From positions 181,129-221,426 of the forward strand of contig NW_003314396.1 of NCBI RefSeq assembly GCF_000143415.4: a stretch of 40,298 bases of DNA, read 5' to 3'. This document shows, piece after piece, positions 1-40,298 of the stretch. This DNA comes from Selaginella moellendorffii. Taxonomy: Eukaryota > Plantae > Lycopodiophyta. Position numbers and translations under genes: made by a program. The first letter of the stretch is position 1. Every line of letters begins with the position of its first letter. The notes under the pieces were generated by a model. It searched no databases. It saw only the letters and a list, made by a program, of their open reading frames with translations, and was not told the origin of the DNA.

Positions 1-263
1 TGTTTGCAAAGGTTTGAGAGGCTCACGGCTTTCTCTGTGTCGCCATAGTTGTGCTCGATGATCAGCGAGAACAGGCTCAACGCCTTCCAGACTTACGTGG
101 GGAACAAATCCGCCAGCATCCGCCTGCGCAGGTGCATTTGGTAGATCGACGTGCTCTGCTCGGAAATGCGACGAGGATTGGGAGTGAAAGGCGAAGAGGC
201 TCTGATGGAGCGCACGACAGGGATGACGTCTCGGAAAATGAGGGGATTCACGTTGTCATCGAT

Positions 264-400
264 GACTAGAATCAAGGTTCTTCACTCTCTTGCTCGTTGC
301 CATTCTTTTTTCGAGTCTCTCAAGTCCCTGTTTGTTCCAGGTTCTCGAGGCTGGAACCACGACTAGAATCAAGGTTTTTCACTCTCTTGCTCTTCGCTAT
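264..400. repeat. 97-bp tandem repeat (about 1.4 units) with internal hairpin GTTCCAG...CTGGAAC
   Basis: GACTAGAATCAAGGTT starts at 264 and again at 361; the same repeat recurs at 31921-32100. Confidence 0.85.
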
Positions 401-446
401 TCAACTGGAAATATGGTTTTGATCATGTTTTGCTGGGATCGTGCAG

Positions 447-933
447 GGACGTACATCTGGAGCAAGCCTGTGATGAAAGGAACGCACCCTTCTCCTCGGG
501 ACAGCCACAGCCCCACGGCCGTCGGGTCTAAGCTCTATGTGTTTGGTGGTACCGATGGAACCAGCCCGCTAGATGATCTCTTTGTTTTGGATACTGGTAA
601 GCGAGTTCTATCAAATTTTTTTTCTTGTTCTTATCATCCAATGCAGCTACCAACACCTGGGGGAAACCCGACGTTTTTGGTGATGTTCCTGCTCCGAGAG
701 AAGGACATAGCACATCTCTCATCGGTGACAACCTGTTAGTGTTTGGGGGATGTGGGAAATCCAGCGATCCCTCAGAGGAGGAGTACTACAACGACCTCCA
801 TGTTTTGAACATGAGTAATATCCTGTTATCTTTCCTGGTCGCCTATTCCTCGGGATATCCATAATAAGAACTGTTGCATTGTCATGGGTGGCGAGAACGG
901 TGGTAATGCCTATCTATACGACATTCATATTCT
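447..933 (+). pseudogene. Kelch-repeat protein gene fragment, internally deleted
   Basis: Exons ~447-596 (WSKPVMKGTHPSPRDSHS...LYVFGG) and ~647-814 (PAPREGHSTSLIGDNLLVFGG) joined by a GT-AG intron. The third repeat (IVMGGENGGNAYLYDIHIL) lacks an acceptor and part of its sequence. No 5' exons; runs into an N-gap. Confidence 0.8.
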
Positions 934-1262
934 NNNNNNNNNNNNNNNNNNNNNNNNNNNNNNNNNNNNNNNNNNNNNNNNNNNNNNNNNNNNNNNNNNN
1001 NNNNNNNNNNNNNNNNNNNNNNNNNNNNNNNNNNNNNNNNNNNNNNNNNNNNNNNNNNNNNNNNNNNNNNNNNNNNNNNNNNNNNNNNNNNNNNNNNNNN
1101 NNNNNNNNNNNNNNNNNNNNNNNNNNNNNNNNNNNNNNNNNNNNNNNNNNNNNNNNNNNNNNNNNNNNNNNNNNNNNNNNNNNNNNNNNNNNNNNNNNNN
1201 NNNNNNNNNNNNNNNNNNNNNNNNNNNNNNNNNNNNNNNNNNNNNNNNNNNNNNNNNNNNNN

Positions 1263-1545
1263 TATTTGCAAGAAGATTCGTGAGGAGAAAGCAGCCAGAA
1301 TCATCAAGCAGCTGGTAAAGACCTTCAAAGAGATTTATTTGAGGGGCGTGGTTCACCAGAATCTCAAGCTCGACAACATTCTTTCCAAGCTAAACATGCA
1401 TGACAAGTGGTGATCAGCACCTTTAGGAGATATCACAACAGCGAAGTACATGGCAGCTGAGTTGTTGGAGAACAAGGATTGGAGCTCTACATGGCAGCCA
1501 TCGAAATGTGGGGGCTAGGAGCAATTTTATACAAGACGCTGGGAA
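1263..1545 (+). pseudogene. Degenerate Ser/Thr protein kinase fragment
   Basis: GVVHQNLKLDNIL (subdomain VIb-like), KYMAAELL (VIII-like) and IEMWGLGAILY (IX-like), separated by a stop and frameshifts; no DFG. Confidence 0.7.
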
Positions 1546-2035
1546 AGGGAGGATACCAGCCAATGGAAGCATTTGATCTCATGTGACAGGGGGCGACCTC
1601 TGTTTCGGATCCACGGCCAACATCTTAGAAAGGAGATCCTCTGCTGCAAACAAGCAAGGACCAATCAGGTTCAGGTTCGATCAGGTTCTGCAACACCCAT
1701 GGATTTGTCAAAAATTGCAGCATTAAGACCGACAAGCTGTGAAGGAGTGGTGTGAAAAGGAGTGCTCCCGGCCTTGAGAACAACTTGGGCATGAAGAAAG
1801 TTCAAGTGGCTTAAAAGAAAATGCCAGCAGTAAGTTCCTATTTCCTTTTCACCATTACTAACTTCATTTGCTTGCGTTTTTCTTTTTTGTATTCTCCGGA
1901 CATCAACATCTCTTATGTCTATGGCTGGAAAACATTTTCAGTGGCTGCCGAGAACAAATGCAGAATGAAAACAAGTTGGAACGAAAAGGAAAACGAGGGA
2001 GTTGAAATGTAAAGAAAGAATTGTAAAACGTTTAT

Positions 2036-2159
<124 letters not shown>

Positions 2160-4766
2160 CTGGAAGTTTCAAACCAAATAATGAAAAATATGCAGCTTAT
2201 TCACAATGAAATATTTTAGATACTGCTCAAGCAACGGAGATAAAAATCAAAAAACAAACACAATTCTAAATGCAATGAGCAACTAATGGGTGGTCTTGAT
2301 AAATTACTAAAAGAGATAAATCCCTATACTAATGCATTCACAATATTGTAAGAAATAGAGAATGAAGTGTTAAAATTAACAAATTTTAAAGGAGGCATAA
2401 ATGATATCGTAATACATATAAAAGGCAATTAGACAACTGCTCCAAGATAATATAATGCACTAGGTTCAAATGATTTTAAACATTTAGTTGTACAAAGATG
2501 GTATTCATTGATGAATTTTTTTATTATGTCTACTATGTACGATATATTTAAAACAAAAAATATGTTCAATATGTTTAAACATGTATTATCAAATCAATCA
2601 TATACTCTTTCTTCTATAGAATAAAAACTTTATAGAACAAAGAGTATCTGATTAATTCAATGCTACATTATTAAAATTAAACATAATTTTTTTACAAAGA
2701 TGGTATATAGTACACACAATAAAAGATATACTATAAAGTTAAAAGTAAATTAAGTAGTGATTATAGAAATGATATATTTTATAACTTAAAATAGAAGAGT
2801 TGAATAGCTCCAGCTATTATATCTTGTAAATAAGTTATACTTTTATCATAATCTTATGATTTTTAACTTTATGATATTGCACAAATATGAGACTATATCT
2901 AAGCTAAGAGACAACTCAATATGAGTAGATTCATTGATGAATGTGTAATAACTCTGTTATTTACACTAATAATTTATGCATTGATACATGGAAAACAGAT
3001 ACATAAAATATCACTGAGACAATATTAGACAAATACAAAAGGCTACCATCTTAAAAAATGTGATTCCTCATCACTTAAAAATTTTTTATTAATAAAGCAA
3101 TCAATGGACCTTTTTTTTATTTTCTGATATTTTATGGTTTTAGGAAAAAAACAATATTATGAATCATCAATACCATAATATCAGGATAAAAACATAACTT
3201 TCATTGAAATATTTTAGTCTCAATGTAAATTTATATAAAAATAAATTAAAAATAAAGGTAAAAATCTTAATTCATTTTAGCATTCTCTATATATAAAAAC
3301 ATATACACAAAAAAACTTAATGATATAAAATATAATACCTTAACCTTTAGATAGTACTTCTAAAAAGCATAAATGTAAAGAGTATTATGGGATAGGATAT
3401 CGAATACAAATATGGAAAAAATAATTCTAAAAAAAATATAATGTAATTTTAAGGAATATTTTTAAATATATTTTAAAAATTACTAAATATAATAAAAGAA
3501 AAAAAGTATCTAAATTAGAATATAAAAAAAGTAATTTCTATAAAAATATGATATTTTCTAACATAAAATAGAGGAGTTAATAGTTCTAGATATTTGTTGT
3601 GTAAAATATTTTCTCATTAGTAAACTTATGGTTGGCTAAGATGTAGTCTAAGATTTATATAATATCATAGATTTTCTACCACTTTATCCTACATTGCATT
3701 TATACATGAAAACATAATAAGGTATAAATATGATTGAGATAACATTAGTACATGNNNNNNNNNNNNNNNNNNNNNNNNNNNNNNNNNNNNNNNNNNNNNN
3801 NNNNNNNNNNNNNNNNNNNNNNNNNNNNNNNNNNNNNNNNNNNNNNNNNNNNNNNNNNNNNNNNNNNNNNNNNNNNNNNNNNNNNNNNNNNNNNNNNNNN
3901 NNNNNNNNNNNNNNNNNNNNNNNNNNNNNNNNNNNNNNNNNNNNNNNNNTTAATTTTAAATATAAAAGCATGAATAAAAATAAATAATATTATTATTTTA
4001 GATTTATAAAACTAAATACAGAAATAATGTTTATGATATATAATAGAATACTTTCTATTTTAAATATAACTCTCAAAATGCATGAATATAAATATTAGGT
4101 AAAAAGAGAGTATCAATGATAAATATGTAAAATATTAAAAGTTTTTAAAAGAAAATATAACACATAAAGCTAACGTCTTTCACTTATTATTATGCAATTC
4201 CAAAACTTTCAGTCTGAAATGATGGATAGAGAAACTCCATAACAATGTTTATATTTTTTAGATTTAAAAGATGTATGCACTTTAAGTGAGTTTTTAAATA
4301 TATATGAAATATATTTTTGACATCATTATAATTGAGTGTACCTAAGTAACACATACTTTATTAAGAGGAGTAAGTATATAGTTTAATAAATCATCAAATA
4401 ATAAGATTTTTATCAATTATATAGAGATTTCAAATAAAAGAAGAAATTAGTTAATAAAAAATGAGTCATCTGGCCATGGGATCCCACAGTGAGAAATTCC
4501 ATTTACAGAATATCCAAGACTTCAGTCAACAATCAGAATTTTAAATATTATATAATGCACTGAGTTAAATTTATTATGTTATGATGTTTGTTGGTGATGG
4601 AGTCAATTGTTGAAGATATTTTTAATATAAATATTATGTTATGTTTAACTATATATCTTATAATTATGATTATGTTAAAAATTACAAATACACTTACAAC
4701 TCTTTGAAATTATTAAAATATCAGAAATAAACACAATGCTCCCAGCGTAGCTGGGACTTTTGCTAG
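2160..4766 (+). mobile_element. Decayed Helitron internal region and 3' terminus
   Basis: Very AT-rich. Relic peptides LDKLLKEINPYTNAF (~2296-2340) and APR*YNA (~2440-2460) resemble the RepHel N-terminus. Ends with hairpin TCCCAGCGTAGCTGGGA (4740-4756) and CTAG (4763-4766) followed by T. Confidence 0.65.
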
Positions 4767-5172
4767 TCCTTCTATATTTAAAAGAGTAAGGGCGACATAT
4801 TCAATCGAGATTCTTTTCGAGCTTAATGGTGGAGATGAAAACACGTGGGAAAAACAGTTGAGAGTGGAACGCTTCACAAGTTTTAGGTTTTGTGTATTTT
4901 TTTGGAAGTGGAGCAACAGATTGAGGCTCACACTTGGATGAGCAGGAAATGAATTTTGGACAAGTGATCAAATTTCTGCAGTAGTGTGGTGGTGAAGCAC
5001 CTGAACATCAATTTCGAGAATTTCGATATGCACTGCACAGTACAGTCATATGGAGCATGGAGCATATTTCTGAACGTAGTCTGAAACTCTAAACCTCAAT
5101 CTTCTTATGAAAGGTACTAAAACTGTCTGTCACATTGCAGGAAACAAGCTTGCATACTTTCAGAAGGTTTTT

Positions 5173-5412
5173 TCAGGACTCTCCAAGAATGAACGTTGTC
5201 TCTTGGTACTTCTCAATTTGCTCCACCAGAGGCTTATCAACATCATCGCTCTCTACAAGAACAAATTCTGCTTTCACCTGTAAGTCAAGTGTTTCCTTTG
5301 AGTTTTCAGCAAGCCAATCGGACTTTGTAACGTCTCTAGACATTTTGCAGCTCCTGAGAAACGTTCGCTGTCTGGCCTCCTTGGTTGCCATATATGCAAG
5401 TGTTTCCTTCAA
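5173..5412 (-). pseudogene. USP-like (STK_N) domain fragment, as in plant U-box/receptor-like cytoplasmic kinases
   Basis: QVKAEFVLVESDDVDKPLVEQIEKYQETTFILG resembles the USP-domain 'E.DDVAKAL.E......LV.G' segment; isolated and truncated. Confidence 0.55.
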
Positions 5413-5812
5413 AACTTGCGAGACAGGTACTCTCCCAACCTACGCAATTTGTAAGGTGCAAGTGATGTTTCTAAAGAGTGACTTACCAGAATTTTGCAAT
5501 TGTTCGGACAACAGATCATACATGGAACAGTAGAAGCTCCCTGTTCCTCTCTACTGCATTTTCTAGCGTCTACTTGAGCACTACCCGAAAACGAGCATCA
5601 GGGACCAATGCAAAACTCCTTCTATTCCTGCAATTTACATAGCTGCTCCTTAACCTTTTCTTTGCATCCCCAGGAAATTTGGAACTCTAGAGAAAATGAT
5701 AGTCTAGAGCACATCGATGATTTAAGATATGCTTCAAGATGATTCCGTGTCTTGACTTTCTACTGCTTATTTTAAAGACAAAGTAACTGGGCAACAGCCA
5801 ATCAACAGACTT

Positions 5813-5900
5813 TCATAGTCTCCAGACAATCTCTGCAAAGGTGGGCTGTTGATCCGCTTTCTTATCCCAAGCAGCTTTGATCAGCTTTGATGAGCTCACG
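5813..5900 (-). pseudogene. Raf-like/TKL kinase C-terminal fragment (subdomain XI)
   Basis: LIKAAWDKKADQQPTFAEIVWRL resembles 'LI..CW...P..RPTF.EI..RL'. Confidence 0.55.
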
Positions 5901-6979
5901 CATACACTCAGTGCTTCTTTATGTGCGAGGTATGTGTCTCTACACGCATATTTTACTGCAGGAGTATGGCACCTTTGAGTCCCTTCCATGAAATAAGCTC
6001 CCTGGATCTTGGCAAGCATGTCAATTGTCACATTGAAAGGCAAGCTATGTAAGTGACTATCTAAATTGTTTCGGAAGATAAGTTCAAAAACTTCAATGGA
6101 TTATGATCCGGTAAATCCAATTGCCAATTCTATATCTCCAAAGCTAAACTTGTCTGAAATTGTATATCTTTGAATCTGCTGTCCTATTCCAGCTTGAGTT
6201 ACAGCTTTTGATTTATTCTCTGACCAGAACATCCTTAAAAGCACCGCACCAGTGCCAGAATTATGAATATGAAAGCAATGAGTGCTCCAATTCGAGTGTC
6301 CTCCTGCACTCACACAGCAACAGATCTAATGTTCATCACATATCTTGGTTGGCTTGTGCGCTCAATGACACTGACTGACAGACCATTTCAGTATTTCCTT
6401 TAGCAGATCCCAAACTGCAATCGAAGCATTGCTACTGTAAGAACAAAAATATTATTTTCTCTTGTGTTTTAAAGTTACTGCTGAGGTCATGGGAGCAGCA
6501 GCGCCTACAATTTTCAGACTCAAAGTAGGAGCAAGTAACTGATTTTCCATTCTCGCCCTGTTTCTTCTTGTTTGTACTGTTTTCTAGAAGATTAAGTGAA
6601 ACATTTTGTCAAGTATGCCTTGTAAACCTGATTGGAAGCTTTGCTCAAGATGAAAAAGAAAACACTCTCTGGCACTGTCCAGCTTCCAGTGGAACTGTGA
6701 AAATGGATCAAGTTTCTCTACTTCCTCATCTTATTGTGTCCAACTTATTGAATCGTGAGTGATTAGCAAGCTCTTTAAATTTATGATAACGAATTAAATA
6801 TACAAAATTTTAGGAGACCACTACTTCACTTTGGTTCTTTGGAATAATCCTGGTGAAAAACTTTGAGGCTTGCAAAAGTGAACACTCAGAAGCAATCACA
6901 TGTGGAAGCAGTGTTTGAAAACTGATTACATGGTCCTTGCATGTTTATGGTCTAGAAGTCTACCCCTTGTCCCACTTGT

Positions 6980-7290
6980 CCATTTTGATTCTTTGGAGGA
7001 TGAGAGCATGCAGGAGCTGGAAGACTACGCTGTTCAAAAGGCCGAGGAGACCACGGCTGCCAATTACAAAGCTCTCAATCTTGCTGAAGAGATCACTTCC
7101 GTCATGCTTCATGAGCAGGGTTCATCAGATCTCCCACACCCACGATACTGTTGTAGACATTGATCACGAACTTAGCTGAGTCAATGACACTTTCTATCTG
7201 ATTTCTCTTACCCATCACTTTTGAAAGTTTCATTGGATTCCATGGTGAGAAACTGCTCGGTAGTCTTGGAGGCCTTTTTTTGAGGACCAG
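6980..7290 (+). pseudogene. SNAP25-type (SNAP33-like) Qbc-SNARE fragment
   Basis: LEDESMQELEDYAVQKAEETT...LAEEI...VMLHEQG, frameshift, QISHTHDTVVDIDHELS, relic intron, GEKLLGSLGGLF. A deletion and frameshift are present. Confidence 0.85.
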
Positions 7291-8630
7291 ACTCATAACA
7301 TAGCAGGACCAATACTTTCTCTAGGTGATTCATTCAAGAGAAAAGCATATCATATGGCGCAAAGATCCACTTTGGGATTGAACTGGAGTAACTCCAGAGG
7401 TGTGACTCATCACACAGCAGCCCTTGCTGACTCATTGTTCATTTCTGGGTCACATCATCTCCAAAGCCTCATCTTTTGTCACCCTATTTTTGGTGGCTAT
7501 AACTTGGATATGTCCTCACTGCTCCTCTCAAGGGATGACATAACAGCATTTTTCTGGACCCAACCTATCATTGCTGGTTCCAGCAGAGACCTCTCTAGGA
7601 GTAGATAGTGTCTCCTAGATTTCCAATCCTTCTCCCGATGAGTAGCAGGCTTCCAGATTGAATGAGCAGTAAAATTTGCTTAGAACTTTCTACCATTACT
7701 CAACCCTGAGATACTCTTTGATCCTGGGAGCTGCCATGACCACATACTTCTTCCCCAAAGAAAACAATGTTGTGAAAGTAGGGCTTTGCAAGGGAACTCT
7801 ACTCTGGAAGCATTGAGAGGATAAAAACCAGCACCTCATGGGTACCTCTGCATGGTATCATTAGGTACCATGAATCTAAGCAGTAAGAAAGCTAGGAATG
7901 CAGCTAAGAGCATGAATGTTGGGCTAAAGGACCTGTTTCAAATGGCAAGAGCATGAATGGATATGTCAAGATTTGTGCTTGAGGTCGAGCACTTGCCATG
8001 CGGTCATGTCCTCAGTGGGGCAGGACATGGCTACGCTGTTGTTATTCATGCTTTTCTCTAACTGTTAAAAATATTTTCTACACTAAGAAGCCTTTCTGTT
8101 GGCAATATGGCACAGACCGATTGTGCTCCATAGAAGGTACAAGTCCTCCAAGGCTTCAAGGCTGCAATGCCTGCTTGGCTTCAATCAAAACTTGTCTGGG
8201 TAAGCTATGACAATCTAAAAACGTTAAATCTATTAACCACTTAAGTAACACAAGTTCAGGAAATATTATTAGAACCTCAAAAATGAACAAATATTAATTT
8301 ACATTAAAGTATATTATTATATCAGAAAACTAATTTACATTTACAGACTTTTATATCTACTTCCCATCAAAGCTGGGATCCCTGATTTTATTTCTGCTGG
8401 AATCCCTGCTAATTGTTTTTAAATAATTAAAAATTAAAAGCAAATTAATTATTTGTAAACTTGATTTCTCTTATAAAAGGCTTTGTGATTATTATTACTC
8501 TTATAGATTTTATAAATGCTCATGATAAATCTTAGAAGCATACAATACACACTAATTTATTCTATGTTGCACTATTAGCTATAACTTTTCTATCCCAGTA
8601 AAGTGTTTTCAAAGATTTATTTTGGTCTAG

Positions 8631-8656
8631 GCCAGCGGAGCTGAATTCCTTGCTAG
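8631..8656 (+). mobile_element. Helitron 3' terminus
   Basis: CAGCGGAGCTG hairpin, then TTCCTTG, then CTAG (8653-8656) and T; matches the other termini. Confidence 0.7.
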
Positions 8657-8799
8657 TAGGTCTATAAGCGATTAAATTTTCCATTCTACTTTAATCATTT
8701 AACCACGCCTTTGACCATCTTGAGGAATCTCACTCGCTTTACCAGGTTTGCAAGTCCTTCATGCCTTTTTAGTCATTTCTTTTTTGCACTAACTGGTTT

Positions 8800-9920
8800 T
8801 TTTCACAACAAGTTTGAGTCATAAAATCACGGACATCATGCAGCGATGGAGTTTGGTGGCCCTTCTGTGGAAATCTGCATTCATAGTTAAGTTCTTAAGC
8901 ACAATTCTCAGCAATGGAACTCTACCTCAGCTTCACAGAAATTGCTCAATGAAAAAGCAGCACTACTGAAAAACTTTATAAACTAAACGGCAAGGAATCG
9001 AGTGAGCATGCCAAGGAAAAGACTACACATACCTTGAGTGGTCATCACAGAGAGAGCAATAGGAGCGGCAGGAGACTGGACTGGTGCTGTATAGCATTTA
9101 AAAGGCTGCAAAATAGAGGTGAAGCACCAGACACCAAGAAAAAGAAAAAGAACTGAAAAAATGATCAAATGAACAAGCAAGGTAAGCCAGAAACTTGCTT
9201 AGAAATCTCTGCCGGCATGAACAACAAAGTTTCTTACCTTGTTACTACTACTGGTTGCTACTGAGACTTACAGCTTTGATTCTAAGCTGTGTCTTCTACA
9301 GCTTTTGTTTTTTCTCATGACCAACTTGAGCAAGAAAATCAAAAACATCATGCAGCAACCGAACCCGTGAGAAGTTGGTGACCCTTGTGCAGAAGCAGCT
9401 AAGTTCTCAAGTGTTGTGTCATAACTCTCAGGAATGGAGCTCTACCTCGGCTGCATTCAAAACTAAAGAATGATTGAAATCAGCAAACATGATGACAGAT
9501 GATGTACCTGCTCATAGAAGGTGTCCTTTTTTTTGTTGCACCAGTGCTACACACACTTTTGATGAGCATACTACCAAACACAAAAGAGAGAAAAAAAAAG
9601 AGAGGAAGAGCCAGAAACTCGCTTAGAACTCTCAGACGACACAGAGAACGTCCCTACCTTCAACCTGCCGCAACAAAAGCATGGGATTTCGGGATTCCCA
9701 GCCTCATCCTTTGCCTGCCAGATTCTACTTTCACCCTGCTGAGATTATAGTGATGGTGGCTTTGCAGAGTGATCCTTGTGATGGTGGTGATGCTGCTGAA
9801 CATGAAAAAACTGGTTTTGGATCAGCAGCAATGAGCTGGTTCCATTCTTATGGAAATGGGATTCGCCCAAACCAGCACCAAGTCTCTCGATGTCCATGTG
9901 TGGAGAACAAAGAACACAAC
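8800..9920. repeat. Two diverged tandem copies of a ~0.45-0.65 kb module
   Basis: Anchors AAATCAC/A..ACATCATGCAGC, AATGGA.CTCTACCTC.GCT and AGCCAGAAACT.GCTTAGAA occur in both 8800-9245 and 9260-9920. Confidence 0.75.
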
Positions 9921-11339
9921 CANNNNNNNNNNNNNNNNNNNNNNNNNNNNNNNNNNNNNNNNNNNNNNNNNNNNNNNNNNNNNNNNNNNNNNNNNNNNNN
10001 NNNNNNNNNNNNNNNNNNNNNNTCGCCATTCTCCCAAGGTTTAAACTCTACTCTCTACCAGGAAGTTTTCCCGAGCTCCTCCACCCAAGCTGTGATCCTC
10101 CACATACAGCCTAACCAGCAATTCACACAGCTTGTCTAGTGCAGAAGAAAGTGGTCATTCAAGTCCATTACTAATGTCAAATAATGTTGGAATTATCGAA
10201 GCATTCAAAACTGGATCAAAGTTTCTATTCAGTAACTGGCTCAGTAAGTTCTGCAGCACATGCAAGAGAATAGCCAGATGATTAACTGTAATTACAACCC
10301 ACATCTGAGCAGCATTCTTAGCTTTTGGTTCCAGAATGTTTTCTCACTTGGCAATATTGACATCAAGAGACATCACAACCTGTACATGAACAGTGGCACA
10401 TTCAATGCTCTGGGAGATATAGCATTTAAATTTATTAACTGATTAATAATACTTAGTAAGTGATTTATAAATTTACTGCTGGGATATATAGCATACCAAA
10501 GATAAATAGATCTTTTTTTCTAATTTTAAATTTTAGAAACATTTATTGTATAAAAGGTTAAATTTACCTAAACTTTTCTATTATTCATCTAGAGACTAAT
10601 GCACAATAATGCAATTAATGCAATTAGATAATGATGCATGTGTTAGGGAAAAGATCTTTATTTTATCATCATAAAATTTAAATTTGAATTTGTTTTTATT
10701 GCCTTTATAAATAGGTACACAACCCTAAACACATCCATGTTGTACCAAAGAATAATAGGTTTTGTAACTGGTTTGGTGAAGTTATAAATTTAATTGCATA
10801 CTGAGTTAACTTCTTTATTATCTAAACTGTAATGATGCCTTTAACATTCATAGTTTACTAAAGAATAATAGAATTATTATGTATCTTGTTTTGCATTTAA
10901 AAACATACACAAGTAAATTTATCCAGATTTCTACCACATTTATATTAAACCTCATAAGCCAGAAATAGAGAATGGTTCAATATTGAGAAATTATAAATTG
11001 ACAAAATCTAACAAATGTATAATAGTTCCTTGCAACACAAGAGGTAGTAAGATAATGTAATTTCTCTAAAAACGTTTTTATTATGAAATACTTTAAAAGA
11101 AATATTTGAGCTATAGTTATATAGTGTGTAAGAACCACTAAATGTTTCATACATTTTATATACATGAAAGAAAAACTGTCTCTTATTGGTTATTACTTTT
11201 GCCAAAAGTTTTGTTTTAGTGTTTTATGTATAAGGGATCTATAAAGTAAGCTGCTGATGCTTCTTTTTTACCTTTTTCTTTGTGTGTTGAGATTTGTTTT
11301 TATATAATAGATAAATAATATATATTTGTGGTTCTTACA

Positions 11340-11497
11340 CACATATATGTGTATATATATGTATATATATGTATATATATGTATATATATATATGTGTAT
11401 ATATATGTATATATATGTATATATATGTGTATATATGTATATACACATATATGTATATATGTATATATGTATGTATATGTATATATATATATATATA
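11340..11497. repeat. Compound (TA)n/(TATG)n microsatellite
   Basis: Seen directly. Confidence 0.95.
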
Positions 11498-11524
11498 CTA
11501 GCAGGGATCCCAACTCCGCTGGGA
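11498..11524 (-). mobile_element. Helitron 3' terminus abutting a TA microsatellite
   Basis: Minus strand reads TCCCAGCGGAGTTGGGA-TCCCTG-CTAG|TATATA. Confidence 0.75.
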
Positions 11525-11829
11525 GAAGTAGAGAATGTTTTCAATCTGAAAAATAAAATTTAGCAGGCTTTTTTGGTTGTGTTTATGTATTGAGTTTAAA
11601 AACGTTCTTTACTTCTCTCACTTGACTGGATATTTAATTGATATAGGTTTTTAGACGGTTTGGGTCTCAGATGTCCTTTGCTGTTAAAAGATGAAAAACA
11701 CTGTGTTTACAGAGCTCAAGCTTTTAGAAATAAAAAGAGAATTCATAGCATAACAAGGACCCAACAATGAGGTATAAGTCCTTCTCAGCTTCACATTGAA
11801 TCTTTAGTGTAGCATAGCGTGTTTATTCT

Positions 11830-12500
11830 ATAGACTGCTACTGAGGCTTAAAGCTTTGATTTCAATCTATGTTTTTATTTTAATTTTTATTTTGTTATTT
11901 CTCAAGCCCATTTTGAGCCACGAAATCACAAACATCATGCAGCTCCAATGCTACGAAAATTTAAATTCACAATGAAAATAGAATGGATTTTAGAGACTTC
12001 CTTGCCAGATTGTCTCGTTAAGTTCTGAAGTGTTGTGTAATAACTCTCATGAATGGAGTTCTACCTCAGCTGGATTTTAAAATAAAGGATGTTTGAAATC
12101 AGCAAACTTAAGAAAGGCAAGCAAATTGTAATTTCAGTGTAGATGATGTAATAGAAGCAGCAATAGATGCACTTAGATGAGTGTACTGCCAAAACACAAA
12201 GAGAAAAAAAAAATTGAAGAAGAAGAAACTTGCTTAGAACTCTCAGTTGGCACGAAGAACAAAGTTCCCTACCTTCAAACTGCTGCAACAAGAGCACGGG
12301 ATTTTGCCATTCCCAGTCTCGCCCTCCTCCTGTCAGGTTTTACTTTTGCCTTGCTGGGATTTTAGCGATGGTGGCTGAGTGTTCCTTGTGATGGTGGTGG
12401 TGCTGCTTATTATTGAAAAGCTGGTTTTGAATCAGCAGCGATGAGCTGTTTCAATTCTTCTGGAAATGAGATTCGTCGCCCAAACCAGTGCCAAATTTCT
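11830..12500. repeat. Third copy of the module at 9260-9920
   Basis: Colinear similarity, e.g. GCTACTGAG.CTTA.AGCTTTGATT, CCTTGTGATGGTGGTG.TGCTGCT and ATCAGCAGC.ATGAGCTG. Confidence 0.8.
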
Positions 12501-13338
12501 TGAGGGTGAGAATTGCTCATTGCCTGCTGAGCATGGGAAAGTTTCTCGAGTCAGAGTTCTCCTTGTTCAATATCTCCTACCAGTCTGTTAACAAGTTCCA
12601 TGGCACAACGCTCCTAGCCGCCATGGAATCAAGGCATGCTGGTTGTCCTTCGCTCTCCACACACGTCTTATAGGTCAACTTATTCCATGTTTTTATTCTT
12701 GAAGTTTTGGTTTTGTTATAACAAATAGTTTTGTTCATATTAGGTTTCTGAGTTCATGTTGAAGAATGGAGTGCACGGTGGATGGGCTGAAAAAGGTCAG
12801 AGACAACCTAGAGGAGGAAGTTGTGCTGAGGATTACAAAATTGGATTCCAAACCTGGTGCTGTTGCGGGAAAGATTTGTGTAACTGATGGAAATGAAGTT
12901 ATGGAAGCATATTCATCCTTTCGTATGGCAAACGCCATTAGTTCTTAGGCTATTCGAGAAAAAAGCCTCATAAAACTTTGCACAGTAAATACAAATGCCA
13001 AGCCATGTGACACATACCTCTCAAGGTGCCTTGCTATAATCCACAAGAACCCTTCCAGTTATGAGCTCTATCAGTGTGAGTCCAAAATTATATGTGTTCT
13101 TTGAGCAAGTGTTTGTGTACTTTCAAGCTTATCTATGAGAGATAAACAGATTGTAAGTATTTGAGTTTTGATTTCCTGCTTACCTATCACTCAGGTTAGT
13201 GACATGACTTCCTATCTTTGTATTTTGCAAAATATATAAAAATATTCTTTGGACAAAGTTTGTTGCATATAATTGTCAGTATTTTATATGATGGCCAAAG
13301 CTATATATCATCTTGAACCACCTTGAATTTAAAATAAG

Positions 13339-13656
13339 TTGAGTGCAGAGTGGGGATCCGTGCAGAGCCGCACTCCCTCCCCTCTCTGGCTGGGAGGCGT
13401 CGTCTGCCCGCGCCGACGATGGGGCAGCAGACAGTGGTGCTGCTCCCTCCCTGGCGGTTGGCCGCCCCTCATCGGTCGGGGGTGGAACGGCCAAAACCGC
13501 GCTGGAGCTGTGCTGCCCTCCGCGGGACGGGGAGCAGCCCCTTTCGGCCGGCGGGGACGACCGGGTTTAGCGGCAGACGGGGATCCCGCGAGACAACCCC
13601 GCCCCCGTGTACGGCGGGTCGATACCACCCCACCGCGGGGTTTAGGCGGAGTCGGC
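13339..13656. other. GC-rich, hairpin-dense island of unknown origin (structured ncRNA or organellar insertion)
   Basis: Sharp compositional borders, many inverted repeats and two GGGTTTAG motifs (13563-13570, 13638-13645). Confidence 0.5.
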
Positions 13657-15462
13657 ATAAATTCTATGTTTATTTTGAAAATACTAATGTCAAAATTCTA
13701 TTATGGCAACACATCTACACGATGTTTCATCCATCTTCAGGGTGATGGTATTTTTAAACATGTAAATGCTACTGATATGACATTTATTACCGATGTTATT
13801 CATGACGGCAAAAGATAGTCTCTTGAACATCTATTCCAGATGGTTGCTGGTTTTTACTACTTGCTGCTCTCCCCTTCAACAGCCCTCCCTGCAGCAATCT
13901 GATACTGATCCCGCACTCTCTAGGACCTCACCCAAGTGGAATGGGTAATGCTTTGGCCTTGCCACTATCCCCCACTTGCAGGCCTCCATCTTGAAACTCA
14001 AAGAGATAAGAACAGGCCAAGAAAGAAAATGGAACGATCCTTCCCTTCTTCTCAAGGCAGTTGCCCCTGCCGATGGTAGCAAGTGTGGGGCGATTGGCGC
14101 TCTCCCGTATGCACTCTTCTACCTCTAGCTGCACCTCCAATCACAGCAGCCATTGTGCTGGCGCAACGCTCCTCTAAGCCCTAGAATGCCAAATCATTTT
14201 TTTATTTTGTGGTTTGAGGCAATATCCTTGACTGGATGTCAGCACCACCATAACTTTTGCTCCTGCCAACCAACAAGGGATCCAAGCATTGCTGAAGTGG
14301 CACCCTACCTTAGCCAAATTTTCGAGTTTGTTTTCTCTTTTTCTGGAAGGCATGGAAGAAGGAGATAGTTTGGAGCAGCAGCAGTGTCAATCCTTGAGGG
14401 ACATACTCAGACAGACTTTGTTTAGGTCTCCCTCTTGTGTCTCCTCACGCTTTAATGCTTCAACATCCATTACTTGTATAGAGTATGAGATGCGAAGTGA
14501 GCTCTTCCATGTTGACTGATGTTTCTTTGCCAGGCTGTCTATCAGGTGGATTATCTCACTCAGGTGGCATAGAGGCTTTGTAGTGCCAGAGTCAATCATT
14601 CACACTCAGTTTCCCACACAAGCTCGCCACTCTCAAGGACTTTTGCTAGAGGTAGTAACAGCCATGACAACTCTACATAATGCACTTGTTCCAACTCACC
14701 TACTACTATGGTTTCTCCTCATTTTGTGGCAGAGGAGACTTCAGTGACAGTGGTAGTGAAACTGGCTTTTGCCACCTTTGCTTCACCACCACAACCAGTG
14801 CCAATTTCAGTTCCAATACCAACTATGGAGACTCTAGTACCAGCTACTAAGACTTCAGTATCAACTGTGGAGATTCTAGCTTCTAATTCACCTCATAGGA
14901 ATTGTTCCTTATCTTCTCTATTGTGTTCTCATCATGAGATCTACATTGACGACATCCATGACATTGCGGTGTGTGGTATACTTCACAAAGTGGTTCTAGA
15001 TTACAGGCAGGAGACTCAGCCTGACATATGCTCCTCCTTTAGCATTGGCTACCCATGCTATCTAGCCCCATCATTCTCACCAACTTTTGTTCCAGCTTGC
15101 TTGACAACAATGGCTATGATGGTGACGATGGTGGATGGTAACATTGGTGATATTTGCTGACTAGGGTTGGAGGAGCATACTTCATTGGAGGCTGTAGGCA
15201 TCAGTGCTGCCTCTGTGAAGCCTGCCCCTCCCCCTTTGCGAGAAGGAGGCTTGTGGCTTTGCTACTCTTGGCCAGCCTGTTCCCCCACTCTCTGCGAGTA
15301 CCATCTATAGAAGCAGAGGGTGCCACCAGCAAGATGGCTTCTCTCCATCTCCTCCACTCCTCCCATAACTCTTCATGGCATCCCAAGACTTGACAGGCAA
15401 GCCATTGCCTCGTCCAGCATCCCCACTCAACCACCTTTCACCTTTTCCATGGACCTCTATTT

Positions 15463-16173
15463 TTGGATTTGGTATCACCTACTATTCTCTGTGGAAAACA
15501 GCAGCAAACAACACCCTTGCAGCCACTACCAACTCAAGTGGCTCCCTCCACCTCATCCTCATCTGCTGCTGCTCCACAGCAGCAGCAGCCTCCACTCGCT
15601 ACTGCTCCACAGCTGCAGCGCCCAGTGGTTCCACCACCACCTTTTCCAGCTTCACCACCACTTTTTCAAGTTCCACCTCTATCTTTGCCACCATCCTTTC
15701 TTCTGCAGGTGTCTACCACCGTTGCTGCCTCTACAGTTTCTAGTTACTTTGTGGAAGCTTGCCAGGAAATTCAAGGCGTGGCGTCCTACACACTCATTTC
15801 TCCACTTGAGGAGCCTGCTCTTGGCTCTTCGCCATATCAGCAACAACAACCACAAGAGCTTGCTGTTGGCCAGCAGCAACAGGAGCCTGCTGTTGGCTCT
15901 TTGCCACAGCAGCAGCAACAGCAACAGCTGTGCCAACCCACTTGAGTGCCCTTGCGTAGCACTATATTACCATCATGTGATGCCAGCCAGCAGCATGGCC
16001 TTGATTGTGAGGCTTTAATAGTGAGGTGCCACCATAGGGCTGAAGCTTCCACCTGTGCTGTTGATGATGTTAACATCTTGGAGGACAGCCTTGATTCTGG
16101 CAGAGGCCTCTCTAGCAATAGCCAGGATGAAGAGCAAGAGCTCCCTTCCCAGCAGCATCAACAGCAGAAGTAG
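15463..16173 (+). other. Low-complexity Pro/Gln-rich (CAG/CCA) region, probably a TE-derived ORF relic
   Basis: ORFs are open in several frames and on both strands because of the repeats; no recognisable domain; lies next to the Penelope-like relic. Confidence 0.35.
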
Positions 16174-16356
16174 CAGTGGCGATGTAGAAAGCCCCTAGCG
16201 ATGACTCCACTTCCCCACCACCACATTATGTCCTTACAGCCTTTTCAGATGCTGGACCTATGCTGGGTGGTTCAAGAGTGTCAAGGATGTTTTTAAGATG
16301 ATTTTCTAGAGCTCTCTCAGAAAGTTTCTAGAAGAGGTCAACTCTTTTCTCCAGGG

Positions 16357-17245
16357 ACTAGAAGCTGTTAAGAAGCCGTTCGACAACTGCTCTTGGCCTT
16401 CCGTGATGAGGACTGCTCTCGTTATTCTCTGAAAGTATCGTTCTACAAAGTTGATAGATGGCTACAGGACTTGGCGAAAGAGAACACGACGAAGGAGCTC
16501 TCTTCTGCCCTGGACACTGCTCAAGCTCGAGCCGAATCTCTCCCAAAGGAGTAGACGATCCAGGAGCTGGTGGACAAGACAGTGTCCAAGGTACCCAAGG
16601 AGAGCCTACAACGCCTTGGTTTCGACGTTGGCCAAGATCGAGCGTCCGGTTCAGATGATTCTCCTGAGGGGAAGAGGACAATGAGCAAAAGCCCCTCTCC
16701 CTGTAGCCCACAGCAACAACAGCAGTAGCAAGTGCGCTCTTAGCAGTGGGGGTGCCAGTCCAGGTGTTGTGGCGCATGTGGACAACTTCCTGCATGCCAG
16801 GAGAACAGCAGCAGCAACAGCAGTAGGGAAATCAGGTGGCATGGAACAGTGTGTTTCCTCCAACACCCATTCCGCTACCCAGGCTTCATCTTCTCGCAGG
16901 AAACTCGACTGAGTATCTCCTGCAGGAGGTAGTTCCTGAATCTAGAGTCGTGGCCCCACTGGAGTTGCTGAAGGATCTGGATACGCTTCACCTCCCATGG
17001 GCCTCTTCACGTTTGACATGGAAAGCTTGTACCCGAGCATCCCCACGTTCAATGGTGGCTCTTTATATAAAGTAAACTACTGCAAGGTTTGAGCTTATTG
17101 TCTGTGCCGCGGATCTGCTGGAACAGCTCCTGACCAACCTCCACGTAGTTATGCTCGAGGATGAGCCCAGCGGCAGCGAGAATGAAGCGTGATCTTGTAA
17201 GCCGTTGCCATACTTCTCCATGACAACGTCTTGTAGCCTCTGCAA
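16357..17245 (+). mobile_element. Penelope-like retroelement relic (possible ORF1-like coiled coil plus RT) with an inverted 3' segment
   Basis: Plus strand: ELLKDLDTLHLP, frameshift, LFTFDMESLYPSIP (~17004-17045, RT motif A). Minus strand 17245 to 17050: LQRLQDVVMEKYG / FILAAAGLILEHNYVEVGQELFQQIRGT / NLAVVY (motif B region). A stop-interrupted helical frame lies at 16357-16680. Confidence 0.75.
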
Positions 17246-17271
17246 GATGTTAATTGGTGATTTGCATACAT

Positions 17272-19996
17272 CTAAACTTGATTAGTGTTTTCGGGGGAGT
17301 CATTTTGTTGCGTTCCCACTTCTTTTGATGCTAATTGCATTGAGCGGTGCATTTGTGATATCTTAGCTCGCAGAAGTACAGCTACAAAAACCAAGAGAAA
17401 AATAATTCCTCCCATAATCATAGGGTTCGTCAGCCACTCATATGTCACCCAAATGGCAGTTGGTGCTTTCTGTACGCATCAGAAGCTGTTGTAGCCAAAC
17501 AATCTAAAATTAAATACCTCAATGTAATTAGCGATAACCTGGTAACTGGACAGGCCTTCTTTCACAGGACCACATATACCACTGCTGGGGGATGTCAGCC
17601 TGAAGACAATAGGAATACTTGAAAGAATAAGCGTTATTAAGAGCAATCCGTAGGTTATATCCGAGGTGCTTGATGCACTGTATGCCTTTTCCATTGGCGC
17701 GCACGTTCTCATAAGTACTTCCTGGTGCCAGTTACCATTTACCAATCACCATTAATCTAAAGTATTTTCACTTCACCTTCAGTGATAAAAATGAAACGCA
17801 GTTGCAAATGGCTCCGAGTGTAGCTGCGATTGGACTAAACATAGAAGCGACCCATACAACTGCTTGGATATAAACCACCCGGATAGGCATATCTTCAATA
17901 GCCATTTGTTGTCTATGCTGCGCAGGAGGATAGGAAGTAATCGTCACATATGTATATGTAAAGCTTACCTTAAAGTAGTAAAGAACAAAATATCCCTTGG
18001 CTCCCTCCACTGCATTATCAATCAGCGTGCTGCTTATAATTAGCTCGAGAAGGAGCTTTGCAACAGCATTATCTGCACAGTCTGCTACGCAATAACCAAT
18101 CTGATATTGACAAGCAAAAGTCATTCATAAAATACAAAATACAAATCATACCTTAGAGGGCCTGCAAGTCGGCCAAACACTCTCATAAGCATCTTTTTCC
18201 AAACAACAAATCAGCCCATCCTTACATTTCCCAGAGTGACAAGCTTTCATGGAGCTTCCCTCTTTGGCCACTCGTGCCTGTTCAATAACAACATAAAGCC
18301 TGCCTGGTACAATTTAGCTCAACCAAATGAAGCAGATAACATACTCACCTATAAAACAATGTCCCTACATTCAACATTCGTATAAAATAGAGCTTCACAA
18401 GAAGTACTTGATCAGCTGTAGAGGGCTTCCAATCCTCCATTTGGACAAGCATCCGGATTAACCGTGGAGAAGAAATATTGACAGCTGCTAGAAGAAACGG
18501 TTGTGCAAAACCTTCCATAAAGCCTGGATAAATTAAAACGAACTTTTCTATCATCGGCTATTTTGAAACTTACGCAAGCTCGAGTCAATTGTAGCTTGCT
18601 TTGAAACAAGAAAGATAACAGCAGCAACAGTGCTAATCATAAGCAATGGAAATAGCAAAAAGAGAGCCACATTTCTCTGGAAGTATAATAACAGTTTCAG
18701 CAAGTACACTACAAATTCTTACTTTATAGAGCTTCTTTTTGTCCGTGGTTGCAATCTCTTGTTGAATTTCAGCACAGTCAGCTAGCATTTCATGAAGGCG
18801 CATTCTAATTCCTCGCTTCAGATTTGAGGACGACTACAAATACAGTAGTTGAGCCATCTAATACTAAATAAATCCTTACTTCTAAAGTGGTCAAATGAAA
18901 GTCCCAGTTTGCTAAAATTGCAGTTGCAAAAGGGTACCCAGCTCCGGTGTATGCATTTGTATAGTCACCAGATCCCATTATTCGAACTGCCATCCTGTAA
19001 CAAATTTTATTATTTAAAAAAAAAGAGACGCAGTTAATACCTTCCAAGAACAGCTGCCAATGTGACAAATAATGTCATCCCTATTATGACTGTATACATG
19101 TAGTCAGTCCTGTACCAACCTTTCTGTTCTCCGCTGGTGTAGTTATAGCCGCCATAGAAAAACCACGTAGAATCCAGATAGTGATCCTGCAAGAAGTTTA
19201 TTTACAAAGACAAAAAAAAATAATAAATGATTTACCTTCTTAGACTGTCTGGACTCCAACAAGTGCCAGCTGTATGAATCGGGAGGACGGGCAAAGAATG
19301 GAAAAACTATAAATACAATCCACATCGACGACAGAATGACGTTGAGCAAAAACACAAATCTCAGAAACTCAAAGGTCACCATAACTGCTGACCCAAACTT
19401 TCCTTCGATAGACTTTAGAGTGGACGTCCAAATCGAGAAGCTATCCTTATTCTATAAAAATAGACCTTGAATTGACATCACGCATCAATTATCACACTCA
19501 CTCGTTCAAACCAATCTTTTGCTTTGTCGAGTTTGTCAGGGTCCAAAACCTGTTGCATTCGGTCTTCTAGTAACGCCCATAACCCCTTGTTCTTCTTATT
19601 TTCTCGGACGTGGTCAAGACCAAGGAGTGTGATACGACCTTTTGCTTTGGCAGCGGCTCGTGATATCTACTTGGTTTTTCTCAAGTAAATGAGGGGATAT
19701 GATAGAAGGCATATATGGACCTGATACCGCTTTGTTGATTCTGCCGCCTCAGTAGTAGAAATGGTATCGAAGACTTCCTCTCGGGCATTGCCAACATTCT
19801 TGTTGTCATTCTTGAGTGCCATCGCCTCAAAAGGTTTAAGTGCTTAGGGTTGTCAGGTGACACGCAAATTCGGCAAACTTTGTTCGATGACAATAGTAAT
19901 CCTCTGGGTGTTCTACGGGCTATAAAGGGGATAAAAAAAGGTAAGCCGACACTTCCAATTACATGGCCACCTACGTCGCTCTTTAAAACTGTTCAT
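17272..19996 (-). CDS. Transmembrane channel-like (TMC family) protein, multi-exon
   Basis: Spliced exons give IWTSTLKSIEGKFGSAVMVTFEFLRFVFLLN, YLDSTWFFYGGY, ILANWDF, VVYIQAVVWVASMFSP, CAPMEKAYSAS and PSSGICGP. These are colinear with TMC hallmarks (IE..FG..V..YF.FLR, LFYG.Y, WDF, IY.Q...W.G..FSP, PS..CGP). No stops in the exons I read; start codon and last exon uncertain. Confidence 0.9.
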
Positions 19997-20321
19997 AGTT
20001 GCTAATTAAGCGTGTAGCACCTGGAAGTCCTGTGCAAGACATAACAGAACTCCCTTTAAAAGGTTTTGCCAAGCCTTAGAGAAAAAGAACGAATATGTGG
20101 TTTATTGATTTTGGCTTATCTATAGTATCACGGACATCTAGACTGGTCACTAAAAAAAGTCGAAGCAAACAACGCTAAATTTCCTCTCTAATATAAACTA
20201 AGATGAAATCCATCCCTGAACAACAATAAAGATCTGATATTGACAGTCTACTATAAGAAAATGAAGGGAAGTTTTAGGGCATGCTATTTTCTCTATAATG
20301 GTGCTGTTGTAGTGGCAAGAG
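19997..20321. promoter_or_regulatory. Short head-to-head intergenic region, putative bidirectional promoter
   Basis: About 325 bp between divergent candidate ATGs; several TATAA-like motifs. Confidence 0.45.
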
Positions 20322-22341
20322 ATGCGACTATTAACAGGACAGAAGGACATTCACGAAAACGAGAGCACGCTCATGCTACTTTCTCCTAGGTCCGTTCCTG
20401 GAGGATTGTCCTGCTCGTCGTCAAGAAGCTCTTGGGATTCATCTACATGTGAAAACTTTTGCCAAACAGATGGCTGCGAAAATGCTAAGGTTCTTCAAGA
20501 TCTGCCAGATCGCAAAAGCATTCAGGGTCCCGCAGTAGGTGCTAAAGCTAAAGAAAGCGGATCATTTCTTGAGCCTTTTCTTGGACAGAACTTGCTACAG
20601 TCCGTTCTTCCAAGCGCAGATGAAGTAAAATGTTAATGTTAATTTGCATTCATTCGTCATGTTAAATCTGTAGGGAGGACTTCAACAAAAAATATCACAG
20701 CTTAAAGTTGCATTCGACGCCTCTAACAGGTCGGTATAGAGAAAAAAAAATCCTTTCTCACTAAAGCAAGCCGCAGGGCACTTGAAGAAAGTGAAAACGA
20801 AACAGAAGCATTGCGGACCTATCTTTCCCATGTGGAATGTGGAGCTTCTAGCCTACATTTCCGTGTAAAAGAGCTTGAACAACTTCTTCAACTTGGTATC
20901 TTCCTTTAGTGTGTACCTAGTTCAGCCTAAATATTTTTATATCAGAAAAAGCTCAAGGCAACGAAGAACTCAACAAACTTCGGGGGAAGATTGTACTAGA
21001 TGCACAACAGGAAGCTCAGAAACAAGCAGCTGGTGCGGCTCATGCTGTGGTGGTAGCCCGTGAAGCAGCTATGGAAATGGACAAGGTAATAACAGGGAAG
21101 TTCGCAATGTTACTAAAATGAACGTGTACAGGTCAAACGACACTTTTCAGTGCTTGTAAAATCACAAGAAGATGAGATTCTCCGGTTGTGCAAAGACGTC
21201 GATAATACTCGTGTTCTGTATCAGGTAAATCTTATTTTGCATAGCAGTTCAATGGTTGTCCATATAAGCAGGCAAAATCTGGCATGGTGAAGCCTCTGAA
21301 ACAACGGATACATGAGCTGGTATTGTAATCCATGTACATGTTACACAATCGTGAAAACATGTGATATAGGAACTATGCTTGTGTCTTCAGTCCCAAAAAG
21401 CAGACGCTGAAACAGAAGGAATACAACTTGAAAAACTGCAGGTGAATACTGAATTTCAAATTGGCTCTAATGCGACTTTGTTTACAGCTAATAACTAAGA
21501 AAAAAGAAAGTGAATTTTGCAAGATAAAGGAAGCCCTTGACACATCCAGCAGAACAGCAACAGCTTTAGATGACCGATTAAAGCTTCTGGAGAGCGAGAA
21601 ACAGGATCTTATGGTGCGGAATGTGGTTCTTGAACAACAGGTACCATTTTTCGGCGAAGATCTGCTTCCTGGTCATAAGTACAGCGGACTTTCAGGTGAA
21701 AAAATTACAACACCAGCAGATTATGGCAACTATTTCACATTATGATTTTGAGCTCCATAAAGTAATTGTGCACTTCATTTTTTACTCTCGCACATAATCA
21801 GAGCATACAGGTCCGGGCAGTGCTGGGTGGCGAGAAAGCACATTTACTCTCTGATCTGGTATGTCTGGTATCTTTCCGGTATTAATGAAGCTTCTTACCA
21901 GGCTCTTCTTCGCTCTCGAAACAAATGCCTTCGAGGTGACCTTCAAGAGTGGCAGGAGAAGTACATGGCTCTTAGTCACCATGCTGGGATGGAGACAATT
22001 TCAAACTCAAAAGAGCATAATCTAGTTGAAGACACGTACTGGGATGTTAAAATAACACATGCCGAAGGAAAGATGCAGGATTCCTTTGAAAATGATTTCA
22101 GGGACACTACACACAATTATAAAAGCGACACAGCAGTCCACAGCTGCAACAGAAATTGTAGTTCTTGCGAGGCCAAAGAGAGTATTCTTACCGCAGCCCA
22201 TAGAGAAATTATGAAACTCAACGAGGTGAGATTTTTACTACATGTTCCTAAGTGTTAATGTTGTTGATGCAGATAAATCAATGGTTGATTTCAGCTTGTC
22301 ATAACGACATAAAATTGAAGAGCCTCCCAAAACGTTACTAA
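20322..22341 (+). CDS. Uncharacterised coiled-coil protein, multi-exon
   Basis: Short GT-AG introns join heptad-rich exons (LQQKISQLKVAFDASNRALEESENETEALR; LDDRLKLLESEKQDLMVRNVVLEQQ). Last exon 22273-22341 ends in TAA. Confidence 0.75.
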
Positions 22342-22659
22342 ATGTAGTCAATGTATTTGACTCTTTCCACAGTTCGGTGTATTCTCTAGCACTTTCTTCC
22401 TCGAGACACCTTTGAAAGCTATACACCAGACTCCCATTACTAGTTCGTATTGCATGTGTTAAACCAGCAGATCTTATATTTTTGAATTGGCCTTAAGACT
22501 CGTTATAACTTCTTCGAAGTTCTTGTATTACGCGACCGTTGTAAATTAGCTAGATTTTAGGGCTCATCCGCACATTACTTAGTGCGGCTGGCTCTAGTTC
22601 TTAGATTCCATTGTGTTATGCATTTTGACCTACCCTGACTTCTTTCGTTGTCTCATTCT

Positions 22660-25600
22660 ATGAATTCTTCTCATGGAAACCATGATAACCAAATCAATGA
22701 GAACGGAATTGAGGGTAGAAGGAACAGCGAAAGAAGAATATCGCAGCTCTTGGACAGAGTCAATGGAAGAAGATCTTCCCAGCAGGAAACCAATGTTGAG
22801 TCATTAACTCCACTCTCCAAGACCACCTCAGTAGAGAATGGTACAAGAATGTCAATGCCAACAGAGGATGCTATTAAAGCTTCAGAAGATGTTGGTGGAG
22901 GTCCGGGGAATGCACAACTACTCGTTAATGAAGATTTTAGCAACAATAGCGATCTCTTCGGACGTGACATAGATGGTAGACAAGAAGCTCCTCAAACAGA
23001 CAATAACGCAGATACAGGTGCCACATCTCAAGTAGCTTTGGAAAATGCCAGGAAAAGCAGTACATTTAATGCGCCTTTGATGATTCCAGAAATTTCGGGA
23101 AGAAGTAGTGCTCTTGATCCTCTAAATAATGAGAACGTTTCAAGGAGAATTAGCACAGAATCTACGAGTGATATTGCCACAACTTCGAATGTTCCCCAGC
23201 ATGAAGCAAGGATACCTGATAGACCTCAAGAGTCATATGACATAGTAAGAAACGAAATTTCACAGGCCGAGGTATTATTAACGGACATCGTCAACCAAGT
23301 TTCTATGTCAGCTCTCACAAGGCCGGCCAGTGATGATGCTTCTGTAGTTACACAGGAAAAAATGGCTAGTCGCCCAGAGGCTTTAAGAAAACCAGCTTCT
23401 TTGGATGAAGCACCACTAAGTTCCAAAGTACCTGATCTCGCTACAAGGCTGGATGGCAATGTAGAGTACGCTGGAAGAACATCCCGGCGGCAATGGGGAA
23501 GCATAAGGGGCTTGTCCAAAGATTCTTCTGTCGAAGACTCTAGTACTGGGGACATTGAAGGTGAATACATTACGGACCTTATGAAGAAAAGAAGATCTAA
23601 TAAAGAGAACCAAATTCGTGATGCCATGCAACAAGGGATTCTAGGAAGCTCCGGTGTGCCAGATTTTCATGCTCGGCTTTTGGTTGGTGTTTCGTTTTTT
23701 TAATACATGCTTTTGTACTTCCGCAGTTTTTATAGGCTCTGAGATTGGCCGTTCAAGATTACGAGCTTCCTATGCAACTTGCCTATGACGAACTTGATGA
23801 GCTTGCAGCCAATGCTGAGCGCGTAAGAAGCGCCATTGAAAAAAACATGACGCTGCTAACCATTCAGGTTAGCCTGCTCATTTGACTTCCACGGAAATTG
23901 ATACTCTAGTTTAAAGATGAGAAGAAGCAGTCTAAGATATATGAGATCTGCTTTTATGGCATTGACACTACACAAGGGAAGAAAAATTGCAAGAAGGTTT
24001 GCTATGAAGAATGCTGCTGAATACTTTCAACGACGGATGCTGGGACGAGCTTTTCAAGCGTGGAAAATTTTTTTTTTGCGCATGGAAAAGTTCAAAAGAT
24101 TGCAGCAGTCAGCGGAAAAATTCTTGCGACGTCATAATATTGCACGTATTTGGTAGTAGCTATCATTGATCTAGAATGCTCCTAGATCTGTTACTGTTCG
24201 TGCAGGAGAGCTTGGAGATCCCTTGTAAAGCGAAGACAAAGGGAAGATGAACGACATAGGTACTTTCCTTATTTACCTTGTTAACCTGTCAAGTATATAC
24301 AGGAGAGAAAAGCAATTAGTCCGCGATTTGCAAGTAAAACAAAGGGAGTGCATAGGACGAAGAGCTGTTAATGCTATACGGAGAAGACGGTTGCAAAGGG
24401 TTCTGTTTGCTTTCAAGGTTCTTACAAGGCACATCTGTTCTCTTGCTCCATTAGAAATTAGCAATTAGCATCACTGCAGGTTGGTGTACAAATTAGTAGA
24501 GCTGTTGACGAGCGCAGAGATCACATTTTTTACCTTCTTTTAAGACGAAAGGCGGCCCTGGCTTTTAAATTCTGGCAGAGATACCCAGCTAACAGGTTCT
24601 TTCTTAAACAGTAATATTCATGGCCTAACTTAAATTTTAGAGCACGTCACTTTCGAGCAATACAAAGGGGTGAAAGGAAAGTTCTCTCCAAATGTTTTTG
24701 GTTGTGGGAGGATGAAACTGCATTTTCAAGATATTGGAAAAGGAGAATACAAAAATGTAGACTTGCGAGTGCATTCGGACTATGGATGCGTTTCGTGGTG
24801 CAGAAATCAAGATATGACACAATTTTTGTCAGATTGGTCCGATCCCGCTTACGAAGGCAATTTGATGAGCTACATGAAATTTGCTTGGAGGAGAAGTGGA
24901 AAAGTAGGACCTGTAAACGCATTAAAAGAAAATGTGAAGACATAAAAATAAGATGGACTTTTCAGGCCTGGATTTGCTACATGCAGGTTAAAATGTTATT
25001 TCAATTATTGTAGGCTGACCCTTTATGTAGGTACAATCACACAAGAGGATGCTTAAAGTCGAGGAGCACGTTGCAATTCTTGAGAAAGAGAACCAACGGA
25101 CTAGAACGGAATATGACAGACTAGGACGCATTGTTGATACTGGCGAGTGGGATCAACAACGTGTGTTGGAACTTGAGCAGGCAAGGCATGTGTTATCTGG
25201 AGAACGAAACGCCCTGACAAAGCTCATTGGTCGTCTTGAGAGAGAGCATGCTATGGCTGTGAAATACCAGAACCAACAGGAGCAAGAGATCAAGCTTCTC
25301 AAAGATCAGATGCTAAACAGCGTAAAACAGCTGTTTTTAATAGACAAAAACACTGGTTTTTATTTTTTCTAACAGAACTTTGTACACCGAAATAAGTTGC
25401 TGGTTAGAGGGGCATCAAGTTTCAACTCTGTGGTTCGGGCTGTTAAGTCTGAGGTATCCAGTCTTGTTCTGAGATTTTTAAATAATAATTTTTTTTTTTA
25501 TCTCTGTAGGTTCTTAAAAAAGGAGTCAATCCGGAAGTCATTTACTCCGTAGACAGAATGGCCATGGACCAGGTAAAGGTTTGAATTTTAGACCACATCT

Positions 25601-25746
25601 TATTTTCTTTTCTGCAGGTATCAGTATTTCCGGATGGGGATCTACACATCCAACCTTTGAATAAGTTTGACAGAAGAAAGTGGATGCATAGGGAGTCCAC
25701 AGACACTACTAAGGCATTTATTATGGAGAATCATAAAGTTATCTGA
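22660..25746 (+). CDS. Sfi1-repeat (centrin-binding-like) protein with disordered N-terminus and coiled-coil C-terminus
   Basis: A ~1-kb S/N/D-rich first exon, then repeats AAEYFQRRMLGRAFQAWK, AEKFLRRHNIARIWRAWR, KAALAFKFWQ, RLASAFGLWMR and IRWTFQAW that fit A-x7-LL-x3-F-x2-W. Last exon 25618-25746 ends in TGA. Confidence 0.8.
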
Positions 25747-27300
25747 AGTGTGTTCTTTGAGCAACATATTTGATGAACTCTGGAGAAGAAATGAGTTAAG
25801 ATGGACGAAATAGGAAATTTCTAATTGGTCCATCTCAAAGCCTCAAAAGGTTCGCAATTGACTTTTCAGGTATTACATTTGCTATTAAGTAAAACAGGGA
25901 CAATGACAAAAAAATTCTTTGCAATCGTGTGGGTTCAAACTAAAGCCTTTGAAATTTTAGTAAGGGCAAACCAAAAGGAATTAAATTGATATAAGATAAT
26001 TGTAGTACACAAAAATGGCAGTGCTGAATGATCAGGGAAGACTATACAATTGCAGATGAGGAGTTTTCTTGGTATGACTGGAGCCTTTAGAAAGTGTATC
26101 AAGCCTTATGCCATTTCTGGAAAACACAGAAAAGCATGCATCGATTATTTGGTTAGAATGTCAACAAGTTTCTTTTCACTGTATGTGTAGTTGACTACAT
26201 CGATACTAAAGGTTTCGGATCTCAATGCCTCAATTTTGGTGGAATTGGATGTGCTAATGACGATGCTTCTTGTTTTAAGAAAATCATATAGTGGCTTTCA
26301 TTAAAGTTTGGTACTTCGCAATTTAATTTCCTCCTGTCATTAGTGCTCTTAAACATACTTATATGAGGCTGAGTTAATCCTGTGGAAGACGGCAAGCACT
26401 ATCTTGATCCATTCACGAGTGAGTTGGAAAAGGACTTAGGCTAGATATATCAATCCAGTCAAATTGACAAAGTGCGAGAAGAAATTTTTGCTGTAAGTTT
26501 AGAAAGACAAAGAGTGGAAGAAATCTCAGTTAGATGGATTCTCTCAGCCACACTGATTTCCAACATTTTAAAAGCTGGAACATGGATCTTTGGGACTTTC
26601 TCATTCATCTGCAAGTAAGCATTATATGACTATATTCTCCTCTTTGCAAAGGGCAAAGGTTAGCTCACAAGAGAATGGAAAAACCTGGTATATCAACAGC
26701 TTTACTTGTTTTATACGTCTGGTCATCTGAAAATATTGAGGTCTTTGAAAAGGGTCTTAAGAAGAATCATTCCACAACTAGAGCAACACTGTTATGATTA
26801 TAATAAGCAAAATTCATAGAAAGGCATAACTTCACATGTGTGACCAGTTTCTTCCAGTTGCTGGGCTGTTCAAACAGCTCTCCCGTCTGGTTTTCATTGA
26901 TTCCGGATATAATTGAAGGGAAGACAGTTGCTTGTGATTTTTTCTCAAAACAAGGAAGATAATCATCTTGAGGTCTTATAAAACTTCAGCAACAGTTTAT
27001 TGGTTAGAACTGCAATGCTGGCGATGGCTGTTGTGGATATACAAGAATTCCAGTAAATAAGTTGCATCTTGCCAAAGATTGGTTAAGGGGATTAACTTTT
27101 AAAATTTCAAATCCAAGATTCTCTTAATACCAAGACCATCATAGCCTGATATTTATGTCGCCCCAAGATGATCTTTTTATAGGGAATGAAACTAGTGCGA
27201 ATCATGGAAGGTAAAGAGGAATCTCTTTATATACGAAAAACAGTGTTGAAGATTTATTCACCGTTTGCCGGGATCATACAGTGTTTCAATAAGTAATCCT

Positions 27301-27919
27301 TTATTTTTCTGGACTATCTGTCATAGCTGCCAGAATCTTTAGCATGCACTCGACCATAGGCACCGAAGATGCATAAGGCTGCGCTCGCTCACAGACCTAC
27401 CATACAATTTTAGAGCACTTCATTTAAGATATAACAACCTTCTCCATTCGGGTGAGCTTGCCATAGTAGAACAGGCGCTCCTTGTTAAGAACATCAACCT
27501 AATAAAATTACAAATATCTCATGATTCTAAAAGACAAAACACTCACCTCTGCTAAGAGCTCGGCGTATGATTGTAAGCGAACCAACAACTCACCTTCCAG
27601 GTAACTTAATTAATGTCAAGTTTAGTTTGGATATGCTAAAGTATCATACTTACGAAGCCAAACTCTCCAATACAGCTTGTTGCTGAACTGCATTCTCGTC
27701 AAAACATTCATTTTGCATAGAGGCAGGAGGGCAGTCACTAGCAACTATAGCTACACCAGCAGCTTCTCCCTTTCCGCCTCTAGACTTATTATTAATCTTT
27801 CCACGCCCTAACTTCCAGACATTCCCATCCCCTCGGCTGCGCCTCTGTGGTGATGGGCGATGGAGCACAATACCACGCCCTGCATTGCGCCTGGGCGATG
27901 CCACTGGCCTGCGCTCCAT
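27301..27919 (-). CDS. ~160-aa protein with EB1 C-terminal (EBH) domain and no CH domain
   Basis: Four phase-compatible exons: basic disordered N-terminus, then YLEGELLVRLQSYAELLAE / VDVLNKERLFYYGKLTRMEK / VCERAQP...PMVECMLKILAA. This matches EB1 'VD.LEKERDFYF.KLR.IE..CQ...P.V..I.KIL.A'. Confidence 0.8.
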
Positions 27920-28564
27920 TTTTAAAGAAACAGTTGGCTTCACTGAAACTTCTTGAAAATCTGGAATGCAACAAAAAAGAAACTGACAAGTGGTCAGTGT
28001 AATTACGGTAAGCTGTTGTTATCTCACGTTGAGCAATTTTAAAATTAAGTGGGTAACGGAAGTTGGGTTAATGTGTCAGATGAAGGTGTGAGAGCATGCT
28101 CTCGGATCATATTATTTGGGGTTTGGATTGAATCTGGAAAAGGATCTGTGCACCTACATTGGCCATAGATCCATTCGCTTGTTCACTTTCCCTACATAAA
28201 GCAGTATTTGTCAGGCTCATGGAACACCAGAATTCGTGCATGGCCTAAGCCAGTTCAGAGTAGAAAAGCTGACAAAGAAAATGACAAGAGGAGCTGCTTC
28301 TGAGTATCCTTTAGTACCTTCAAAAGCCATACAAAATGCGGGGCCTGCAATGTTTCTGGCCTCCAGAAAAAATGTCTTTAAGAGGCTGGTCTTTACCTTC
28401 AAGAACCTCTTCCAGCAGTCCATCTCGCCAAGAAGGCGCCCCCGTACCCACAGCCGGCACCATGAGGCGGCCCGACCCACTCCCTGTGCTTGACTGACTT
28501 CTCCGCTGTTGCTCCTCAGCAACGGGGGGCACCACCATATCCTGGCAGAGTGCTTAAAGCAGAA

Positions 28565-28590
28565 CTAGCAAGGAACCCAGCTACGCTGGA
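28565..28590 (-). mobile_element. Helitron 3' terminus
   Basis: Minus strand reads CCAGCGTAGCTGG-GTTCCTTG-CTAG|T. Confidence 0.75.
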
Positions 28591-30708
28591 TCAAATAAAA
28601 ATAAGGATTCAAAGGTGTTTTAATTAGAAATAATATTTAAACCATCCGTAAATTTCTCTATCTGATGACGTAAAAGACTTGTTAAAACATGCTAGTAATT
28701 TTCAAAGTAGTCTATCCATACTATCTATGAACCATGAGACTGTGCATAAAGATTTGGGAAGTTTGTTTGTGGTCTGCTTGCTCCCTCTATCCTTGATGCG
28801 CGTTTAACATGACAGTCTTGAGAACATAACACTGACATTGTCAATCATGTCTGGCTGAAAGGTTGCTTATGAATGAAGAAATGAGAAAACAAATCTGCCA
28901 GTGCTCTAGTACTCTTTAGTTCAGGCAGGAGCACTGCTGGTGTGGCAGATGGAAAAAAATAAAACAGGCTCAAAAAAAGAAAAAAGAAAAAAGAAAAAAA
29001 GTAGAGCTCTTGTCTTGAATTACATGAACATACCTTTGAGAGCAGTTTAAGTCTTCCTGCATAAGCTGTTGCCACTGGATATTGCCATTACATTAACAAA
29101 CAAGGACTCTATAATTCTAATTGATAAGTTACTGTATCTAGGGGCATCCTCTGACCTGGAAGAATTGCACGGTCAATCATTGTAGAAGAAAAAAAAAGCA
29201 GCACCTTCTAGAAATGCATGAGACATTTTTCAACAACTGAAATGGTTGTGCACGTGCTAAGGAGCAAGAGCACACAAAACAATGCTACAGGTATGAGCTC
29301 ATGTACTTGGGGGACAAAGAATTGTGGAAGAAAACTTGAGGCAATTTAGCTCCCCCCCAAAGAACTCCTCTCTTGAAAGAACTTTTCCACCTCCTTGACA
29401 AATGCCAATTGCTCCTCCACAGAGCCATCCTCCAAGTTCCCATCCTTGTCCAGCATCGACAACTTCATGTACTGCATCTTTGCAAGCTCGTTCCCAACAA
29501 TTCATGAAAAGCTAACAAGCTTTGGAACTTGCCTTCTCAAATCCATTCAAGTCTGCAGCTGTTCTTGTTGGCTCATAGCTCATCTAGAGCATGATCTTTG
29601 TTCCAGTCCCCGTTGTCATCACAACAATTTTGCACTGGGTGTTTCTGCTGCAAAAAATGTTCTTTGCTTGAATTCTAAAGAAACTTGTTCCAAGCACCAT
29701 AATACTTTAGAGACTCCATTTACAAAAGTTTTCCTTACAGAATACTAATTCTAATTCTCCTTGTAAGTTATTTTGCACCTCAGAAAAGCCTGACAGTAAA
29801 GTAAGTTGAGAATGATGCTTTTGATGAGCTCTTTACTTACAGCATCAAGGATCTTTATTTACATGTCAAGTTTAATTAAGGAGAGCTTGTTCTTGAATGA
29901 CATGGATACTATAAGCCTTAGCAAGTTTGCCTGCACGACAAAATCAAATATGGTCACACCAACATTAAAAAGTGGAGCTTCGTACCTGAAGAGTAGCCAA
30001 TGTTTTGTATATAAGGACATTTTTAAGAGCATGAGAGGAAGTGATTGAGTGATCTGAAATAGAGTGATTAGAAAAGAATATCTTGTAGAATTCTTTAACT
30101 TCCACTTGTACTAAGGTTCCATCTCTCCCAAACTAGGCCATCTATCCAAGAGTGGTCATCCTATGACCATACTGAGCATCCATAAGATTCCTCAAAATAT
30201 GGGGAACACCATCCCCCAATATTTTTTCTTTGATCCCCACCAAGTCCCTCTCTGTCAATGGTAGTGCTCACCAATACCACCACTAGTTTGGGTCTGAAGG
30301 GCCATCCACTAAGTCCCACTAATGTTTAGGACTATCTCACCATGTAACCATACCATTGGGTATCAAGCAAAAGGACCATTCCTTTTCCTTTTCACAATTA
30401 GGGACTTTAGAATGACATTTTGAAACACTACAGCTTAATATAAGCTTTATAGTTACTCTCCCCACCTTCCTCTACTAGAGTGCCCTAGCTGTGTGGCTAG
30501 AGCGAGGTTCTAATGAGCCACATAACGAGGTAAGTTTCATAATGATAAAAAAATCTTATCTTCCCCAACACTATCTATTGCATTATTGTGCATTTCTCTG
30601 GAGAAGAATAGTAGCAAGTTTTAGATAAATTTAACCTTGTATACAATCAAAATTTCTAACATTGTAAAATTAAAAAGAAAGATCTATTTATCTTGGGTAT
30701 GCTATATC

Positions 30709-30735
30709 TTCTAGTGGAGCTGGGGTTTCTGCTAG
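30709..30735 (+). mobile_element. Degenerate Helitron 3' terminus
   Basis: TTCTAGTGGAGCTGGGG-TTTCTG-CTAG|T, which is the consensus with C-to-T changes. Confidence 0.55.
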
Positions 30736-30942
30736 TCATCAATCATCATACTCATATATTTAAACGAAAGAGCCCGTATAATAATAGCATATACTGGGGA
30801 CACTTATTCTGGGCATATGCCAAAATCTAACGGCTGAGATTAGACAATGTAAAGTTGTGACTTTTGGGATCATAAAAATTTTCAATTGTCTTTTAGGGTG
30901 CGTGACCACAAGGAGAGAGCATCGATCATCGCTTGTGGGAAG

Positions 30943-30945
<3 letters not shown>

Positions 30946-31016
<71 letters not shown>

Positions 31017-31039
31017 CCTCTGTGAGTGTGTGTGTGTGT
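30946..31039. repeat. (CT)n microsatellite followed by a short (GT)n
   Basis: Seen directly. Confidence 0.97.
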
Positions 31040-31920
31040 TTGATGGAACGATTTAGAAGGCTACAGTCAGCTGTACATGATGCCACTGGTTGGTTCATTC
31101 TCAGAGTTCAAAAGCTCACGCACCGGAAAATGACACCAACGCCGAAGCGTTCTTCAACAGGAGATATGCCACTGGNNNNNNNNNNNNNNNNNNNNNNNNN
31201 NNNNNNNNNNNNNNNNNNNNNNNNNNNNNNNNNNNNNNNNNNNNNNNNNNNNNNNNNNNNNNNNNNNNNNNNNNNNNNNNNNNNNNNNNNNNNNNNNNNN
31301 NNNNNNNNNNNNNNNNNNNNNNNNNNNNNNNNNNNNNNNNNNNNNNNNNNNNNNNNNNNNNNNNNNNNNNNNNNNNNNNNNNNNNNNNNNNNNNNNNNNN
31401 NNNNNNNNNNNNNNNNNNNNNNNNNNNNNNNNNNNNNNNNNNNNNNNNNNNNNNNNNNNNNNNNNNNNNNNNNNNNNNNNNNNNNNNNNNNNNNNNNNNN
31501 NNNNNNNNNNNNNNNNNNNNNNNNNNNNNNNNNNNNNNNNNNNNNNNNNNNNNNNNNNNNNNNNNNNNNNNNNNNNNNNNNNNNNNNNNNNNNNNNNNNN
31601 NNNNNNNNNNNNNNNNNNNNNNNNNNNNNNNNNNNNNNNNNNNNNNNNNNNNNNNNNNNNNNNNNNNNNNNNNNNNNNNNNNNNNNNNNNNNNNNNNNNN
31701 NNNNNNNNNNNNNNNNNNNNNNNNNNNNNNNNNNNNNNNNNNNNNNNNNNNNNNNNNNNNNNNNNNNNNNNNNNNNNNNNNNNNNNNNNNNNNNNNNNNN
31801 NNNNNNNNNNNNNNNNNNNNNNNNNNNNNNNNNNNNNNNNNNNNNNNNNNNNNNNNNNNNNNNNNNNNNNNNNNNNNNNNNNNNNNNNNNNNNNNNNNNN
31901 NNNNNNNNNNNNNNNNNNNN

Positions 31921-32100
31921 AGGTTCTTCACTCTCTTGCTTGTCGCTATTCTTCTTTCGGGTCTCTCAAGTCCCTGTTTGTTCCAGGTTCTCAAGGCTGG
32001 AACCACGACTAGAATCAAGGTTTTTCACTCTCTTGCTCTTCGCTGTTCTCTTTCGAGGCTTAAAGTTCCTGTTTGTTCCAGGTCCTTGAGGCTGGAACCA
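31921..32100. repeat. 97-bp tandem repeat, same family as 264-400
   Basis: AGGTT.TTCACTCTCTTGCT at 31921 and 32018; the array abuts an N-gap and may be longer. Confidence 0.85.
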
Positions 32101-34049
32101 AGAGAAAAAATAGAAATTTTCGTCCACGGTTTGCTTCCTTGTACTTCAGTTTTGCGTTTTTAAAGCATTGAGAGGGATTTCTATTTTGCAGCGCTATAAA
32201 CCCTGTAGTCTCTACATGGATAGTCATACGGGACAGCCATACATGGTGCTCTTCAGTTTATGACAAGTTCTCTTGAGGAAATGTTGGCAGTCAAGCACAA
32301 AAAAACTGGCTTGAAGGACATGATGGAATACTCTCTTATAACAGTTATGGCTGTTCATATCTGAGGGTTTCATGTCTAACTCTCTCTCGTGTCACTTTGC
32401 AGCATTAGGAACGAAACAAGGAGAGCGAGCTCCTTGATTCTTCACTGTTGATAAGTTTCTTTCTCGCATTTTTTGCAGTTGTCACTGTTTCTGAGTCTCC
32501 ACAATGAATGCTTTGGAAATGGGTATGTATGTGATTTACAGTCTTTGCAATGTAAGTTGAATGTGTTTGCAAAAGAACAGGTCATGAGTACTGGGAAGAT
32601 GAAGGCATTGAAGAAAAAAAGCCAGCATGCAGGCAAATGATGAACTCACATATTTCATCCATATGATCCTGTCACTTACAGGTATCAATATACTGCTGTG
32701 TTAGCAGTGTTTACATTTATCCTTTCGTCTTGATTACAGAGTGGAACCTCTGATATCTATTCCTTTTGGAGAAAGTCAGTGAATATCTTGGGATACAGGT
32801 AAACATAGTGCTTTGTAAGTTTTGCTATCAAAGCTAGAGGAAGTTCTTCGGTTGGGGTATGGTTTTGTCACAGCTTTTTACGGCAGTATGGTGACAGAAA
32901 GGCTATCTAGAAGTCCCAATGGTAGAGTCGACTTAATGCTACAGGTAAGTCTTGCTCTTTGCTATCACATCATTCTTGTGTGGATCCAGGATACAAAATT
33001 TAAGCACCACTACATATCGCTATCTGATCAACGACAGCAGTGGCTGGAGAGAGAGAAAGGAGATTTGGAGTCTGAATCACAGCAGTAGCAGCAGCAGCAT
33101 CACCAGTGAGAAGATCTCAAGGCCATGAGAATCCTCCACCAGTTTGGGATCAGTCACATGTACGTAGCAGCCAGGTGAGAAGGGCAGTGCGAGGGACAGG
33201 GACGAAGATCTCACGAGGGACAGGGATGAAGATCTTACAGGGTCCGTCATCACCCGATTGATGAGGTCCTGGTTTGCTCTATCACTTTGGAGCCATCTCT
33301 GAATGGCAAGGTGAGCTTCAACGTGGTGGCAGTGATCCAGAGCAGCAGCTCTAGAAGTGGTAATGATGACCATGCGTTTCTCTACAAGGACATGGTGCTG
33401 TACAAATCCAATTACTATTAGCATCACATGTCTGAGGACAAATTAAGTGAAGTGGTGCCAGATTCAATTGTATTTGTGTTGTAATACTACATTATATATA
33501 AGGTGTCTCCTACCCTTGACTGGCTACAAAAAATAGCAAATGTCTTTCCCTCTTTGCTCTAAGTGAGCACTCTGACCAACACACATAACAGTAACATATG
33601 TGTCGAGAAGGCCAAGTACAAGCCCACTGCTCAGTTCAAGCTCAAAGTCACCTTGCTTCTCTACATTTATATCAACAGCTCCTCTACATAATCAGGCTGT
33701 GTACTCCACATGAACCATGGAGCCTAGAGTTGGCCTGTCACAAGATGTCTCTTCTCCTCTGGTATTCCTGTTGAAGCACTAAGCAACAAGTAAGCAATAC
33801 AAACCTTACACCATATCACTCACGGTCACTTTTGCAAAAGCTTACTTAAATTCCACGCTTGTGCAGACTCAGAATCATGTAAATATGAGCGCACACTCGC
33901 AGTTATGCTCGCTGTCCCAATACAGAATTTTCCTCCTCTTTAGTGCTACTGATATCAGCACATGGAACTGCACACTCACTAAAGAGAATCCATTCACTGC
34001 GAAGAGGAACCCACCAAAAAAAATCCCTCCTGTGCTGTTTAGAACTCTC

Positions 34050-34710
34050 ATAGCAGGCCGGAAGATAGGGCTTCACGCATTCTTCCAGGGCTTGAGCATG
34101 GAGTTGGGACGGTAGCATTCTCTGTGGTAGTGCCATTGCTAGGGATTTCAATATAACATGTTCTTGGGGCCTAGATCGAGAAGCTTTATGGAACCACTCC
34201 ACTGGAATCATCTCCACATGGTGGGGTAGCCTCGAGATTGTTATGATGATCCCTATTTGTCTCTGTCTTTCCTTCACATGATGTGGTGGAGAACACAAGG
34301 ACAACAACAACATTGGCTTCGCATAATGAGCCCCTGGGAAAGTCCTACAAACAGTTCCATACGGTTCTCAACTATTTGTGGCGTATGGATCACAGATTTG
34401 GTGACTCTTGTACTCAGTGTGCTGCCTAACTCTTCACTTATTTCCTCTGGGAATGATCAGAAAGTAATAACTTGAACAATGTTTCTCTGCTTCTAAATTT
34501 CCAGGCACTTCCACTCTTGTATGACCCTGATGATAATGAGAATGTGGATAATGTGGACTTATCACACGAGCACGTACTGTGGGAGACTTTCTCAAGAGAA
34601 CTAAACTAATACAAGATGCAGATAGGTTCATCAAGAGAATGTCATTCACTTCTTAGTGACTGCTTAGTGCCTGTAAAGTTCACGAGGACTTGGAGAGATG
34701 ATCAAAAGGT
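34050..34710 (+). pseudogene. Decayed PLS/E-class PPR gene fragment
   Basis: Relic motifs DLVTLVLSVL, LIQDADRFIKRMSF and LLSACKVHEDLER (E-domain 'LL.AC..H.D.ER'); many stops and frameshifts. Confidence 0.65.
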
Positions 34711-36299
34711 GGCGATGGATATGCTTAAGTGTGTGAAGCGTGAGCATATGAGTTCTGTGCTTTGTAGGAGCTTCATTATTGCCGAGACTTGAATTCAAAC
34801 TATCTCTTTATTTTCTATCTAAGTCACGTGTATATGCACTGTTAGCACAACTATTATATAGAAACTGAATAAGAGTTTTGATGGATGGCTCAAAAGAAGT
34901 TAGGTTGATTCAAAAAATACCTCTCCAAACTTTTTAAGAGATGGAGAATGATAACTCCACAATGGTGAGATGTGATGGTAAGAATTAAGGACTAATGCTT
35001 AACATAAACATGAAGTTTACCTATGTATGTATTAAGTTTCTAAGCATAAAAAGTGGCAAGAGGAAGATGGATAAAGACAATAAATTCTACACAACCAACC
35101 ATGCAAACAAACCGTCAAGTAGGCAACAATCAAAAGTAAAAGCAAAATAAGTGTTAGATAAAATGCAAAACATCATGGATGAGTTGACAAGAACTTGTCA
35201 AGTGAAATGCTGATGAAGCACAAGCAAATGTTCTCAAAAAATCACAAATCATATCACTGATTTATTATTTCAATACTTATTTACCATACTTATTTCTGTT
35301 ACTTGAGTAGTATCTAAAATATATAACTGTGAATAAACCGAATATTATGATAAACTTGTCCATGTATTTAAAATAATAGGGTCATCTACTGCAATNNNNN
35401 NNNNNNNNNNNNNNNNNNNNNNNNNNNNNNNNNNNNNNNNNNNNNNNNNNNNNNNNNNNNNNNNNNNNNNNNNNNNNNNNNNNNNNNNNNNNNNNNNNNN
35501 NNNNNNNNNNNNNNNNNNNNNNNNNNNNNNNNNNNNNNNNNNNNNNNNNNNNNNNNNNNNNNNNNNNNNNNNNNNNNNNNNNNNNNNNNNNNNNNNNNNN
35601 NNNNNNNNNNNNNNNNNNNNNNNNNNNNNNNNNNNNNNNNNNNNNNNNNNNNNNNNNNNNNNNNNNNNNNNNNNNNNNNNNNNNNNNNNNNNNNNNNNNN
35701 NNNNNNNNNNNNNNNNNNNNNNNNNNNNNNNNNNNNNNNNNNNNNNNNNNNNNNNNNNNNNNNNNNNNNNNNNNNNNNNNNNNNNNNNTGTGGGCTAAGA
35801 TATATCTTCTTTATCTAGCCAGGCATTAGGGTAATTCAGGCCAGGGTAGTGAGCTGATTAGCTTTTTTGAAGCTTGATAGTGATGTGGATCTGACAGAGA
35901 TTCAAGATGTAATGCTGCCACAATGTGCCAACTTGCCACAGAGAAAAAAAAGTGATGGATGCTCATATCCAAGTTATTAGGGTGACACCATCCAGCCAGC
36001 ACTATTGGAAGCTAGCATTAGACAATAAGAGTGAGTCACATCTATTTCTTGTTGATCATGTAGATGGAATAGGAAATCTATTTGTATTCCACACTTTATG
36101 ACAATGCATGCATGGGCTTCTGGTTACACAAATTATACTATAAATTATGATTTAAGATATTAATAACTTATTCTATAATATTTTAATATCATAAAAATCA
36201 TGATACTAAAAAAACAAAAAATTATATATACATTATAATATAGCATGTTATAATATAACAATAATTTATATATTAAGCATAAATTATGTAAAAGGGACT

Positions 36300-36445
36300 T
36301 TCAATATAAATATTATATTATGTTTAATTATGTATGCTATAATAATGATTATGTTAAAAATTACAATTACAATTACAACTCTTTGAAATTACTAAAACAT
36401 CAGGAATAAACATGATGCTCCCAGCGTAGCTGGGACTTTTGCTAG
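36300..36445 (+). mobile_element. Helitron subterminal region and 3' terminus, same subfamily as 4620-4766
   Basis: About 145 bp colinear with 4620-4766; identical hairpin (36419-36435) and CTAG (36442-36445) followed by T. Confidence 0.8.
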
Positions 36446-36733
36446 TACTCCCTTATTTAAACGTGCTATTGGCATATGGCATCCGGCGTCTTTTATTCCA
36501 TTTTTAGAATATTATTTTTGAATATGCTTATAATCTAACGGTTGAAATTCAAAGCCTTCAAATAGATGGCAAAGATCAGGTGCCAAAAGGGTGGCAATGC
36601 TTCAATTTTGATTTTAATGACGCTCCAAATCAAGTGAAATTTCTTAGGGCAATCGGGCAGATTGTGTGTGTGTGTCAAGGATGTGTCAAGGACATGTCAA
36701 GGATGTGTCCAAGCTTGCTAAGGGCAACATGCT

Positions 36734-37034
36734 GCTTGCGCTATTGGTGAACAACCGATCAAGGTAGATTGAAAATTCTTTACTTTTTTCTGAAGACAAT
36801 TTGCAGGGACTGCTGAATCCTGCAGCTATGGCTAGGCTGGCGCTTGGAGAAGCTTTGACGAATCTTGTTTGGGCTAAGGTACTCTCATCTTAATTGTGTT
36901 TACACACCTTATGATCTGTTTAACTTTGCAGGCTGAACTTGATTCCGACATATATGTACAATCCTGCTGTTGCTCTTCGTGACACTATGATCGAGCTTGA
37001 GGTTGCAATAGAAGGTGGAAAGGACAGCTTGTCA
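36734..37034 (+). pseudogene. PUR4: Phosphoribosylformylglycinamidine (FGAM) synthase (PurL/PUR4) internal fragment
   Basis: ACAIGEQPIK | GLLNPAAMARLALGEALTNLVWAK | ...MYNPAVALRDTMIELEVAIEGGKDSLS with two GT-AG introns. The SGNWM segment is missing and there are no upstream exons. Confidence 0.88.
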
Positions 37035-37869
37035 NNNNNNNNNNNNNNNNNNNNNNNNNNNNNNNNNNNNNNNNNNNNNNNNNNNNNNNNNNNNNNNNNN
37101 NNNNNNNNNNNNNNNNNNNNNNNNNNNNNNNNNNNNNNNNNNNNNNNNNNNNNNNNNNNNNNNNNNNNNNNNNNNNNNNNNNNNNNNNNNNNNNNNNNNN
37201 NNNNNNNNNNNNNNNNNNNNNNNNNNNNNNNNNNNNNNNNNNNNNNNNNNNNNNNNNNNNNNNNNNNNNNNNNNNNNNNNNNNNNNNNNNNNNNNNNNNN
37301 NNNNNNNNNNNNNNNNNNNNNNNNNNNNNNNNNNTGATACTTGCCTGGACGTTGAAATATTTAAAACGTGCCTCCAATGCGATGCAGGTGATCATGTCAT
37401 TCATTGGTTCTCTTTTTTTAAAAATCTGGATTTTTCTGCGGACAGGACCTTATTGGCAAGAAACTTATTTCTGCAGGACATAATATCGAAGTTACAGTTT
37501 CATTGCTAGAAATGTCTTTGCGAGCAATTGTGGCATTGAAGTAGACATTCCCACTTCATGAACAGGACAATCTAAGCATATCCATGGCAGGAGATATTGC
37601 TACAGAAGTCGTTGATGAGACCACTGAACCATTAGAATCACAAACAGATCAAGCATCAACTGAAAGTGCAGTCAAAGACGTGTTCACAACCTTGAGCTTC
37701 AGGTAATCTCTTTCCCTGCTTCATTGTAAGAGAGCGCCAGTGCTGCAAATTTCTTCTGTAACTTTTCCACCTTATACACTAGGGATGTATGTAAAAGCCA
37801 AGAAGTGGAGAAAATTCCTGAAGAGGTTGCCAAGTTCCCTCTTGAGTACCACAGGTCTCAACAGAGGCA

Positions 37870-38190
37870 GGATCCAAGTTGGCAACATAAAATCTGGCTG
37901 GAAAATTACGGTTATGGTAACAAAGTTTTGAGTAATTTTGGACAAGGTATCAATGCTTTATCAATTACAGATCTTTATTACTGCTGCAACAGATAGAGAT
38001 AGCGGCATTATCCATCTTGCATTTGAACCGGTGGAGAAAGTTGCCAGAAATTACTTTCAACACATTACTGAAACCGAGAACACAATATTCACAGACTGTG
38101 AATGGCATTCTTGTGTTCATAAAAAAAACAAGTTTAATGACAATATCAGCCTCAACACTTTCGCTTTTCTGCATTTTTGCGCGTTGGTGA
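37870..38190 (+). pseudogene. BIG-type Sec7 ARF-GEF internal fragment
   Basis: NIKSGWK, then IFITAATDRDSGIIHLAFEPVEKVARNYFQHITETENTIFTDC...NKFNDNISLNTFAFLHFCA (HDS region). Isolated and flanked by unrelated sequence. Confidence 0.85.
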
Positions 38191-39914
38191 AGGAGAGCTC
38201 AGTACTTTCAGATAGTAACAAACATCAAGTTGTTCCGTGCGACTTCATTGGAATCATCAAAAGACAGCAATCAGTGATTTTGAGAAGTAAGACAATTGTT
38301 ATTACTCTCGTTACCACAGGCTGATGGTTCATTCAGATGAGATTGTCAGTAAATTTTTATAACAAATGACGAGTTTATATGCCCAAGCAGACATATTTGC
38401 TTATGGCAAGGTCAGTAAGGAATCTATCATGTTCTTTCATGGTCTAAATGTTTCTTTCTTCATATCCCCGAGGAACCTCGGTGTTCTGGATTATTTGATT
38501 CCTCATAGAGTAAGTTCCTGAAGGTTCTTTCCTTGCAACTCTACAGTTACCTTGTTCTTGCAGACTTTCACAGGAAACCGTCCATCCCTAAGTGTGCTGT
38601 ATTATAGATCCAGATTACAAATGATCAAATCCAGATTTTGATTTGATATCAAGTGATGTTATCAAATTATCATCTATGTGCTGTTATCTTCAAAGATGTA
38701 GGCAATAACAGCATCAATGCAGGGAAGAATGCTGTATCCGCCATAAGGGTGTAAGTTTTGGAAAGCACTGTCATAGTTGCTCAAGAAAGAGAAAGAGATT
38801 GAAAACAATATAGGAAAACTCATGCATATGTACCATCATTCCCGCCCAGCAAGTGTCTGGTAAATCTGAGAGAAAAGCTTTCACACTCCCNNNNNNNNNN
38901 NNNNNNNNNNNNNNNNNNNNNNNNNNNNNNNNNNNNNNNNNNNNNNNNNNNNNNNNNNNNNNNNNNNNNNNNNNNNNNNNNNNNNNNNNNNNNNNNNNNN
39001 NNNNNNNNNNNNNNNNNNNNNNNNNNNNNNNNNNNNNNNNNNNNNNNNNNNNNNNNNNNNNNNNNNNNNNNNNNNNNNNNNNNNNNNNNNNNNNNNNNNN
39101 NNNNNNNNNNNNNNNNNNNNNNNNNNNNNNNNNNNNNNNNNNNNNNNNNNNNNNNNNNNNNNNNNNNNNNNNNNNNNNNNNNNNNNNNNNNNNNNNNNNN
39201 NNNNNNNNNNNNNNNNNNNNNNNNNNNNNAACTAACTTGAGTTCCTTCAACTCAATCATGAAGTAGACTGTCTCTCAGTTTCTCCGAGTGCCCAAGTCAG
39301 CTTGCAGGGAGTCTTGTGATGCTACAAATATTAAACCTGGTGAATCAATCCTCTTAAGAGTGCCTTGGCTGGGAATTGAGTAGCATGTGCATGGCCTTGC
39401 CACCAGTTTTCACCATCTATGCTCGGGACTACAAGCAAAAACTTTGTTAGCTTCTTCTCAGAGATGAAAGAAAAACTCAAGCTACCTTCTGCAGTTCCAT
39501 AGAGAAAAAGGACAAACCACATGTCATACAAATGGTAGATAGCTTATAAAAATTTGAGATTAGAATTTATGCTAGGGTCCTCCCATGATAAATTTAAATA
39601 ACGATATTAAAAAAATTAAAAACTTTCACAATAATCTTAATAAATTCAAATAATACAGCTTTTTAATTATTGATAATGTAGCTACTGAATAGTTATATTA
39701 CTATTACAGCAATATTAATGACATGCTTTGGAAATTAGGATTAGAGCAGTAACAAAACAAAGTGGAATTTTGTCATACATGATGACATTTTCACACTTTA
39801 ATGACAATACAGATTTACTTCATATTTTAAGCAAAGAAACTCTACTATATCATTCACCACTATAGTGTTCAGAAAATAATAATAATGTCACTAAAAATCA
39901 CTATTTTATAATAC

Positions 39915-39955
39915 AATAATAATAATAATAATATCAATTATATATATATATATAT
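39915..39955. repeat. (AAT)n and (AT)n short repeats in AT-rich decayed TE DNA
   Basis: Seen directly. Confidence 0.8.
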
Positions 39956-40298
39956 AAAATTATAAAACAAAACATTCTTGAGGATATTTTAAAATATAAT
40001 TATTTGTAATATCTTTATAAGTCAGAATAATTTTAAAAATCATTTTTAGTCTTCAAGATTAGCATTTTCCAAAAAGAAATTCTATATTGCAAGAACTACT
40101 GCTTTCTTCTAGCTGTAAGAAATTTCTCGCTTCATTAATACTATAGAATACCATTGTCTAGATAAAATATAAATTCTATTTTCAAGGTAAACTATAAAAG
40201 AGAAACATAATTTCAGCTGGGATTAACATGGATGTTGTGCCCAGCAATGCCCTTGCCATTTGGCAATTGCCAAATCCACGCCGCATTCTCAGCCCTCG

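What the first reader, a model, noticed from the sequence alone, without database searches (positions are those of the whole stretch)
17272..19996. Apparently intact TMC-family channel in a plant genome
Seen: TMC hallmark motifs in order across spliced exons. Established: TMC1/2 are pore-forming subunits of animal hair-cell mechanotransduction, and Arabidopsis is known for OSCA, MSL and PIEZO rather than TMC. Inference: a TMC retained in a flagellate-sperm plant lineage, with function unknown to me, possibly in sperm mechano- or chemosensing.
Basis: partly seen in the sequence, partly recalled or inferred. Interest (0 to 1): 0.7.

Follow-up and report, generated by a model that had tools for sequence, protein, structure and literature searches.

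The report
Known spikemoss TMC channel-like gene
This is an intact gene for a TMC-family membrane protein in the spikemoss Selaginella moellendorffii; it is real and under selection, but it is already in the databases and literature, and its proposed role in swimming sperm remains untested.

Summary
Confirmed. A 13-exon gene on the minus strand (CDS 19822 to 17272, all GT-AG, introns 46-55 nt) encodes a 651-aa protein with ten membrane-spanning segments. Eleven of the 13 exon peptides are exact substrings of GenBank EFJ06494.1 (SELMODRAFT_430643), so the window is Selaginella moellendorffii.

It belongs to the TMC family, not OSCA/TMEM63 or anoctamin:
- The deposited protein passes Pfam PF07810 (30.3 bits, cut-off 25).
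- A profile of plant orthologues hits C. elegans TMC-1 at E=6e-53, with no TMEM16 or OSCA hit.
- Predicted folds match TMC-1/2 best (Z about 30 against about 24).

Both haplotype alleles are intact, with pN/pS about 0.2.

It is not new. Erives & Fritzsch (2020) and Wu et al. (2022) already report the Selaginella TMC.

- The deposited gene model is wrong at TM5 and lacks the last exon (TM10).
- Ferns (Adiantum, Ceratopteris) also carry TMC, in two paralogue clades, which contradicts the implied loss in ferns.
- No seed-plant hit appeared in four searches.

The sperm-function idea fits this distribution but is untested: three RNA runs gave no reads. Another first-stage note (s1-349051) covers this same stretch.

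The parts
17272..19822 (-). Whole coding region of the S. moellendorffii TMC gene (allele SELMODRAFT_430643): 13 exons, 651 aa
   Evidence: GT-AG model with no internal stop; exons 1-7 and 9-12 are exact substrings of P0016 (EFJ06494.1); the other haplotype is also intact, pN/pS 0.20.
19721..19822 (-). Exon 1: start codon and poorly conserved N-terminus
   Evidence: Identical to the start of P0016.
19502..19666 (-). Exon 2: basic cytosolic N-terminal helix (AKAKxRI motif shared with plant orthologues)
   Evidence: Alignment; tblastn.
19236..19451 (-). Exon 3: conserved pre-TM1 motif (W..LK.IEGKFGS.V..F.FLR) and TM1
   Evidence: phmmer hit to C. elegans TMC-1 7USW residues 151-196, E=7.5e-5, and to TMC-2 8TKP, E=0.02. 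Hydropathy.
19041..19186 (-). Exon 4: YGGY..EQ.GWYRTDYMY loop and TM2
   Evidence: tblastn with the Diphasiastrum and Sphagnum orthologues.
18880..18994 (-). Exon 5: first half of intracellular loop 1 (YPF....NWDFH motif)
   Evidence: The family profile matches the mouse TMC1 peptide 6WUD_B here, E=8e-4.
18723..18833 (-). Exon 6: second half of intracellular loop 1 (LKRGIRM.L.E.LAD)
   Evidence: The acceptor at 18833 was chosen because SSSNLKRGIRM aligns with AATKLRRGIRM of the orthologues. It agrees with the deposited model.
18574..18676 (-). Exon 7: TM3
18349..18523 (-). Exon 8: TM4, EDWKP loop and most of TM5. The deposited model wrongly splices out the last 19 residues.
   Evidence: the tail VLLVKLYFIRMLNVGTLFY aligns with VVLTKLFFLRVLNLGAFAY of Diphasiastrum. 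The only haplotype difference in that tail is synonymous.
18152..18299 (-). Exon 9: end of TM5 and a cysteine-rich extracellular loop found in all the plant sequences
   Evidence: nearly invariant Cys columns across all plant orthologues. Short strands are predicted there.
17969..18100 (-). Exon 10: TM6 and the start of the Pfam TMC domain. The signature is degenerate (CADNAVAK instead of the plant consensus C.EN.VG.Q or the nematode CWET.IGQE).
   Evidence: exon 10 plus in-frame intron plus exon 11 gives PF07810 at 22.4 bits, E=1.9e-4. Consensus and the alignment.
17777..17917 (-). Exon 11: TM7 and TM8, the core of the TMC domain
   Evidence: PF07810 positions 50-90, E=7.9e-4. Hydropathy.
17518..17721 (-). 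Exon 12: SAS.TS motif, TM9 and the conserved CGP motif
   Evidence: hit to 7USW residues 770-833, E=2.1e-3, and to 8TKP, E=0.037.
17272..17469 (-). Exon 13: TM10, C-terminal tail and stop codon. This exon is missing from the deposited protein model.
   Evidence: aligns with the C-terminal TM10 of all full-length orthologues. All three haplotype differences in it are synonymous in this frame.

Best explanation
The window carries one haplotype allele (SELMODRAFT_430643) of the single TMC gene of the lycophyte Selaginella moellendorffii. This gene is an intact, vertically inherited member of the eukaryote-wide TMC family and is kept under purifying selection.

Shown: the gene structure, the family membership, the ten-helix TMEM16-superfamily fold closest to nematode TMC-1/2, the intact state of both alleles, and a distribution restricted to non-seed green plants and some green algae.

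Inferred by analogy with animal TMC1/2 and the nematode TMC-1 structure: the protein sits in a membrane as a dimer, and each protomer conducts cations along a groove lined by TM4-TM7. I put this channel reading at about 0.5, a lipid-scrambling or regulatory non-channel role at about 0.3, and something else for the remainder.

The conserved intracellular loop 1 is the region that binds CIB-type EF-hand proteins in animals, so it may bind an EF-hand partner here. The cell type is unknown. My best single guess, at about 0.25-0.3, is wall-less flagellate cells (spermatozoids).
For: Identity:
- Eleven of 13 exon peptides are exact substrings of EFJ06494.1.
- Introns of 46-55 nt are typical of this genome.

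Family:
- PF07810 is above its cut-off in the deposited protein (30.3 bits) and in all nine other plant relatives scanned (36-64 bits). No Anoctamin or RSN1_7TM hit appeared at E<=0.1.
- The plant-family profile hits TMC-1 7USW at E=6e-53 over nearly its full length, TMC-2 at 8e-44 and the TMC1 peptide 6WUD_B at 8e-4. No TMEM16, OSCA or TMEM63 chain appeared at E<=1.
- Single exons hit 7USW at colinear positions.
- Animal TMC8 and beetle TMCs were recovered at E=6e-15 to 5e-20.

Fold:
- The Diphasiastrum orthologue model gives Foldseek E=8e-15 for TMC against 2e-5 for TMEM16.
- VIA gives Z 30.4-30.7 for TMC (rmsd 3.3-3.9 A over 383-425 residues), against 23.8 for TMEM16F, 23.7 for TMEM63B and 22.6 for OSCA1.2.
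- The model of the deposited Selaginella protein gives Z 24.5 for TMC-1 against at most 18.2 for the others.

Selection: there are 27 exon differences between the haplotypes, 16 synonymous and 11 not, so pN/pS is 0.20. Both alleles are open.

Vertical descent: the gene tree recovers lycophytes (95/99), ferns, and mosses plus liverworts.
Against: - There is no expression evidence at all. Three RNA runs gave zero reads, about 12% of each run was read, and the organism's presence in them was not verified.
- Single exons fall short of Pfam's cut-off.
- The TM6 signature motif is degenerate in Selaginella, and its branch in the tree is long.
- The AlphaFold models are only moderate to poor (mean pLDDT 59.7 and 51.1).
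- No plant TMC has been shown to conduct ions, and pore-residue conservation was not established here.
Confidence: 0.9

Rival explanations
1. One reading: the plant TMC works specifically in flagellate male gametes or zoospores, as a mechano- or chemosensory cation channel, and was lost when seed plants gave up swimming sperm. This concerns the site of action and is compatible with the family assignment.
For: - All plant hits come from lineages with flagellate cells: Coleochaete, Sphagnum, Marchantia, Riccia, Calypogeia, Selaginella, Diphasiastrum, Adiantum and Ceratopteris.
- No seed plant appeared in four searches.
- The ferns contradict the published cell-wall explanation, which implied loss in ferns and seed plants.
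- Among fungi, the same paper finds TMC only in Rozella and Blastocladiomycota. From general knowledge both make flagellate zoospores.
- Zero RNA reads in three runs is weakly in line with restricted expression.
- By their titles and abstracts, animal TMC7 and TMC5 act in sperm development.
Against: - No expression or localisation data exist.
- Coccomyxa has TMC but, from general knowledge, has no flagella.
- A Pfam screen that included Chlamydomonas found TMC only in Selaginella and Coccomyxa among plants. The fungal list does not include chytrids.
- Many genes unrelated to sperm share a 'lost in seed plants' profile.
- My searches missed known positives (Physcomitrella, Klebsormidium, Coccomyxa), so absences are soft. 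Ginkgo and cycads were not tested.
Confidence: 0.27
2. The protein has a general, non-gamete role: a membrane-tension or osmotic sensor, or an endomembrane protein like animal TMC6/8, in vegetative cells. It was lost in seed plants for other reasons, such as redundancy with the expanded OSCA family or incompatibility with rigid walls, as Erives & Fritzsch proposed.
For: - The cell-wall hypothesis is published (PMC7003098).
- The OSCA family is about four times larger in green plants than in animals (PMC12806904).
- Coccomyxa keeps TMC without flagella.
- The closest animal hits to the lycophyte query were TMC8.
Against: Ferns keep TMC and have even duplicated it. From general knowledge, both ferns and Selaginella have lignified walls. 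No reads were found in three RNA runs of this species label (unverified).
Confidence: 0.4
3. The gene is a decaying relic: an open reading frame that survives by chance and is no longer used.
For: No RNA support. Degenerate TM6 signature and a long Selaginella branch.
Against: - All 13 exons are open in both haplotypes.
- pN/pS is 0.20, with only synonymous differences in the two regions that the deposited model missed.
- All splice sites are canonical.
- The invariant family residues are retained.
Confidence: 0.05
4. The gene is really an OSCA/TMEM63 or anoctamin family member, or an animal contaminant or horizontal transfer, mislabelled as a plant TMC.
For: All three families share one fold, so the structural Z scores for TMEM16, TMEM63 and OSCA are also high, at 22-24.
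Against: - No Pfam Anoctamin or RSN1_7TM hit, and no TMEM16 or OSCA chain in the profile search of the PDB at E<=1.
- TMC leads by about 7 Z units and nine to ten orders of Foldseek E-value.
- The gene tree follows plant phylogeny.
- The introns are Selaginella-sized, and the gene is present in both haplotype scaffolds.
Confidence: 0.01

Closest known systems
C. elegans TMC-1 and TMC-2 (PDB 7USW/7USX/7USY, 8TKP) and mammalian TMC1/2
   Same: Colinear homology over nearly the whole protein (family profile E=6e-53 and 8e-44). Ten-helix fold with the best structural match (Z about 30.5). Shared pre-TM1 motif, intracellular loop 1, TMC domain and the CGP motif after TM9.
   Different: - Only 19-22% identity.
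- Much shorter: 651 aa against 1203-1285 aa, with no long N- and C-terminal extensions.
- The long TM5-TM6 stretch of the worm protein is replaced by a compact loop with seven cysteines that are conserved across the plant sequences.
- The TM6 signature is degenerate in Selaginella.
- Partner subunits (TMIE, CIB/CALM-1) and channel activity were not examined.
Published single-copy Viridiplantae Tmc clade (Erives & Fritzsch 2020, PMC7003098; Selaginella EFJ05970 in Wu et al. 2022, PMC12806904)
   Same: This is that gene. The window carries the second haplotype allele, EFJ06494.1. EFJ05970.1 is the allele on scaffold GL377710.1.
   Different: The deposited 589-aa models skip part of TM5 and lack the last exon with TM10; the corrected product has 651 aa. 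The clade also includes ferns, in two paralogue groups, which the 2020 paper implied had lost the gene.
OSCA/TMEM63 and anoctamin/TMEM16 (same Pfam clan, CL0416)
   Same: Same overall transmembrane fold (Z 22-24).
   Different: No sequence-profile match and clearly lower structural scores. The roughly 180-aa intracellular TM2-TM3 region described for OSCA is absent; here exons 5 and 6 encode 75 aa at that position.

Membership tests
TMC (transmembrane channel-like) family | Pfam TMC domain PF07810 at or above the gathering score of 25 bits | tested here: met
   The deposited proteins of this locus and of its allele score 30.3 bits. The eight other plant relatives scanned score 36-64 bits. Single exons taken by reference reach only 20.4-22.4 bits because the domain spans exons 10-12. 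The joined model was not scanned.
TMC (transmembrane channel-like) family | Colinear full-length homology to experimentally defined TMC proteins | tested here: met
   The plant profile A2 hits 7USW in two stretches (37-414 to 82-470, and 446-684 to 667-929), E=6e-53. Exons 3 and 12 hit 7USW on their own. Animal TMC8 and insect TMCs appear at E=6e-15 to 5e-20.
TMC (transmembrane channel-like) family | Ten-helix TMEM16-superfamily fold that is closest to solved TMC structures | tested here: met
   Orthologue model: TMC Z 30.4-30.7 against at most 23.8 for the other families; Foldseek 8e-15 against 2e-5. Deposited Selaginella protein model (low confidence): 24.5 against at most 18.2. Nine strongly hydrophobic segments plus an amphipathic TM4 were found in the window's exons.
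TMC (transmembrane channel-like) family | CWETxVGQE-type signature at the start of TM6 | tested here: inconclusive
   The plant consensus keeps C.EN.VG.Q. Selaginella has CADNAVAK, keeping the Cys and an acidic residue but not the Gly or the Gln.
TMC (transmembrane channel-like) family | Conserved intracellular loop 1 (the CIB-binding region of TMC1) | tested here: met
   Profile positions 241-286 match the mouse TMC1 peptide chain 6WUD_B at E=8e-4. The motif is present in exons 5-6. Binding itself was not tested.
TMC (transmembrane channel-like) family | Ion conduction or mechanosensitivity, and the partner subunits TMIE and CIB | not testable with these tools
   Needs electrophysiology or reconstitution.
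OSCA/TMEM63 | RSN1_TM / RSN1_7TM Pfam domains and a large intracellular TM2-TM3 region | tested here: not met
   No such Pfam hit at E<=0.1 in ten plant TMC proteins. No OSCA or TMEM63 chain at E<=1. The loop encoded by exons 5 and 6 is 75 aa, against the roughly 180 aa described for OSCA.
Anoctamin/TMEM16 | Anoctamin Pfam domain PF04547 | tested here: not met
   No hit at E<=0.1. No TMEM16 chain in the profile search. Structural scores are lower than for TMC.

The most novel reading that the evidence does not exclude
TMC is an ancestral channel of wall-less flagellate cells. On this reading, plants use it only in spermatozoids or zoospores, for mechano- or chemosensory calcium entry. It was then lost together with motile gametes in seed plants, and in parallel with flagellum loss in most fungi. 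The published distribution data, which were explained by cell walls, together with the new fern hits would then be a phylogenetic footprint of that role.
Probability: 0.25. Interest if true: 0.7.

Novelty: already known. Interest (0 to 1): 0.25.

Why it matters
As a gene discovery it is ordinary: the Selaginella TMC is already in GenBank, UniProt and two papers. Three things remain useful.

1. A corrected 651-aa gene model restores TM5 and TM10. Anyone modelling or expressing this protein needs it.
2. Ferns keep TMC, in two paralogue clades. This moves the inferred loss to the seed-plant stem and undercuts the published cell-wall explanation.
3. No function is known for any plant TMC. Marchantia has a gene, Mp8g02240, that could be knocked out; the published survey (PMC7003098) describes one copy per plant. 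That makes the sperm-channel idea cheap to test. If it holds, hair-cell-type channels would be linked to an ancient role in flagellate cells.

Tried and rejected
- RNA evidence: the look-up of sequencing runs found no RNA holder. Read laying on 3,501 letters, within the 6,000 limit, gave zero reads in three RNA runs and one unspliced genomic contig. Splicing and expression therefore rest on homology only.
- Single exons: exons 8 and 10-11 gave nothing against PDB sequences, and most exons gave nothing in Pfam.
- First gene model: my first acceptor for exon 6 was 18 nt too far downstream. I corrected it from the orthologue alignment.
- Word-index searches: these scored only 8000 candidates each. 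They missed the published Physcomitrella, Klebsormidium and Coccomyxa genes, so their blanks are soft.
- False hit: a bacterial FN3 protein (P0003) in the representative search had 21 short stretches and was set aside.
- Unnamed hits: the ENA and Logan fragments could not be assigned to organisms. The tree places them with Selaginella, ferns, mosses or algae.
- Neighbouring gene: it is divergently transcribed, a roughly 1060-aa coiled-coil protein at about 20.3-26 kb on the plus strand. It has no Pfam family, and the Atlas gave only a faint Sfi1 lead at 0.76.
- Literature: searches for Mp8g02240, the SELMODRAFT ids, and TMC with antheridia found nothing beyond the two papers.
Exons were searched one by one by reference, and database proteins (P0016, P0004) stood in for folding. 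The exons were concatenated only inside scripts, to check frame and stops and to count synonymous and nonsynonymous differences.
- Pore-residue mapping onto mouse TMC1 was not attempted, because no mouse sequence was available from a tool.
Full report
**What is there.** The minus strand between 19822 and 17272 carries a 13-exon gene. I read the exons from the six-frame ORF list and the sequence and checked them by script. All twelve introns are GT-AG and 46-55 nt long. The CDS is 1956 nt (651 aa) and has no internal stop. The acceptor of exon 6 was moved 18 nt upstream after comparison with orthologues, because SSSNLKRGIRM aligns with AATKLRRGIRM. The start codon is at 19822, and the ORF listing shows no earlier in-frame start in that exon.

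**Whose gene it is.** An exhaustive HMMER search was run with the stop-free stretch 17768-18124, which is exon 10, an in-frame intron and exon 11. It gave 15 hits. The best, at 98% identity, is EFJ05970.1 / UniProt D8TBJ2, 'TMC domain-containing protein' of Selaginella moellendorffii. Its cluster mate is EFJ06494.1, SELMODRAFT_430643. Eleven of my 13 exon peptides are exact substrings of EFJ06494.1. The window is therefore S. moellendorffii and carries that allele. EFJ05970.1 is the other haplotype allele, on scaffold GL377710.1.

**Errors in the deposited model.** The two exons that do not match, 8 and 13, differ because the deposited 589-aa models are faulty:
- They splice out 19 residues of TM5.
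- They replace the last exon, which holds TM10 and the C-terminal tail, with a short read-through.

The versions in my model align along their whole length with orthologues from Diphasiastrum, Sphagnum, Riccia, Marchantia, Coleochaete and a second Selaginella-like sequence.

**Is the gene alive?** I aligned the window with the other haplotype.
- Exons differ at 27 of 1956 positions, and introns at 12 of 587 positions plus 8 indel columns.
- Of the exon differences, 16 are synonymous and 11 are not, which gives pN/pS of about 0.20.
- The only difference in the restored exon 8 tail and all three differences in exon 13 are synonymous in my frame.
- Both alleles are open.

This argues for a gene under constraint. 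Expression could not be shown. No indexed RNA run holds the stretch. Three raw RNA runs of the same species label gave no reads, with about 12% of each run read and the organism's presence in them unverified. The one holder was a colinear, unspliced contig, which means genomic DNA.

**Family membership.**
- *Pfam.* Exon 11 alone matches Pfam TMC positions 50-90 (E=7.9e-4, 20.4 bits). Exons 10-11 together reach 22.4 bits. Both are below the 25-bit cut-off because the domain runs over exons 10-12. The deposited proteins of this locus reach 30.3 bits and eight other plant relatives reach 36-64 bits. None has an Anoctamin or RSN1_7TM hit.
- *Solved TMC sequences.* Exon 3 alone hits C. elegans TMC-1 (7USW residues 151-196, E=7.5e-5) and exon 12 hits residues 770-833 (E=2.1e-3), so the hits are colinear. 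A profile of 19 plant sequences hits 7USW at E=6e-53 in two stretches that cover nearly the whole protein. It hits TMC-2 (8TKP) at 8e-44 and the mouse TMC1 peptide 6WUD_B at 8e-4. No TMEM16, OSCA or TMEM63 chain appears at E<=1.
- *Animal relatives.* Lycophyte and fern queries recover mammalian TMC8 (6e-15) and beetle TMCs (5e-20).
- *Fold.* An AlphaFold2 model of the complete Diphasiastrum orthologue has mean pLDDT 59.7, with 70-87 in the membrane core. It matches TMC-2 and TMC-1 best. Foldseek gives 8e-15 for TMC against 2e-5 for TMEM16 and 2.5e-3 for TMEM63. VIA-align gives Z 30.4-30.7 for TMC (rmsd 3.3-3.9 A over 383-425 residues), against 23.8 for TMEM16F, 23.7 for TMEM63B and 22.6 for OSCA1.2.
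- *Fold of the Selaginella protein.* The model of the faulty deposited protein is poor (pLDDT 51.1) but gives the same order: Z 24.5 for TMC-1 against at most 18.2 for the other families.
- *Topology.* Hydropathy of the exon peptides gives nine strong hydrophobic segments plus the amphipathic TM4, consistent with ten helices.

**How it differs from animal TMCs.**
- It is compact: 651 aa against 1203-1285 aa for the two nematode proteins.
- The loop between TM5 and TM6 is a short module with seven cysteines that are nearly invariant in all plant sequences.
- The TM6 signature is weakened in Selaginella. It reads CADNAVAK where the plant consensus is C.EN.VG.Q and the nematode has CWET.IGQE.
- Selaginella sits on a long branch in the tree.

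**Distribution.** Named hits come from these groups:
- a charophyte (Coleochaete) and a trebouxiophyte (Asterochloris);
- mosses (four Sphagnum species);
- liverworts (Marchantia polymorpha Mp8g02240, M. paleacea, Riccia, Calypogeia);
- lycophytes (Selaginella, Diphasiastrum);
- ferns (Adiantum capillus-veneris, A. nelumboides, Ceratopteris richardii).

A maximum-likelihood tree recovers lycophytes (95/99), two fern paralogue clades, and mosses plus liverworts, with animal TMC8 outside. This indicates vertical descent plus a duplication in ferns, and it does not fit contamination or transfer. No seed-plant protein appeared in any of the four searches. These absences are soft, because the same searches missed the published Physcomitrella, Klebsormidium and Coccomyxa genes.

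**What was already known.** Erives & Fritzsch (G3 2020, PMC7003098) describe a single-copy Tmc in Coccomyxa, Klebsormidium, Marchantia, Physcomitrella and Selaginella. They explain its absence from 'ferns, gymnosperms and angiosperms' by increasingly rigid cell walls. Wu et al. (Plant Genome 2022, PMC12806904) use EFJ05970 as 'Selaginella TMC' and report TMC in 'a few lower plants'. The finding is thus a rediscovery.

The fern genes found here contradict the implied loss in ferns and move the loss to the seed-plant lineage. The 2020 paper never mentions flagella. Yet its own list (Rozella, Blastocladiomycota, Naegleria, non-seed plants) is, from general knowledge, enriched for organisms with flagellate cells. 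Exceptions run both ways:
- Coccomyxa, Fonticula and Capsaspora have TMC but no flagella.
- Chlamydomonas and chytrids have flagella, but no TMC is reported for them.

**Mechanism.** Shown: membership, fold, constraint and distribution. The rest is inferred from animal TMC1/2 and the nematode structures: a dimer in which each protomer conducts cations along the TM4-TM7 groove. I put that at about 0.5. I put a scramblase-like or regulatory role at about 0.3. The conserved intracellular loop 1, which matches the TMC1 peptide of entry 6WUD, suggests an EF-hand partner; this is inference and was not tested.

**Surroundings.** About 500 nt upstream, a large coiled-coil gene is transcribed in the opposite direction (about 20.3-26 kb on the plus strand; 1060 aa in the other haplotype's annotation). 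It has no Pfam family. Its repeated AF..W motifs recall Sfi1 repeats, but the Atlas lead is faint, at 0.76. An earlier first-stage note (s1-349051) reads 17272-27919 as a sperm-apparatus island. I could not confirm that.

**Verdict.** This is a real, intact and correctly recognised TMC gene that is already known. Its interest lies only in the corrected model, the fern extension and a testable functional hypothesis.

Noticed in passing
window 20300-26000 (+): A large coiled-coil gene is transcribed in the opposite direction, head-to-head with the TMC gene and about 500 nt from its start. It is annotated as 1060 aa on the other haplotype and has no Pfam family. Repeated AF..W motifs around 23917-25013 recall Sfi1 centrin-binding repeats, but the Atlas score is only 0.76.
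   Followed up: partly
window 18017-18299 (-), exons 9-10: The plant TMCs share a compact extracellular loop between TM5 and TM6 with seven nearly invariant cysteines (C..C..G..CC....C....C...C). C. elegans TMC-1 has a much longer stretch at this position. Its function is unknown.
   Followed up: partly
GenBank EFJ06494.1 / EFJ05970.1 compared with window 18349-18407 and 17272-17469: Both deposited 589-aa protein models of this gene are mis-spliced. Nineteen residues of TM5 are removed, and the last exon (TM10 and tail) is replaced by a short read-through.
   Followed up: yes
P0006, P0029, P0028, P0032 (Adiantum, Ceratopteris): Ferns have at least two TMC paralogue clades, whereas the published account describes TMC as single-copy in plants and implies its absence from ferns.
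   Followed up: partly
window 900-1280, 9920-10020, 31170-31950, 37030-37330, 38800-39230: Several runs of N (assembly gaps) explain the apparent very low GC values in the composition profile. A (GA)n/(TC)n microsatellite lies near 30900.
   Followed up: no
window 290-739 (+): An ORF fragment with Kelch repeats (PF24681 at 51.9 bits, PF01344 at 31.2 bits), probably an exon of a Kelch-domain gene at the window's start.
   Followed up: no
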